From Parcubacteria group bacterium (GTDB lineage Bacteria; Patescibacteriota; Minisyncoccia; Moranbacterales; UBA11712): a stretch of 64,000 bases of DNA. Positions 1-64,000 of this stretch are shown here, piece after piece (the stretch's first letter is position 1; each line of letters opens with the position of its first letter). Both the position numbers and the translations under genes were made by a program. The notes below the pieces were generated by a model that was not told where the DNA came from, made no database searches, and saw nothing but the letters and a program-made list of their open reading frames with translations. The stretch lies in contig JBAZXV010000007.1 in assembly GCA_041659685.1 (NCBI GenBank), forward strand, positions 6,348 to 70,347, given 5' to 3'.

Positions 1-143
1 AAAGACATGCTGGACGTCGTTTTAAGAGAGGAAATAAATAGCGGCTTCATAGATGAGCTCCTGAAAAAATATGATAAATTTGGCAACTCATTCTATCCGG
101 TCGCTCCGCCCTACACCGCTCTTCAGTAATTAAGCTTCGAACG

Positions 144-812
144 ATGCTGCTAAATATTTTCAAGGACTATCATGGCGCCATTATCCAGGGGCTTGGTACA
201 ACTCTCGTTATCTCGGGTTGTGCCTGGTTTATCGGGATCACAGGTGGAGTGATTTTTGGATATTTCGCGCAAAAAAGCGAATCTTTTTCCAAAGTTCTGT
301 CTGTGAGTTCGTTTCTGCTGATGAGTATCCCTGTTTTGGTTTTGCTATTTTGGCTCCATTATCCGGCGCAAGCGATTATGGGAATCGTCATAAATCCCTT
401 AATTACAACAATTGTAACATTATCAATCGTGAATATCGTGCTTACTGGAGAAATCATAAAAAAAACTTTGGATGATTTCCCGTTTCAATATGTTTCCGTC
501 GCCAGAGTTTGCGGAATTCCGGAGAAAAAAATATTTTTGAAAATCAAACTTCCAATTATTTTCAGACAAGTTCTGCCAAGCATTATTGTCCTGCAAATTT
601 CAATAATGCAAATGTCTTTGTTTGGAAGTTTAATTTCAGTAGAAGAGATATTCCGAATTGCGCAACAAATAAATTCACAGATTTATAGGCCGGTGGAAAT
701 ATATACGGCGTTGGCGCTTCTCTTTGTTGCAGTTGCTTTACCATTAAATATCCTCGCTCATTATCTTCGCGGGAAATATACAAGGAACTTGTCCGAAGAA
801 AAAAATGATTGA
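144..812 (+). CDS. ABC transporter permease, polar amino-acid type (HisM/GlnP-like)
   Basis: 222 aa, multi-TM; the EEIFRIAQQ-type conserved permease loop; translationally coupled to the downstream ABC ATPase (8-nt overlap). Confidence 0.75.
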   Translation: MLLNIFKDYHGAIIQGLGTTLVISGCAWFIGITGGVIFGYFAQKSESFSKVLSVSSFLLMSIPVLVLLFWLHYPAQAIMGIVINPLITTIVTLSIVNIVLTGEIIKKTLDDFPFQYVSVARVCGIPEKKIFLKIKLPIIFRQVLPSIIVLQISIMQMSLFGSLISVEEIFRIAQQINSQIYRPVEIYTALALLFVAVALPLNILAHYLRGKYTRNLSEEKND

Positions 813-1527
813 ACTAAAAAATATATCGCAAAAATTAAATGACAGAGATATTCTGAATGATATTAATTTGAACTTGAAGACTGGGGAAGTGCTTTCACTG
901 ATAGGTCCGAGTGGCGGCGGCAAAACGACTCTGCTGAAGATATGCGCGCTGCTCGACGCGCCAGCCGGCGGCGATGTTGTCATTGATGGAAAGGACTGTG
1001 TAAAAAATGGAAAATTAGTCGTTGATCCTCACTTAGTTTGGCCCAAAATCACCCTCATTTTTCAGCATTTGTATTTATGGCCGCATTTGACTGCCAGGGA
1101 AAATATCGTATTGCCCCATGGCGATTTTATCGAACAAGAAAAAAGATTAAGCGAATTGTCTGAATTATTCGACCTAGCTTCCCATATGAATAAATATCCC
1201 AATGAACTGTCGGCCGGTCAAAAACAGCGAGTCGCCATTTTGAGGGCGCTCCTCCTGAATCCAAAATATATACTCATGGATGAAATAACCGCGTCTCTTG
1301 ATGTGGAGCAGGCATACAATATCTTGGAAATCGTAGCTGAATTGAAAAATGAGCACGTCGGAATCATTATGGTGACCCACCATTTGGAATTTGCCAAATG
1401 CGTAAGTGACAGAATAGCTTTTTTGGAAAAAGGACATCTTGTGGACATAGGCGGAAAAGAAATGATAGATAATCCCAAAAACGAAAGAGTTGCTGTCTTT
1501 GTAAATAAATTAAAAACGATCAAATAA
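805..1527 (+). CDS. ABC transporter ATP-binding protein (amino-acid type)
   Basis: Walker A GPSGGGKTT, ABC signature LSAGQKQRVAILRAL, Walker B ILMDEITASLD. Confidence 0.9.
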   Translation: MIELKNISQKLNDRDILNDINLNLKTGEVLSLIGPSGGGKTTLLKICALLDAPAGGDVVIDGKDCVKNGKLVVDPHLVWPKITLIFQHLYLWPHLTARENIVLPHGDFIEQEKRLSELSELFDLASHMNKYPNELSAGQKQRVAILRALLLNPKYILMDEITASLDVEQAYNILEIVAELKNEHVGIIMVTHHLEFAKCVSDRIAFLEKGHLVDIGGKEMIDNPKNERVAVFVNKLKTIK

Positions 1528-1583
1528 ATCATTATTAATATCAAGGCTTTATTGCTTTAAAATCAAGCAGACAGTTTATGTCC

Positions 1584-1611
1584 TTGACAATCGTATATAA
1601 TCGTATATAAT
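1584..1611 (+). promoter_or_regulatory. near-consensus sigma70-like promoter (TTGACA-16-TATAAT) inside a tandem aatcgtatat repeat, upstream of the fic gene
   Basis: TTGACA at 1584-1589, TATAAT at 1606-1611, 32 nt before the ATG at 1643. Confidence 0.5.
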
Positions 1612-1642
1612 TGGATATAGTTAAATATATACGATAAAAAAT

Positions 1643-2695
1643 ATGGAAAATAGGTTCGAAAAAAGAGTAAAATTAAGCAAAGAAATACTTCAAAAAATAA
1701 GTCGCATAGACGAGTTCAAGGGCCTGTGGAAAGGCAGCTTGAGATTGAGTCCCCAAACGCTGGGACGGCTCAAGAGAAGCGTTCTCATAACCTCGACGGG
1801 GGCTTCCACCCGCATCGAGGGCTCAAAGATGTCCGACGACGAAGTAGCCAGGCTCATTCAGGGGCTCAAGTCAACGCCGCCCAAGGGAAGGGACGCTCAA
1901 GAAGTTGCGGGATATGCCGACCTGCTGGGAAGGATTTTTGATAATTGGAAAACTCTCAAAATAACCGAGGGTCAGATTTTGCATTTTCACAAAATCCTTC
2001 TCAACTTTTCGGAAAAGGACAAAGCTCACGAGGGCAAATACAAAACATCGGACAACAAGGTGGTTATGCGAAAAGAGGACGGCGAAGAAATTGTCATCTT
2101 CAATCCCACGCCGCCATATCTCACCAAAAAGGAAATGGATGACGCGTTGCATTGGCTGAACGAGGAAATGGAAAAGAAAGAAACGCACCCGCTCATTCTC
2201 ATCGCCAATTTCATCTTCGAGTTTTTGGCTATTCATCCGTTCCGCGATGGAAACGGAAGGCTCTCAAGAGCGTTGACTACATTATTGCTTCTCAAGGCTG
2301 GTTATACCTATGTGCCGTATGTTTCATTGGACGAAATAATTGAAGAGAAAAAAATTGACTATTATTTGGCTCTTCGAAAAACCCAGTCCAAGCACAAGAC
2401 GAAAAACGAAGACATCACGTCCTGGCTCAATTTCCTGCTGGATGCCCTTATCGAACAAATCAGAAGGGCGAACGAAATTATGGAAGAAGACCAGCCCGAA
2501 AAACTTCTTTCAGAAAAACAGCTGGCGATTTATCAGTTGTTTCAAGCCGATACATTGAGCGTTTCGGAAATCGACAAACTTCTCAAAAATTCAATTCCTT
2601 TGGCTACGATAAAACAGGCACTGTCCCGCTTGGTTGATTTGAAGTTGATTGAAAGAGTAGGGATGGGAAGGGGAGCGAGATACAAGAAACTGTAG
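1643..2695 (+). CDS. Fic/DOC family protein with C-terminal winged-helix domain
   Basis: Canonical Fic motif HPFRDGNGRLSRAL (HxFx(D/E)GNGRxxR); 350 aa. Confidence 0.85.
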   Translation: MENRFEKRVKLSKEILQKISRIDEFKGLWKGSLRLSPQTLGRLKRSVLITSTGASTRIEGSKMSDDEVARLIQGLKSTPPKGRDAQEVAGYADLLGRIFDNWKTLKITEGQILHFHKILLNFSEKDKAHEGKYKTSDNKVVMRKEDGEEIVIFNPTPPYLTKKEMDDALHWLNEEMEKKETHPLILIANFIFEFLAIHPFRDGNGRLSRALTTLLLLKAGYTYVPYVSLDEIIEEKKIDYYLALRKTQSKHKTKNEDITSWLNFLLDALIEQIRRANEIMEEDQPEKLLSEKQLAIYQLFQADTLSVSEIDKLLKNSIPLATIKQALSRLVDLKLIERVGMGRGARYKKL

Positions 2696-2717
2696 GTAGT
2701 TTTTTCTGCTATCAAAA

Positions 2718-2750
2718 AACAAGAGAGTATAATACTCTCTTGTTTTGTTT
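2718..2750. terminator. bidirectional rho-independent terminator between convergent fic and kinase genes
   Basis: Perfect palindrome aacaagagagtat-a-atactctcttgtt followed by TTTGTTT, with an A-run on the other side. Confidence 0.6.
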
Positions 2751-2942
2751 ACTAAACCGGAACAGACCGAATTTTCTCCTTTTGGATTGCGGGCTGTAAT
2801 CAGTCGCTCGTAGTGAGGCGGGGGCAGCTTTATCGTGAAGGAAAAAGGTATTGTTTTTTCAAAACTATCGCTTGCAGAATGTCTGATTGTGTTCGCTCCG
2901 TGCCGACTTTTAGCGACATAGGGCATTAATTTATTGATTTGA

Positions 2943-3899
2943 TTATATCCTGTGCTCCAGGATCTTTCTGATAAAATGATCTTTCAATTCTTCGCCAGTT
3001 CCCGCGCACAATTGAATTGTGCCTTTTTGGAGCTTGTGCGTCAATTTTCTCGTTAGCATTTTAAAATATATGAACAATTCTATCATTTTGAACTCCCTAT
3101 GCAACTTTTCCGAATCCCCGCTGTATTTTTCCAAATAGGATTTTATCAGATTGTTATGCCACTCAGTCACGCCATATTGATCCGTGAGGGTGCTGACGTG
3201 GGCGAACTCAAATGCGATGGGGGCGATCAGGGATCTGTCCCAGTCGATCAGCGCCTTAATTTTGTTTTCAGAAACAAGGACATTTTTGAAATTTACGTCT
3301 CCGTGCAGAAAACAATGCGGAGAATAATTCTTGAAATATTCATATATTTCCGGCAAGTCGTTGAAGCGCTCTTCCAGTTTTTCAAAAATATTATCAGACT
3401 CCAAAGTACTCTTTATTCTTTTGTGGTATGCAGAGAAGTATTCATAAAGGTCTCTTTTTCCGTTCGGAAACATATCGGAAAAATTTTTCTGTTTGAGGCT
3501 GTGAAGATTGATTAAAAAACCGGAGAGTTCGTTCAGGTTAAATTCACTGCCCGCTACCGCATTGAATTCCTCGGGTTCCAAGATTTCTCCTTCAATGAAT
3601 TCCAAAAAAGTTACATAACCCGGAAAACCGGGGCAAGAATTCAGGCATTTCACGAGTTTCGGGGATTTATCCGGCCCAAGAATATCATTTGCCGTTCTAA
3701 TGGCGGTTTTTTCTTTGAGTCCCTTCCCTCTCTTGAGATCCCATTCGTCAAATCCGATCTTTGCCACAAGTTTTCTGCCGCTTTTAAAATTTATTTTATA
3801 AGCGACGGTCGTTAAAGCGAGCGGAAAAACCGAAAGCTTTTCCAGAATTTCATCCGGGAATTCTTTTTTGATTAGTTTTTTTAACTCGGCTTGGAACAT
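2943..3899 (-). CDS. phosphotransferase-family kinase (aminoglycoside/choline-kinase-like APH fold)
   Basis: Catalytic HGDVNFKNVLV and DWDRS motifs typical of APH/ChoK-like kinases. Confidence 0.7.
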   Translation of the reverse strand: MFQAELKKLIKKEFPDEILEKLSVFPLALTTVAYKINFKSGRKLVAKIGFDEWDLKRGKGLKEKTAIRTANDILGPDKSPKLVKCLNSCPGFPGYVTFLEFIEGEILEPEEFNAVAGSEFNLNELSGFLINLHSLKQKNFSDMFPNGKRDLYEYFSAYHKRIKSTLESDNIFEKLEERFNDLPEIYEYFKNYSPHCFLHGDVNFKNVLVSENKIKALIDWDRSLIAPIAFEFAHVSTLTDQYGVTEWHNNLIKSYLEKYSGDSEKLHREFKMIELFIYFKMLTRKLTHKLQKGTIQLCAGTGEELKDHFIRKILEHRI

Positions 3900-4193
3900 A
3901 ATGAATTATAAATTTATCCAGTTTGTCGTTTCATGTTGACGGTTTCGGGTTTTTTTAACTCAACACCGAAAATATCTGCGAAGAAAATTGTATTAGCGCT
4001 CTAAATCGATCTTTGATTATATATCGATTCTGGAAATAATTTTCCCGAACTATTAATATAATTAAGCAGATTTATATATTTTTAGCCAGTTAATCAGATT
4101 CCGGAATTAAATTTTTCCGGTAAGGATTATTTTTTTGAAAGGGCGGACCATTGATCCGCCCTGACTATTATCTCTCTCGTACTCAATTCCGAT

Positions 4194-5111
4194 TTAGTTT
4201 CCGGGAACAATCAAATCAAACTTTTCTTTTTTGCCATATGCCTTTGGCCCGTAGTCTCGGCAGTAGGCTTCAATATTTTTTTTGAAATAAGGCGGCTTAG
4301 ACTCCTGAATTTTTCCGACAAGATAATAAGTAAGGCAAAGCATAAGACCAAAACTCGCTGAAGTTGGAAGGGCTATATTCCATCGGTGTTTGGGGTGTCC
4401 GAAATATTTGTTTTTTATTCCGATGCCTATAACCAATTCTTTTTCCGACGGGACGACGAATTTGGCATGCCGGGCGTGCCCTTCCGGGAAAGCTCTCAGC
4501 GACAGATGCGATCCAAAGAGCTCGCTTTTTTTGATATCGAGCATTGGGCAGATATTCCCAAATCGATCCGGCAAAACGAAAGTGTAGCTTTGATAAGCGG
4601 AAAAATTTTTCGGAAGCCTCAGTCTTTTTATGAAACTTTTTATTTTCTTTGGATTTTCTCCAGTCGCGGAAAGTATCATTCCAAGGTAAGTTGATACATT
4701 ATATGTATATGGTTCAGCGATTTTACGATAGGCGAATGCCTTGTCTGCGATCTTGGCGGCGGACGATTCGGCGCTGCAAGTCAGAAGCGTGGTTTTCAGT
4801 CTGTACTTTTTAGCAAGCTCTGCTTCCCAGACAGAATCTTTTTCTCCCGAGGCGGAGATGACGATTGCGTCTTTGATCAGCCTTTTTTTGATAATCGGAT
4901 GATAGGAATTAATAATATTTTTGAAATTGCTTTCGTCGGCAAAAATGGCGGCCTTATCAGAAAACAAAATGAGTCCGGTATTATATGCATTGCCGCTGCC
5001 GATCACGAACGGGAGGCTGAATTTTTTCAGATCGAGTCTTGGCGGCTTGTTCTCGGAAAAAAAGTCCAAGGCTTTTACTGTGCTCTCGTTAAGACTGTCG
5101 ATTTTAATCAT
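4194..5111 (-). CDS. SIS-domain protein, possible bifunctional phosphoglucose/phosphomannose isomerase
   Basis: VISASGEKDS...LKTTLLTCSAESSAAKIADKA matches the SIS sugar-isomerase pattern; sits beside GDP-mannose genes; assignment is inferential. Confidence 0.4.
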   Translation of the reverse strand: MIKIDSLNESTVKALDFFSENKPPRLDLKKFSLPFVIGSGNAYNTGLILFSDKAAIFADESNFKNIINSYHPIIKKRLIKDAIVISASGEKDSVWEAELAKKYRLKTTLLTCSAESSAAKIADKAFAYRKIAEPYTYNVSTYLGMILSATGENPKKIKSFIKRLRLPKNFSAYQSYTFVLPDRFGNICPMLDIKKSELFGSHLSLRAFPEGHARHAKFVVPSEKELVIGIGIKNKYFGHPKHRWNIALPTSASFGLMLCLTYYLVGKIQESKPPYFKKNIEAYCRDYGPKAYGKKEKFDLIVPGN

Positions 5112-5551
5112 GAAGATGTTTTAAGGTTTATGCTTTAATTGTAATATAGAAAACGGATTTTTCCAAAGTTGGGCAATTTTATTTTCCAGGAATTTGGCTG
5201 GCGGAGGCTGATATTTTGGATTGCCTGGCGCGGGTATTCAGCTTAAAAACAATAGGGGGTCCGAAACGGCCATTGCAAATGTAGCGATTGTTGCGGCCTC
5301 TCCTGATGCTTTTCGCCGCATGATAAGAAAATTATTTTCGCCGATTAATCAGGCTCCGGACGAAGCAGTCAATAATCGCGTTTCGGACAGGTGTGATTTT
5401 CCGACAAGGATCAGGGCGGGCTTTTTCCTGGCTAGGCGCCAAACGCAGATATTCCCGCTGAAGACAGGACTGCGTCCAGGGGAATTTACGAGAAATCAAA
5501 AAATATGCATTCGTAATTTATGGCTTATAAATAGGATAATAATACATGGGG

Positions 5552-5579
5552 TTGACACCTGTTTTTCATGCGTTATCAT
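5552..5579 (+). promoter_or_regulatory. sigma70-like promoter (TTGACA-16-TATCAT) for the RHH-nucleotidyltransferase gene
   Basis: TTGACA at 5552-5557 and TATCAT at 5574-5579, about 50 nt upstream of the ATG at 5632. Confidence 0.45.
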
Positions 5580-5631
5580 AAGGTAGTGATTCGTATGATG
5601 ATATCATAATTTTAATTTTTAAATAAAAAAA

Positions 5632-6462
5632 ATGCTTCGCCAAAGGCTAACGATAACGCTGGACGATCAACTCTTGTCAAAAATAGACAAACGGGTTGAC
5701 GGGCATAAAATCCGGAATCGGTCCCATGCCATCGAATCGATTCTGAATGAAAAACTTCAAAGCAAGATTCTCAAAAAAGCAATTGTGCTTGGCGGCGGGA
5801 AGGGAATTGAATTCGAAGGCAAGACGATTTCCAAACTGCTCCTTCCCATAAACGGTAAATCGCTTATTGAAAAAAACATCGAAATTTTGAAAGAGCACGG
5901 AATCACTGATTTGATTTTATCTTTAGGGGGGCTGGGCGATCAGATACGGGAAAAACTTGGAGACGGATCCAAATATGGCATAAAAGTATTATATTTTGAA
6001 CGGGATCGGGGCACGGCGGGCGTTTTGAGGCAGGCCAAAAGCATTTTGGATGAGACGTTTTTAATGATGAACGGCGACATATACCTTGAGAATATTGATC
6101 TTTTGGATATGTATGATTTTCACAAAAATCGCAAAGCTAAATCAACAATTTTATTGACTACCATAGACGATCCTTCTCTTTTTGGTTCAGTATTGCTAAA
6201 GGGTGATATCATTAAAAAGTTTTCCGAAAAACCGCGTCCGCAGGAATCTTATTCTCACTTAATTAACGGCGGAGTCTATCTTTTTGAGCCCGAAGTTTGC
6301 TCCATGGTTTCCCCGGAAACCATTTCTCTCGAAGGCGATATCTTTCCAAAGCTGGCTGAAGATCATAAGCTTTACGGATATTTCCTTGATAACCGATGGA
6401 TCCATCTTCACAACAAGGAAAAGTACTCCGAATATATTAATTTGATAAGGGAACAAAAATAA
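5632..6462 (+). CDS. ribbon-helix-helix (CopG-like) domain fused to a sugar-phosphate nucleotidyltransferase fold with a degenerate catalytic motif
   Basis: N-terminal RLTITLDDQLLSKIDKRV...RSHAIESILNE (RHH); then LGGGKGIEFEGK where GxGTRL is expected (TRL lost); NTP_transferase-like remainder. Confidence 0.65.
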   Translation: MLRQRLTITLDDQLLSKIDKRVDGHKIRNRSHAIESILNEKLQSKILKKAIVLGGGKGIEFEGKTISKLLLPINGKSLIEKNIEILKEHGITDLILSLGGLGDQIREKLGDGSKYGIKVLYFERDRGTAGVLRQAKSILDETFLMMNGDIYLENIDLLDMYDFHKNRKAKSTILLTTIDDPSLFGSVLLKGDIIKKFSEKPRPQESYSHLINGGVYLFEPEVCSMVSPETISLEGDIFPKLAEDHKLYGYFLDNRWIHLHNKEKYSEYINLIREQK

Positions 6463-7535
6463 TGAAGTGTGTTATCATGGCAGGCGGAAAAGGGACGAGG
6501 CTTTGGCCGATCAGCCGCAAAGAAAGGCCAAAACAATTCCAGTGTCTCTTTTCGGAAAAAACAATGCTGCAGGAAACATTTTTGCGGCTTCGCAAGAAAT
6601 TCGATCTTAAAGATATTTATGTTTCAACCAACGAAGAATATGTCAGTGAAGTAGAGAGGGAGGTTCTTGAACTGCCCAAGGGAAATATTATAGGGGAGCC
6701 GGCATCCCGCGGGTCGGCGGCAAGCATTGCCTTAACAGCGGCTGTTTTATCCAAGCGTGATGGTGACGAATCGGTGGCATTTTTCCCCGCGGATCACTAT
6801 ATCAAAAACCCAGAGGTGCTGATCGATGCCTTAGGCGCGGCAGATCGATTCCTGGAAAAAAATCCGGACAGCATAATGACTTTTGCGATTAACCCGACTT
6901 CCCCCGAAACGGGCTTTGGCTACATAGAAAAAGGAGATATATTGGAAAAGGAGAATGAATTTGAGGTATTTAAAACCAAAAGGTTCGTGGAAAAACCGGA
7001 TATGGCGACGGCGCAGAAATATCTTGATTCCGGAAATTTTTTCTGGAGCAGCGGTATGTATGTGATGAAAATGAAATCGGTAATCAAGAAATTTGAAAAA
7101 TACATTCCCGATACCTATAACAGGCTGATAAGCATAAAAGAATCGGTAGACACTGAAAAATATCAAGATGTCCTGCTGGAAGAATATCCGGAAATGGACA
7201 AGATAGATTTCGCGTTCAGTATTGTGGAGAACGACGATCAGGTGGTGGTGATGCCCCTCGCGCTTGAGTGGAGCGACGTGGGCTCCTGGGCATCTCTCAA
7301 GGACACGCTGATCAAAAACGGAAGCGACCATTTTGTGAAAGGGGAACATATTGATTTTGAAAGCGAAAACCTGCTGGTTTACGGCGCAAAAAAACTTATT
7401 ACTACCATTGGTGTTAAGGATCTGATTATCGTGGACGGGGAAGATTCAATATTGATTTGTGACCGCAACAAAGCGCGCCTTGTTTCCGACGTGGTAAAAA
7501 AACTTGAAGAATCTGGAAAAATTTCTCTGTTGTAA
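6462..7535 (+). CDS. manC: mannose-1-phosphate guanylyltransferase (GDP-mannose pyrophosphorylase)
   Basis: MAGGKGTRLWPISRKERPKQF N-terminal signature; 357 aa; ATGA overlap with the upstream gene. Confidence 0.85.
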   Translation: MKCVIMAGGKGTRLWPISRKERPKQFQCLFSEKTMLQETFLRLRKKFDLKDIYVSTNEEYVSEVEREVLELPKGNIIGEPASRGSAASIALTAAVLSKRDGDESVAFFPADHYIKNPEVLIDALGAADRFLEKNPDSIMTFAINPTSPETGFGYIEKGDILEKENEFEVFKTKRFVEKPDMATAQKYLDSGNFFWSSGMYVMKMKSVIKKFEKYIPDTYNRLISIKESVDTEKYQDVLLEEYPEMDKIDFAFSIVENDDQVVVMPLALEWSDVGSWASLKDTLIKNGSDHFVKGEHIDFESENLLVYGAKKLITTIGVKDLIIVDGEDSILICDRNKARLVSDVVKKLEESGKISLL

Positions 7536-7553
7536 ATATTCATATTTAAAATA

Positions 7554-8558
7554 ATGGAAAAACCAAAAGTATTAGTAACTGGCGGAGCCGGTTTTATCGG
7601 ATCGAATTTCAGCAATATCAACAAAGATAAATACGACATTGTTGTTCTCGATAATTTATTGATGGGCGATCCGGATAATATAGAGGATAAGGAAAAGATA
7701 AAATATATTAAGGGCGATGCGTGCGAGATCGAAGATCTTCAAAAATGCGGAAACAGTTTTGATTACGTCATACATCTTGCCGGCACCTCGACAGCCCCCC
7801 TTTTTATGGACAAAGGTTTCGTTGACGGCTATGTGAATTCGGTAAAGAGTTTCGTGCGGGCCCTGGAGTATGCCCGCGAGTCGGGAGCGAAAAAATTTCT
7901 TTACGCCTCGACTTCATCGCTTTATGGAAATAATCCGGTTCCGCTGACTGAAGATCAGCATGTGGTTCCGCCCAATCATTATTCTGTCACGAAACAGCTT
8001 TATGAAAATTGTTCGGCTTGCTACCAAAAGGTGTATTCGGAAATGGACATAATCGGCTTTCGTTTTATGTCTGTGTATGGACCAAACGAGGAGGCGAAGG
8101 GGCCTTTTGCGAACATTATCTCTCAGTTTATTTGGGATATTGTCCGAGGCCGTTCGCCGATAATTTATGGTGACGGATCGCAATACCGGGATTTTACCAA
8201 TGTTCGCGATGTTGTGCAGGGTTTGACACTTGCCATTGAAACGAAAGAGCCTCTGGGGAATGAAGTCTTTAATATCGGGACGGGAGAGTATGCTTCGCTC
8301 AAAGAGATAGCAGAAATGATTAACATCGAAGCGCGAAAGCATGGTATCGAAAAACTGGAACCGGAACATATTCCAAATCCTGTAAAGGAAGGTTATGTAA
8401 AATCACAATGCGCGGATATTTCCAAGATCAGCCGGCGGTTGGGATATAATCCCAACGTGAAGCTGAAAGAAGGAATTTCAGAACAAGTGGCCAATGTGAA
8501 GAAAGATAAAATTCGAAAAACAAGTTCGGATCTTCTTCGAGAAAAAAAAGGTTCTTAA
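7554..8558 (+). CDS. NAD-dependent epimerase/dehydratase family protein
   Basis: Rossmann VTGGAGFIGSNF; catalytic S..YxxxK (STSSLYG ... HYSVTKQLYE). Confidence 0.85.
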   Translation: MEKPKVLVTGGAGFIGSNFSNINKDKYDIVVLDNLLMGDPDNIEDKEKIKYIKGDACEIEDLQKCGNSFDYVIHLAGTSTAPLFMDKGFVDGYVNSVKSFVRALEYARESGAKKFLYASTSSLYGNNPVPLTEDQHVVPPNHYSVTKQLYENCSACYQKVYSEMDIIGFRFMSVYGPNEEAKGPFANIISQFIWDIVRGRSPIIYGDGSQYRDFTNVRDVVQGLTLAIETKEPLGNEVFNIGTGEYASLKEIAEMINIEARKHGIEKLEPEHIPNPVKEGYVKSQCADISKISRRLGYNPNVKLKEGISEQVANVKKDKIRKTSSDLLREKKGS

Positions 8559-8640
8559 GGCTTTGAAAATAAAATTTGCTGGTGCAAATTTAATCACTGA
8601 GAAATCAGGGTGAAAATAAGTATTAATTAATAAAAAAATC

Positions 8641-10005
8641 ATGGAAACAAAAAAATCGGACAGCTTGAACGAAAAAATTTTCAAAGCCTATGACATTCGG
8701 GGGGTTTATCCCGATGAAATTAATGAAGATGCGGCGTATCTGATCGGAAAAGCATTTGTTGAATTTTTGGGCTGCAAATCTGTTGTAGTCGGGCGTGATA
8801 TGAGAAAATCTTCGCCCAGCCTTTTCGAATCGCTTGTGAAGGGGATCACCGAGCAGGGAGCGGATGTGATTGATATAGGAATGGTTGCGACGCCAATGCT
8901 CAGCTTTGCTGTCATGCAGTGGAACAGCGAGGCCGGAATCATGGTGAGTGCGTCCCATAATCCGGCGCAGTACAACGCTTTCAAACTAATCCAAAACAAG
9001 AACGGTCTTGCTCTTCAAATATACGGAGGCGGCGGCATAGATGAAATAAAAAAAATATGCATTGCGTCAGAGTTCAGGAAATCAGAGAAAAGGGGGACAG
9101 TTGAAAAAAAATCGATAAATGAAGATTACAAAAGCCGTCTGCTGTCGGTCGCTCAGGGCATAAAAGATCTGAAGATAGTCTGTGACTATGGAAACGGCGT
9201 CGGTTCAATTTCTGCCATGCCCGCACTGGATGTGCTTCCAATAAAAGTTACGCATATGTTTGCCGAACCCGACGGTGACTTCCCAAATCACGCTCCGAAT
9301 CCTCACGATATTGAAAACTTGATTTTTCTCCAGAAAAAAGTTGTCGAAGAAAAAGCTGATCTTGGAATTTTTTTCGACGGAGACGCTGATCGGAGCCAGT
9401 TGGTAAACGAAAAAGGAGAAATTATCTTTCCAGATATGGCGCTGGGCATTTTAGCGCTTGAAGAGCTGGCCAATAAGGGGAAAGGCAAGGTTTTTCACGA
9501 CCTTAGATTTACCAAGGCTGTTTCAGAGAGCATAGGGGAGCACGGGGGCGAAGCGGTGATGATGAGGGTTGGGAACCCTTTTTACAAGGAAGCTCTGAAT
9601 GACGAACAAGGACTGCTCGCAGGAGAGTTTTCGGGGCACATAATGTTCCGCGAATTTTATGGCATTGATGACGGTCTGTATTCCGCCCTTAAATTCATGA
9701 GTATAATGTGCAAGCAAGGAAAAAAAGCCAGCGAACTCGCAATTCCCTTTCAGAAATATTTTCAAACTGAAGAGATAAATATGAAAGTTTCGGACGCAGA
9801 TGCGGCAATGGACAAGGTTAAAGAAAAATATTCAGGCGGGAAACTTATTGCGATTGACGGGATCCTGATCGATTCCGGAGATTGGTGGCTGTCGCTTCGA
9901 AAATCAAACACTGAACCGCTGGTGAGGCTTCGGATCGAGGCAGAAAAAAAAGAGATACTGGACGAGAAGCGCAAGGAAGTGCTTTCCGTGATAGAGTCGG
10001 CCTAA
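8641..10005 (+). CDS. phosphomannomutase/phosphoglucomutase (alpha-D-phosphohexomutase)
   Basis: Active-site SASHNPAQYNAFK, metal-binding FDGDADR loop; 454 aa. Confidence 0.85.
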   Translation: METKKSDSLNEKIFKAYDIRGVYPDEINEDAAYLIGKAFVEFLGCKSVVVGRDMRKSSPSLFESLVKGITEQGADVIDIGMVATPMLSFAVMQWNSEAGIMVSASHNPAQYNAFKLIQNKNGLALQIYGGGGIDEIKKICIASEFRKSEKRGTVEKKSINEDYKSRLLSVAQGIKDLKIVCDYGNGVGSISAMPALDVLPIKVTHMFAEPDGDFPNHAPNPHDIENLIFLQKKVVEEKADLGIFFDGDADRSQLVNEKGEIIFPDMALGILALEELANKGKGKVFHDLRFTKAVSESIGEHGGEAVMMRVGNPFYKEALNDEQGLLAGEFSGHIMFREFYGIDDGLYSALKFMSIMCKQGKKASELAIPFQKYFQTEEINMKVSDADAAMDKVKEKYSGGKLIAIDGILIDSGDWWLSLRKSNTEPLVRLRIEAEKKEILDEKRKEVLSVIESA

Positions 10006-10208
10006 GAGCCTGTTTCAAAAGTCCGTATTCTGCTGCCATCCCTTCGGGAGATCACCCGCGGGGTGACAATTTCACAATTTCGGCTGCAAACAATTCACCG
10101 CTCGTCGGCATATACGCTGTATATTCCTCATCACGCTTCATTGTTTTCGCTCGAAATTTTGAAATTTCGCGACGGAAGAGACTTTCAAAACAGGCTTTAA
10201 GTTAAACG

Positions 10209-10246
10209 AAAAAAACAGCCCGTTGCAAGAAAGGGCTGTTTTTTGT
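10209..10246. terminator. bidirectional rho-independent terminator between manB-like and trpS
   Basis: aacagccc-gttgcaagaaa-gggctgtt hairpin flanked by an A-run and a T-run. Confidence 0.6.
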
Positions 10247-10269
10247 GTTTTAAAATGCGCTCTGAAAAT

Positions 10270-11247
10270 TTACAGCAGGCCTATTTTTTCTCTCACTTCT
10301 TTCATTTTTTCCGTTGCCAGCTTTTTGGCTTTTTCTTTTCCTTCTTCCAATATTCTCAAGACTTCTCTGTCCTCAATTTCATTGTATCTTTTCTGAAAAG
10401 GCTCCAGAAAGCTGATGATAACTTCGGCCAGATCTTTTTTGAATTCCGCATATCCTTTTCCCTGGTAGGAAGCGGCAATTTCTTTCGGCGTGGCATTGTC
10501 GAGAAGGGCATAAATATTCAAAAGATTTTTTATGGCCGGCTTGCCGTCCAAATATTTGATTTCTTTTCCGCTGTCGGTGACGGCCCGCTTTATTTTTTCG
10601 CGAATTTCTTCAGGCGAATCGGTGAGGGCGATATAATTATATTCCGATGTGGCGGATTTAGACATTTTTTTCGTCGGATCATCGAGTCCCATGATTCGCA
10701 TTCCTTCCTTTACAATGTCAGGCTCGGGAACAGAAAATGTTTCCCCGAAAGTATTATTGAATCGGCGGGCAAGGTTTCTGGCGATTTCAACGTGTTGAAG
10801 CTGGTCTTCGCCTACGGGCACAAGGTTCGTGTCATAAAGCAATATGTCGGCGGCCATCAGGACAGGATAGTTGAACAGTCCCGCGTTAATGATCTGTTTG
10901 TGCTCCTTGGATTTGTCCTTGAATTGGGTCATTCGCTCAAGCTCCGGGATTTTCGTGATCGTATTCAAAATCCAGGCCAGTTCCGCGTGTTCGGAAACCT
11001 GAGACTGGACGAAAATCGTCGATTTTTCCGGATCAATTCCGGCGGCCAGATAGATTTTGGCGACCTCAAGCGTTTTTTTCCTAAGCTCTTCAGGTTTTTG
11101 GGGAACGGTGATGGCATGAAGATCCACTACGCAGAAAATTGGTTCGTATTTGTTCTGAAGTTCCACCCAGTTTTTGATGGCTCCGAGATAGTTTCCCAAA
11201 TGGAGCGTTCCGGATGGCTGTATTCCGGAGAAAATTATTTTTGGCAT
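10270..11247 (-). CDS. trpS: tryptophan--tRNA ligase
   Basis: Class I HIGH-type motif TLHLGNY and KMSKS motif; 325 aa. Confidence 0.9.
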   Translation of the reverse strand: MPKIIFSGIQPSGTLHLGNYLGAIKNWVELQNKYEPIFCVVDLHAITVPQKPEELRKKTLEVAKIYLAAGIDPEKSTIFVQSQVSEHAELAWILNTITKIPELERMTQFKDKSKEHKQIINAGLFNYPVLMAADILLYDTNLVPVGEDQLQHVEIARNLARRFNNTFGETFSVPEPDIVKEGMRIMGLDDPTKKMSKSATSEYNYIALTDSPEEIREKIKRAVTDSGKEIKYLDGKPAIKNLLNIYALLDNATPKEIAASYQGKGYAEFKKDLAEVIISFLEPFQKRYNEIEDREVLRILEEGKEKAKKLATEKMKEVREKIGLL

Positions 11248-11417
11248 AAAACTTGTAAAATAATGTTAGCTGGAGTTATAATGTAATTAAATAGTAATCG
11301 GAAACCGGTAATTAGTAAAGAGGGTTGAGGCATCCTCCAAATATGGATGAGGCGCGGAAATGATCTTCTTGACTGCCGGTATATTACCTGTTAACATACT
11401 TCGAGCTTTCTTTATTT

Positions 11418-11768
11418 ATGATGAGACTCATTATTCATATCCTTTCCAATGCTCTTGGCATCTGGGCGGCGGCGCGGCTGGTTGCCGGAATCCATTTCTA
11501 TGGAAATTGGAAATGGCTGATCTTGGCCGGAGCAGTGCTGGGTTTCGTCAATTTTTTTATCAAGCCAATCGTCAAAATAATTTCAACTCCGCTTATTTGG
11601 ATAACATTGGGGCTGTTTACCGTAGTAATCAATGTTCTGATGCTTAATTTGGCGGCCAAAATCGTGGGAGCGCTCGTAATTGACACATGGATGGCGGCAT
11701 TCTGGACGGTGATAATAATAAGCGCGATTAATTATCTGGCTTCGTCTCTCGCGAACGGCGACAACTAA
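11418..11768 (+). CDS. YvlD/DUF360 membrane protein (phage holin 4 superfamily)
   Basis: 116 aa, 4 TM, VINVLMLNLAAKI pattern resembling B. subtilis YvlD-type proteins. Confidence 0.55.
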   Translation: MMRLIIHILSNALGIWAAARLVAGIHFYGNWKWLILAGAVLGFVNFFIKPIVKIISTPLIWITLGLFTVVINVLMLNLAAKIVGALVIDTWMAAFWTVIIISAINYLASSLANGDN

Positions 11769-11808
11769 GAAGATTATAATCAATTTATCGAATAACCAGT
11801 CCTAACGA

Positions 11809-12039
11809 ATGGAAAAAATATTAACAATCATCCAAATAGCCGTTTCGATTCTGCTAACGGTCGCAATCTTGCTCCAAAACCGCGGGGCGGGCCTTGGGTC
11901 TACTTTTGGCGGAGATTTTGGAGGCTACTACACAAAGAGAGGCTTTGAGAAATTTCTTTTTTCCGCCACTATCTTTCTGGGGGCGATCTTTCTGGGGGTT
12001 GCAGTTGCCTTGATCTATATAACCTCAAGGGCTGTTTAA
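11809..12039 (+). CDS. secG: preprotein translocase subunit SecG
   Basis: 76 aa, two TM; hallmark LLQNRGAGLGSTFGG motif. Confidence 0.7.
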   Translation: MEKILTIIQIAVSILLTVAILLQNRGAGLGSTFGGDFGGYYTKRGFEKFLFSATIFLGAIFLGVAVALIYITSRAV

Positions 12040-12097
12040 TTGCTCTTCTGGAAAAACCTTTTGTTCCTTGAATTACTTTTGATTACGAAAATTATAA

Positions 12098-13771
12098 ATG
12101 CGCAGTTGGCAAAAAATTTCTAAAACTTTTTCCGATAAGGAGCGTATAATGGTTGGCTGGCTCATCCTGATTGCGGCGGTGTCACTCATTGTCACGGTCG
12201 GGGCTTTCTACTACCACTATACAAGGGCCGTTCCTGTCATTGGCGGCGAATACAAAGAAGGGATAGTGGGGCAGCCGCTGTATGTAAATCCGATTTTGGC
12301 CGCCGGCAATGATGCTGACGCGGATCTTTGCGCGCTTGTTTATTCCGGGCTTTTCAAATATGACAGCGAGGGAAAAATCGTTCCGGATCTCGCCGAAAGC
12401 TATGAAATTTCCGATGATAAATTAACATATACCCTTCATCTTAAAAAAGATATAAAGTGGCAAGACGATGAGCCTTTTACTGCCAACGACGTTCTCTTTA
12501 CCATCCAGGCGATTCAGGATCCGGCTTTCAAAAGTCCGCTTCGCCAGAACTGGCAGGGAGTTGGGATTGAAGTCGTGGACGACAATACGGTCCGTTTCAT
12601 ACTTCAGAATCCTTATGCCTTTTTCCTTAATAATTTATCACTCGGAATTCTTCCGATGCATATCTGGGGGGCAGTCGCTCCCGGCAATTTTCCGCTGGCT
12701 GAATATAATCTCCGTCCGGTGGGGACCGGTCCCTACAGATTCGTGAATTTTGAAAAAGACGACGAAGGGAATCTTCTCTCTTATGATCTCGAGGCCAGTG
12801 AAAACTATTACGCCCAGAAGCCTTATATAACCAATTTGAATTTTCAGTTCTATTACGACGAAGATTCGATGATAGAAGCTTATAACAACAAGCAAATTTT
12901 CGGAATGAGCTATATTTCTCCTTCAAAGGTGGCCGATATCAAAAGCAAAAAAAGCAATGACATCCATGCCATAAATATCCCGCGCTATTTTGCCGTTTTT
13001 TTCAATCAGCAAAAAAGCAAGGTGCTGGCAGACCGCGAAGTGAGAAAAGCATTGTCTTTGGCTATCGACAGACAGGCCATTATAAACGAAGTTCTGGCCG
13101 GAGAAGGGAAGGAAATATATACTCCCATTCCCCCGGGAACATTCGGCTCCACGGAAGACGTGAAAAAGTTTTCCTTCGATATTGAAAAGGCGAACAAAAC
13201 GCTCGACGACGACGGTTGGAAGCGGGGAGACGACGGCATCAGGAAAAAAGACAATCAGACTCTTGAATTCAATCTGACAACCACCGATTGGCCGGATCTC
13301 GTGCAAACAGCGGAGCTTCTCAAGAAAGAATGGGAGGCAATCGGGGTGAAGGTTGAATATGAAACTCTTCCGGTGGCTGATATTCAGCAAAACTACATCA
13401 GGCCCCGGGAGTACGAAGCTCTTCTTTTCGGGCAAATGCTCGGAATCGATCCTGATCCGTTTGCTTTCTGGCATTCTTCCCAAACTCACGATCCGGGAAT
13501 GAATTTGGCGCTTTATTCCAACACCGAAGTTGATAAGATTTTGGAAAAAACCCGCCAAGAAACAAACGCCGATGATCGGTTGAAGGACTATGAAAAATTT
13601 CAGCAAGATGTGGCCGATGACGTGCCGGTATCCTTTCTGTATAGCCCGAACTATCTTTATATAACCAACAAGATGGTAAAAGGGGTTGATATAACTTCCG
13701 TGGCTACTCCCGATAAAAGATTTGCAAACATTGCCGAGTGGTATATGAAAACGAAAAGAATAAAAAAATAA
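12098..13771 (+). CDS. ABC transporter substrate-binding protein, family 5 (peptide/nickel, OppA/DppA-like)
   Basis: 557 aa, N-terminal TM anchor, SBP_bac_5-like architecture. Confidence 0.75.
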   Translation: MRSWQKISKTFSDKERIMVGWLILIAAVSLIVTVGAFYYHYTRAVPVIGGEYKEGIVGQPLYVNPILAAGNDADADLCALVYSGLFKYDSEGKIVPDLAESYEISDDKLTYTLHLKKDIKWQDDEPFTANDVLFTIQAIQDPAFKSPLRQNWQGVGIEVVDDNTVRFILQNPYAFFLNNLSLGILPMHIWGAVAPGNFPLAEYNLRPVGTGPYRFVNFEKDDEGNLLSYDLEASENYYAQKPYITNLNFQFYYDEDSMIEAYNNKQIFGMSYISPSKVADIKSKKSNDIHAINIPRYFAVFFNQQKSKVLADREVRKALSLAIDRQAIINEVLAGEGKEIYTPIPPGTFGSTEDVKKFSFDIEKANKTLDDDGWKRGDDGIRKKDNQTLEFNLTTTDWPDLVQTAELLKKEWEAIGVKVEYETLPVADIQQNYIRPREYEALLFGQMLGIDPDPFAFWHSSQTHDPGMNLALYSNTEVDKILEKTRQETNADDRLKDYEKFQQDVADDVPVSFLYSPNYLYITNKMVKGVDITSVATPDKRFANIAEWYMKTKRIKK

Positions 13772-14025
13772 TCGATACCTGAAAGATTAAGGAGCCGGTC
13801 CGGGTATCAAAGGAATACAGATTGCAATCAAAACAGTTAACGAGCCAAAATGTTGTTGGCTTGAAGATTATTAAAGATTCTCTTTTCGGCGGCTATTCAA
13901 GAACTGAAAGAAAACAGCCGCTTTCTGGGATTTATTGCCGATCGGAGCGAGTGGAAGGCCCCGCTTTGGCGGGCTCTGGGTAAATGGCAATTTATTTTGG
14001 AATTACCGAAAGAATCAGGGTCGAC

Positions 14026-14054
14026 TTGACAAAATGGCAGGATAGTGATATTAT
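14026..14054 (+). promoter_or_regulatory. consensus-like sigma70 promoter TTGACA-17-TATTAT upstream of the HIT gene
   Basis: TTGACA at 14026-14031, 17-nt spacer, TATTAT at 14049-14054. Confidence 0.5.
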
Positions 14055-14128
14055 TACACAATTACTTGCCCTTGCATAAAAAATACTTTATATAAGACAT
14101 TACTAAGAAAAGCCTCGAATTTAGATAT

Positions 14129-14650
14129 ATGCATAATCATGCAGAGCCGGGTTATCAATGCCCAATTTGTCTTGGTGTTAGAAAAATAGAAAATAAAGAC
14201 ACCTTAATAAAAAAAAGCGATATTGTCTTCCAAAACAAATTGGTTACCGCTTTTGTCGCCTCTTTTTTCGTTGGCAGAAATGCCGGGCACCTGATAATTG
14301 TGCCAAACCGGCATTTCGAGAATATATATGACCTGCCTGAAGAATACGGAAAAGAAATATTCAGGATGTCCAAAAAATTGGCTCTTGCGGCAAAAAAAGC
14401 TTATTTGTGCGACGGAATAACAATCATGCAGAATAATGAGCCAGGCGGCGACCAGCACGCATTTCATTATCATCTTCATATTTTTCCGAGGTATGAAAAA
14501 GATGATTTTTCGAGTAATATGAACAATAAAAAATTAACGGATTTTAGGGTCAGAAGATCCTATGCCGAAAAAATAAAGAGGAAATTAAAAATAAATTTAC
14601 AGGCCGAAGTGGCGGAATCGGCAGATTCACTCCGTACTAATTTCAGTTAA
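14129..14650 (+). CDS. HIT-family hydrolase with N-terminal CxxC
   Basis: Histidine triad HYHLHIFPR; N-terminal CPIC. Confidence 0.75.
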   Translation: MHNHAEPGYQCPICLGVRKIENKDTLIKKSDIVFQNKLVTAFVASFFVGRNAGHLIIVPNRHFENIYDLPEEYGKEIFRMSKKLALAAKKAYLCDGITIMQNNEPGGDQHAFHYHLHIFPRYEKDDFSSNMNNKKLTDFRVRRSYAEKIKRKLKINLQAEVAESADSLRTNFS

Positions 14651-14654
14651 ATCT

Positions 14655-14739
14655 TGGGGATGTGGCGGAACTGGCAGACGCGCTAGCTTCAGGAGCTAGT
14701 AGTAGCAATACTGTGAGAGTTCGAATCTCTCCATCCCCA
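14655..14739 (+). tRNA. tRNA-Leu (anticodon CAG), long variable arm
   Basis: GGGGATGTGGCGGAACTGGCAGACGCGCTAGCTTCAGGAGCTAG... is near-identical in the D/anticodon region to E. coli tRNA-Leu(CAG); T-arm GAGAGTTCGAATCTCTC; acceptor GGGGATG/CATCCCC. Confidence 0.9.
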
Positions 14740-14756
14740 CAAATGAAAAATATTAA

Positions 14757-14808
14757 GCCGAAATTGGTACGGGGCAAGCTCGTGAGAGTTCAAATCTCTC
14801 CTTCGGCA
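14757..14808 (+). repeat. tRNA-like minihelix: partial duplicate of the tRNA-Leu T-arm with its own acceptor-like stem
   Basis: gtgagagttcaaatctctcc matches the tRNA-Leu T-arm (1 mismatch); flanked by GCCGAAA ... CTTCGGC-A; only 52 nt, no D or anticodon arm. Confidence 0.4.
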
Positions 14809-14878
14809 CAATTTAATCAATCCTTTAAAGAACAAAAGCACTGATCATGGATCATTGTTCTCTGTTCACTGAAAAAAA

Positions 14879-16582
14879 ATGATTGCAACAAGAGCGCGCC
14901 GTCCGCAAAGGAGCGGCGTCAGAAATAATTTAAGAGTGATCCCTCTCGGGGGTCTCGAAGAAGTCGGTCGAAACATGACTCTTTTTGAGTACGGAAAAGA
15001 CATTATTTTGGTCGATATGGGTCTTCAATTTCCCGAAGAGGATATGCCGGGAATCGATTACATCATTCCCAACACGGAATATCTTCGCGGAAAAGAAAAG
15101 AACATCCGGGGAGTGATTATCACTCACGGCCATTACGACCATATTGGCGCAATACCTCATCTGATTCCGAAACTTGGAAATCCGACTATCTACGCGACGG
15201 AATTGACGCGGGGCATAATCATGAAGCGTCAGGAGGAATATCACGTTCCCATCAATATAAAGACCGTGAAGAAGATCGACCGGCTGACATTGGGAGCCTT
15301 TAATATTGAGTTTTTCCATGTAAATCATACGATTCCTGACGCAGTGGGTCTTGCCATTACGACTCCGGTGGGAACGATTGTTCATACAGGCGATTTCAAG
15401 TTTGATCACAGTCCGGTAGCGGACGCGCCGGCGGATATCGCGAAAATTGCCCGAATTGGGGGAGAAGGGGTGCTTGCCCTTATGTCGGACAGCACTGACA
15501 GCAATACGCCGGGATATTCGATTTCCGAGTCGGTGATCAGAAAAACTCTCGACGAGCTTTTCAAAGACACCGGCGGCAGGATTATCGCGGCGACATTTGC
15601 CGCCCTTATCAGCCGCATCCAGCAAATCATCGAGCTTTCGGAGAAATACGGCCGGAAAGTCGCCATTGACGGTTATTCAATGAAGACTAATGTGGAAATT
15701 GCCCGCACTCTCGGTTATCTGCAGGTCAGAAAAAATACCATTATTCCCATCAGTGAAGCGAATAATTATCCCGATGATAAAGTGACGATTGTCTGTACCG
15801 GCGCCCAGGGCGAGGGAAAGGCCGTGCTCATGCGTATCGTTAACGGAGAGCATCGGTTTGTAAAAGTTCACAAGAACGACACCGTGATTTTTTCTTCGTC
15901 AGTTGTTCCGGGAAATGAAAGAACAGTTCAGGGACTCAAGGACGGGCTTTATCGGAAGGGCGCAAAAGTGATTCATAACGATATGCTTGATGTTCACGCC
16001 GGAGGGCATGCCCGCCAGGAGGATCTCAAAATGATGATCAATCTTCTCCGGCCGAAATATTTGATTCCTATCCACGGGCACTATTATATGCGCAAAGTCC
16101 ATGGCGAGCTTGCCGAGCAAGTCGGCATGAGTCCGGAAAATGTTCATATCGGTGACAATGGCCAGGTGATTGAATTTGATTATCGGGGCAACGGAAAATT
16201 AATGGAAGAAAAGGTGCCCTCGAGTTATATCATGGTTGACGGGCTTGGAGTCGGCGACATCGGACAGGTTGTCCTTCGCGACCGGCAGGTGCTGGCGCGA
16301 GACGGGATGTTTACTATTGTGACTATTATTGATTCGAAAACAAAGCGGGTTATCGGAGAGCCGCAGGTAACCTCGCGAGGATTCATTTACGTCAAAGAAA
16401 ATTTCGATCTTGTGAACGCGACCAAAAAGAAAGTGAAGGAAGTGGTCCAGCATGCGACTTCGAAAAATGAATCCGTGAACTGGTCTTACGTTAAAGACAA
16501 TATCCGCGATACGGTGGGCCAATTCCTTTATTCCAAGACTCAGCGCCGTCCGATGGTCCTTCCGGTGGTGATTGAGGTATAG
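14879..16582 (+). CDS. rnj: ribonuclease J
   Basis: Metallo-beta-lactamase HGHYDHIG motif, beta-CASP and C-terminal domain; 567 aa. Confidence 0.9.
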   Translation: MIATRARRPQRSGVRNNLRVIPLGGLEEVGRNMTLFEYGKDIILVDMGLQFPEEDMPGIDYIIPNTEYLRGKEKNIRGVIITHGHYDHIGAIPHLIPKLGNPTIYATELTRGIIMKRQEEYHVPINIKTVKKIDRLTLGAFNIEFFHVNHTIPDAVGLAITTPVGTIVHTGDFKFDHSPVADAPADIAKIARIGGEGVLALMSDSTDSNTPGYSISESVIRKTLDELFKDTGGRIIAATFAALISRIQQIIELSEKYGRKVAIDGYSMKTNVEIARTLGYLQVRKNTIIPISEANNYPDDKVTIVCTGAQGEGKAVLMRIVNGEHRFVKVHKNDTVIFSSSVVPGNERTVQGLKDGLYRKGAKVIHNDMLDVHAGGHARQEDLKMMINLLRPKYLIPIHGHYYMRKVHGELAEQVGMSPENVHIGDNGQVIEFDYRGNGKLMEEKVPSSYIMVDGLGVGDIGQVVLRDRQVLARDGMFTIVTIIDSKTKRVIGEPQVTSRGFIYVKENFDLVNATKKKVKEVVQHATSKNESVNWSYVKDNIRDTVGQFLYSKTQRRPMVLPVVIEV

Positions 16583-16620
16583 GTAAATTCAAATCGGCAA
16601 GAAAAAGGAACCATTACGAA

Positions 16621-16658
16621 AGTAAAGAGTCGCTTCAGGGCGACTCTTTACTTTTTTC
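16621..16658 (+). terminator. rho-independent terminator after rnj
   Basis: agtaaagagtcgc-ttcag-ggcgactctttact followed by TTTTTT. Confidence 0.65.
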
Positions 16659-16706
16659 GATTCTTGCTTTACAATTCATAATTAGCTTTTTAACCGGCCC
16701 ATTATA

Positions 16707-19529
16707 ATGAAAAAAACGCATCTCATCATAAAAGGAGCTCGGGTAAACAACTTAAAAAACGTCAGTGTTGAAATTCCCCGCGACAAGATGGTTGTCATAA
16801 CCGGTCTTTCCGGATCAGGAAAATCTTCGCTGGCTTTTGATACGATTTTTGCCGAAGGGCACCGCAGATATGTGGAAAACTTATCGGCCTACGCGCGCCA
16901 ATTCTTAAATGTGGCTAAGAAACCGGAAGTCGATAAAATCGAGAACCTGGCGCCGGTTATCGCCATAGATCAAACTAATATCAACAGGAGTCCCCGCTCG
17001 ACCGTTGGGACAATGACGGAGATTTACGATTATCTCCGTATTTTGTTCTCCAAAATCGGCGAGGCTCATTGTCCAAAATGCGGAAAGCTCCTCACTAAGA
17101 AACAATCAAACGAAGTCGCAAATGAAGTCATAGAAAGCGCAGAAGGGAAAAGCGTTCAGATGATTGTTATGGCGAGGCCTTCTGAAAAGAGAAAAAGCAT
17201 CCGGGAAACGCTTTTGGAATTCGGACAGCTGGGATACGCCCGCGCCAGAATAGGCGGAAAGGTAATGGCCATTAAGGATGCGATCAGACAGCCGGAAATT
17301 ACAAGCAGCGCTCTGTCTGCCGATCTTGTGATCGATCGAATCATAATAAACAGCAAATTTCAGGACAGGGAGAGGCTCATTGATTCAATCGAAACAGCCA
17401 TGAAGCTTGGAAAAGGAGAGGTAATTATCAGATTCGAAGACGAAGAAGAAGACAGGAAATATAACCGGTATATGATCTGTCCGGATTGCAATTTCGTGCT
17501 GGAGGAAATTACTCCGCGCCTTTTTTCTTTTAACAGCCCCGAAGGAGCCTGTCCTTCCTGTTTTGGGCTTGGAACAAAACTTGAAGTTGATGTCGACCAG
17601 GTTATTCCCAATAGAAATTTAAGCCTCAACGAAGGGGCGATTCGGCCGTGGAAAAACATGGGATCCCGCGGATTGAACCAGAACGGATATTTGAAGAGTC
17701 TGGAGAGGATTGCCAAAAAATATCGTTTTTCTCTTGATCAGCCGGTGAAGAAAATAAGTTCTGAGGCTCTAAAGGTGATACTTTTTGGCGAAAACGGAGA
17801 AAGCGGCATTGGAGAAAAAAGCAATTTTTCGGAGTACGAGGGCGTTGTTCCGATGATGCAGCGCAAATATAAAGGAGCAAATTCCGAATATATAAGGAGC
17901 GAAATTGAAAAATACATGATTGTTAAAATCTGTCCCGAATGCGCCGGGAAGAGACTGAGCGAAAAATCGCTTTCGGTTTTAGTGGACGGAATGTCGATTC
18001 ATGATTTTTCCGAAGTCAGCCTGGCCAATTTCAAGGAAAAATTTCTGGCCGTTGAAAAGAAAGACAGTATTTCGGAAGGCGACAGAAGGATTGTGAATGA
18101 AATATTCAGGGAAATTGATAAAACCATCATGAATTTGTGTGAAGCGGGACTGGGATACCTCAAGCTTTCCCGAAACGCCAATTCTCTTTCCGGCGGGGAA
18201 GCGCAGAGGGTGCGTCTCGCCACTCAAATCGGATCGGGACTCACGGGAATTCTTTATATTCTGGACGAGCCGTCTGTCGGTCTTCACGAAAGGGATACGG
18301 AAAGACTCATAGAAGTAATGAAAAAACTCAACAATGAAGGAAACAGCGTTATTGTGGTTGAACACGATCCTCAGATAATGAAGGCTGCCGATTGGATAAT
18401 TGACATGGGTCCGGGAGCGGGGGAGGAAGGCGGAAAAATTATTTTTTCAGGTACGTACAAAAAGATTTTCTCTTCCCAAACCGTAACCGGCCGATATCTC
18501 AGCGGCAAGAAAAAAGTTTTCAATAAAAAATCTTACCGCAAGGGAAAAGGAAAGGAGCTTGTGATTTTGGGCGCGGAAGAAAACAATCTGAAAAATATTG
18601 ACGTGGCAGTTCCTCTTGGGAAACTGGTTGTAATAGCAGGCGTTTCCGGCTCGGGAAAAAGTTCTCTTATGCAGGATATTTTAGGGAAGGCTCTGAGCCG
18701 TCATTTCTACGGGAGTAATAAGCTTCCCGGGAAGCACAAAAGGATAGCGGGAATCGAGCATGTTTCAAAGGTGATCAGTATCGACCAGTCGCCGATTGGG
18801 CGGACGCCCCGCTCGAACGCGGCGACCTATACGGGCGTATTTTCCCATATCAGGGACATATTTTCCGAAACTTCCGAAGCGGAAGCGCGCGGTTATACCC
18901 CTTCCCGGTTCAGCTTTAATATGAAAGGCGGGCGATGCGAGGTTTGCCAGGGAGAAGGGCAGAAAAAAATCGAAATGCATCTTCTTCCCGATATTTATAC
19001 TCCCTGTGAGGCTTGCCGGGGAACAAGATATAACCAAAAAACACTTGAGATTGAGTTTCGCGGAGTAAACATTGCCGAGGTGCTGGACATGAGCGTCAGT
19101 TATGCCCTTTCATTTTTTTCGAATTATTCGCTGGTTGCCGACAAACTCCAAACTCTTTGCGACGTCGGGCTGGGATATCTGAAACTTGGACAGTCCGCCA
19201 TGAATCTTTCAGGAGGGGAGGCTCAAAGGATAAAGCTGGCGACGGAACTGGCGCGCCGTACGGACGGGAAAGCGCTTTATATTTTGGACGAGCCCACTGT
19301 CGGACTTCATTTTGAAGACGTCGCAAAGCTTCTTCGAATTCTGGACGAGCTGGTTGAAAAAGGAAATACTGTTTTGGTCGTTGAACACAATCCGGACGTT
19401 ATTTCAAGCGCGGATTGGGTGATTGAGCTTGGTCCTGAGGGAGGAGAAGAGGGAGGAATGATAGTTTTTGAAGGGACGCCGAAGGAGCTCAAAAAAGCGA
19501 AAACCTGGACTGCTAAATATATGAAATAA
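16707..19529 (+). CDS. uvrA: excinuclease ABC subunit A
   Basis: 940 aa; two ABC ATPase modules ([22 protein letters not shown]), zinc-finger CxxC pairs, two LSGGEAQR signatures. Confidence 0.95.
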
Positions 19530-19585
19530 TTTTCAATTATCAATTATATCGTTTAAAATTGATCATTGGAAATTGAAAACTGGCC

Positions 19586-20566
19586 GTGGACGATGTTGAA
19601 AATATCAGAAAGAATATACTTTCAACGCTTATTTATTACAATATCCTTGATTTTCCTCTCACTTCTTTTGAAATCTGGAAATATCTAACCGCTGCGAAAG
19701 GAGATGCAGGCGAAAAAAAGAAAGTTTCACTGGGGGATATATATGGGGTTCTGGAGAGCGGGAAACTTGGAAATCGCATTGAAGAATATCGCGGTTTTTA
19801 TTTTCTGCGCGGGCGGAAAAAATTAGTCGGGATCAGGATTCAAAACGATAAGAATTCCATTGAAAAGCTGAAAATTTCTGAAAAAGTTGCCTGGTGGCTG
19901 AGATTCGCGCCTTTTGTCCGGATGGTGGCGGTCACCGGAACGCTTGCGATGAAAAATACCGAACCGGAAAGCGACATTGATTATTTCATTATTTTGAAAA
20001 AAGGCAGAATTTTTACGGGAAGATTATTAGTGACGGCAATGGCGCATATTCTGGGGCGGAGAAGGCATGGAAGAAAAATAAAAAACCGGATCTGCCTTAA
20101 TTATTATATTGCGGACAATAGTCTTGAGATTAAGCGCCAGGATCTTTTTGCGGCTAACGAATATACCTTTGTCTTTCCCCTTTACGGATTTTATTTATTC
20201 CGAAAATTTTTGGCAGAGAATGCCGGATGGATAAGAAAATATAAGCCGAATTGGGAAATACCTGAAATTGCGCCGGCGAGATATTATGTCGGAAAATCCA
20301 GTTCGAGCCGATTGCTTCAAAAAGCCGGAGAAACCTTGATAAATTCCCTTGGAGGCGATAGAATAGAAGCCTGGCTGAAAAGAAAACAGATTAATCGGAT
20401 AGAGGGCAATATACTCACAAAAAAAGAAGGGGCATATGTCGAAGCGGACGATTATAATTTGATTTTTTTGCCTGAACCGCAGGGGCCAAGAATAGAAGAG
20501 AAATATGAGACCGTTGCGGGAGAAATATATTCAGAGAATATCTCTTACGACGAATCATTCGGCTGA
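19586..20566 (+). CDS. hypothetical protein with Pol-beta-superfamily nucleotidyltransferase core
   Basis: VAVTGTLAMKNTEPESDIDYFII fits the G[ST]x9-13DxD minimal nucleotidyltransferase motif; rest unassigned. Confidence 0.4.
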   Translation: MDDVENIRKNILSTLIYYNILDFPLTSFEIWKYLTAAKGDAGEKKKVSLGDIYGVLESGKLGNRIEEYRGFYFLRGRKKLVGIRIQNDKNSIEKLKISEKVAWWLRFAPFVRMVAVTGTLAMKNTEPESDIDYFIILKKGRIFTGRLLVTAMAHILGRRRHGRKIKNRICLNYYIADNSLEIKRQDLFAANEYTFVFPLYGFYLFRKFLAENAGWIRKYKPNWEIPEIAPARYYVGKSSSSRLLQKAGETLINSLGGDRIEAWLKRKQINRIEGNILTKKEGAYVEADDYNLIFLPEPQGPRIEEKYETVAGEIYSENISYDESFG

Positions 20567-20608
20567 AAAGTTGACAGAAAAAATATTTTTTCTATAATAA
20601 TCATTGGA

Positions 20609-20635
20609 TTGGCAGTCTCTGTCTTCGAGTGCCAA
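20609..20635 (+). promoter_or_regulatory. CIRCE-like HrcA operator upstream of groEL
   Basis: TTGGCAGTC-N9-GAGTGCCAA vs consensus TTAGCACTC-N9-GAGTGCTAA; TATAAT-like box just upstream at 20594-20599. Confidence 0.55.
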
Positions 20636-20694
20636 TGCAATAGGATTTACGAATTATGGTTTATGATTTATGAATTTTTTCTCATAAATCGTAA

Positions 20695-22476
<1,782 letters not shown>

Positions 22477-22517
22477 GCCGGCAAACAATAAGTAATTTAG
22501 TCCGGCGGGATATATCA

Positions 22518-22550
22518 AACAGGGACTGCGAGAGCAGTCTCTGTTTTTTT
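22518..22550 (+). terminator. rho-independent terminator after groEL
   Basis: aacagggactgc-gaga-gcagtctctgtt followed by a T7 run. Confidence 0.6.
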
Positions 22551-22673
22551 GGAAATATTTTTTGTCTTTGCGGTGTATAAATTATGAAACGGCTTTTTAT
22601 TATTAATTTAATTTTTTGAATCCAGGCTTAACGATATTTATTCAATTAAGCCGCGTTCAGGAGAGCAACGCAT

Positions 22674-23048
22674 ATGCCAAGAATTATACATTTTGAAATT
22701 CCAGCCAGTGATCCCGAAAAGACAGCCAAATTTTATACGGACACGTTCGGTTGGGAGATTAAGAAGTGGGACGGGCCGATGGATTATTGGCTTGTGATGA
22801 CGGGTGACAAGGCGAAGCCCGGAATCGACGGGGGAATTTATAAAAGAGACGAGAAGATGAGGGAAGTCGTGAACACGCTCGATGTGCCGGATATTAAGGA
22901 GTATGTCGAAAAAGTGAAGCAAAGCGGCGGAACTGTGACGGGAGAAATTCAAGAAATTCCGGGAGTGGGAATGTTTGTATATGCCATGGATCCTGAAGGG
23001 AACAAATTTGGCATGATGCAGTCTTTTCCGGATGCGAAGATGGCCTAG
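22674..23048 (+). CDS. VOC-family protein (glyoxalase/bleomycin-resistance fold)
   Basis: 124 aa; N-terminal IIHFEIPASDPEKTAKFYTDTFGWEI typical of glyoxalase-like proteins. Confidence 0.7.
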   Translation: MPRIIHFEIPASDPEKTAKFYTDTFGWEIKKWDGPMDYWLVMTGDKAKPGIDGGIYKRDEKMREVVNTLDVPDIKEYVEKVKQSGGTVTGEIQEIPGVGMFVYAMDPEGNKFGMMQSFPDAKMA

Positions 23049-23163
23049 GGAAGTATTTTTTGTATAAGTTTAAAAAAGTCTGCAGGCAAATTATGACCGG
23101 CGGGCTTTTGTTTTTATCAGAAAATCTGTATATTGAAAATATAATCGTCTAAGGAGCATTATT

Positions 23164-24771
23164 ATGAAAAAAACGGCGTTGATCTCGGTTTACGAGAAAG
23201 AAGACGTAGAAAAATTTGCGAAAGACTTGGTGGAAATGGGATGGGAAATCATTTCTTCGGGGGGGACGGCGAAATATTTGGCGGAACACGGGGTAAAGAC
23301 GAGGAATACTTCTGAAATTTCTGGGGGGGAAGCGATATTGGGGCACAGGGTGGTTACTTTGTCGCGCGAAATCCATGCCGGACTTTTGGCAAGACCCGAT
23401 GTTTCCGAAGATATGACGGAACTTGAAAAACTTAAAATCCCGTTTATTGATTTGGTTTGCGTCGATTTATATCCTCTCGAAGATGCAATTTCAAAAACCG
23501 ACGCCAGTTACGAATCTGTGATTGAACTTACTGATATCGGAGGGCCGACTCTTCTCCGCTCCGGGGCAAAAGGCGGAAGAATTGTCATCTGCGATCCGGA
23601 AGATCGGGAAAAAGCCATAGCAAAACTGAAAACCGAAGAGGGAATCAGCAAAGAGGAAAGGATCGAACTCGCGGCGAAAGCCGAACATATCATATCCGAG
23701 TACTGTCTTCATTCGGCGAAATTTCATTCGAAGGAAAAATATTCCGGATTCGCCGGAAGACAAATTTTGGAAACTTTATACGGAGAAAATCCCCAGCAAA
23801 TGCCGGGAAAACTGTACGCGACGGAGAATAAAGATCCGCTGGCGCTGGATAAATTTCAGATTCTTACCGAAATGGCGCCGAGCTTCAATAATACCTGCGA
23901 CATTGACCGGATGCTCCAGGCCATGACGCATATCGCGGCGGCGTTCGACACAAACAATATCTCTGCCAAATATTTCGGCGTTGCCGTGAAACACGGCAAT
24001 TGCTGCGGCGCGGCTTATGGCGACGACAAAATTAATGTCATCAAAAAAGTCGTCGAAGGCGATCCCCGGGCTATTTTTGGAGGTCTTGCAATGTTTAATT
24101 TTGATTTAGATGAGGAAGAGGCGGAAACGCTTCTGACGCATCTCATGGAAGAAGGGCGCAGGAGATTGCTGGACGGAGTCGCGGCGGCCGGTTTTTCGGA
24201 AAAGGCTTTGGAAATCGCCAGGCGGAAAAAAGACAAGTGCCGCTTTATCGTTAATCAGGCGCTTTCCCATTTAGGCAGAAACAGCCTTGATGCGTCTGCA
24301 AGATTCCGTTATGTCCGCGGAGGATTTCTCTGTCAGCCTAATTATACTTTTGTCCTGGATTTATCAAATCCGGAAATTAAAATATACGGAAATCTGGAAG
24401 ATTCGATGAAGAGCGATCTTTTGCTGGCCTGGGCCGTTTCAAGCACCTCTAATTCGAATACAATCACTTTGGCGAAAGATGGCGGACTGATCGGCAATGG
24501 CGTCGGACAGCAGGATCGCGTGGGATGCGCCGAGCTGGCAATAAAACGGGCCAGAGACGCAAAGCATGAAATTCAGGGGTCTGCGGCGGCAAGCGACAGC
24601 TTCTTTCCATTTTCTGATGCGCCCGAGGCCCTGGTGAATGCCGGCGTAAAAGCGATATTTTCGACCTCAGGATCAGTCGGAGACGAGAAAGTTCGAAAGG
24701 CGCTTCTTGGCAGAGAAATTGCCATCATTCAGTTCCCCGACAGGCTTTCCAGAGGTTTTTTCGGGCACTAG
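23164..24771 (+). CDS. purH: bifunctional AICAR formyltransferase / IMP cyclohydrolase
   Basis: N-terminal MGS-like domain (ALISVYEKEDV...GWEIISSGGTAKYL), C-terminal AICARFT domain; 535 aa. Confidence 0.85.
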   Translation: MKKTALISVYEKEDVEKFAKDLVEMGWEIISSGGTAKYLAEHGVKTRNTSEISGGEAILGHRVVTLSREIHAGLLARPDVSEDMTELEKLKIPFIDLVCVDLYPLEDAISKTDASYESVIELTDIGGPTLLRSGAKGGRIVICDPEDREKAIAKLKTEEGISKEERIELAAKAEHIISEYCLHSAKFHSKEKYSGFAGRQILETLYGENPQQMPGKLYATENKDPLALDKFQILTEMAPSFNNTCDIDRMLQAMTHIAAAFDTNNISAKYFGVAVKHGNCCGAAYGDDKINVIKKVVEGDPRAIFGGLAMFNFDLDEEEAETLLTHLMEEGRRRLLDGVAAAGFSEKALEIARRKKDKCRFIVNQALSHLGRNSLDASARFRYVRGGFLCQPNYTFVLDLSNPEIKIYGNLEDSMKSDLLLAWAVSSTSNSNTITLAKDGGLIGNGVGQQDRVGCAELAIKRARDAKHEIQGSAAASDSFFPFSDAPEALVNAGVKAIFSTSGSVGDEKVRKALLGREIAIIQFPDRLSRGFFGH

Positions 24772-24851
24772 GAACGGAAACCGGATAATCCTTCAGTATA
24801 ATTGCGTTCTGTGGTATAATAAGGGCATAAATATTAAAATAAAAATGAAAA

Positions 24852-25808
24852 ATGTATTGGAAGATCTTAGATGATTTCAACTTTATTTCGCGGTGCAAGA
24901 AGTATCGGATAGGTCTCTGGCAATGCCCTAATTTTCTTTTTATAGTAATGGCCGTGATCACTATTGCGGCTATGCTCGGCACAAATTATATCTCCAAGTT
25001 TTATGATGACGAAACCGTGACCATCCTGAGTGTCAGCGGAGTCGCGATTTTAATATTGGTGATCGGAAATTTTATTATTCGCGGAGTCGAAAAAATCGCG
25101 GAAGCCAATATTATGAAAAGCGAATTTATTTCAATAATATCGCATCAGCTTTGCAGCCCCCTGTCGGCGATAAAATGGAATCTCGAGGTATTGGAAACGG
25201 AAAAGGAGGGAGAAGAAATCAAAATGACGCCAAAGCAGCTGCTGTTTCTGGGAAACATCAAAAAATCAAATGAAAAGATGCTGAAACTAGTCAATGATCT
25301 TCTGGAAGTAATAAGGATCGACCAAGGACGTTCAGTTTTCGCCAAAGAAAATGTCAGCCTTGCCCAATTGGTAAAAGAAGTAATCATTGATCTGGAATAT
25401 CTGTGGGGAATCAAAGGCGTGAAAATTAATCTGGAGAATAATTCTTCTCTTCCGAGAGTTTTCGTTGATCCCAAAAAGATGAAAATAGTAATGGAAAATC
25501 TTATGGGGAACGCTATAAAATATTCAAATGATGACAGCGAAATTAATGTAATTCTTAAATCTGACGGGAAAAAGGTAATGTTTATCGTTGAGGATCATGG
25601 AGCGGGAATTCCGCATTATCAGCATGACAAGGTTTTTGAGAAATTCTTTCGTTCCAATAATTCCTCCAAATATAGGACTGAGGGAGTGGGCCTGGGACTT
25701 TATCTCGTCAAGGCGATTCTTAAAAATTTTGAGGGAGAGGTCTGGTTTGAAAGCGAACTGAACAAAGGATCGACGTTTTATGTCAGTTTGCCTGTAACGC
25801 GCGGTTGA
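24852..25808 (+). CDS. sensor histidine kinase (2 TM, HisKA + HATPase_c)
   Basis: H-box SIISHQLCSPLSAI; N/G boxes (NLMGNAIKYS, DHGAGIP, GVGLGLYL). Confidence 0.8.
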   Translation: MYWKILDDFNFISRCKKYRIGLWQCPNFLFIVMAVITIAAMLGTNYISKFYDDETVTILSVSGVAILILVIGNFIIRGVEKIAEANIMKSEFISIISHQLCSPLSAIKWNLEVLETEKEGEEIKMTPKQLLFLGNIKKSNEKMLKLVNDLLEVIRIDQGRSVFAKENVSLAQLVKEVIIDLEYLWGIKGVKINLENNSSLPRVFVDPKKMKIVMENLMGNAIKYSNDDSEINVILKSDGKKVMFIVEDHGAGIPHYQHDKVFEKFFRSNNSSKYRTEGVGLGLYLVKAILKNFEGEVWFESELNKGSTFYVSLPVTRG

Positions 25809-25861
25809 TTAGCCGATGTTTCGAATTAAGTTTAAAAAGATAAAAAGTAAATTATAAAGGT

Positions 25862-26242
25862 ATGGACGAGCAAGCTTCAAAAAAAATCCTCATCGTCGAA
25901 GACGACCGGTCTCTCCAGAATGCTCTGTCGGAAATGCTTAACCAGGAAGGATATGAAATAGTTTGCGCCTTTGACGGAGAAGAGGCGCTTGAGAAGATAA
26001 AGGAAGAAAATTTTGATCTTGTTCTTCTTGATATCATACTTCCCAAAAAGGACGGTTATGAGGTGCTGGCTGAAATAAAAAAGAGCGAGAAAAAGGATGT
26101 TCCCGTCCTGATTCTCACCAATCTTGAGGAAGTTGATAATGTCCAGAAAGCTCTTTCTTTGGGAGCAACGACTTTTATGGTAAAATCGGATTTCAGCCTC
26201 AAGGATGTTTTGGAAAAAATAAAAGAAAACTTAAAGCAATAA
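25862..26242 (+). CDS. single-domain response regulator (CheY-like receiver)
   Basis: ILIVEDD...LVLLDIILP...TFMVKS receiver signature; no output domain. Confidence 0.85.
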   Translation: MDEQASKKILIVEDDRSLQNALSEMLNQEGYEIVCAFDGEEALEKIKEENFDLVLLDIILPKKDGYEVLAEIKKSEKKDVPVLILTNLEEVDNVQKALSLGATTFMVKSDFSLKDVLEKIKENLKQ

Positions 26243-26321
26243 CGGTTGGAAAAATTTGAGATGAAAATAATTTGTCTTCGGCTGAGCTCTTGCTTTAACG
26301 CGAATTTCGACAAAAAACAAA

Positions 26322-28061
26322 ATGAGAGTCGATAACGAAAGATTAAAAATTTTTATCCTGGACGCAGGGCTTCTTAAGGAGGAGGCTGTCGACCAGGCCA
26401 TCGAAGAAGGGAAAAATTCCGGGAAACGCCTCGGCGATATTTTGGTTGAGAAAAAACTTCTTGATCAAAACCAATTGCGTCAGCTATATTCCTATATTCT
26501 TGGCATTCCTTTTGTGAATTTGGAAAAAGAGATAATTCCAAAAGAGATTCTCCAGATTATCCCTGAGCCGATTGCAAAAAAATATCAGATCGTGGCTTTC
26601 AAGAAAACAGGTACGGAGCTCAAAGTTGCCATGCTCAACCCGGAGGATCTTCAGACGATTGATTTTATCAGAAAAAAAACGGGCCTTAAAATTTCTCCGT
26701 GCATTACGACTGAGGAGGGGATAGGCAACGCCCTTAAGCAATATGAGCAGAGCCTAAAAGCGGAATTCGGGGACATAATCGACAAGAACTCCCAGGAAGT
26801 TTCGAAAGAAGGGTCCCTTGAAAAGGTCGCCCAGGATCTTCCGGTGATTCGAATTGTCGATACGCTCCTTAAGCACGCAATTATTCAAGAGGCGAGCGAC
26901 ATCCACATCGAGCCTGACGAAAAGGAAGTCCGGGTTCGTTACCGGATAGACGGAATATTGCATGACGCCATGACCCTTCCCAGGGCGGTTATTGACGGGA
27001 TTGTGGCCAGAATTAAAATTCTTTCCAACTTGAAGCTTGATGAACGGCGTCTGCCGCAGGACGGGCGGTTTAAGATTGAGCAGGACGGGCGAAGGATAGC
27101 CTTTCGTGTCTCGATTCTGCCGGTTTATTCGGGCGAAAAGGTGGTGATGAGGCTTTTGGACGAATCTTCGAAGGGTCTCACTCTTGAGGGGATGGGGCTC
27201 TGGGGAAACTCGCTGGAGATTATTCATCAAGCGATAAAAAAACCCAACGGAATGCTTCTCGTGACCGGCCCGACAGGATCAGGAAAAACAACCACTCTCT
27301 ATACCGTGATGGACATCCTCAACACGCCCCAGGTCAATATTTCTACCGTGGAAGACCCGATTGAATATAAGATGTTTCGCATTAACCAAACTCAGGTCAG
27401 CCCCTCTATCGGACTGACTTTTTCCCAGGGTCTCCGGGCTCTTCTCCGGCAGGACCCTGACATCATTATGGTCGGGGAAATTCGGGATAAGGAAACAATG
27501 GAAATTGCCATCCATTCGGCTATGACCGGACATCTGGTGCTTTCGACGCTTCATACGAATAGCGCTGCAGGTACGATTCCGAGGCTTCTCGATATGGGGG
27601 CGGAGCCTTTTCTTATCGCTTCGACTATAAATGTCGTAATGGCACAACGGCTCGTAAGGAAGCTTTGTCCGGATTGCCGGCAGCCCTATAATCTTGACGC
27701 TGAACTGATAAACTCGCTCAAAAACCAGCTGGATCTCGAAAGAATTTTCAATTTGGCTGCAAAAAACAATATGCTCGATAAAAACTTACTTGAGCAAAAA
27801 GACTGGTCCCGGATCACTTTTTATCGTCCGGGAGGATGTGCAAGATGCCGGCAGGAAGGATATAAGGGTAGAATTGGAATTTTTGAGGTTATCGAAATCG
27901 ATGAAAATATTTCACAAATGATCGCCAAGATGGCCAGCAGCGAAGATATTGAGAAAAAAGCCCAGGAAAAGGGAATGATAAGGATGATCGAGGACGGAAT
28001 AATAAAAACAATTCAGGGCACCACTTCGATTGAAGAAATATTGAGAGTGACGAAAGATTAA
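26322..28061 (+). CDS. pilB: type IV pilus assembly ATPase PilB (GspE family) with N-terminal GSPII_E_N domain
   Basis: Walker A GPTGSGKTTT, Asp/His boxes, tetracysteine CPDC...CARC; 579 aa. Confidence 0.9.
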   Translation: MRVDNERLKIFILDAGLLKEEAVDQAIEEGKNSGKRLGDILVEKKLLDQNQLRQLYSYILGIPFVNLEKEIIPKEILQIIPEPIAKKYQIVAFKKTGTELKVAMLNPEDLQTIDFIRKKTGLKISPCITTEEGIGNALKQYEQSLKAEFGDIIDKNSQEVSKEGSLEKVAQDLPVIRIVDTLLKHAIIQEASDIHIEPDEKEVRVRYRIDGILHDAMTLPRAVIDGIVARIKILSNLKLDERRLPQDGRFKIEQDGRRIAFRVSILPVYSGEKVVMRLLDESSKGLTLEGMGLWGNSLEIIHQAIKKPNGMLLVTGPTGSGKTTTLYTVMDILNTPQVNISTVEDPIEYKMFRINQTQVSPSIGLTFSQGLRALLRQDPDIIMVGEIRDKETMEIAIHSAMTGHLVLSTLHTNSAAGTIPRLLDMGAEPFLIASTINVVMAQRLVRKLCPDCRQPYNLDAELINSLKNQLDLERIFNLAAKNNMLDKNLLEQKDWSRITFYRPGGCARCRQEGYKGRIGIFEVIEIDENISQMIAKMASSEDIEKKAQEKGMIRMIEDGIIKTIQGTTSIEEILRVTKD

Positions 28062-28072
28062 TTTTTATAATT

Positions 28073-29299
28073 TTGAATTATCTTATGCCCCAATTCACCT
28101 TCATAGCCAAAAACAGCAAGGGGGAAATAAAGAACGGGGAAATAGAAGGAAGGGACAAAAGATCCATTGTGGAAAATCTGCGATCGGAAGGTTTTTTCGT
28201 AACTGCTATCGAGGAAAAAGACAAAATAGGAAAGGATGATAAAAAAACAAGGGGCGGGTTTTTCTCGGGAGTGTCGCTCAAGGATAAAATGATGTTTGCG
28301 CGGCATCTCGGAGTGATGCTCGCTTCCGGCCTTTCTCTTCCGAAAGCGCTCAAAGTCATCAGCAACCAAACAGGAAATAAAAAATTCCGCCGGATCCTTT
28401 CGGAGCTCGAAAATGACATCAAGACCGGAAACAGTTTGGCAAACAGTCTGGAAAAATACCCGGTTTTTGACGAACTCTCAGTCAATATGATAAGAGTCGG
28501 GGAGGCGGGCGGAAATATGGAAGAGGTGCTCGGCCTCTTGGCCGACCAATTGGAAAAAGAACACAATCTTCTGAGCAAAGTCAGGGGCGCCATGTACTAT
28601 CCTTCCGTGATTCTCTTGGTGATGATCGGTGTCGGGATCGCAATGATGATTTATGTGGTTCCGAAGCTGACAACGGTTTTTTCCGATATTTCCAGCAGTT
28701 TGCCGCTCTCTACCCGGATGATAATCGCATCAAGCAACTACATGGCGAGCCATCAGCTGATAGTAATTTCCGGGATCGTGCTGCTGGCTGCAGTTTTGGT
28801 TGCTTTCTTCAAAACATCAACAGGAAAAAAAATATCAAGCCTAATTTTTTTTAAGGCTCCGGTAATAAAAAATGTAGTTATTAAAGTCAACAACGCCCGA
28901 TTTGCAAGGATATACAGTTCATTGACGAAGAGCGGAGTGCCGGTTGTTGAATCTCTAAAAATAATATCACGCACTTTGACAAACAATGCCTACCAGAAAG
29001 CTTTTCGGGATATAAGTGAAGATGTTCAAAGAGGAAAACCGCTTCATGAGGAGCTGGCAAGATATCCCAAACTTTTTCCGATTCTTGTCATGCAAATGGT
29101 TGAGGTGGGTGAAGAAACGGGAAAAACCGTCGAAGTCCTTACGAATCTCGCCCATTTTTATGAAGATGAAGTCGATCAGCTTACAAAAAACCTCTCTTCC
29201 ATCATTGAGCCGGTATTAATGGTTATTATCGGATCGGCAGTTGGTTTTTTTGCCATCTCGATGATTATGCCAATGTATTCGGTGATGGAAAATATGTAG
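28073..29299 (+). CDS. pilC: type IV pilus platform protein PilC (GspF family)
   Basis: 408 aa, two T2SSF repeats, 3 TM. Confidence 0.9.
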   Translation: MNYLMPQFTFIAKNSKGEIKNGEIEGRDKRSIVENLRSEGFFVTAIEEKDKIGKDDKKTRGGFFSGVSLKDKMMFARHLGVMLASGLSLPKALKVISNQTGNKKFRRILSELENDIKTGNSLANSLEKYPVFDELSVNMIRVGEAGGNMEEVLGLLADQLEKEHNLLSKVRGAMYYPSVILLVMIGVGIAMMIYVVPKLTTVFSDISSSLPLSTRMIIASSNYMASHQLIVISGIVLLAAVLVAFFKTSTGKKISSLIFFKAPVIKNVVIKVNNARFARIYSSLTKSGVPVVESLKIISRTLTNNAYQKAFRDISEDVQRGKPLHEELARYPKLFPILVMQMVEVGEETGKTVEVLTNLAHFYEDEVDQLTKNLSSIIEPVLMVIIGSAVGFFAISMIMPMYSVMENM

Positions 29300-29485
29300 G
29301 CATATTGTGAATTTTTTCACGATATCAAGTTTCTGGTTTCTAATAATCAACTTCCAAATGAGTTCCAATGACCAAAATTAAAATCGCCGAAAATTTCGGG
29401 TTTTGGCAATTGAATATTTAAACTTAGTTGATATTTAGTTTCCGATAATTGGAGTTTTAAAGGGATTCATGTTCACAGAAATATA

Positions 29486-30850
29486 ATGATAAAAAGAAAA
29501 ATAGAAAATAAGGAGAAAGGCTTTAGTATATTGGAGGTTGTGGCGGCAATTTTTATTTTCTCCATAGTCACAATTACAATATACGGTTCTTTCAGCGCCG
29601 GGCTCAATTCGGTGGCTCAATCAAAGCACCGCGTTTCGGCGACGGAGCTTGCGAACGAGAAAATGGAAATAATCCGCAATATGTCATACGCGGACATCGG
29701 AACGGAAGGAGGCGTTCCCGGCGGAATCTTGCCGCAGGAAGAAACGGTGTGGAAGAGTAACCAGAAATTCAGTGTTCGAACGGCGGTAATTTATGTCGAT
29801 GACGCTCTTGACGGCGTGGCAGGAGGAGATCCTAATGATGAAATCACAAAAGATTATAAAGAAGCGCGCGTGGAGGTGATCTGGGCGGGAATCAGCTGGG
29901 GCAAAGGCGTCACCCTGGTTTCCCGTTTTGTTCCAAATGGCGTTGAGAGTGAAAGCGGGGGAGGAACCTTCGTTCTGAATGTAATTGACAGCACCGGTCA
30001 AGGAATATCGGGTGTCGAGGCTCATATTGTGAATAACGAAGCCAATCCGCAAGTGAATATCACAACTCAAACCGACTCATCAGGGAGCATTCTGATGGCC
30101 GGTATGCCGGCGGGCGACCGAAATTACGAAATAGGTATTTCCAAAGATGCATACGAAAGCGTCTCCACTTTACCTCCTTATCCTGATACGGCCTATGACC
30201 CGACGGATACTCACGGATCAGTGGAAGAAGGCGGTTTAAGCAGTAAAACGATAATTTCCGACCAGACCGGGACGATAACCATCACTTCCGAAGATCTTAA
30301 CAGCAATCTGATTCCAAATATGGATTTTCATCTTGCAGGAGGAAGGATCATCGGGACGACAAGAGAGACTCCCGTACAATCTGTTTTCAGCTATAATCAA
30401 GACACGGCGACCGATGGGAACGGAACCCTGACTTTGGATGATATGTCTCCCGGAAACTACACAGTCAATTTCACGGAAGCGGGATATACTCTTATCGGAA
30501 CCGAAGCGCCTCTTCTTCATTTTTCGCTGGCGCCGGGCCAAATTCTCAGTGTAACTTTACTCGTCGTGAATAATGGCATCAATTCGCTGATCACGAGTGT
30601 CACAAATCCGATTACCAAGGAGCCGGTAAGCGGAGCCAGCGTTCGCGTGTTTGATGGAGCCGGATTTGACCAAACGCTCATCACGGGAGACTCAGGCAGA
30701 GTTTATTTTCCGCCGAATTTGGATCTGCCGGTTACGATGAATTCCGGACCCTACAGTATTGAAGTGACTGCCGGCGGATATACCAGCTATTCCGGTTCGA
30801 TCGAAGTCAGCCAGCTTACGCAAACTGCAATTGAACTGAATCCTTTATAA
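29486..30850 (+). CDS. large prepilin-type (N-terminal methylation motif) pseudopilin with repeated beta-sandwich domains
   Basis: KGFSILEVVAAIFIFSIV class-III signal-like N-terminus; 454 aa. Confidence 0.6.
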   Translation: MIKRKIENKEKGFSILEVVAAIFIFSIVTITIYGSFSAGLNSVAQSKHRVSATELANEKMEIIRNMSYADIGTEGGVPGGILPQEETVWKSNQKFSVRTAVIYVDDALDGVAGGDPNDEITKDYKEARVEVIWAGISWGKGVTLVSRFVPNGVESESGGGTFVLNVIDSTGQGISGVEAHIVNNEANPQVNITTQTDSSGSILMAGMPAGDRNYEIGISKDAYESVSTLPPYPDTAYDPTDTHGSVEEGGLSSKTIISDQTGTITITSEDLNSNLIPNMDFHLAGGRIIGTTRETPVQSVFSYNQDTATDGNGTLTLDDMSPGNYTVNFTEAGYTLIGTEAPLLHFSLAPGQILSVTLLVVNNGINSLITSVTNPITKEPVSGASVRVFDGAGFDQTLITGDSGRVYFPPNLDLPVTMNSGPYSIEVTAGGYTSYSGSIEVSQLTQTAIELNPL

Positions 30851-30870
30851 TTTGTGAGCGCGAATCGGCA

Positions 30871-31506
30871 GTGAAAAAAATGAAAAAAATTTTACATGAA
30901 GAAAAAGGAATGACGCTTGTCGAGATGCTCATCGCAATGTTTATATTCATCATAATGATGTTCGGGTCCGTCTACCTTCTGAGTCAGATATACAAACGTT
31001 ACGGATTTGCCATGGAGCAGGGAATGTCGACTCATGCGGTGCAGCACAGCCTTAAAATAGTGCTCGAAGAGTTGCGGGGAATCCGGCAGTCTGATGCGGG
31101 ATCATATCCGATTGAAGAAGCTGAGAACTTCAGTTTTACCGCTTTCTCTGATGCTGACAAAGATGGAACAACAGAAAGGATTCATTATTTTTTTGAAGAC
31201 GGAAAAATCAAGAAAGGGATAACCGAGCCTGGCGGAACGCCGCCGTCTTATCCGGAAGGTGATCAGTCGGTTTCCATTATAGCCGAGCATGTGGTCAATA
31301 CCGCGGAGCAGCCGCTATTTTACTATTTCGACGGGAATTATCCGGTTGATCAGGAAAACAATCCGCTTAGCACGCCCGTGTCTCCGATAAGCGGTATCCG
31401 GATGGTGAAAATCGATATTTTCTATAACCTTAATCCTTTTCGGTCTCCGGACAATGTTCGTTTGGAGTCCTATGTGGAGCTAAGAAACCTGAAGGATAAC
31501 TGGTAG
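30871..31506 (+). CDS. prepilin-type minor pilin/pseudopilin
   Basis: KGMTLVEMLIAMFIFIIMMFG N-terminal methylation motif; 211 aa. Confidence 0.6.
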   Translation: MKKMKKILHEEKGMTLVEMLIAMFIFIIMMFGSVYLLSQIYKRYGFAMEQGMSTHAVQHSLKIVLEELRGIRQSDAGSYPIEEAENFSFTAFSDADKDGTTERIHYFFEDGKIKKGITEPGGTPPSYPEGDQSVSIIAEHVVNTAEQPLFYYFDGNYPVDQENNPLSTPVSPISGIRMVKIDIFYNLNPFRSPDNVRLESYVELRNLKDNW

Positions 31507-31533
31507 AAGAAAATTAAAAATTAAAAATGAGAA

Positions 31534-33075
31534 ATGAAAAATTGCGGCGTTCCGCTTTGCGTGACGGACATTTTAAGGAATAGAAAAAACAATGGATCCG
31601 TTCTGATATTCATTGTCATTATTGCCGCTATGGGAGCGACAATTCTTTTGGGCCTGACCGTCTTTGTGGCATCCCAGGACAAAAATAGCCGGAGAACGGC
31701 TGCTCAGGAACAGTCCTTTGGGGCGGCAGAAGAAGGAATATATTGGTATCGCTGGTATCTGGCCCCTAAGATCGAAGGAAAAACAGCTCGCGAAGTAGAC
31801 GAGTTTTGGGCGAGCGGAAATCCAGTCGGGGTGGCAGAGCCGTATGAATCCGAGGTGAAAGATCCTTCGGGGGCGGCGCTGGGGAAATATAAGCTGGAAA
31901 TAACTCCTCCGCCGACCGGATCGTCAATAATCATTGCGAAATCAACCGGCTGGACGTATAAATCTCCAAACGTAAAGAGAGTTATTCAAGTGCGTTTCAG
32001 GAAACCGGCCTGGTGTGAATATGTAGTTTTAGGAAACAGCGACATAAGGTTTGGAGAGGGTACGGATGTTTACGGCATGGTTCATTCAAACGGAGGCGTG
32101 CAATTTGACGGCGTGGCCCATCACCTCGTAACGGCTCTTCCTGAAGAATATTGGAGCGAGGACAATGACGTGCGAGGCTGGCACGATGGCGTCTGGACGA
32201 ATAATCCCCCTGAATCAGAAAGGTTTCTTGCCGGAAAGGAATATCCCGCTCCGGAAAAAAGCTTCAATTCCGTGATTGCCAATCTTAATCTGGCAAAGGA
32301 TTATTCCGATCCGGAAGAAGGCGGACTTTATCTGGGCCAGGACAAAGTTGACCAGCAATATTGCGACTGGGTGACTCACGGGAGGAGGAGAGTCTGGGAA
32401 TGCCAAACGGTACATAAAAAAGTGAATGGTTATCATATCAAATTTAATCCCGTTCCCGGAGAAGGAAATGATACGATGTCGATTTCGATGGTGATTTCCT
32501 ATGGCTCCAATAGCTACAAGATTGAAGAAGAAACTTCGGCGGTGACCTATAATGTTTCCGAAAACGGTCTGATTTTTGTTGAAAATCATGTATGGGTGGA
32601 AGGGACGATAAATAATGAGCATCTTACTGTTGTAGCAGCCGATCTGATGGAAGTTCCCGGCGATCCCGAGCCTCCGGGACACGACAAGGATATTTATATC
32701 AATAACGATGTGTTGTATACTAATAAAGACGGCCGCGATATTCTGGGACTCTTGGCTCAGGATAATGTGACAGTCGGGCTTTACAGTGAGAATAATCTTG
32801 AGATCGATGCGGCTCTGCTGGCCCGCCGCGGAAGAGTGGGAAGGGATTATTACAGCAGCAGCGAGCCGACATACTATAAAAGAAGCACAATAACTGTTTA
32901 TGGGGCGATTGTTACCAATGAGCGTTACGGGTTTTCCTGGATAGACGGAATCGGAAGGTGGACATCGGGATATGATAACCGCAATATAATTTTTGACAAC
33001 AACCTTCTGTATTATCCGCCTCCGTTTTTTCCGACCGGAGACAAATATCAGATTGATTTGTGGGAAGAGTTGTAA
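31534..33075 (+). CDS. PilX-N-like minor pilin / pilus-associated protein
   Basis: N-terminal NGSVLIFIVIIAAMGATILLGL resembles the PilX N-terminal domain; 513 aa. Confidence 0.4.
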   Translation: MKNCGVPLCVTDILRNRKNNGSVLIFIVIIAAMGATILLGLTVFVASQDKNSRRTAAQEQSFGAAEEGIYWYRWYLAPKIEGKTAREVDEFWASGNPVGVAEPYESEVKDPSGAALGKYKLEITPPPTGSSIIIAKSTGWTYKSPNVKRVIQVRFRKPAWCEYVVLGNSDIRFGEGTDVYGMVHSNGGVQFDGVAHHLVTALPEEYWSEDNDVRGWHDGVWTNNPPESERFLAGKEYPAPEKSFNSVIANLNLAKDYSDPEEGGLYLGQDKVDQQYCDWVTHGRRRVWECQTVHKKVNGYHIKFNPVPGEGNDTMSISMVISYGSNSYKIEEETSAVTYNVSENGLIFVENHVWVEGTINNEHLTVVAADLMEVPGDPEPPGHDKDIYINNDVLYTNKDGRDILGLLAQDNVTVGLYSENNLEIDAALLARRGRVGRDYYSSSEPTYYKRSTITVYGAIVTNERYGFSWIDGIGRWTSGYDNRNIIFDNNLLYYPPPFFPTGDKYQIDLWEEL

Positions 33076-33151
33076 TCTTCGGCGATTAATGAGCAGGGAG
33101 CGGATGGAATATTCATTGCAATTTTTTTTATTCTTTATTATCGCGAACGGA

Positions 33152-34225
33152 ATGGGACCCTTATTTTACAATTTGCTCGGAGTGAAGCCTAGCGGATTTG
33201 GCCTTGAAATCGAGGAGAGCTCCGTCAAGGCTTTTATGCTGGGAAAAGACAAAAAAGATCTCTCAAAAGCTATTTTTGGCCTTCGTTCCTTGAAAAAAGG
33301 AATCGTTCAGGAAGGGCAAGTCGTCCAAGCCGAAGAGTTGGCGAAAGAAATAAAGGAAGTTATGAAAACTGCCCGGCCGAAATCAATCAAAGAAAAATTC
33401 GTTGTCTTTTCTATTCCGGAAACCAAGGCTTTTGTCAGAACCATCCAAATTCCAAAAATGACGCGCCAAGAAGCTTCGGAGGCGGTAAAATGGGAAACCG
33501 AAGCCAATATTCCCGTTTCACTGGATAAAGTATATTTGGACTGGCAGATAATCGGGACATCTGAAAACGGCGATGAAGTTTTGGTCGCCGCCGTTCCCAA
33601 GGAAATCGTCGACGGATACTGCAAAGCAATAACCCTTTCCGGCCTTATTCCTCTCGCCGGAGAAGTGGATGTCATTGCCACGATCAGAAGCCTTACTTCG
33701 GAAAAAAATAATGCAAAACCGATCCTCATTGCCGACATTGGAGCCGACAAGACAAGCCTTGTCATATGCAAGAATCAAGTCCCTTACTTTTCTTCAAGCA
33801 TTCCGCTTTGCGGAAAAACTTTTACCGATGCGCTCCAGAAAGGGTTGGGAGTCAGTCTTGAAAAAGCCGAAGAAATCAAAGCAAAATACGGTCTCGGCAA
33901 AATGAAAAAGGACGATATGCTTTATAATATCTACAACCCGTTGGTTGGAAATTTGGCGGTTGAAATTGACCGTTCGCTAAATTTTTATTCCGAATCCATT
34001 TGTTCCCAGGAAAAAGTTGAACAAGTATTGCTTTCGGGCGGCGGCTCTCTCCTTCGCGAGCTGGCGGACTATCTTTCTTTGCGGCTCAAAAAAACGATAA
34101 CAGTCGGCAATCCGGCAGTGGGTCTCGGTCTGGACGGGGAAATATCGGAGAGCGTCGCCAAAGATTTATCTCCCTTTGCCACTTCAATTGGACTTGCACT
34201 AAGAGGATCTGAATATGAAAGTTAA
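33152..34225 (+). CDS. pilM: type IV pilus assembly protein PilM (actin-like ATPase); start uncertain (ORF track 32993; other in-frame ATGs 33089, 33104)
   Basis: MGPLFYNLLGVKPSGFGLEIEESSVKAFML aligns with the second PilM N-terminus (MFNLFGSKNRCLGLDIGTTGVKSVEL). Confidence 0.75.
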   Translation: MGPLFYNLLGVKPSGFGLEIEESSVKAFMLGKDKKDLSKAIFGLRSLKKGIVQEGQVVQAEELAKEIKEVMKTARPKSIKEKFVVFSIPETKAFVRTIQIPKMTRQEASEAVKWETEANIPVSLDKVYLDWQIIGTSENGDEVLVAAVPKEIVDGYCKAITLSGLIPLAGEVDVIATIRSLTSEKNNAKPILIADIGADKTSLVICKNQVPYFSSSIPLCGKTFTDALQKGLGVSLEKAEEIKAKYGLGKMKKDDMLYNIYNPLVGNLAVEIDRSLNFYSESICSQEKVEQVLLSGGGSLLRELADYLSLRLKKTITVGNPAVGLGLDGEISESVAKDLSPFATSIGLALRGSEYES

Positions 34226-34763
34226 TGTGAACATTCTGCCGGACGAGCAGAAAGAAAAAAAAGAAATAGAAAAAAAGATCGGAAAAATAGGCCGCTTCGG
34301 ATTTTCCATAGTTTTTGTATTTATTATTTTTTTGGCGATTCTTTTTTCCGCCAAATTCGTTTTGGAAATAGACTACAAATCGGTTCAGGAAACCTTCAGA
34401 GGGGGATCGGAAAAATCCAACAGCGATATAAAACAAACGGAAGATTTCCTCAGCGATATCAACAGCACCGCTAAAAAGATCAACAAAATGTCATCCGAGA
34501 CGCCTCGATGGTCAAAAGTTTTGAAGAAGATTTCGGAAATATCCTCCCCGGATCTGCGCATTACTCTCATTCATGCGGAAGGAGTGCACGTTATAATCGG
34601 CGGTTTTTCTAAAACGAGGGAAGCCTTCCTGGATTTTCAAGAAAAATTGGAAAAAGAAGGATATAAAAAAATCAATTCCCCCATTTCAAATCTTGTTTCT
34701 CCAAAAGATTTTAATTTTGAAATTGAGATGGATATAGACGCAGAATACCTAAACCGGGATTAA
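34215..34763 (+). CDS. PilN-like bitopic pilus assembly protein
   Basis: 182 aa, single N-terminal TM, follows pilM with 11-nt overlap. Confidence 0.5.
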   Translation: MKVNVNILPDEQKEKKEIEKKIGKIGRFGFSIVFVFIIFLAILFSAKFVLEIDYKSVQETFRGGSEKSNSDIKQTEDFLSDINSTAKKINKMSSETPRWSKVLKKISEISSPDLRITLIHAEGVHVIIGGFSKTREAFLDFQEKLEKEGYKKINSPISNLVSPKDFNFEIEMDIDAEYLNRD

Positions 34764-34773
34764 TATTATTCTC

Positions 34774-35502
34774 ATGGCAAAAAAGACTGACAAAAGAATA
34801 ATCTTAGCGAGTTCCATTACATTTTTAATTGTGGCTTTTTTCGGCTGGTTCTCTTTTTTCCATGAAACAAACAAGGTAAAGGAAATCACCGAAACTATTG
34901 AGGAAAAAAAGCTGGAATCGACTGTCGCTCAAGAAAAAAGGGATAAAATCATAGTCCTGAAAAAGGAGCTTTCTGATATGGAGCTTTACAATAATGAAAT
35001 GAAAAAGATGTTGATGAATAAAAACGATGCCGTGCCTTTTCTGCGCTCGCTTGAAAAAATAGCTGCTGATACTTCAAATTCGATAAAGATTGAAGCGACT
35101 GATTTAAGCAAACTCAAGATAAAACAGGGAAAAGGCAGTGAACTTGATGAAGACGAAACGGGAAAAGTGTTGACGAAAGAGGAGCAGGTGGCGGCGGATG
35201 TGGCGGCCGAAAAAGCGAAAGAAGAGGGAGCCGGAAACATGAAAAACAGCCTGGGGTTTACGCTTGAATTGGCCGGGACATTTCCAGCCACGGTCGATTT
35301 TATCGATAAGATGGAAAATTTGCCTTATTTTATCGGAATTTACAATATGGATATTTCCAGCACTGTCAAAGAAAAAAAGATGGCAGCTTCGGGAGGAGTT
35401 TTAGCGGCAGGCGGTCCGATTACGAACCCCGAAGATTCCCAGGGAAACAAAAACGTAAAAATGACGATGATAATAATTGTTGGCACAAACGATGGAAATT
35501 AA
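34774..35502 (+). CDS. PilO-like bitopic pilus assembly protein
   Basis: 242 aa, single TM plus coiled coil. Confidence 0.45.
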   Translation: MAKKTDKRIILASSITFLIVAFFGWFSFFHETNKVKEITETIEEKKLESTVAQEKRDKIIVLKKELSDMELYNNEMKKMLMNKNDAVPFLRSLEKIAADTSNSIKIEATDLSKLKIKQGKGSELDEDETGKVLTKEEQVAADVAAEKAKEEGAGNMKNSLGFTLELAGTFPATVDFIDKMENLPYFIGIYNMDISSTVKEKKMAASGGVLAAGGPITNPEDSQGNKNVKMTMIIIVGTNDGN

Positions 35503-35809
35503 AGAATCGGCAAAGATCGGCAAAGGAAAATATTATTTGCGCAAAGCAAACGGTTTTTTCTTTCGTTGGTTTCGCCTCGCTTTGTTTTTGGCGGTCGCCG
35601 CTTATTCAGTCTGGATATGGGATAAATACGTTTATCGTCCTGACTGGAGCGAAGAAAAAAAACAGGAATATATTAAAGAACAGTCCGTCTTTTCTTTCGA
35701 TCGGGACAACTATGAGAAAGCCATCAATCAGGTCAGATCAAAAAAAGAAAGGCTCGAGAGCAGCTATAGATTTTCAGGAAGGGATATATTTTTCCCTGAG
35801 GGATTTTAA
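35477..35809 (+). CDS. small hypothetical membrane protein (start possibly 35492)
   Basis: 110 aa with one TM; last gene of T4P block 1. Confidence 0.35.
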   Translation: MLAQTMEIKESAKIGKGKYYLRKANGFFFRWFRLALFLAVAAYSVWIWDKYVYRPDWSEEKKQEYIKEQSVFSFDRDNYEKAINQVRSKKERLESSYRFSGRDIFFPEGF

Positions 35810-35941
35810 ATTCAGCGCATAGTCTTTGATGTCGGTATGTTTTCCATTAAACGCGTAAAAATGCCGTCTGCCGGATATTGTCTGCAAAATGATAAAATTA
35901 TTGACCGCTCGGTCTTTTTTTGTTAGGTTATTGAAGTGTTT

Positions 35942-36015
35942 GCCCCGGTAGCTCAATTGGATAGAGTGTCTGGCTTCGGACCAGAAGGTTAGAGGTTCGA
36001 CTCCTCTCCGGGGCA
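35942..36015 (+). tRNA. tRNA-Arg (anticodon TCG)
   Basis: GCCCCGG/CCGGGGC acceptor, D-arm GCTCAATTGGATAGAGT, anticodon loop CTTCGGA, T-arm GAGGTTCGACTCCTC. Confidence 0.85.
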
Positions 36016-36132
36016 CAAATATAACAAAATCGGCGCGGAATGAATTTTTCGGACTGCGCGCCAAGAAATCAGACAAAACAAAGATAAGCTTTGGGAATTT
36101 CCTAAAGCTTATCTTTGTTATAGAATGGAAAT

Positions 36133-38217
36133 ATGAATAATATCGACATTTCAATCCGAAATATTTCCTTTATTGAAAACAAATACATAAAGAAACTAGA
36201 GGGACTTGGCATCAGGACTGCGCGCGATTTTTTGTATTTTTTTCCGCACCGTTATGACGATTTTTCCGAAATAACCAGAATATCCGGGATTAGGCAGGGC
36301 GAAGTCGCGACAGTAGAGGGGAAAATAACAGAAATTAAAAATATCCGAATCTGGAAAAAAAGAATGGCGATTACGGAAGCCGTCGTTCAGGACAAAAGCG
36401 GATCCGTTCGGGTTGTTTGGTTTAATCAGCCCTATATCATCCAGAATTTGAAAAAGGATTCTCTTGTGAGGCTCAGCGGAAAAGTAGGTTTGGACAAAAA
36501 AGGGTTCCATGTTTCAAGCCCCGCTTATGAGAATGCAAAGCGCAGTCCGACTAACACCGGACGAATTGTTCCCGTCTATCCCGAAACGCGGGGGATAACT
36601 TCAAAATGGCTTCGCTGGAAAATAACCCAGATTCTTAAGGGATACCTGGATGAAATCGAGGATATTGTTCCGAATGCGATTTTAAAAAGGCAAAAGTTAA
36701 TGGGAATCCGGGATGCCATTCAGGAGCTGCATTTCCCTTCGAGTTTCGAAAAACTAAGGGGCGCTCAAAAGAGAATGGCTTTTGAAGAAATGTTTGTTAT
36801 TCAACTTATCTCAACGCGTGCGAGGAAAGATTGGGAAAAAAGCCGGGCGATACCGATCAAGTTCGATGAAAAACTGGTAAAGGATTTCGTGAACTCTCTT
36901 TCTTTCAGACTTACTGATGCGCAGAGGAAATCGACTTATCAAATTTTACGGGACATTGAGAAGCCTCACCCGATGAACCGGCTCCTTGAGGGCGATGTGG
37001 GATCCGGGAAGACGGTTGTTGCGGCAATAGCGGCGCTTGAGGCAATGATGGCGGGGTATCAGACGGCTATTATGGCGCCGACTGAGGTTTTGGCTCAGCA
37101 GCATTTCGAGACTTTCAGGAAAGTCTTTAAGAAATTTTCCCAGAAAGTCGGAATTTTGACCAACGGCCAATGCCGGACAGTCTGGAAAAAAAATACCCGA
37201 AAGAATTTTTTGGGGAAAATTAAAAGAGGGGAAATAAAGATTCTTATCGGCACGCACGCGCTCATTCAAAAAAGCGTTGAGTTCAAAAATTTGGCGCTTG
37301 CGATAGTCGATGAGCAGCACCGTTTCGGAGTCGAGCAGCGCGCCCGCCTTCAAAAAGCGGCGGCTGGAATCAAAGACGGAGTGAAGAATGCCGTTCCCCA
37401 TCTTCTGTCCATGACGGCGACACCGATTCCAAGGACCTTGGCCCTGGCCTTTTACGGCAATCTGGATCTCTCGATTCTGGATGAGCTTCCGAAAGGAAGA
37501 AAAAAAATAATTACCGAAATAATTGCTCCCGCGGGCCGCGAAAATGTATACAATTTCATTCAAAATGAAATAATGTCCGGCCGGCAAGCCTTTTTCATTT
37601 TTCCTCTCATTGATGAATCCGATAAGATCTCAGGGAAAGCGGCGACCGCCGAGCACGAAAGACTCTCAAAGGAAGTGTTTTCTGATTTTCGCGTCGGACT
37701 TTTGCATGGCCGGATGAAGCCGAAAGAAAAAGAAGACGTGATGCAGAAATTCAAAGACAAAGAATATGACATTCTGGTTTCAACATCTGTGATTGAAGTC
37801 GGCGTGGATGTTCCGAATGCGACTGTTATGGTTATCGAAGGATCGGAACGGTTCGGTTTGGCGCAGCTTCATCAATTCCGCGGCCGCGTTGGCCGCAGCG
37901 AGCATCAATCCTATTGTTTCCTCTTTACGGAATCAGCGTCGGCGGCGACCAATAAGCGCCTCAAGGCGCTCATTGAATCCGAAGACGGTTTCAAGCTGGC
38001 CGAAAAAGATCTCGAAATCCGAGGTCCGGGGCAGTTCATAGGAACCCGCCAGTCCGGAATTGCCGATGCGGCGATGAAGCATTTTTCGGACGTAAAACTT
38101 ATCCAAGAGGCGAGAATCGAGGCTCAAAGTCTTTTTGAATTCGATTCAAAACTTGAAAATTTTCCAATTTTGAAGCAAACTTTAGACAGGTATGACAAGG
38201 ATATTCACTTGGAATAA
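36133..38217 (+). CDS. recG: ATP-dependent DNA helicase RecG
   Basis: 694 aa; N-terminal wedge/OB, helicase motifs GDVGSGKT, DEQHRFG, C-terminal helicase domain. Confidence 0.9.
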   Translation: MNNIDISIRNISFIENKYIKKLEGLGIRTARDFLYFFPHRYDDFSEITRISGIRQGEVATVEGKITEIKNIRIWKKRMAITEAVVQDKSGSVRVVWFNQPYIIQNLKKDSLVRLSGKVGLDKKGFHVSSPAYENAKRSPTNTGRIVPVYPETRGITSKWLRWKITQILKGYLDEIEDIVPNAILKRQKLMGIRDAIQELHFPSSFEKLRGAQKRMAFEEMFVIQLISTRARKDWEKSRAIPIKFDEKLVKDFVNSLSFRLTDAQRKSTYQILRDIEKPHPMNRLLEGDVGSGKTVVAAIAALEAMMAGYQTAIMAPTEVLAQQHFETFRKVFKKFSQKVGILTNGQCRTVWKKNTRKNFLGKIKRGEIKILIGTHALIQKSVEFKNLALAIVDEQHRFGVEQRARLQKAAAGIKDGVKNAVPHLLSMTATPIPRTLALAFYGNLDLSILDELPKGRKKIITEIIAPAGRENVYNFIQNEIMSGRQAFFIFPLIDESDKISGKAATAEHERLSKEVFSDFRVGLLHGRMKPKEKEDVMQKFKDKEYDILVSTSVIEVGVDVPNATVMVIEGSERFGLAQLHQFRGRVGRSEHQSYCFLFTESASAATNKRLKALIESEDGFKLAEKDLEIRGPGQFIGTRQSGIADAAMKHFSDVKLIQEARIEAQSLFEFDSKLENFPILKQTLDRYDKDIHLE

Positions 38218-38239
38218 TATCCATAAGGAGGAGAAAAAG

Positions 38240-38440
38240 ATGTCTTTCAGGGAGTGCTGGAGAAAAATATTTCCCCGCCGGTTGCGGGGACTCCAAAGGA
38301 TCCAACGGATAGAAGAAGACTTGTCGGCCTTGAAAAGTTACGCCGAAAGCCTTCCGGAGGAAGGGGATCTGGATGTTGTCGGAAAGCTTGCCAGCTTGGC
38401 AAAGCCCTTGCTCAAAAAAATCGACCTCAAAAAACCGTAA
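38240..38440 (+). CDS. small hypothetical protein (66 aa)
   Basis: Strong SD AAGGAGGAG 6 nt before the ATG at 38240; followed by a hairpin terminator; no recognisable domain. Confidence 0.4.
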   Translation: MSFRECWRKIFPRRLRGLQRIQRIEEDLSALKSYAESLPEEGDLDVVGKLASLAKPLLKKIDLKKP

Positions 38441-38473
38441 GCCCATGGACTCCATGGGCTTCGCCATTTTTTG
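38440..38473 (+). terminator. hairpin terminator after recG / small ORF
   Basis: gcccatgg-act-ccatgggc then ttcgccaTTTTTT. Confidence 0.5.
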
Positions 38474-38626
38474 CCGCAAAAAAACAGCTCCAATATAATG
38501 CCGGAACTGTTTTCGTTCCCCCATCTGAGCTCGTTAGCCACGATAACGCAACTAACGAACTCGGATGGGGGGCGGAGTCAGTTGTGACCTCCGCCCGGAG
38601 CGCTCGTAGGTGTTGCCTGCGAAGCC

Positions 38627-39433
38627 CTATTTTTTCTTTGCGAGTTTCGGCCTAAGGTAATCTCCGGTTTCTTTCCAATCGTCATGATAATCAAAATCTA
38701 TCATGATGTTCCCCGGCCACCGGAGCGCATCACTCCAGTTTTCAATACCATGGGTTCCAACGGGGATCTCCTCTTCTCTCTCGAATCTCCCCGACTGACC
38801 TACTTTTTTGATCCAGATAGTACCCCCTTGTCCTTTTTTGTCGATGTGCCACTTGGTTATTTTCCAGGTCGCCTTTTCTTTGGAAATATCTTTGGCCTGA
38901 CTTCTCGAAAATTTGGCATTCTCCAGGGAACGCCTCCTTTCTTCTTCCCGTTCCAGCCGGTCCTCGATCCGTTTGCAGTACTGGGCGGATTCTTGGAGGA
39001 TTTTCTTTAGAGGAGCGACTTGTAGGAAATATGTTGCTCCCCAAACCATGCTGCCGAAGCAGATGAATACCAGGGCCCAGATCAGCACCAAATTTCTTGT
39101 TTTGTGCTTCTGCCGGAGTTCTTCCTTTTTAGGTTCTTCTTCGGGCTTAAATTGCTCTGGAGCAGGCTTCTCATTCTCTTTTAGCGCAATCTTTTCGCCG
39201 CATTGGGAACAAAAATCCTCTGCCTCGCCCATTTTGTGCCCGTTTGGACAACGGGGGTCGTTGTAGGACTTCACGGGCTGGCCGCAGGTTTTGCAGAACT
39301 TACTGGCCGTTGCTTGCCAGTGCCCGTTTGCGCAAATAAAGCCAGGCCGCGTAAATACTTCCCAAATAAGACGAGCCGCACCTAATATAACAACCACCAT
39401 CACCACGATGAAAAGCAAAATAAAACCTGGCAT
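38627..39433 (-). CDS. membrane protein with double zinc-ribbon (TM-ZnR-TM-C-terminal domain)
   Basis: N-terminal TM, CxxGHW..CKTCGQ / CPNGH..CSQCGEK zinc ribbons, second TM; SD AGGAG 8 nt before the start. Confidence 0.5.
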   Translation of the reverse strand: MPGFILLFIVVMVVVILGAARLIWEVFTRPGFICANGHWQATASKFCKTCGQPVKSYNDPRCPNGHKMGEAEDFCSQCGEKIALKENEKPAPEQFKPEEEPKKEELRQKHKTRNLVLIWALVFICFGSMVWGATYFLQVAPLKKILQESAQYCKRIEDRLEREEERRRSLENAKFSRSQAKDISKEKATWKITKWHIDKKGQGGTIWIKKVGQSGRFEREEEIPVGTHGIENWSDALRWPGNIMIDFDYHDDWKETGDYLRPKLAKKK

Positions 39434-39500
39434 GTCAAATCTCCTTTACCTCGTACTAGATTTCTTGACCAAGCCGAAAGGCTGGTATTTTCTCAACTGC

Positions 39501-39609
39501 CTAGAAATGAAAACTAGAAGATAATTTATACATTTTGGCAGTTGATATTTTTTCAAAGAACAGTCCTTTTCTGAATTTGCTATCATCGATTACGTGATAA
39601 CGAACTCGG
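39501..39609 (-). promoter_or_regulatory. conserved ~100-bp promoter/leader module, copy 1 (upstream of gene 38627..39433)
   Basis: ~90% identity to 40108..40208; contains TTGAAA-18-TGTATAAAT (extended -10) on the minus strand. Confidence 0.5.
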
Positions 39610-39670
39610 TTGAGGGGGTAGAGACACGAATAATACCGTGATCTCTGCCCCGTGATTTACTCCACTCGCC

Positions 39671-40045
39671 TTATTTGCAAGACTGCGAAGGGCCGAACTC
39701 GACTGTTTCCATACGAATGATCGCATCCGGCAATTTGATGTCCAGTTGCTCAACCAGGCGGCCATTCTCTTGATGTCTGGTGACTTTTCTATCGGGACTG
39801 ATTGCATATATCCTGCGGCCTGTAAAGTCAAGAGCTACCGAACCCTTTGCAATATCCCGCTTGCCCTCTTGGCATGGATAAGCACCTAAAAATTGTCCCG
39901 TGGTCTGAACGCGTTCCACGGTATAAAGTGCTAATTTATACTGCTCCAACTCGTTACTGGCAGGAAGATATCCGAAATACAGGACGGCCAACACGCCAAG
40001 AAATGCACCCAAAACCACACCAATCCAAAACGGATACTTTTTCAT
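39671..40045 (-). CDS. small membrane-anchored hypothetical protein (124 aa)
   Basis: N-terminal TM; SD GGGAGA before the start; no recognisable domain. Confidence 0.45.
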   Translation of the reverse strand: MKKYPFWIGVVLGAFLGVLAVLYFGYLPASNELEQYKLALYTVERVQTTGQFLGAYPCQEGKRDIAKGSVALDFTGRRIYAISPDRKVTRHQENGRLVEQLDIKLPDAIIRMETVEFGPSQSCK

Positions 40046-40107
40046 TTCCGATCTCCCTTAGAATTATTTACCAGGAATCTAGGATTCCGGCATATTTCCA
40101 ACAAATG

Positions 40108-40208
40108 CTAAAAATGAAAACTAAAAATAATTTTCACATTTTGGCAGTCGATATTTCTCAAAGAACAGTCTTTTTCTGAAACCGCTAAACGAAAATTAAC
40201 GATCTCGG
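40108..40208 (-). promoter_or_regulatory. conserved promoter/leader module, copy 2 (upstream of gene 39671..40045)
   Basis: Direct repeat of 39501..39609. Confidence 0.5.
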
Positions 40209-40262
40209 AAAAAAAGAGGAGAGCGTCGCATAGCGTAGCCGCGAGCCCTCACCCGCATCCAA

Positions 40263-40460
40263 CTAGCGGATGCTTCCCAGATATTCCGGGTTTAGGCTGA
40301 AACAGAATTCTGCCTTGGCCTTCTCAGCTTCCTGTTCGCCAGGGTAAGAACCGTGGTGTTCCCATCCCAGAGGCAATTCCTCTTCGTTAAAAGGCAGAGG
40401 AACGACCATAGCGCCAACCAGGCTATAGCAACAATATACCGCGTGGGTGTGCTCTTGCAT
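40263..40460 (-). CDS. small hypothetical protein (65 aa)
   Basis: Strong SD GGAGGAG 4 nt upstream of the ATG; no known domain. Confidence 0.4.
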   Translation of the reverse strand: MQEHTHAVYCCYSLVGAMVVPLPFNEEELPLGWEHHGSYPGEQEAEKAKAEFCFSLNPEYLGSIR

Positions 40461-40840
40461 ACTCTCCTCCGTATTTGGCGATTTCGCCTTTTTAATTTTC
40501 CCTTCTTATGAAGAGAATGATGAACCCCGTCCCAAAGTGACTTATTCTTCAATAGGAAATTCAGTTTACAGTCAGGCTTTGCAGCGGGGCAAGGAAAAGC
40601 TTTGAAGGCTAAGATATTTAAGGCTGTATTATTATGTAATAACTAATAACCTAATATCTTTCTCCTTACTGCTTTTTCCCCTCCATCATTCTCTCCATAA
40701 AAACTCTCGATTTTAAGACTAACTATGTATTTTATCATATTTAAAACAGTTTGTCAATCTTAGGCAAAATGTGTGAAGAAATGTTTATATATACTTTATA
40801 TAAGGCATAAAAAGACTAAGTCTTAGGAGCTTCCCAAGAC

Positions 40841-41422
40841 TTAGTCTTGACAGTTGATGCTAAACCGCCATAAATATTCCCGACAGTGCTTAGCATAATC
40901 AATTCCGATTCTTTTGGACTTTTCTATTTTTGGAAGCTTGATTTTCGGATTGCGAGCTTCCAGCCATAATTTTTCTCCTCTCGTAAGATCCCATTCGTTG
41001 AGTTTTCGGTCAATACGGAGAAATTTGCAGAGTTTTCCCGGCCCATTGAGCTCCCTTTCCTCGAGACCCCTCCCTTGTCCTCCCCTTGATGAAGGGAGGG
41101 AATTTGAAGTTACTCTCGCTCCTCTTATCAGTACTGCCGCAGGGAAATCATTTCTCTCGGTGACAACATTGAGGCAATGATGCATTCCATAAATCATATA
41201 GACGTAGGCGCGCCCCTCCTTGCCGTACATCACTTCCGTTCTCGGAGTCCGGCCGCGGGAGGCATGGCAGGCAAGATCATTTTCTCCGACATAAGCTTCG
41301 GTTTCATTAATCATCGCGCGGATGATTTTTCCGCGATGCTTGCGGATCAAAAAACAACCCAAAAGGTTTTGGGCGACTTCGAGAGTCGGACGGGAATAAA
41401 AGTTGCGGGGAATAATTTTCAT
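40841..41422 (-). CDS. mpg: DNA-3-methyladenine glycosylase (Mpg/AAG family)
   Basis: FYSRPTLEVAQNLLGCFLIRK...ETEAYVGENDLACHASRG..YVYMIYGMHHCLNVV matches the Pfam AAG/Mpg fold. Confidence 0.8.
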   Translation of the reverse strand: MKIIPRNFYSRPTLEVAQNLLGCFLIRKHRGKIIRAMINETEAYVGENDLACHASRGRTPRTEVMYGKEGRAYVYMIYGMHHCLNVVTERNDFPAAVLIRGARVTSNSLPSSRGGQGRGLEERELNGPGKLCKFLRIDRKLNEWDLTRGEKLWLEARNPKIKLPKIEKSKRIGIDYAKHCREYLWRFSINCQD

Positions 41423-41444
41423 CGAATATTATTTCTTGGCGTTT

Positions 41445-42596
41445 TTATTTTGCGCTTATCGCATTGCTATAAACTTCCAGCATTTTTTTTGCGCAAACCG
41501 AAGAGGTATACTTTTCCTTTGCCGCTCTCTTTGCTGTTTCTCCTAAAATTTTTCGCAAATTATCATCGTCGATAAGCTCCTGAACCGCTTTGCCGAATTC
41601 TTCCTTTTCTTCCGCGACAAGAAACCCGGTTTTTCCGCTCTCGATCAAATCTTTTACACCCGCTGCCCGCACGGCGACAATCGGAAGGCCGGAATACATC
41701 GCTTCAGTGATAACCATTCCCTGTGTTTCCGATTTTGAAGCGTAAACGAAAATGTCTCCTGCGGCATAGTAATCTTTCTTTTCCTGTCCCTGCACCATGC
41801 CGGCGGAAATCAGTTTATCCGTCACCCCTTTCTTTTTCGCGATTATCATCATCTTTTCTCTTAAGTCGCCGTCTCCGCAAATCATGAATTTTGCCTTGGT
41901 ATTATTTTTGACAATCTCGGAGACTGCCTCGGCCAGAAACAGCACGTTTTTTTCAGCAGTCAGCCTTGAAATCAAGATCAGGAGAATGTCATCAGCCTTG
42001 ATTTCGTATTTTTTCCGCACTGTCTCCCGATTTGGATTTGCGAACTGCGTTTCCTCAACGCCGGTGGGAACGGAAACAATATTTTTATTGGTTACGCCCC
42101 AATTTTTGATAATCTCAATAACTGACGGAGTGGGGACTACCACGGTGTCGCATCGGTTGGCGTAATTTTTCGCATTTCGGATTGTCCACCAGGCTGCCAG
42201 TTTTCTCGGAACGAAAGGAAAATAATGAGCGTATTGGTCGAAGAGCGTATGCCAAGTGAAAACAAGAGGAATATTTTTTTTCTTTGCCCAGTGCATGGCT
42301 GCGCTTCCGAGAAGGTTCGGGTGCTGGGAATGGATGATATCGAGGTTGAGGTCCCTGAGTATTTTGTGAATTTCCTGGGAATATGGAATTGCCAATGGAA
42401 ATTTTATTTTTGTTCTCGTCTCGATCGAGGGATAGCGAAAAACCCTCGGATTATTGTCTTTATAACCTTTCCATTCCGCGGCAAAGATGAAAACTTCATG
42501 TCCCAATCTTTCGAATTCTTTTCGAAAACTTTCAACTGATCCGGAAACGCCGTAGGGATTGGGAAGATAGTTGTTTGTAAAAAATGCTATTCGCAT
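41445..42596 (-). CDS. glycosyltransferase family 4 (GT-B, group 1)
   Basis: 383 aa; N-terminal GT4 domain and C-terminal Glycos_transf_1 with the EX7E-like region. Confidence 0.85.
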   Translation of the reverse strand: MRIAFFTNNYLPNPYGVSGSVESFRKEFERLGHEVFIFAAEWKGYKDNNPRVFRYPSIETRTKIKFPLAIPYSQEIHKILRDLNLDIIHSQHPNLLGSAAMHWAKKKNIPLVFTWHTLFDQYAHYFPFVPRKLAAWWTIRNAKNYANRCDTVVVPTPSVIEIIKNWGVTNKNIVSVPTGVEETQFANPNRETVRKKYEIKADDILLILISRLTAEKNVLFLAEAVSEIVKNNTKAKFMICGDGDLREKMMIIAKKKGVTDKLISAGMVQGQEKKDYYAAGDIFVYASKSETQGMVITEAMYSGLPIVAVRAAGVKDLIESGKTGFLVAEEKEEFGKAVQELIDDDNLRKILGETAKRAAKEKYTSSVCAKKMLEVYSNAISAK

Positions 42597-42708
42597 AATA
42601 TCAAATCCTAAATCCTAACATCTAAATTCTAAATAATACCAAAATTTAAAAAATAAAAACACAAAACTTTTTAAATTTTTATTTTGGTCATTTGATATTG
42701 TTTAGAAC

Positions 42709-43464
42709 TTAGGATTTAGCGCTTAGGATTTCTTGGATAAAATCCCCTATTTTCTCCCATACTTCTTTCTTTTGCGCAAACACATGGTATGCGTTTTTGA
42801 TCCAAAAGATTTCTTTCTTTTTTGATTCCGTATCATCAAAAATTATTTGCGGGGATTCCTTTGAGACCATATGGTCTGATGTTGACTGCATGATGAGAAT
42901 CGGTTTTATGACGCGGGGAAGAAATTTTCGCGTCGCTTCGGACAAACGCACAACCTCTTTCGCGCTCTCGATAGGGTAATACATATACACTTTCCGGTCG
43001 CCCATTTCTTTCCGGACCCACGGCGGATAATATTTTCTGCGGTATTTTTTCGTGAGTCCCATAAAAAAAAGAGCCAGCTTGGCAAGATAATGCAGCCGGT
43101 ATTTAACTGCCGCTCCCATGGTAATGACACCGGCGACTGACTCGTCACGGGACAAGAGAAGGGCTAAGTCTCCCCCCATCGATATTCCTCCGATAAAAAC
43201 TTTTTCGGAATGGCGCTTAAGCTTCTCGAGCTCCTGCCTGCCCTGGGAAAGCCAATCTTTCCATTTGACGTGCTGGAGATCTTCCGGCCGGGATCCGTGG
43301 CCCAAAAGAAGCGGACCAGACACGGAGTAGCCGGAAGAATTAAGATATTTTGCTAGCGGCAAAAGTTCGTCGGGAGGGGATGTCCATCCATGAAGCAGAA
43401 GCACTCCGACGCCGTTTGTCCCTTGCAGAAAAAATGCTTTTCCGATATGTTCGTTCTTTTCCAT
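42709..43464 (-). CDS. alpha/beta hydrolase (carboxylesterase-like)
   Basis: HGWTS oxyanion region, nucleophile elbow GISMGG, distal DH and H motifs. Confidence 0.75.
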   Translation of the reverse strand: MEKNEHIGKAFFLQGTNGVGVLLLHGWTSPPDELLPLAKYLNSSGYSVSGPLLLGHGSRPEDLQHVKWKDWLSQGRQELEKLKRHSEKVFIGGISMGGDLALLLSRDESVAGVITMGAAVKYRLHYLAKLALFFMGLTKKYRRKYYPPWVRKEMGDRKVYMYYPIESAKEVVRLSEATRKFLPRVIKPILIMQSTSDHMVSKESPQIIFDDTESKKKEIFWIKNAYHVFAQKKEVWEKIGDFIQEILSAKS

Positions 43465-43524
43465 TCAATGGAATATTCCAGCATTCTTAAAATTAAGATC
43501 TTAAGAAATATGAAAATATAATGG

Positions 43525-45309
43525 TTAAAATAATTCCCCCCAAAGCACCCGTTCGCTTTTTTTGATTCCTTTTTTTGCGTTTTTTTCAGTTTCTGATTCT
43601 ATCTTAGGTTCCTTAAGACTTTCTTTTTCGCTGTTTTTTGGCTGATCCGGCTTGAGCCTGAGTTCCTGAACAGCTAACTTATCGAATGTCTCGTTGTAAA
43701 CCAGATCAAACTTAGGCTGATAGTGTTTGGGCAGGGATTCAAAGTTTCCGCCGTCTGTCGTGATGGAAAAATACCGGCCGGAAAAATCGCGCGTCTTATA
43801 AGAAAAATATTCATAATCAATTTGAGGATTATTGGTTTCGAGCAGATAAAGGGGCGGGTTGCGGAGCTCAAGATTTCCGTAAAAATAAAGTTTTGCAGGA
43901 GCTTCCTTCCATTTCTTTTCCAGATAGTCTGCTATTTCCTCAAAATCCGCAAGAGTTACCGCCTTTGGATATTGTATGAAAGACAGGCGGTTTCCCAAAA
44001 CATTAAATTTCCCTCCATTTTTCAGCTTGTTAAACCAGGCCCCTGTTGCTTCAAGATTGAGGCCAATGACGGAAAGGGCGAGGATAATCGCGGCCGCGGA
44101 TACAAAGTTTCGGTATTTTTCACCTTTCATCATCCATTCGATTCCCATGCCGACAAAAATAAAGGGGATGAAAATTTCAAAAAACAGAAAGCGCGGTTTT
44201 ATCTGAAAGGCAAAGGGAATGAGAATTAAGAAGGAAACTCCGGCCCAAACAAAAATGAGCTTTAAGAAATTTTTTCGTTTCTCATTCTCTTCTTTTCGGA
44301 TTCCATGTATGAGATACCCCGCTCCGAAAATGGACAGGACAATTCCGGCGAGAAGAGAGGCTTTTCCAGTGGGGCTGATATAGGTTGTTAAGATCACTGT
44401 GTAATAATTGGCGCGCGAGGTTATGCTGGCTTTTATATTTTCGAAAAGGCCGTGCTGCTGGGGCTTATACTCGAAAGCCCATATGAATTGTTTTATGTTA
44501 TCACCTTGCATCTTTATGTCGCTCAAGATGACCGGTAAAAAAAGAATTATGATTGTCGAAGCGAAAAAAACAATTTCTTTCCAGGAGTAATTGCGCCATT
44601 TGCCCGTCCACAAAAGAAAAAAGAAGAAAACCGCCGGAATAGCCGCCAATACCACAAAATGGAGTTGTCCGGCGATAGCCCAGCCAATAGCGGCCGCGGA
44701 GAGCCAAATGTATTTTTTCTTTTTCTGGTTTTCATCGATTGATTTCAAAAGAGCAAAGAAAGTAAGCAGCGTCCAAAAGGGGACAGAGTTTGGATTCCAG
44801 GCGAATCGCGAAAACTGGATCATTACGAAATTGAAAGCATACAAAGAAGCGACAAGGAGCGCAGTCCCTTTACTGAAAAAATAACGGAGAAAAAGAAAAA
44901 AGAGAGGGATCGTGAGGATGGAGAAAAGAAGATCCGGGTAGGCAAAGACGGGCGGAGCGACCGAATGGAAAATTTCAGCGGAAAGATATTGGAAATAATA
45001 GAAGATGGGGCCGAGCCGGACAAAAGTTCCGCCGGCTCTTGGTCCGAGAAGGGGAAGGTGGGAAGGTCCTTCCTTTACGGCTTCCGAAACGAGATAGGCA
45101 TCCCTTGTCTGGTCCATTCCAAAATGAAGCCAGCTGTCGAATTTATAAACTCTCAGAAAAATCGCGAGCGCCACAATTAAAATCAAAGCTGGGTATTCCC
45201 AGTTTTTTTTGATCCAATCGATTGTCCCTGGCCCATTTTCTTTTCGCATATTAAATCGGGATAATCTTATATCAGCTCGTCCCTTTTTTTCCGCAAGAAG
45301 CCGGCCCAT
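43525..45309 (-). CDS. GT-C fold membrane glycosyltransferase (ArnT/PMT GT39/GT83-like)
   Basis: 594 aa, ~10 N-terminal TM with an early DQTRD-type loop after TM1, large C-terminal extracytoplasmic domain. Confidence 0.55.
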   Translation of the reverse strand: MGRLLAEKKGRADIRLSRFNMRKENGPGTIDWIKKNWEYPALILIVALAIFLRVYKFDSWLHFGMDQTRDAYLVSEAVKEGPSHLPLLGPRAGGTFVRLGPIFYYFQYLSAEIFHSVAPPVFAYPDLLFSILTIPLFFLFLRYFFSKGTALLVASLYAFNFVMIQFSRFAWNPNSVPFWTLLTFFALLKSIDENQKKKKYIWLSAAAIGWAIAGQLHFVVLAAIPAVFFFFLLWTGKWRNYSWKEIVFFASTIIILFLPVILSDIKMQGDNIKQFIWAFEYKPQQHGLFENIKASITSRANYYTVILTTYISPTGKASLLAGIVLSIFGAGYLIHGIRKEENEKRKNFLKLIFVWAGVSFLILIPFAFQIKPRFLFFEIFIPFIFVGMGIEWMMKGEKYRNFVSAAAIILALSVIGLNLEATGAWFNKLKNGGKFNVLGNRLSFIQYPKAVTLADFEEIADYLEKKWKEAPAKLYFYGNLELRNPPLYLLETNNPQIDYEYFSYKTRDFSGRYFSITTDGGNFESLPKHYQPKFDLVYNETFDKLAVQELRLKPDQPKNSEKESLKEPKIESETEKNAKKGIKKSERVLWGELF

Positions 45310-46883
45310 TGCTGGATAAATCGAACCACGACTTTAAAAGGAGCCTCAACGATAACATCGAAAAAAAGGATCAGAATGTTAACTCTTGAGAAGTTGATGG
45401 ACATCCATTTTCCGAGACGGACGAAAGGAAGAGACAAGGTGTCGATTATTACTCCGGTAATACCCTCCCTTTCTTTGGCCACTAGAAGTTCTCTTATGGG
45501 TTGGCGAACCAAAGCGTTAAAGAAGCTTACCACACTGAACAGAAAAAGGAATATCAGAATTCCGACCCAGTTGAAATGAAGTATATCCAGTATCCACAGA
45601 GCCAAACCGAATGAAATTGCGTAGGTAACGATAAAAAACCCATTCACTGCCCAATCGGAGGCGTTTTTGAGTTCATTCAGGTTAATTGCGGCAATAGGCT
45701 CTTCCTTTTTTTCATACACAATTTCTTCGGCCCCTTTTGCGATCAATTTCGAATTTTCCTGGCTGGGCCTTCGGATTGTCGCCGACATGAGAACCAGATA
45801 GAGGGGCGGAAAGATTAGGTTTATGTAAATTGGCAGGAAAGTGGTCTCTCCGGCGACATATGCATCGTACGGGTATTCAACGGCGACCGCCAGAATAATC
45901 TTCGTTATAATAAGGAATATTAAGCTTCTTTTCACCCTCTTTCTGAATCTTTTCATCTCCCGGCTGTAAACATCATCGGCTGACATCTGCACTGTAAATT
46001 TCAGGGATTCCGGGTTGGCCAGTATTTTGTCGATTTTTCCGATGTTGGCGAGGGCCGCCTCATAGAAAATATTGAAATAGACGGAATATTTTCGAATGGC
46101 AAATCCAATTTTGGTGGAAAGGGGATTCTCAAGTTTATCCCGAAGCGCTTTTTCTATTTGGGGAAGTTCGGCTGCGCTTTTTTCAATTTCATTTTCAGAA
46201 ATATCCTCTTTGAACCAATCGGGCAGATAAATCTTAAGAAGGGAGTAGTTCAGGGTTGCGTTATCAAGCTTTGAAAGGGATCTCAGGACTGCCAGGAAGA
46301 TCTGAATATCTTTGTCTCCCTCGCGCAATTTTCCGCCATTTTTTACGACGATTCTTTCTTTCACTGTCTGATACATTGCTCGTGAAAGGGCGTATCTGGA
46401 TGGGTTTGGGAATATGATTTCTTCGATTTCGCAGGAAGCCATGGCCGTGAGCCACTTTTTCATTTGATAGTTTCTTATTCTTTTGACAGCTATTTGATAT
46501 TTGGCGACGGTGTTTTTGATTCGATCCCTCAATTTTTTGTCTGCACTTTCCTTCCGGAGATATCCAGCCATCACGATTTCGTTTAAAAAGGTGTCGGAAA
46601 AATTTTGCTGGCGAAGTTCAATGATCAGGTTTCTCTTGAGAATGCGCTCTATGGCGGTTCTTTTTATGAGATGGTCGTCCTTATATTCGATAAGATTTCG
46701 CACTTTTTCATATACTTTCGCCATGCTTTCTCCCGCCTCTTCGATCTCGCTTTCCTTTTCCGCCTCTTCTTTGCGATCTTCCTCCTTCTTTTCTTCGGCA
46801 ATCAGGTTTGTTTTCAGTTCAGCAATAAAATCAGCTATTGGCTGATTGATTTCCGCTCGCGATTTATTTTTTTCCTCACTCAT
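45267..46883 (-). CDS. hypothetical membrane protein (acidic coiled-coil N-terminus, 4-5 C-terminal TM)
   Basis: 538 aa, no recognisable catalytic motif. Confidence 0.45.
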   Translation of the reverse strand: MSEEKNKSRAEINQPIADFIAELKTNLIAEEKKEEDRKEEAEKESEIEEAGESMAKVYEKVRNLIEYKDDHLIKRTAIERILKRNLIIELRQQNFSDTFLNEIVMAGYLRKESADKKLRDRIKNTVAKYQIAVKRIRNYQMKKWLTAMASCEIEEIIFPNPSRYALSRAMYQTVKERIVVKNGGKLREGDKDIQIFLAVLRSLSKLDNATLNYSLLKIYLPDWFKEDISENEIEKSAAELPQIEKALRDKLENPLSTKIGFAIRKYSVYFNIFYEAALANIGKIDKILANPESLKFTVQMSADDVYSREMKRFRKRVKRSLIFLIITKIILAVAVEYPYDAYVAGETTFLPIYINLIFPPLYLVLMSATIRRPSQENSKLIAKGAEEIVYEKKEEPIAAINLNELKNASDWAVNGFFIVTYAISFGLALWILDILHFNWVGILIFLFLFSVVSFFNALVRQPIRELLVAKEREGITGVIIDTLSLPFVRLGKWMSINFSRVNILILFFDVIVEAPFKVVVRFIQQWAGFLRKKRDELI

Positions 46884-47092
46884 ATTGTTTGTTTGGATTA
46901 GCGAATAAATTGTAGCATTTTAAGGGGCGAAATGTAAATATCCGCTGAAACCTTATTGACTAACCTGTCTTTTTCCGATAGAATAACCCTTGTAACTTGG
47001 ATTTCAGACCGATTAACTGCTGATTTTGCAGGAGCCGGGCGATCATCAGGGAACGGCTCAAGAACGGAGATTAGTCAAAAAACAAGAACCAT

Positions 47093-47169
47093 GGCCCTAT
47101 CGTCTAGTGGTTAGGACAGCGGGTTTTTGACCCTGCGGGTCATCACCCGCAGGGTGACAATCCGTTAAC
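47093..47169 (+). pseudogene. truncated 5' copy of tRNA-Glu (first 47 tRNA nt) disrupted by a 30-nt hairpin in the anticodon; lacks T-arm and acceptor 3' strand
   Basis: Identical to nt 1-35 and 36-47 of the tRNA-Glu at 47424; insert tgaccctgcgggtcatcacccgcagggtga between anticodon positions 35 and 36. Confidence 0.55.
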
Positions 47170-47173
47170 ATAT

Positions 47174-47416
47174 ATGAATTACGTTTACATTTTGAAAAGC
47201 ATGGCAGAAAATTGGGCTTATATCGGATGTTGTGACGATTTAAGAAAAAGATTTTTACAACACAATTGCGGTAAAGTAAGATCGACAAAAGCGCGCCGTC
47301 CATATAAACTGGCTTATTATGAAGCTTACGGTGATTTAAGCTTAGCGCGGAAAAGAGAATTTGAACTGAAAAATAACAATAGCAAGAAGGAAGAACTGTT
47401 TGGAAGAATATTTTGA
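47174..47416 (+). CDS. GIY-YIG nuclease superfamily protein (UPF0213/Slx1-like small endonuclease)
   Basis: YVYILKS...WAYIGCCDDLRKRFLQHNCGK...STKARRPYKLAYYEAY matches the GIY-YIG catalytic module; 80 aa. Confidence 0.75.
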   Translation: MNYVYILKSMAENWAYIGCCDDLRKRFLQHNCGKVRSTKARRPYKLAYYEAYGDLSLARKREFELKNNNSKKEELFGRIF

Positions 47417-47423
47417 GAGACAT

Positions 47424-47495
47424 GGCCCTATCGTCTAGTGGTTAGGACAGCGGGTTTTCAATCCGTTAACCGGGGTTCGATTCCCCGTAGGGCTA
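47424..47495 (+). tRNA. tRNA-Glu (anticodon TTC)
   Basis: Acceptor GGCCCTA/TAGGGCT, D-arm GTCTAGTGGTTAGGAC, anticodon loop TTTTCAA, T-arm CGGGGTTCGATTCCCCG. Confidence 0.85.
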
Positions 47496-47505
47496 CGCAC
47501 AAAAA

Positions 47506-47529
47506 TGAGGCTTATGAAAGCCTTTTTTT
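47506..47529 (+). terminator. rho-independent terminator after tRNA-Glu
   Basis: aggctt-atga-aagcct followed by a T7 run. Confidence 0.55.
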
Positions 47530-47570
47530 ATATATAAGGCCTACAAAAATTAATAATAGTTCTCTTGAAC

Positions 47571-47619
47571 ATGCGTAGGTATGCATAGGTTTGCATAGGT
47601 TGTAATACTGTGCTATACT
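47571..47619 (+). promoter_or_regulatory. three tandem 10-bp repeats (ATGCRTAGGT) overlapping a TTGCAT-17-TATACT promoter
   Basis: atgcgtaggt atgcataggt ttgcataggt at 47571-47600; -10 TATACT at 47614-47619. Confidence 0.5.
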
Positions 47620-47642
47620 GGAAACAGCTAAATAATGATTTT

Positions 47643-48386
47643 ATGGAACAAAAACCATTAATTTCAATCGGAGAGGCTGCCAAAAAAATGCATATTTCGA
47701 TAGATACCTTAAGGCGTTGGGACAATGAAGGACGTTTTCCGGCTGTCCGGTTAAGCGGAAAACGCTTCTATAGAGCGAGTGACATTGAAAAATATTTGGC
47801 AAAATTAACCATAGCAGAGGTGGATATTTTTGAAGCAGCGAAAAAATGGGCTTCGAACAACTCGGCGACCGAGCCCGATCAGTTGTTTTATTGTAAAGAT
47901 AGTTCAGTTTTTCAATATCGGCTGCACAAATTAGAAAATGCTCTCAGCGGTATCGCTAAAATAAGAGATTCATTTCCCTTGCTTACATCTATAACCGGTG
48001 AAATAGGCAACAATTCTTTCGATCACAATATTGGACAATGGCCGGACATACCTGGAATATTTTTCGGTTATGACATAGAGAGAAGAGAGATTGTATTAGC
48101 TGACAGAGGACAGGGAATTCTAGCTACTTTAAAAAGAGTAAAAAAAGAGTTGTCGTCGGATGCAGAAGCTTTGCGAGTCGCGTTTACGGAAATAATTTCT
48201 GGACGTTCCCCTGAAGCAAGAGGCAATGGATTGAAGTATGTGAAGGAAGTTGTCATGGAAAACGATATTTACCTTTTTTTTCAAACTGGCAATGCTGGGT
48301 TAGAATTAGAGAAAGGCGATCAAGCTCTTAATATTATAAAAGTAGACAACCACATTCGTGGTTGCATAGCTTTAATAAAATTTTAA
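47643..48386 (+). CDS. MerR/excisionase-type HTH fused to GHKL (anti-sigma-kinase RsbW/SpoIIAB-like) ATPase; the ORF track begins at 47610 but the promoter -10 box (47614-19) sits inside that extension
   Basis: HTH ISIGEAAKKMHISIDTLRRWDNEGRFPAV; GHKL N-box GEIGNNSFDHN, G1 ADRGQGI, G2 ARGNGLKYV. Confidence 0.65.
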   Translation: MEQKPLISIGEAAKKMHISIDTLRRWDNEGRFPAVRLSGKRFYRASDIEKYLAKLTIAEVDIFEAAKKWASNNSATEPDQLFYCKDSSVFQYRLHKLENALSGIAKIRDSFPLLTSITGEIGNNSFDHNIGQWPDIPGIFFGYDIERREIVLADRGQGILATLKRVKKELSSDAEALRVAFTEIISGRSPEARGNGLKYVKEVVMENDIYLFFQTGNAGLELEKGDQALNIIKVDNHIRGCIALIKF

Positions 48387-48394
48387 GTTAAAAT

Positions 48395-48688
48395 ATGAAT
48401 ATTGAACTAAAAAAATTTGGAACTACGCTTACTTCCAGACAATCTGGCAAAGAAGCTTTGGCGGCTATTCAACCCAGTTTTAAATCAGTCTCGGAGAAAG
48501 AGGATATCATGGTTGATTTCGCTGGGGTCGTTACCTTTTCCCCTTCATGGGGAGATGAATTTATAACCCCTCTTTATGAAAGATATGGGGATAGATTAAT
48601 TCTTAAGAATACTGCTAACTCTTCCGTGCAAGCAACGCTGCGTTTACTCGGAGGCATAATAAAGACTCAATTCAGGGAGATTGACTAA
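48395..48688 (+). CDS. STAS-like (DUF4325-type) small protein, putative GHKL partner
   Basis: 97 aa; size and spacing of an anti-sigma-antagonist-like partner directly after a GHKL gene; assignment by pattern only. Confidence 0.45.
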   Translation: MNIELKKFGTTLTSRQSGKEALAAIQPSFKSVSEKEDIMVDFAGVVTFSPSWGDEFITPLYERYGDRLILKNTANSSVQATLRLLGGIIKTQFREID

Positions 48689-48706
48689 TCGGTTTACTAA
48701 AAAATT

Positions 48707-49357
48707 ATGGAAAGAAAAGAACAAAAGAATATAATCAAGCCGGAGATTATTGCTAATCATATAACAACTTTTGCTGAACAAATAGTTTCTTTAGCGCAAA
48801 AAAAGGGAAAGGTGACAGCGGAGTTTAATGATATTATGCTCACCGCCGACAGGGAATCGAGTGTGCAGAACATCATTGATGATTACAGAAGAAAAGTTGA
48901 TGAGGGTGACGAACAATACTATAATTCGCCCAAAGGGAAGCGTGCGGCTCTTGAGATTGAAAAACTGAAAGAAAAAGAAAAACAAGAGAAGGAGCGCAGA
49001 GTCCTTGAGAGTGAAAAACGGACAGAGGAAGTGCAACGGAAACACGATGAATTGATGCAACAATTGCCCAATTTGGATTTTGCCAACTATTCTTCGGTTC
49101 TGAATTGGCTCTGCGAATTTCAAGATCCCAGCAGACAAATCGGAGTTGTGAAGCGTCAAAGCGAAGTTCTGGACATATTCGCGAAGCATGGCTATCAGCC
49201 TCTTAGTGAAGCGGCTGATAACGAGTCTTCCGATGCCGAAAGCCGAGCTCGATATATCATTAGTCGAGCGCTCGATGATTTAAAGAGCGTCGCGGGCGCT
49301 ATTCACCCAGCTATTCACAAGTTCGCTAAAGATTGGAAGAAGCAGTTTAAAGCTTAA
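48707..49357 (+). CDS. hypothetical protein with central charged coiled-coil (216 aa)
   Basis: KE-rich coiled-coil region; no identifiable catalytic motif. Confidence 0.4.
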   Translation: MERKEQKNIIKPEIIANHITTFAEQIVSLAQKKGKVTAEFNDIMLTADRESSVQNIIDDYRRKVDEGDEQYYNSPKGKRAALEIEKLKEKEKQEKERRVLESEKRTEEVQRKHDELMQQLPNLDFANYSSVLNWLCEFQDPSRQIGVVKRQSEVLDIFAKHGYQPLSEAADNESSDAESRARYIISRALDDLKSVAGAIHPAIHKFAKDWKKQFKA

Positions 49358-49498
49358 TGGCTGCGCATCTTTAATTCCTCGATAACTTGGTTCCAACTAT
49401 TGAGTAGGTAGTCTGCCAGTTTCATACTTCCAGGATATTTTTAACTTTCTCTTCGGAGATTTTCAAAAATTACAGTTGTTTTTACATCACTATTTTCT

Positions 49499-50104
49499 AT
49501 GGCGAAAAATTTTATTATTGAAGACTTCAAAAAAATATTGGTGTTGTATAAGTTAAAGGAAGTTTATCGCTCCTGCCATGTTTTGGACAGAAACGAAAGT
49601 TCGGCGGAGCATAGCTGGGGCTCGATGATTCTCGCCGATTATTTTCTGAGCAGAATGAAAACGAAGCTAAACAGGGAAAGGGTTATGGATATCTTACTCT
49701 ATCATGATTTGGTGGAAATCGAAGCGGGGGATACATATGTCCACGACAAAGAAGCGGCAAAAACCAAGAAGCAGAGAGAAAAGAAGGGGTTGGCCAGGCT
49801 TAAAAGAAGAATTCCTAAAGAACTGGTGAAAAAGTATGCCGGACTTTTTAAAGAATTTCAGGACCGCCAGACTGCTGAGGCTAAATTTGCTAATGCAATC
49901 GATAAACTTGATCCGATTATCCATTCTTTGGAAAACAGCCGCTCTTGGATCGAATGGGATCTGAGCGAGGAAGATATAAGGGAAGTAAAGGAAAAATATC
50001 TGGTATTTTCCAGGGAATTTATGAAAATATTAGATGAACTTCTCAAATATTTGAGGAAAAGCAATCTAATAAAAGGCAGCGGGGGAAAACAGAAAAGAAA
50101 GTAG
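49499..50104 (+). CDS. HD-domain phosphohydrolase (YfbR-like 5'-deoxynucleotidase fold)
   Basis: H..H ... HDLVEIEAGD metal-binding motifs. Confidence 0.7.
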   Translation: MAKNFIIEDFKKILVLYKLKEVYRSCHVLDRNESSAEHSWGSMILADYFLSRMKTKLNRERVMDILLYHDLVEIEAGDTYVHDKEAAKTKKQREKKGLARLKRRIPKELVKKYAGLFKEFQDRQTAEAKFANAIDKLDPIIHSLENSRSWIEWDLSEEDIREVKEKYLVFSREFMKILDELLKYLRKSNLIKGSGGKQKRK

Positions 50105-50205
50105 GGTGTTGACTCGAAATTTGCCGGATATTGCTTATTTTTCAGGGACTGTGCTATTATTCCCTAAGATTTCAGGGGGATTAATAAACTTTAATAAGAA
50201 ACCAC

Positions 50206-50475
50206 ATGAAAAAGAAAGAGCTCGTGGATGCGATTGTTGAGAAGACTCAACTCGCCAAAAAAGACGTAGTTGCGGTTATCGAGACAATGGCCGAAGTAGT
50301 AAAGGCAAATGTCGTTAAAGAGCCGGTTGAAATTCCGGGTCTTGTAAAGGTTGAGAAGAAGCATCGAGCCGCCAGAATGGGAAGAAACCCAATGACTGGG
50401 GAGAGCATCAGCATTCCTGCCAAGACTGTTCTTAAGGCCCGCGTTCTCAAGAAACTTAAAGACGCTGTAATGTAA
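50206..50475 (+). CDS. DNA-binding protein HU (HU/IHF family)
   Basis: 89 aa; MKKKELVDAIVEKT...GRNPMTGESISIPAK arm motif. Confidence 0.85.
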   Translation: MKKKELVDAIVEKTQLAKKDVVAVIETMAEVVKANVVKEPVEIPGLVKVEKKHRAARMGRNPMTGESISIPAKTVLKARVLKKLKDAVM

Positions 50476-50501
50476 TTTCAGAAATTCATTTCTGGAACTT
50501 C

Positions 50502-50534
50502 AAAAAATCCCGCATTCAGGCGGGATTTTTTTTC
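50502..50534 (+). terminator. rho-independent terminator after HU gene
   Basis: atcccgc-attcag-gcgggat followed by a T8 run. Confidence 0.65.
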
Positions 50535-50601
50535 GCAAAACATTCAATGTTGGGCAAATTCCAATATTGAATATTGCAACTGTATGCTTTATACTTAATC
50601 C

Positions 50602-51684
50602 ATGAATATTCTAGCCATAGAAACATCCTGTGACGATACAGCCGTTGCCCTTGTAAGAACCGAGAAGGGGAGCCTTTTTGTCACTGACAGTCTTATCTCT
50701 TCTCAGATAAAGGTTCATGCTCCTTTCGGAGGGGTCGTTCCGGATCTGACTGCCCGGGAGCATCTAAAAAATTTGCCCCGCCTTCTCAGAAAGATTTTTG
50801 ATAGGAACAAAATAACCGCCAAAGATATAGATTTGATTTCCGTCACTCAGGGACCGGGTCTGATTCCTGCGCTATTGATTGGGACTAATGCGGCAAAAGC
50901 CCTGGCTTATTCCTGGCGAAAGCCCCTGGTGGGGGTAAATCATGTTGCCGGACATATTTACGCCAATTTTATCGGGCTGAAAAATAAAATAAAAAAAGAT
51001 ATCAAGTTTCCGATATTGGCGCTGGTTGTTTCGGGAGGGCACACGGAGCTCATTGTTATGAAAAAGCATATGGATTTTAAAATCGTCGGACAGACGCTCG
51101 ATGATGCGGCAGGCGAGGCTTTTGACAAGGTGGCTAAAATTTTGGGTCTGGGATATCCAGGAGGGCCGAAAATCGCGGCTTACGCGGCGAAGCACGGAAC
51201 GTGTAACGCAGGGCGCAGAACGAAAGATAATAGTTATGCGCTTCCGCGGCCGATGATAAAAGCTGATAATCTTAATTTCTCTTTTTCCGGGCTCAAGACG
51301 GCTGTTCTCTATACCGTTCGGGATAATCCAAAAATTTTGAAAGACAAAAAACTCAGCCGGGAGCTTTGCGCGGAATTCCAACAGGCGGTGATCGATGTTC
51401 TTGTCCATAAAACCCTTAAAGCCGCCAGAAAATACAAGCCAAAAACGGTTATTCTCGGCGGCGGCGTGTCGGCCAATAAGGAACTTCGCAAACAACTCGG
51501 AAAAGCGATAAAGGATGCTCTTCCAAAAACCAAATATCAAATGCCGGATGCCGGGTACTCTCTTGATAACGCGGCCATGATCGCAACTTTGGGATATTAT
51601 AAATTCAATCTGGCAAAAAACAGAAAAATATTTGAAAGCAGCTGGAGAAAAATGGAAGCTGACGCCAATTTAAAATATAAATAA
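50602..51684 (+). CDS. tsaD: tRNA N6-adenosine threonylcarbamoyltransferase TsaD (Kae1/Gcp)
   Basis: MNILAIETSCDDTAVALV N-terminus; HxxGH (VNHVAGH) metal motif; 360 aa. Confidence 0.9.
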   Translation: MNILAIETSCDDTAVALVRTEKGSLFVTDSLISSQIKVHAPFGGVVPDLTAREHLKNLPRLLRKIFDRNKITAKDIDLISVTQGPGLIPALLIGTNAAKALAYSWRKPLVGVNHVAGHIYANFIGLKNKIKKDIKFPILALVVSGGHTELIVMKKHMDFKIVGQTLDDAAGEAFDKVAKILGLGYPGGPKIAAYAAKHGTCNAGRRTKDNSYALPRPMIKADNLNFSFSGLKTAVLYTVRDNPKILKDKKLSRELCAEFQQAVIDVLVHKTLKAARKYKPKTVILGGGVSANKELRKQLGKAIKDALPKTKYQMPDAGYSLDNAAMIATLGYYKFNLAKNRKIFESSWRKMEADANLKYK

Positions 51685-51687
51685 GCG

Positions 51688-52293
51688 ATGGGTATTTTTT
51701 TCGGAGTTCCAATCGTCGGAGTATTGATCGCTCTCGGGGCAGTTGTCGCCGAGCAGCTTTTAGCCGTCATTGCGGCCGTGTTATTTCAAAAAGAAATAAT
51801 GCTGGACGTCTATAACCACCTTGGTTTTTTTATAGTTGCGGCGGCAGTCATAGAAGAAGCTTTTAAATATATTGCCGTAAGCCAAATTCTTCGAAAAATT
51901 TTTGATCTTCGGGGCATGAAATTAATTTTTTCCGCCATTATGGCGGGATTATTTTTTGGGTTAACCGAAGTGTTTTTAGTTCTTGTCTCGAACGGAAAGA
52001 ATATAACGGATATCAAAAACCTCGGCAACGACACTCTCTTTTCTCTTTTAACCGTTATTTTAGTTCATATCCTGACAATCTTCATGATTTCTGTTTTGGT
52101 CGCGGTTCGCAGAGAAGATAAAATATTCAACGCATTCAAAATAATAATACCTCCGACCCTTGTCCATCTTCTCTATAATTTCCTCGTAATTCAAAAAGGC
52201 GAATATACAATCTGGCTGGTGAGCGTGACCCTGGCGGTAGTTTTCTTAGTGGACCTGTTTATTTTGTTTTTTAGTTTTCGGGATATTAATTGA
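51688..52293 (+). CDS. PrsW-like / CPBP-like intramembrane protease family membrane protein
   Basis: 201 aa, ~6 TM; EExxK-like (VIEEAFKY) and HxxxN (HLLYN) motifs. Confidence 0.45.
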   Translation: MGIFFGVPIVGVLIALGAVVAEQLLAVIAAVLFQKEIMLDVYNHLGFFIVAAAVIEEAFKYIAVSQILRKIFDLRGMKLIFSAIMAGLFFGLTEVFLVLVSNGKNITDIKNLGNDTLFSLLTVILVHILTIFMISVLVAVRREDKIFNAFKIIIPPTLVHLLYNFLVIQKGEYTIWLVSVTLAVVFLVDLFILFFSFRDIN

Positions 52294-52425
52294 CTTTTGC
52301 AACGGAAAAATAAAGCTCCTAATCGCATTACTGACAGCCTGACAGCCGACTTGATTAAATAGTGAAAAGAAATTATACTTATAATCAGCAAGGAATCACT
52401 TCTTTTAATTCGTATTTAGAATTCC

Positions 52426-52977
52426 ATGAAAGAAAAAAAATCATTTTTTGAGAGAATTACGGGCGCCAGCAGAGCGGATGGCGGCAACCAAGGGCAAAGC
52501 CCGTCCTATAACTACCCCCCTCCCCAGCCTTCTTACGGGGGAGGCCACTCCATTCAGACTCAAGCCAGTCCCCAAGATGACTATGCAGTCGAGCCAACCA
52601 CTCAGAACGTTCCTGCGGAACAGGATGAAAGCTGGGCTGGTGATTCAGAGGGACAGCTCACGATTGATGTTTACCAGACCGATAACGATATAGTAATAAA
52701 ATCAACCATCGCCGGAGTTAAGCCCGAGGATCTCGATGTTTCCATAAATAACGACATGGTGACCATTCGCGGTGACAGAAAGAACGAGGAGAAAGTCGAG
52801 GGAGAGAATTATTACTATCAGGAATGCTACTGGGGAACTTTTTCCCGGTCGGTTATTCTTCCGGTGGAAGTGATTGCCGACAAGGCCGAGGCTACGATGA
52901 AAAACGGAATCCTGACCATCCGTCTTCCGAAAGCGGACACAACCAAAACTAAGAGGATACAGGTCAGAGGTTTTTAG
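52426..52977 (+). CDS. Hsp20/alpha-crystallin family small heat-shock protein
   Basis: alpha-crystallin core LTIDVYQTDNDIVIKSTIAGVKPEDLDVSINNDMVTIRG; Q/G/P-rich N-terminus; -35/-10 TTGATT-17-TATACT upstream. Confidence 0.85.
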   Translation: MKEKKSFFERITGASRADGGNQGQSPSYNYPPPQPSYGGGHSIQTQASPQDDYAVEPTTQNVPAEQDESWAGDSEGQLTIDVYQTDNDIVIKSTIAGVKPEDLDVSINNDMVTIRGDRKNEEKVEGENYYYQECYWGTFSRSVILPVEVIADKAEATMKNGILTIRLPKADTTKTKRIQVRGF

Positions 52978-53044
52978 TAATTTTGGACTTAAAGAAGCTT
53001 TTGGAAACAGGTTTTCGTTTGAAAATCTGTTTTCTTTTCGGCCG

Positions 53045-54409
53045 GTGTCGGTGGGCAGTATCGCATCGTCTTGTAAGATGGGCAATTTTTCGCTATTCTT
53101 AATGCAGATGCAGAAAAATTATTTATTCATTTTAATAGCATTTTTTATTTTTCCGATTATTGCTCAAGCGGAGGAGATTAACTTGGGAAATTTCGATGTT
53201 AATGAGGTGCGAAGGATCACGGATACCCCGATATTTCTCCATGTGGGAGACAAGAAAATTCCGGTCGATAAAAAAAGCCTTCTTAGCTGGATGAAAATTC
53301 GCCCTTCGCTTAATATTAACCCGGCCTATAATTCTGAAGCAGAGAATATCAATTTTTTTCCGACAGACGATCCGGGAATGGAAATCTATTTCCGTTTTCT
53401 GAGCCGCAACCAAGATAAATATCACGCAAAAATTTCAACCAGCCTGTCGATTGACGAGGATGGATTAAGAAAATATCTCGACGGCGCAAAGAGCGAAACG
53501 CGCGTTGAGCCTGAAAATGCGCGGTTGGCTTTTTCAGACGGAAGGGCTTCCGCCTTCTCCCTCAGCAAAGAAGGCTATGAAATTAACACAGAGAAAAGCC
53601 TTCAAAAAATTATTGAAGCTCTGAAGCAGGATTCTTATGCGAAAGACATCAGTGTTGAATCGGATACGCTGGTCCCTGACGTTTCAAGCAGTAATCTCGA
53701 TAAGTACGGCATCAAGGAACTTGTCGGACAGGGGGTTTCCAACTTTCGGGGCTCTCCCAAAAATAGAATTCATAACATCGATACCGGGGCGTCAAAATTT
53801 AACGGCGTTCTCATCAAGCCGGGCGAGGAATTTTCGTTTATCAAAACTCTTGGCCCTGTTGACGCTTCAACGGGATATCTTCCCGAACTTGTCATAAAAG
53901 TGGATAAGACTATCCCTGAATACGGAGGGGGAATGTGCCAGGTTTCCACCACTGCCTTTCGAGCGGCTCTTAATGCAGGTCTTAAGATAACCGCCCGGAC
54001 CAATCACGCTTATCCGGTGCAGTACTATGCCCCTCAGGGAACGGATGCCACCGTATACATACCGAATCCTGATCTTAAATTCATTAATGACACGCCCGGA
54101 TATATTCTTATGCAAACCCATATTGAAGGAACTCAGCTCACATTTGATTTTTACGGCACCAGCGACGGGCGGCAGGCAAAACTTGTCGGTCCCACCGTTA
54201 CGTCGCGCGGAGAAGGCGGAGCTATGAAAACGGTACTCTATCAGGAAGTTTACGACGCAAGCGGAAATCTTCTCAGAAAGTCCGAATTCAAGAGCAGTTA
54301 CGACTCTCCGAGTAAGTATCCTCATCCGGGTGAAGAAAAGCTGACCGAAAAACCGGCCGACTGGTCAAGCAAAGAATGGAAAGCATATAAAAAAGCGAAT
54401 GGCATGTAA
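53045..54409 (+). CDS. VanW-family protein (secreted; likely start 53102 with signal peptide MQMQKNYLFILIAFFIFPIIAQA)
   Basis: VanW core GGGMCQVSTTAFRAALNAGL. Confidence 0.75.
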   Translation: MSVGSIASSCKMGNFSLFLMQMQKNYLFILIAFFIFPIIAQAEEINLGNFDVNEVRRITDTPIFLHVGDKKIPVDKKSLLSWMKIRPSLNINPAYNSEAENINFFPTDDPGMEIYFRFLSRNQDKYHAKISTSLSIDEDGLRKYLDGAKSETRVEPENARLAFSDGRASAFSLSKEGYEINTEKSLQKIIEALKQDSYAKDISVESDTLVPDVSSSNLDKYGIKELVGQGVSNFRGSPKNRIHNIDTGASKFNGVLIKPGEEFSFIKTLGPVDASTGYLPELVIKVDKTIPEYGGGMCQVSTTAFRAALNAGLKITARTNHAYPVQYYAPQGTDATVYIPNPDLKFINDTPGYILMQTHIEGTQLTFDFYGTSDGRQAKLVGPTVTSRGEGGAMKTVLYQEVYDASGNLLRKSEFKSSYDSPSKYPHPGEEKLTEKPADWSSKEWKAYKKANGM

Positions 54410-54484
54410 ATTTATTGACTTTAGCCGATAAATTGTTTATACTCTTCGAGTGTATTTTTATCATGCGAATAGCCGGATATTGAT

Positions 54485-54556
54485 GTCCTTGTAGTTCAAT
54501 GGATAGAACACCAGCCTTCTAAGCTGGTTATGCAGGTTCGATTCCTGCCGAGGACA
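54485..54556 (+). tRNA. tRNA-Arg (anticodon TCT)
   Basis: GTCCTTG/CGAGGAC acceptor, anticodon loop CTTCTAA, T-arm GCAGGTTCGATTCCTGC. Confidence 0.8.
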
Positions 54557-54559
54557 CAT
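54542..54559 (+). repeat. 18-nt direct repeat, copy 1 (3' end of tRNA-Arg, ttcctgccgaggacacat)
   Basis: Exact second copy at 54661..54678, about 100 bp downstream. Confidence 0.6.
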
Positions 54560-54660
54560 CGAACGGGAAAGGGGTCGGGAAAGCGGGAGTTTTCCCGGGG
54601 TGGAAGAATTGAAACCGCAGGGTTTCAAGGAGCTCCGCCAGCCGGCAGAGCGACGTTCGC

Positions 54661-54678
54661 TTCCTGCCGAGGACACAT
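54661..54678 (+). repeat. 18-nt direct repeat, copy 2 (duplicate of the tRNA-Arg 3' end)
   Basis: ttcctgccgaggacacat identical to 54542..54559; no tRNA body precedes it. Confidence 0.6.
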
Positions 54679-54698
54679 AATAGGCATAAAAATATTTT

Positions 54699-54771
54699 GC
54701 GTCGTTAGCTCAGTTGGTAGAGCAGGGGACTCTTAATCCCAAGGTCGCAGGTTCGATCCCTGCACGACGCA
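54699..54771 (+). tRNA. tRNA-Lys (anticodon CTT)
   Basis: GCGTCGTTAGCTCAGTTGGTAGAGC... close to the E. coli tRNA-Lys scaffold; anticodon loop CTCTTAA. Confidence 0.85.
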
Positions 54772-54822
54772 CAGAAATGATTCCCAAAATATTCACAATT
54801 TATATTTTAGATGTGAATTTAT

Positions 54823-54894
54823 GGCGGCCATCGTTCAATGGCAGGACATTGGGTTGTGGTCCCAAGAACCTGGGTTCGATTCCCAGTGGCCGCC
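54823..54894 (+). tRNA. tRNA-His (anticodon GTG) with encoded G-1
   Basis: Extra 5' G pairing with discriminator C; anticodon loop TTGTGGT; T-arm CTGGGTTCGATTCCCAG. Confidence 0.85.
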
Positions 54895-54906
54895 CAAGAA
54901 ACAAAA

Positions 54907-54931
54907 AACATTCCCTTGGGAATGTTTTTTG
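54907..54931 (+). terminator. rho-independent terminator after the tRNA cluster
   Basis: aacattccc-ttg-ggaatgtt followed by TTTT. Confidence 0.65.
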
Positions 54932-54954
54932 CTGCCTGAATGTCGAAGTTGATA

Positions 54955-55026
54955 TCTGAGATTGTGTCCCCGCGAGGAATCGAACCTCGATTTCAGGCTC
55001 CGCAAGCCTACGCTCTATCCGTTGAG
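54955..55026 (-). tRNA. tRNA-Arg (anticodon GCG, provisional)
   Basis: Minus-strand GTCCCCGTAGCTCAACGGATAGAGCGTAGGCTTGCGGAGCCTG...CGAGGTTCGATTCCTCGCGGGGACA; loop TTGCGGA with G37. Confidence 0.65.
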
Positions 55027-55099
55027 CTACGGGGACGTATATTCTTTGCCTGTATGCCAAAAATCTTAAAGCCTGTGGAAAATACAAGACAGACTATAA

Positions 55100-55669
55100 T
55101 CACAATCCGATTATTCTCTCAAGTCTGTCGATTATTGTCAATTCCTGCCTGATTTCGGGCAAGTATTGAACGAGGACTTCCCGAATTAAAATCGGATTGG
55201 CGGTTCCAATCGGTACGTGAATATGAGGAAGGAAATTTTTTTTACTGTGAAGGCTCAGAATCTTTATATTTTCTTCTGTCTCATAAAATATCCAGAAACT
55301 CTTGAGATCTTCAAACCGGTAAAAATAATTGTCGACCCGCACTCCGTCAGGGCTTATATCCATTTGAATATTCCGCGGTTCCCGTTCGGCGTAAACGTAG
55401 CCCAGGGTGCCGATTAGTATGAAAGTTATGGCCATTAGAATACTGTTTGTCACCAGCGCATAAACGATCACGGCGAGGAGTATTCCGCCCATTGTGAGAT
55501 ACCAGCGGGGATGCTTTTCTTCATGGTCGTATTCAGGCGCTTCCCAGGAAAACGACGGTTCGTCTTCTTCGATATTTTGAATATCCGCTTCCTGATTTTT
55601 TCCTGGATGCGAAGACTGGGCATAAGGCCTTCTGACGGCTTGGCGATTTTTATTTTTTGAAACTTCCAT
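55100..55669 (-). CDS. hypothetical membrane protein (2 TM, charged N-terminus)
   Basis: 189 aa; no recognisable catalytic motif. Confidence 0.4.
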   Translation of the reverse strand: MEVSKNKNRQAVRRPYAQSSHPGKNQEADIQNIEEDEPSFSWEAPEYDHEEKHPRWYLTMGGILLAVIVYALVTNSILMAITFILIGTLGYVYAEREPRNIQMDISPDGVRVDNYFYRFEDLKSFWIFYETEENIKILSLHSKKNFLPHIHVPIGTANPILIREVLVQYLPEIRQELTIIDRLERIIGL

Positions 55670-55705
55670 TGATATTGATATTCGGATTATTTATTTTTTC
55701 GTAAT

Positions 55706-55795
55706 TGGCGGAGGAGGAGGGATTTGAACCCCCGGTACCTTTTCAGGTACTCCGGTTTTCAAGACCGGTCCATTCAGCCGCTCTGGCACTCCTCC
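55706..55795 (-). tRNA. tRNA-Ser (anticodon TGA), CCA encoded
   Basis: Minus-strand GGAGGAGTGCCAGAGCGGCTGAATGG...CTTGAAA loop, long variable arm, T-arm GGGGGTTCAAATCCCTC, 3' GCCA. Confidence 0.85.
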
Positions 55796-55814
55796 ATGAG
55801 GGAATATACTCATT

Positions 55815-55905
55815 CGGAAGGGGAGGGATTCGAACCCTCGATACGGTTTTAACGCCGTATAACAGGTTAGCAACCTATCGCTTTCAGCCTCTCAGCCACC
55901 CTTCC
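55815..55905 (-). tRNA. tRNA-Ser (anticodon GCT)
   Basis: Minus-strand GGAAGGGTGGCTGAGAGGCTGAAAGC...TTGCTAA loop, long variable arm, T-arm GAGGGTTCGAATCCCTC, discriminator G. Confidence 0.85.
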
Positions 55906-55911
55906 AGATAT

Positions 55912-56922
55912 TTATTTTAAAAATAGCTTTTTTAGGTGTTTTTTGTTGCTTGATCCCACGATTTCGAAATATTTCCGGACATTTCGCGTGTTTTCAATCT
56001 TTATTTCCTTATTCCTATGTATTCTAGGCTTTAATCCAATATTTTTCAAGATCCCGAAAACCGTAAGGAGAAGCGGCGGGGATAAACTGCAGAAAGATAA
56101 TTTATGATAACAGTAAAACTTATTATTAATGATGTATTTATGTTTGTAGACAGACCCGTCAGTGTCAACAAGCCCTCGCAAGCAGGCTATCTCATATTTC
56201 TTGTTTTGTCTTATCCATCTTGGAATATCGATTTTTTGTTTAATCTTATTGCCGATTTTTAATCCTATTTTTTGCGTGAGAAAAGCCACTAGTTCCGTGC
56301 GAGATATCACAATTGTATCCGCTTTGCTTTTAGGATCCGAATATAAACCAGGAGAAACGCCGAACAAGTCCGTGATCGTTTTTTTTACAAACCGAATATA
56401 GTCTCGATCAGTTTCACGGTTCAATGAAATTGAAACTTGTCTCTTGCTTATGCCTCCGTCTCCCAGGACTATGCCGACAAATTCCGCTAGCTTAGTGGAA
56501 AATGACGGTTTCTTTATTGAGAGTCGCTTATTGATGATGGGATGTTTCTTAAATCTCCCTTCCTTTTCCCACCATTCCCGCCATTTTTTTATTCTTGTTT
56601 TAGGATTGCCGCCAATAATCTTATATTTTTTCAGTACGGCGAGTCCGCCTTTTCGAGCGCCCTTATTGGCGTACCAATAGGGTGAAAGTAATTTAACATT
56701 TTCGGGAATATTGAGAGTCGCTTTTTTTCGGATGATTTTTGCGGCGCTTAAAGGCAAAGTAATTTTTTCCCGTTTCCAGTCTGAAAGAGTTCTTTCGCTT
56801 ATCTTCAATAGTTTGGCGAATTCACGCCAATCCATACCAAGCTTGTTTTTTGCGGCAAAAAGAAAATCCCTCTGCTTTTCCTTTGGGAATTTGACTCTTT
56901 TGGATTTATACCTCTCAGCCAT
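55912..56922 (-). CDS. LAGLIDADG-family homing-endonuclease-like protein (two motifs) with N-terminal HTH-like region
   Basis: LAEFVGIVLGDGGIS and LRGLVDTDGSVYK are the two LAGLIDADG catalytic motifs; 336 aa; stop 7 nt from tRNA-Ser. Confidence 0.75.
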   Translation of the reverse strand: MAERYKSKRVKFPKEKQRDFLFAAKNKLGMDWREFAKLLKISERTLSDWKREKITLPLSAAKIIRKKATLNIPENVKLLSPYWYANKGARKGGLAVLKKYKIIGGNPKTRIKKWREWWEKEGRFKKHPIINKRLSIKKPSFSTKLAEFVGIVLGDGGISKRQVSISLNRETDRDYIRFVKKTITDLFGVSPGLYSDPKSKADTIVISRTELVAFLTQKIGLKIGNKIKQKIDIPRWIRQNKKYEIACLRGLVDTDGSVYKHKYIINNKFYCYHKLSFCSLSPPLLLTVFGILKNIGLKPRIHRNKEIKIENTRNVRKYFEIVGSSNKKHLKKLFLK

Positions 56923-56960
56923 GCTTCCATAATGATCTATCTCGTATCTCCGGTCAATGT

Positions 56961-57749
56961 TTATTTTTTAAACGTTTGCCGCGAGATTACCGCTGCGGAG
57001 ACCTTTTTCGCCCCGTTTTGTTTGAGAATCTTGGCGCATTCCTGCAAAGTGGCTCCGGTGGTGGCAATATCATCGACAAGAAGCACTGACTTTTTTTTCA
57101 AGATATTTTCTCCGAAATCAGTTTTAATCGAAAATATCCCTTTGACATTTCTTAGTCTTTCCTGAAAACGGCTTATTTTCATTTGAGCTTTGCTGTTCCT
57201 ATCCCTTTGCAATATTTCAATAACTTTAATTTCCATGGAAGGGGCAAGATTCAGTGATATTTTTTTTGCCAAAAGGAAACTTTGGTTGAATCCCCGCCAT
57301 CGCAATCGTCTCGGATGCAGAGGAACCGGGACTATGAAATCAGGAAGTAAAATGTCGTTTTTTATCAATGCTCTTGTCATAATATCAGAAAGGGGAACCG
57401 AGGAATCAGCCACGAACCGATACTTTAAATTATGAACCAGTCTTCGAATAATTTCACTGTCATATGAAGCGGCGGCTATCAATGAGTCCAGGTATGATCC
57501 CTTTAATTTTTTGCACCGGGGGCATAAAGCGCCCTTTTCAGAAATAAACTTTTCACAATCCGGACAAAGCTGGTAATCAAGCGGATTTATCGCAGGCAAG
57601 CATTCAGGGCAAAGCCAAAATTTCTCTTTTCCGCATCTTAGGCAAGTTATGGGAAAAAGAGTGTCAAGAATGTTCTTTCTTATTAATTTTGAATAGTTTG
57701 GCATAAAAATAGAAAATTTTTTGCGAAAAGGCCTGAGTTGATTATACAT
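56961..57749 (-). CDS. comF: ComF family protein (competence; zinc-ribbon plus phosphoribosyltransferase domain)
   Basis: Double CxxC zinc ribbons (CLRCG..CPEC, CPDC..CPRC) and PRTase motif VLLVDDIATTGATL. Confidence 0.75.
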   Translation of the reverse strand: MYNQLRPFRKKFSIFMPNYSKLIRKNILDTLFPITCLRCGKEKFWLCPECLPAINPLDYQLCPDCEKFISEKGALCPRCKKLKGSYLDSLIAAASYDSEIIRRLVHNLKYRFVADSSVPLSDIMTRALIKNDILLPDFIVPVPLHPRRLRWRGFNQSFLLAKKISLNLAPSMEIKVIEILQRDRNSKAQMKISRFQERLRNVKGIFSIKTDFGENILKKKSVLLVDDIATTGATLQECAKILKQNGAKKVSAAVISRQTFKK

Positions 57750-58102
57750 GACAAAAAACGAAACGGAACAGGGGAATAGGCGCGTTGCGGCTTTAATGAC
57801 GCGTTCTCAGAAAATTTGCCCTTTGCGGGTTGCTGTCTTTTCTAAAATATGCTAAAATTAACGATATAAGGGAAAAGACATGTGCGTTTAATCTATGGAA
57901 GAAAATGGAGTAATTTAGATTTGGTCTTCATGGGGCGTTGATCGCATTTGATCTCAAAGAATTAGCTATATAAAAACAAAAATGGTTTGCCGTGTCTTGA
58001 AAGCAGAATATTTTAATATTTTTTTATCTAAACAAGCCCAAGCGGATTTTGAGCGGCTTGTTTTTATTTGAATTCTGGCTCTAAAAGTAACAATCAATCT
58101 TA

Positions 58103-59185
58103 ATGTTCAATTTGTTCGGTTCAAAAAATAGATGTCTGGGATTGGATATCGGGACAACCGGCGTCAAATCAGTAGAATTGAAAAAAGAAGGGAATATGCC
58201 GGTGCTTGTTAATTATGCCATATCTTATGATTCGGGATCCCTTCTGCAGTCCAGCGATCTCGAGATACTGGACGGGCAGACAAAAGAAATAGTGCTGGGA
58301 ATAGTAAAAAAAGCGGGATTTAAGGGAAATCGCGTGGTAGTCGGAATTCCGGGTTTTTTGGCCCTGATATCTTTTATGGAAATCCCTGAAATGCCGAAGA
58401 ATGAAATCGACCAAGCCGTGCGATTTGAAGCGAATAAATATATCCCCACGCCCATTGAAGAAGTAAGTCTCGGATGGGATATTATCGGGAGCTACCAGGA
58501 GAAACCTCTTGAAGGCGGCCAGGTCACCAAACAGAAGCAAAAACTTCAAATAATGGTTGTGACTGTTCCCAACAACGCAGTGGCAAAATTAACCACTATT
58601 GCGAAGGAATCCGGACTGTCTCCGATTGCGATGGAAGTGGAAAACTTTGCGACCGTCCGGTGTCTTGTGGGCAACGACAAGGGGACATTTATGATCGTAA
58701 ACATGGGAGCCAAGGCGACCGATCTCACGATTGTCAGTGACGGGATAGTGCGAGTGACAAGGAGCATCGACGTGGGAGGAGCGGAGATTTCGAGGTCTCT
58801 TGCCAGTGGGCTCGGGATAGACCTGGAACGGGCAGACAAACTCAAGAAGTCTTCTCAAATAGACTTGACCAATCCGAATGACAAATTATCCGGCCTTGTG
58901 GGGCCGGTGATTGGAATGGTTATCGACGAAGTAAAGAGGCTCAGGGAGATTTATCATAAAAAAAATCCCATAAAGAAAATCGAAAAGCTGATTTTTACAG
59001 GAGGAACTTCGAAATTGTCCAGCCTTCTGGACTATTTTGCCAGTGAATTATCCATCGAATGTCAAATGGGGAATTCGCTTGCCAGAGTCGCGGTTGATAA
59101 AAAATACCAGGAAGTAACGGAAAATGTGGCTCCGGAGCTGACAGTGGCTATCGGTTTGGCATTGAGGGGTATTGAGAGCACCTGA
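58103..59185 (+). CDS. pilM: type IV pilus assembly protein PilM (second copy)
   Basis: CLGLDIGTTGVKSVEL actin-like N-terminus; 360 aa. Confidence 0.85.
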   Translation: MFNLFGSKNRCLGLDIGTTGVKSVELKKEGNMPVLVNYAISYDSGSLLQSSDLEILDGQTKEIVLGIVKKAGFKGNRVVVGIPGFLALISFMEIPEMPKNEIDQAVRFEANKYIPTPIEEVSLGWDIIGSYQEKPLEGGQVTKQKQKLQIMVVTVPNNAVAKLTTIAKESGLSPIAMEVENFATVRCLVGNDKGTFMIVNMGAKATDLTIVSDGIVRVTRSIDVGGAEISRSLASGLGIDLERADKLKKSSQIDLTNPNDKLSGLVGPVIGMVIDEVKRLREIYHKKNPIKKIEKLIFTGGTSKLSSLLDYFASELSIECQMGNSLARVAVDKKYQEVTENVAPELTVAIGLALRGIEST

Positions 59186-59262
59186 GCAATATTAGTTTGA
59201 TAAAAGAGCCGCTTACTGGTAAAATTCAGCCAAGATCAATAAGTTTTAAATAAAAATAAAAA

Positions 59263-59817
59263 ATGGTTACAAATATTAATCTGGTTGCGCCGGAATCTGA
59301 AAATAAGTCTCCGCTAACCGGAAAATCAGCCTTAACATTTTCTATTTTATTAATAGTCGTTGTTTTTCTTGCCTATGGGGCGATTCTTTATTTTGGGAAT
59401 AGCTATTCAAAGCAGAATAGCGAAGTGCAAAGATCAATAACTCAGGAAAAAGCAAAAATGGCCGGTCAAACTTATTCCGATCTTTATGATTTTCAGGAAA
59501 GGCTTATTCTTTTGGATAAAGTTACAAATGATCACGCTTACTGGGACCGTTTCTTCAGAGACTTTAGCCGGTATTTTATTCCCGAGGTTCGTTTGACGGA
59601 TTTTTCGTTTGATGAAAAAGAAGGAATTTTAGATGTTAAGGGAATTGCCGCTAATTTTGAAATGCTGTCCCGCGAGGTCATACTTCTTAAAAGCTATCCC
59701 GGATCGGAAAGCGTTGAATTCAAGAACTCTTCCGAAAAAACATCCGGCGAAAACGGGCAAGGAGGCGTTGAATTCGATGTTACTGTGAAATTAAACGACT
59801 CTGTTTTAAAAAAATAA
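59263..59817 (+). CDS. PilN-like bitopic protein
   Basis: 184 aa, single TM, position after pilM. Confidence 0.5.
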   Translation: MVTNINLVAPESENKSPLTGKSALTFSILLIVVVFLAYGAILYFGNSYSKQNSEVQRSITQEKAKMAGQTYSDLYDFQERLILLDKVTNDHAYWDRFFRDFSRYFIPEVRLTDFSFDEKEGILDVKGIAANFEMLSREVILLKSYPGSESVEFKNSSEKTSGENGQGGVEFDVTVKLNDSVLKK

Positions 59818-59826
59818 TAAAAAAAA

Positions 59827-60657
59827 ATGGTTAATAAAATAACCGGAATAAAGGTATTGATTGTTCCTGTAACAGTCGGCATATCTCTGCTCGTGAGTAT
59901 TTTGTTTGTAAAACCGGCCTTTGACGATATGCAGACACAAAGAAAAAAGAGGTCAGAAATCGAAAAGCAACTCACCGATCTTGAAGGGCAAAATAAAAAA
60001 TTGTCTGAGCTAAAGGCAAAATGGGACTCGATGGCCGATGACAAATCATTGGTGGAAGGCGCATTGCCTAATGATGCGAGCATGGACAGCTATATATACG
60101 AACTCAATGAGCGCGCCAGCAGAAGCGGCATATTGATTAACAGCGTATCCGCGAAGGAAAAAACCTCCGGCCTGGAAGATTATTTTTGCGGGAAGGAAAA
60201 GGGGGCTATAGTTTCTTCCGCAAACAGCTCGTCTGATGATGAATCTTCGGGAAACGGCGCCGGTTCGGGTTCTAAGGCGGTAGGCGGCATACAGCCTTCC
60301 TCTTCCTGCGTAAAAGGTTATTCTCTTGACCTGGTGGTAACGGGAAACTGGGAGCAAATAGTTAATTTTTTCAAATACCTGGAGGATACGAATCGAATGG
60401 CGAATATAAGCTCCATTGCCATTAAAAGCAATCCGTCAGGCCAGCCAGGCGAAAGCAATGACTTATTGTCGACGACAATAGGGTTGTCCGTATTTTACAG
60501 AGCAAAGAGCGAAGTCAGCAACTCCAGCATTATCAGCAGCTTGGCAAGCGGCGAAGGTTTTGAAGAAAACGTCATTAAAAAACTAAACAATATCGTATTC
60601 TCTCCGTATGTCGCTCCTTCAATTTCTGAATCGGGAGAGAGAAATATTTTTAAATAA
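59827..60657 (+). CDS. PilO-like bitopic protein
   Basis: 276 aa, single TM plus coiled coil, position. Confidence 0.45.
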   Translation: MVNKITGIKVLIVPVTVGISLLVSILFVKPAFDDMQTQRKKRSEIEKQLTDLEGQNKKLSELKAKWDSMADDKSLVEGALPNDASMDSYIYELNERASRSGILINSVSAKEKTSGLEDYFCGKEKGAIVSSANSSSDDESSGNGAGSGSKAVGGIQPSSSCVKGYSLDLVVTGNWEQIVNFFKYLEDTNRMANISSIAIKSNPSGQPGESNDLLSTTIGLSVFYRAKSEVSNSSIISSLASGEGFEENVIKKLNNIVFSPYVAPSISESGERNIFK

Positions 60658-60765
60658 TACTTACCCGCTCATTTTTCCTTAGCTGCGAGATATTGGCAAT
60701 TGAATTTTATTTTTGCCGCGCGAAAATAAAAGAATGAGGAAAGAGGGGGCAGGAAGAAAACGGAA

Positions 60766-62373
60766 ATGGCAGAAGAAAAAAAGGACGGAAAAGATTCATT
60801 GGAGGAAATAGATTGGGCAAGCCTGAAGGTTACGCCTGATATCATAAATCTAGTTCCCTATGAGGCGGCTAAGAAATATAAGTTTGTTCCTCTGGAAAAA
60901 GACGGAAAGGCTCTAAGGGTCGGCGTAGTGGATATAGATGACATTGAAGTTCAAAATGCTCTCCAGTTTTTAGCTGAAAAAAACAGGCTAAGCGTGGAAT
61001 TAATTAAGATTTCCGAGAAGGACTTTAAGACGGCGCTCGAAGCATATACCAGTCCAACCTTCACCATTTCTCAGGCGTTGGAGTCAATCAGCAAAGAAGA
61101 GAAAGCCCAAAAAATAGGGAAAGAAGAGGTTTTTGGGATATCGCAGGAAGAGATATTGAGGGATGCTCCGGTGGCGAAAATCGTCGAAGTGATATTGAGA
61201 AATGCAATCGAAGGACTAGCTTCCGATATACACATCGAACCGCTTGAAGATAATGTGAGAGTGCGGTATAGGCAGGATGGAATACTGCATAATTCCCTGG
61301 TTCTTCCCAAAAAAATAGGCCCGGCAATTGTTTCCCGAATAAAAATTCTTTCCAACCTGAAAATTGACGAAAAAAGAAAACCTCAGGATGGGCGATTCAG
61401 GGTCATCGAAAAGGGAAAACAAATTGATCTCAGGGTTTCATCCCTTCCCGTATCGATGGGCGAGAAAGTGGTAATGCGCGTTCTCGACAAAGAAAAAGGG
61501 CTTATCGACCTTGAAGATCTCGGGGTGCGGGGTAGAAACTATGAAATCATAAAGGGCAGTATTTTTGAGCCTTACGGAATGATCCTCATTACGGGCCCGA
61601 CCGGTTCCGGAAAATCAACGACTCTCTATTCTATCCTCAAGATACTGAACAGGGAGGGCGTGAATATCGTTACGCTTGAAGACCCGGTGGAGTACGCGAT
61701 TGAAGGAGTTAATCAAAGCCAGGTCAAGCCGGAAATCGGATATACTTTTGCCGCCGGACTGAGATCAATTCTCCGCCAGGACCCGGATATCATAATGGTC
61801 GGGGAAATCCGGGATAAGGAAACGGCGGAGCTTGCAGTACATGCGGCGCTTACGGGGCACGTTGTTCTTTCCACTCTTCACACGAATGATTCCATAGGCG
61901 CTATTCCGCGGCTGATCGACATGGGTGTTGAGGCATTTCTGATTTCTTCTGCTCTGCGAACGATTGTCGCCCAGAGGCTGGTAAGGAGAATTTGTCCTTT
62001 TTGCAAAGAAGAGATGAAAGTCAGCGAAGCGATGAAAGTCACAATGGAAAATGCTTTGGCGCAAATTCCTGAAGAAGATAAAAAGGATCTCGATTTGTCC
62101 GGAGGGGTGAAAGCATATAAAGGCAAGGGGTGCCCCAAGTGTGGAGGATCCGGAACAAAAGGAAGACTCGGGATATTTGAAGTGTTTTATGTTGACAGCG
62201 AGGTGGCGAATCTGATGGGGGAAAGGGTTGAAGAGGATGATCTGCGGGAAATAGCAAAAAAACAAAAAATGATCTCAATGAAACAAGACGGAGTTTTAAA
62301 GGCAATCAGAGGGGAGACAACCATGGAAGAGGTGGAAAGAGTGACTGAAGAAGGATTTCTCGAAGTTGATTAA
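60766..62373 (+). CDS. pilB: GspE/PilB-family T4P assembly ATPase (second paralog)
   Basis: Walker A GPTGSGKSTT, tetracysteine CPFC...CPKCGG; 535 aa. Confidence 0.9.
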   Translation: MAEEKKDGKDSLEEIDWASLKVTPDIINLVPYEAAKKYKFVPLEKDGKALRVGVVDIDDIEVQNALQFLAEKNRLSVELIKISEKDFKTALEAYTSPTFTISQALESISKEEKAQKIGKEEVFGISQEEILRDAPVAKIVEVILRNAIEGLASDIHIEPLEDNVRVRYRQDGILHNSLVLPKKIGPAIVSRIKILSNLKIDEKRKPQDGRFRVIEKGKQIDLRVSSLPVSMGEKVVMRVLDKEKGLIDLEDLGVRGRNYEIIKGSIFEPYGMILITGPTGSGKSTTLYSILKILNREGVNIVTLEDPVEYAIEGVNQSQVKPEIGYTFAAGLRSILRQDPDIIMVGEIRDKETAELAVHAALTGHVVLSTLHTNDSIGAIPRLIDMGVEAFLISSALRTIVAQRLVRRICPFCKEEMKVSEAMKVTMENALAQIPEEDKKDLDLSGGVKAYKGKGCPKCGGSGTKGRLGIFEVFYVDSEVANLMGERVEEDDLREIAKKQKMISMKQDGVLKAIRGETTMEEVERVTEEGFLEVD

Positions 62374-62396
62374 TTTATATTTAATATTCAACCATC

Positions 62397-62771
62397 ATGA
62401 ATAAAAAAAGAATATTGATAGTTGAAGACGACAATTTTGTGGCGGAAGTATATTCCACCAAACTTTTGGAAATGGGCCATGATGTGACCATTGCCCAGAA
62501 TGGGGAAGAGGGCCTGAGCGCAATTGGAAATAGCGTTCCTGACTTGATTCTTCTCGACATCATAATGCCGGTTATGGGAGGAATAGAAATGCTTGAAGAG
62601 CTGAAAAAAAACGAAGAATGGAAAAAAATTCCGGTGATCCTGCTCACAAATGTCGGAGAGAAAGAAAGCATTCAAAAAGTGCAAAGTCTTGGCGTGCAGG
62701 ACTATCTAATAAAATCCCACTTCACTCCTGCGGAAGTAATTGAGAAAATAGAAGCACTTCTGGGAAAATAA
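62397..62771 (+). CDS. CheY-like single-domain response regulator (PilH/PilG-like)
   Basis: ILIVEDD..LILLDIIMP..DYLIKS receiver motifs; 124 aa. Confidence 0.85.
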   Translation: MNKKRILIVEDDNFVAEVYSTKLLEMGHDVTIAQNGEEGLSAIGNSVPDLILLDIIMPVMGGIEMLEELKKNEEWKKIPVILLTNVGEKESIQKVQSLGVQDYLIKSHFTPAEVIEKIEALLGK

Positions 62772-62798
62772 TGCATTCAGATAAAATAAATTCGATTT

Positions 62799-63875
62799 AT
62801 GGAAAATAAAACCCAAACAGAAGCAAAATTCAACAGCTATCTGGAGATGGTCGCTCAGCAGGGAGCTTCGGACTTGCACTTGAGCGTAGGCCGTCCTCCC
62901 GTCGTGCGAATAGATGGAAAGCTTTATCCTGTCTCGGGAGAAGGGAAGCTCTCCGAACAAGTAATGATTAATATTGCGGATACGATTTTAAACGAGGAGC
63001 AAAGAGATAAATTAAAAAAAGAAAGGCAGGTTGACTTTTCGGTCAGTCTTGGGGACAAGGCTCGTTTTCGCGCCAATTTATATTATCAAAAAGGCTTTAT
63101 AAGCGCTGCTTTTCGCATGATTCCGACAAAAATAAGGACTCTTGAAGAGCTGGGCATGCCTCCTTTGCTTTACGAACTTACAAAAAAATCCCAGGGATTT
63201 GTCCTTATCACCGGACCGTGCGGGCATGGAAAATCAACGACATTGGCAGCCCTTGTCGACAATATCAATCACAGCCGTCAAGACCACATCATAACAATTG
63301 AAGACCCGATAGAATATCTTTTCGAGCCCGATATGTGCATAATCGATCAAAGGGAAGTGTTTCAGGATGCGGCTAGTTTTCATACGGCGCTCAGAGCGGT
63401 ATTTCGGGAAGACGCCGACGTGGTAATGGTCGGGGAAATGCGTGACATGGAAACCATCAGTACGGCAATTACGGCGGCTGAAACAGGTCATCTTATTTTT
63501 GCAACGCTTCACACAAACGATGCCGCTCAAACAATAGACAGAATCGTCGATGTATTTCCGGCTCATCAGCAAAATCAAATAAGGCTCCAACTTGCGCAGA
63601 CTCTTTTGGGAATAGTTTCGCAAAGATTGGTGAACAGGGTTGACGGAGGAAGGATTCCGGCGGTGGAAATATTATATAATACGAATGCGGTGGCTAATCT
63701 GATCAGAGAGGGTAAAACTCATCAAATTAATCTGGTAATCCAAACTTCCAGGGAAAAGGGGATGGTTCCTCTCAATCACTCTTTGGCTGATCTCGTAAAA
63801 ATGGGTGTAATTTCACTGGAGGAAGCGGAGACTTATTCCACAAACAAGGAAGAACTAAAAATTCTCTTAAGATAG
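62799..63875 (+). CDS. pilT: twitching motility ATPase PilT
   Basis: 358 aa; Walker A GPCGHGKSTT; PilT-type HTNDAAQTIDRI motif. Confidence 0.9.
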   Translation: MENKTQTEAKFNSYLEMVAQQGASDLHLSVGRPPVVRIDGKLYPVSGEGKLSEQVMINIADTILNEEQRDKLKKERQVDFSVSLGDKARFRANLYYQKGFISAAFRMIPTKIRTLEELGMPPLLYELTKKSQGFVLITGPCGHGKSTTLAALVDNINHSRQDHIITIEDPIEYLFEPDMCIIDQREVFQDAASFHTALRAVFREDADVVMVGEMRDMETISTAITAAETGHLIFATLHTNDAAQTIDRIVDVFPAHQQNQIRLQLAQTLLGIVSQRLVNRVDGGRIPAVEILYNTNAVANLIREGKTHQINLVIQTSREKGMVPLNHSLADLVKMGVISLEEAETYSTNKEELKILLR

Positions 63876-63881
63876 GTTTTT

Positions 63882-64000
63882 ATGAAATACAAATACAAAG
63901 CCAGGAATCAGGCCGGCGGAATCCAGGAAGGAATCGTGGAGGCTACTACCATGAGCAACGCGACAGCCGTCCTTCAGCAGCATAATTTGGTGGTGGTCCT
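63882..64000 (+). CDS. pilC: type IV pilus platform protein PilC/GspF, N-terminal fragment (runs off window)
   Basis: MKYKYKARNQAGGIQEGIVEATTMSNATAVLQQHNL matches the GspF N-terminus. Confidence 0.6.
   Translation, partial: MKYKYKARNQAGGIQEGIVEATTMSNATAVLQQHNLVVV

Follow-up and report, generated by a model that had tools for sequence, protein, structure and literature searches.

The window (the whole stretch of 64,000 nucleotides of Parcubacteria DNA that was analysed) carries at 55912..56922 an open reading frame (ORF) of 336 amino acids with an ATG start, which lies on the reverse strand like all features of this locus and encodes a helix-turn-helix (HTH) region followed by a LAGLIDADG nuclease with two motifs. 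The assignment as an HTH-LAGLIDADG endonuclease gene is based on Pfam, alignment, AlphaFold and Foldseek, and on family copies that are open in a single frame. Six nucleotides (atatct) lie between the stop codon TAA (55914-55912) and the first acceptor-stem G of tRNA-Ser(GCU), located at 55815..55905 by Rfam and at 55814..55906 by ARAGORN, whose start leaves 5 nt. The second gene, tRNA-Ser(UGA), was located at 55706..55795 by ARAGORN and Rfam, 18 nt past tRNA-Ser(GCU). The order of the two tRNA genes on one strand is thus as given in a preliminary description, with a gap of 6 nt instead of the 7 nt reported there. Both tRNAs are continuous, no intron RNA was detected by Rfam on either strand between 55400 and 57300 even at E<=1, and no structured RNA other than the tRNAs was detected near the ORF. 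With no Hint/intein domain found in the ORF by Pfam, the gene is stand-alone as first described, and the maturase proposed at that time loses its ground because no intron is present. The same description pointed to a GIY-YIG gene at 47 kb; it is real and ends 7 nt before tRNA-Glu, but since it consists of an 80-aa catalytic domain only, its designation as homing-type is unproven.

LAGLIDADG endonucleases perform site-specific cleavage of an 18-22 bp DNA target and leave 4-nt 3' overhangs. The Pfam model LAGLIDADG_3 matched the ORF in two stretches (E=9e-10, 39.1 bits, cut-off 22.5). We analysed 81 family sequences, namely the window and the best-scoring 80 of 384 loci. Motif 1, LAEFVGIVLGDGGIS (residues 145-159, 56446..56490), contains D155, E147, G154 and G156, and motif 2, LRGLVDTDGSV (residues 248-258, 56149..56181), contains D253, T254, D255 and G256, all of them invariant in 81/81 sequences. 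The catalytic residues D155 (in GDGG, codon 56458-56460) and D255 (in DTDG, codon 56158-56160) are also invariant in an alignment of 30 sequences, which has about 50 invariant residues in total, and E147, Q162 and K226 are likewise unchanged in all 81. It means that the acidic residues, on which the preliminary description had placed weight, are kept throughout. The AlphaFold model of the protein (pLDDT 87) matched I-Tsp061I (E=5.6e-11), intein endonucleases and I-DmoI in a Foldseek search against PDB; there were 109 matches at E<=1e-3, and the best 50 were all LAGLIDADG-fold proteins. bI3 maturase and I-AniI were also among the structural matches. The closest sequence matches of the nuclease domain are intein endonuclease domains, and the intein entries align to the nuclease portion only (NF038162 with residues 144-329, 7qsu with residues 126-238). 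A chance match of the motifs was ruled out by the Pfam hit, the fold search and 896 homologs.

The N-terminal part (residues 15-70, 56713..56880) is a Xre/Cro-type HTH according to Pfam matches below the cut-offs (HTH_23, HTH_3 and HTH_28, residues 23-63) and Foldseek superposition. The model is confident there (pLDDT above 90) and superposes with C.Esp1396I, SinR, P22 c2 and DdrO (rmsd near 2 A for some 57 residues); the E-values, 0.03-0.2, are weak. Between HTH and nuclease, the alignment and residue counts of the 81 sequences revealed a Trp-rich helical linker (residues 77-131, 56530..56694), in which W117 and W118 never vary and W83, Y84 and W114 hardly do; it is modelled less confidently (pLDDT 60-75). 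The Pfam models WhiA_N, LAGLIDADG_WhiA and HTH_WhiA gave no match to the ORF, a PADLOC search gave none either, and PHROGs gave weak HTH matches only. The two motifs and the HTH-like region of the early description are thus supported by Pfam, AlphaFold and Foldseek, and the model indicates a monomeric LAGLIDADG nuclease of two domains that has gained a Xre-type HTH at its N-terminus, with DNA cleavage as predicted activity.

The family is present in at least 384 Parcubacteria species and forms about 610 clusters at 50% identity. It was absent from IMG/VR and GenBank phages, where only nuclease-domain matches of 24-30% were found, and the N-terminal domain alone as query recovered two fragments and no new architectures. 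Among the window and the best 80 of 384 loci, 81/81 copies are intact, in one reading frame and of uniform length. The homing life cycle predicts degenerate copies; none was found among these 80 loci, but as they were the best-scoring of the 384, decayed copies would have been left out. The ORF protein matches RecG and IF-2 in conservation (mean pairwise identity around 0.5), and pN/pS in unsaturated pairs was 0.19 between the window and L001, 0.20 between L035 and L040 and 0.11 between L026 and L027. Each locus has one copy. Two copies assigned to one genome (L042 and L078, same MAG) were set aside as unreliable, because the coverages of their contigs differ and mis-binning is possible. The NCBI taxon labels, with which a neighbour-joining tree was compared, are unreliable for these MAGs.

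In 78/78 informative loci (77 from GTDB and the window) a tRNA-Ser gene lies directly 3' of the ORF on the same strand, which rules out a pairing by chance; three further GTDB loci, on contigs that end right after the ORF, were left out of this set. The docked tRNA-Ser has anticodon gct in 73 loci, tga in four and cga in one. The gap has a median of 17 nt, and in 10 loci the stop codon of the ORF falls inside or beyond the tRNA. These 78 loci cover protein identities of 42-100%. About 30 different kinds of gene were found as upstream neighbour, and the unit of ORF and tRNA-Ser is kept together across local inversions. One distant family member, P0265, is on a 1.1-kb contig too short to show a tRNA. 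We conclude that this is a large, undescribed and Parcubacteria-specific family with a fixed home a few nucleotides 5' of tRNA-Ser.

Separate promoters were found for the ORF and, in most relatives, for the tRNA. In the window a promoter scan detected a sigma70-type promoter for the ORF (TTGACC-17-CATTAT, 56929..56957), and its -10 hexamer ends exactly 6 nt ahead of the ATG. The same geometry occurred in 66/81 family loci compared with 9.8% of 625 other genes of the same loci, and a -10 box at 6 nt from the ATG predicts a leaderless mRNA. At the other end of the ORF, the C-terminal codons N-x-K-H-L (residues 326-330, 55933..55947) are conserved in the family. For most relatives the stretch cac TTG AAa, which encodes His-Leu-Lys, doubles as -35 element of the tRNA-Ser promoter, and promoters of the form TTGAAA-17-TAnnnT were found at this position. 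The Leu330 codon is TTG in 52 of the 64 loci that encode Leu there (81%), against a background of 22% of ORF Leu codons, and the tRNA mostly starts 40-47 nt away from the His codon. In the window this codon is CTA and the embedded -35 is absent. A tentative, weak tRNA promoter (AAAACA-17-TAAAAT, 55914..55942), whose -10 overlaps the stop codon of the ORF 7 nt ahead of the tRNA, came from a separate scan and is below the threshold of the tool scan, which instead gave TTGAAA-18-AATATT at 55997..55968, within the ORF. No terminator was predicted between the ORF and the tRNAs in the window, so read-through, and with it the co-transcription supposed in the preliminary description, is possible. Judged from these signals, the cassette is self-contained: it brings a promoter for the ORF and, in the majority of relatives, one for the tRNA as well.

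Relatives without the ORF were found by sampling through the neighbouring gene F5. Three of them (L273, L274 and L277) retain the gene order ComF, tRNA-Ser(gct), tRNA-Ser(tga), F5, tRNA-Arg and RecG, and their identities to the window (ComF 52-56%, PilM 66-71%, F5 64-74%) place them as distant from it as the ORF-bearing L001-L003. The F5 protein of ORF-less L273 is 84% identical to that of ORF-bearing L001, and that of the window is 74% identical to L001. In L277 only 30 nt separate the stop codon of ComF from the tRNA. L169 also has no ORF at tRNA-Ser(gct), and these four clean empty sites are interspersed with ORF-bearing relatives. Because equally close relatives with identical flanks are missing the gene, it is dispensable; its conservation as a domesticated housekeeping gene, which the preliminary description had considered, does not agree with this. 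Since the ORF-less genomes were examined through excerpts of 8 kb, they may carry a copy next to a different tRNA-Ser outside these. A pattern scan for tRNA-Ser(GCU) in metagenome contigs, which cannot yield an occupancy rate, gave 120 loci, mostly from high-GC non-CPR bacteria; the ORF was in none of the four CPR-like loci among them (L150, L158, L169 and L188). The gene upstream of the tRNA in L188 is a FAD oxidase, with no counterpart in the ORF-bearing loci. A broader T-arm pattern matched tRNA-Ser of all anticodons in viral contigs, and the ORF was beside none of them. ORF-less loci carry a lipase, ART-PolyVal, a phosphatase and a recombinase/Rep element around these tRNAs, and ORF-less relatives keep the same kinds of tRNA-Ser.

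The divergence of the ORF and its tRNA is decoupled from that of the flanks at synonymous sites, in both directions. Between the window and L001 the nucleotide identity is 82% for the ORF and 97% for tRNA-Ser(gct), compared with 56% for ComF, 64-67% for tRNA-Ser(tga) and 61% for F5. In the same pair pS is 0.51 (95% CI 0.43-0.59) in the ORF versus 0.83 (0.80-0.87) in the neighbours, and it falls by quarters toward the tRNA from 0.65 to 0.56, 0.49 and 0.33. Two more pairs showed the same sign, with 0.23 versus 0.56 in L035-L040 and 0.52 versus 0.77 in L060-L069. The pair L002-L003 has the opposite sign: its flanks are 85-92% identical, the 3' end of the ORF and tRNA-Ser(gct) 50-60%, and the identity jumps to 99% at tRNA-Ser(tga). 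In some pairs the module thus forms an island where synonymous divergence is low, in others a trough where identity is low. The change is graded toward the tRNA and ends abruptly before tRNA-Ser(tga), a comparative signature of the kind that gene conversion with co-converted flanking markers would leave. Rank correlations of divergence had a median of about 0.68 between neighbours and about 0.39 between the ORF and neighbours; the latter is positive, though weak, and together with a conservation like that of RecG and IF-2 it means that much of the inheritance is vertical. Over all family pairs ORF identity did not track the identity of the adjacent tRNA (rho 0.11). tRNA genes are hotspots of recombination and integration with other cargo, so some of the mosaicism may be independent of the nuclease. 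A strictly vertical housekeeping gene was dropped on the basis of the ORF-less relatives and the synonymous-site analysis. In summary of the comparative genomics of this tRNA-Ser locus, linkage holds in all informative loci and the cassette appears to spread together with its tRNA between related genomes.

We consider it reasonably probable, from sequence comparison, that the ORF is an active free-standing homing endonuclease directed at the 5' edge of tRNA-Ser; that it cleaves DNA, where its target lies and that it homes are all inferred. The enzyme would cut ORF-less alleles at or near this edge, in a target site that probably consists of the tRNA leader or promoter and the beginning of the tRNA gene. 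An inserted ORF would split this site and make occupied alleles immune. The break would then be repaired from an ORF-bearing DNA copy, with the conserved tRNA body as right homology arm and the upstream gene or another tRNA as left arm. The ORF and the adjacent tRNA-Ser allele would therefore be copied together, as "intronless homing" with co-conversion. tRNA-Ser(GCU) is thus probably both homology arm and co-converted marker, and tRNA-Ser(UGA) seems to lie outside the exchanged module and to mark its right-hand boundary. The cassette might spare its host by using its own leaderless-mRNA promoter and by re-supplying the tRNA promoter in most lineages, and the HTH may extend DNA recognition or autoregulate the promoter of the cassette. 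A targeting element, as the preliminary description suggested, therefore fits best among the alternatives, but its "footprint" does not, since purifying selection acts on an intact gene that lineages apparently still exchange. More tentatively, and with odds that we put somewhat below even, the system could act in cellular organisms as a natural gene drive on an essential tRNA gene of the chromosome, with the nuclease and the tRNA-Ser(GCU) allele spreading together. They would move through Parcubacteria populations by gene conversion that is induced by breaks and uses DNA taken up by the cells from their relatives, and the Xre HTH would be a new LAGLIDADG add-on for target extension or self-repression.

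The main competitor is a domesticated host protein, in which an ancient homing endonuclease was fixed in the ancestor of Parcubacteria and inherited vertically with occasional loss, with a role such as a DNA-binding regulator or a nuclease at tRNA-Ser and a linkage due solely to the embedded promoter. Conservation equal to RecG and IF-2, the intact and uniform copies, the single copy per locus, the absence from phage collections and the survival of the unit through local inversions all agree with it, and WhiA (Foldseek rank 11) is a precedent for a domesticated LAGLIDADG protein. The promoter overlap also gives a neutral reason for lasting linkage to the tRNA, but it accounts for the linkage and not for the integrity of the ORF. 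Both catalytic Asp residues are invariant here, unlike in WhiA, and relatives just as close, with the same flanks, lack the ORF. A purely vertical gene would not be expected to show islands and troughs at synonymous sites that match the extent of ORF and tRNA, and the ORF is coupled less to its neighbours than these are to each other, so we regard domestication as rather unlikely. The promoter overlap might also preserve a dead homing endonuclease as a neutral passenger or decaying relic, since deletion would remove the tRNA-Ser promoter whose -35 sits in the last codons in most lineages. Such protection covers only the last 40 nt or so, the window has no embedded -35, and the whole 1-kb ORF is intact in 81/81 copies with about 50 invariant residues and pN/pS of 0.1-0.2; we give this reading almost no weight.

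A role on RNA, as a maturase-like chaperone or processing factor for tRNA-Ser precursors or for a co-transcript of its own mRNA and the tRNA, gains from the link to tRNA-Ser of three anticodons, from the structural likeness to bI3 maturase and I-AniI and from the 10 loci with a stop codon inside the tRNA, where tRNA processing and ORF expression interact. Cleavage-dead maturases, however, lose the acidic residues that are invariant here, the Xre HTH is a reader of double-stranded DNA, no intron or structured RNA beyond the tRNAs was detected, and ORF-less relatives have the same tRNA-Ser kinds, which makes this role very improbable. Somewhat less improbable, but still well on the unlikely side, is a hotspot cargo with another conditional benefit (e.g. 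an anti-phage nuclease) moved by general recombination. The lipase, ART-PolyVal, phosphatase and recombinase/Rep element at the same tRNAs in ORF-less relatives point in this direction, and small GIY-YIG genes recur near these tRNAs. But such cargo usually has a variable position 3' of tRNAs, whereas the place of the ORF 5' of tRNA-Ser varies by no more than a few nucleotides in about 80 lineages; PADLOC had no match, and the fold is common to site-specific homing enzymes.

An active homing endonuclease at this place would resemble SegB of phage T4, a GIY-YIG homing endonuclease whose free-standing gene lies in the tRNA cluster of that phage. The recognition site of SegB includes the conserved tRNA T-psi-C motif, and the enzyme drives the preferential transmission of its own gene along with the tRNA genes around it (PMC2330249). 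In both cases a nuclease gene stands free among tRNA genes, and the island of ORF and tRNA-Ser(GCU) may be the comparative footprint expected from a SegB-type process. In contrast, SegB is a GIY-YIG enzyme of a phage genome with demonstrated activity, while the ORF is of LAGLIDADG type, lies on a cellular chromosome, has an inferred activity and belongs to a family fixed 5' of one tRNA identity with a Xre HTH and an embedded tRNA promoter. CPR bacteria have LAGLIDADG endonucleases within 16S and 23S rRNA genes, often in group I introns, and tRNA is not mentioned in that report (PMC11270868). They share with the ORF the radiation, the superfamily and the logic of targeting conserved RNA genes, but they are inside rRNA genes and the ORF family is outside any gene, beside tRNA-Ser. 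The monomeric archaeal and intein enzymes I-Tsp061I, I-DmoI and TliVMA/PI-PfuI have in their endonuclease domains the same two-domain alpha-beta-beta-alpha-beta-beta-alpha fold as the ORF nuclease and an acidic residue ending each LAGLIDADG helix. They are encoded within rRNA introns or inteins, however. The ORF stands alone behind a promoter of its own, shares only 17-21% identity with them and is extended by 140 N-terminal residues of HTH and Trp-rich sequence. WhiA of Gram-positive bacteria likewise combines a LAGLIDADG scaffold with an HTH in a free-standing chromosomal gene, but it has lost the catalytic acidic residues, has a C-terminal HTH and is universal in its clade, whereas the ORF has invariant Asp, an N-terminal Xre-type HTH and a patchy distribution among close relatives.

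So far homing endonucleases have been described chiefly in introns, inteins, phages and organelles. A free-standing family on the bacterial chromosomes of at least 384 species, tied to one tRNA identity, widens their habitats, and tRNA genes would become a second class of conserved-RNA target in CPR beside rRNA genes. The tRNA promoter with its -35 in conserved codons is a clean example of dual coding, and the HTH-LAGLIDADG architecture, of which nature offers hundreds of variants, might be useful as a new meganuclease scaffold. The locus also calls for caution in genome annotation and in the use of tRNA-based phylogenetic markers. The discordant divergence of the module is a ready marker for homologous DNA exchange in uncultured Parcubacteria, which is otherwise hard to show. 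If the gene drive is true, it would account for the unusually mosaic tRNA alleles of these genomes and would be direct evidence of chromosomal homologous recombination among ultra-small uncultured bacteria.

The HTH-LAGLIDADG gene of the window (hereafter the ORF; 55912-56922, minus strand) starts with ATG and encodes a protein of 336 aa. It is followed by tRNA-Ser(GCU) (55814-55905, minus strand), 6 nt past its stop codon, and, after an 18-nt spacer, by tRNA-Ser(UGA) (55706-55795, minus strand). The preliminary description had rightly placed the ORF directly before tRNA-Ser(GCU), though with a gap of 7 nt instead of 6 nt. Its account of a protein with two LAGLIDADG motifs and an N-terminal HTH-like region was correct, because the Pfam, sequence-match, AlphaFold, Foldseek and HTH results agree. 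LAGLIDADG_3 (Pfam) was found above cut-off in two stretches of the protein (E=9e-10), HTH models matched N-terminal residues 23-63, all under their cut-offs, and the nearest sequence matches in NCBIfam and PDB were intein endonuclease inserts. In the AlphaFold model, made with 30 homologs as input (pLDDT 87), residues 140-336 formed a two-domain LAGLIDADG fold, for which the nearest structural matches were I-Tsp061I (Foldseek E=5.6e-11), TliVMA intein endonuclease and I-DmoI, ahead of bI3 maturase, I-AniI and WhiA. Residues 15-70, modelled separately, superposed on Xre/Cro-type HTH domains at about 2 Å with weak E-values. Sub-threshold matches to Rfam RF04351 (plastid psbI-rps4 3' UTR) lie antisense to both tRNA-Ser genes (55815-55870 and 55709-55760, plus strand). 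These matches are most likely a model artefact, arising because the plastid seed region has a tRNA-Ser gene on its other strand.

In NCBI the exact protein is attributed to a Parcubacteria-group MAG and named generically "LAGLIDADG family homing endonuclease". There were 896 word-indexed homologs, and nearly all of the 120 listed had a length near 335 aa and an identity of 50% or more. A profile search against 1.8 billion cluster representatives gave 610 clusters at E<=1e-30, and scanning GTDB with a single genome for each species found relatives in 384 species. Informative taxon labels were always of Parcubacteria type (Moran-, Yonath-, Harrison-, Jorgensen-, Sung-, Staskawicz-, Nealson-, Uhr-, Yanofsky- and Nomurabacteria). 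The best 80 of the 384 species' loci, together with the window, were compared as 81 copies. All 81 were intact in a single frame (322-389 aa), although decayed copies may be missing from this sample because the 80 loci were the best-scoring ones. Residues D155, D255, E147, Q162, K226, N326, W49, W117 and W118 were invariant, and pN/pS in unsaturated pairs was 0.1-0.2, therefore the ORF protein is under purifying selection.

The position of the ORF was fixed. A same-strand tRNA-Ser followed it in the window and in 77 of the 80 other loci, and the remaining three were contigs ending just past the ORF. The anticodon of the partner tRNA was GCU in 73 loci, UGA in four and CGA in one. The gap from stop codon to tRNA had a median of 17 nt (range -136 to +35), with the stop codon within or past the tRNA in 10 loci. 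Upstream there were about 30 kinds of neighbour, including ComF (15), an IF-2-side gene (11), tRNA-Arg(GCG) (11) and tRNA-Ser(UGA) (8). The ORF and tRNA-Ser were also found inverted as one block between unchanged flanking genes, and three loci (L065, L068, L072) had the order GCU-ORF-UGA versus ORF-GCU-UGA, in two different flank backgrounds. The stop codon was inside the tRNA-Ser gene in L036, L051, L057, L065, L068, L072 and L078, and in L078 it was 136 nt beyond the tRNA start. In such loci tRNA processing from a read-through transcript would strip the stop codon from the mRNA, which could be a built-in limiter of nuclease expression.

The ORF showed its own expression signals. In 66 of the 81 loci a -10 hexamer ended exactly 6 nt upstream of the ATG, while the same spacing was found for 9.8% of 625 other genes in these loci, and a good -35 element was usually located 17 nt upstream of the -10. 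The promoter scan of the window gave TTGACC-17-CATTAT (56957-56929, minus strand). Because the -10 sits 6 nt before the ATG, a leaderless mRNA is predicted. At the other end, the C-terminal motif N-P-K-H-L-K is conserved and coded as ...cac TTG AAa...; Leu330 was TTG in 52 of the 64 loci encoding Leu, whereas TTG made up 22% of the Leu codons across these ORFs. Further on by 16-18 nt there was a TAnnnT box, and the His codon was 40-47 nt from the tRNA start in most loci. This pattern means that a tRNA-Ser promoter is embedded in the 3' end of the ORF in most lineages. The window and its nearest relatives are without the Leu330 TTG, and their candidate tRNA promoter is weak, in the window AAAACA-17-TAAAAT (55942-55914, minus strand). 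No terminator was predicted between the ORF and the tRNAs in the window, so read-through is possible, but co-transcription is not required. In one sub-clade (L025, L028, L030, L039, L042, L046, L074, L075) the ancestral ATG, 20-40 nt upstream of the annotated start, was ATA, and the frame closes 8 codons later. Translation begins again at an ATG 23-29 nt further downstream, and the protein misses its first 7-8 residues. These copies would have a short leader rather than none, because the promoter was retained.

In the nearest loci carrying the ORF (L001-L003), synteny was kept on both sides and the ORF was among the best-conserved proteins; its family-wide mean pairwise identity, about 0.5, was the same as that of RecG and IF-2. 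These first results pointed to a fixed gene. The view changed because sampling independent of the ORF, which started from a neighbouring gene for a 189-aa membrane protein (F5) and followed its homologs, found relatives without the ORF (L273, L274, L277). Their gene order was PilM/ComF ... tRNA-Ser(GCU) ... tRNA-Ser(UGA)-F5-tRNA-Arg-RecG, and their genome excerpts had no trace of the ORF. L277 had a clean empty site, with 30 nt from the ComF stop codon to the tRNA. Their identity to the window (ComF 52-56%, PilM 66-71%, F5 64-74%) was as near as that of L001-L003. For F5, the ORF-less L273 was 84% identical to L001, which carries the ORF, versus 74% between L001 and the window; loci with and without the ORF are thus intermingled among close relatives. 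The ORF was also absent upstream of tRNA-Ser(GCU) in the genome excerpts of CPR-like L169, L188, L150 and L158.

tRNA loci are general hotspots, and the ComF/tRNA-Ser/F5 locus is a variable one. From ComF to F5, the cargo beside these two tRNA-Ser genes varied among the ORF-less relatives (L273, L274, L275/L276, L277) and included GDSL lipase, ART-PolyVal, tyrosine phosphatase, a PaaX_M/Cas2-like protein and an uncharacterised 190-aa protein, with a serine recombinase and Rep protein in L275/L276.

The ORF and tRNA-Ser(GCU) had a history separate from their flanks. Between the window and L001, nucleotide identity was 82% for the ORF and 97% for tRNA-Ser(GCU), versus 56% for ComF, 64% for tRNA-Ser(UGA) only 18 nt further, 61% for F5 and 55% for tRNA-Arg. 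The proportion of synonymous differences, pS, was 0.51 for the ORF (bootstrap 95% CI 0.43-0.59), decreasing by quarters toward the tRNA (0.65, 0.56, 0.49, 0.33), while all six neighbouring genes were saturated (0.82-0.86). Constraint on the protein cannot account for such a pattern. Nor does the ORF show little synonymous change in general, because its pS against L002 and L003 was 0.65-0.73. The same direction was found in L035-L040 (0.23 vs 0.56) and L060-L069 (0.52 vs 0.77). L002-L003 showed the opposite sign: their flanks were 85-92% identical (PilM protein 93%), but identity dropped to 50-60% over the ORF 3' end and tRNA-Ser(GCU), then rose to 99% at tRNA-Ser(UGA). L070-L071 was a milder case with the ORF more divergent, and in L037-L052 the ORF pS was 0.14 versus 0.02 and 0.07 in two upstream neighbours, not above the pooled neighbours. 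Across loci, divergence rank correlations had a median rho of about 0.68 between neighbours and about 0.39 between ORF and neighbour. The simplest account appears to be that gene conversion or transfer has repeatedly moved the ORF together with tRNA-Ser(GCU); tracts would begin near the ORF/tRNA junction and resolve rightward within the conserved tRNA body. The comparison thus suggests that exchange of the cassette is still going on.

The tRNAs of these close genomes (window 54964-55036, 55706-55795 and 55814-55905 against L001-L003 and L273-L277) were unusually divergent and mosaic. The window tRNA-Arg(gcg) was 93% identical to L002/L003 and 77% to L001, tRNA-Ser(tga) 89% and 67%, respectively, and tRNA-Ser(gct) 97% to L001, so adjacent tRNA genes have different histories. 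Chimeric assemblies are possible among MAGs.

The nearest functional analogue is phage T4 SegB, a free-standing GIY-YIG endonuclease within a tRNA cluster, which recognises the T-psi-C motif of tRNA and drives inheritance of itself and neighbouring tRNA genes (PMC2330249). By structure, the ORF protein is closest to the LAGLIDADG enzymes of archaeal introns and inteins. In CPR bacteria, LAGLIDADG genes are known inside rRNA insertions (PMC11270868; PMC11809585; PMC8172020), with no mention of tRNA in PMC11270868. A maturase was rejected because there is no intron, and an intein-borne identity was rejected as well. The ORF is also not WhiA-like, because it keeps the catalytic residues, its HTH is of another type and lies at the opposite terminus, and the gene has a patchy distribution.

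Other nuclease genes were found at tRNA genes. The GIY-YIG gene at 47 kb (47174-47416, plus strand; 80 aa, Pfam E=9e-12), earlier called a tRNA-linked homing-type nuclease, does end 7 nt before tRNA-Glu (47424-47496); the protein is GIY-YIG only, with no DNA-binding domain, so it may or may not be homing-type. The gene directly after tRNA-Glu (47610-48386, plus strand) encodes 258 aa, with a MerR-type HTH at the N-terminus and a C-terminal domain that is uncharacterised. GIY-YIG homologs recur beside tRNA-Ser in other Parcubacteria (L015, L026, L027, L006, L014, L042, L067, L080); in three loci they precede tRNA-Ser(tga) by 49-56 nt, and in five they lie just after a tRNA-Ser. L188, a CPR-like groundwater contig whose tRNA-Ser(gct) is without the HTH-LAGLIDADG gene, encodes a 155-aa single-motif LAGLIDADG protein with C-terminal HTH_68 (3415-3882, plus strand), with its stop codon inside tRNA-His(gtg) (3868-3939). 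It suggests that nuclease genes of these bacteria use tRNA 5' flanks as a general landing site.

From its fold and invariant catalytic residues, the ORF protein would be a site-specific DNA endonuclease. Residing at its fixed site 5' of tRNA-Ser, it would cut alleles without the ORF, at a target spanning the leader and 5' region of the tRNA. The insertion would split the target site, which would explain immunity of occupied alleles; the tRNA 5' halves are the same in alleles with and without the ORF. Repair would copy the cassette and the adjacent tRNA allele, as the comparative signature supports, presumably in dependence on the nuclease. Consensus-level evidence suggests that the cassette comes with a promoter of its own and with a replacement for that of the tRNA, so that insertion would be harmless to the host. 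DNA uptake by Parcubacteria hosts would provide donor and recipient copies; the competence-type genes ComF and PilM are neighbours in many loci, which may be coincidence. A host-beneficial role of a domesticated protein is a possible but rather unlikely reading. Literature searches found nothing on a tRNA-Ser-linked LAGLIDADG family. The finding is real and of more interest than one odd gene would be: the gene in the window belongs to a large, previously undescribed family in which free-standing cassettes of probable HTH-LAGLIDADG homing endonucleases are docked on Parcubacteria tRNA-Ser.
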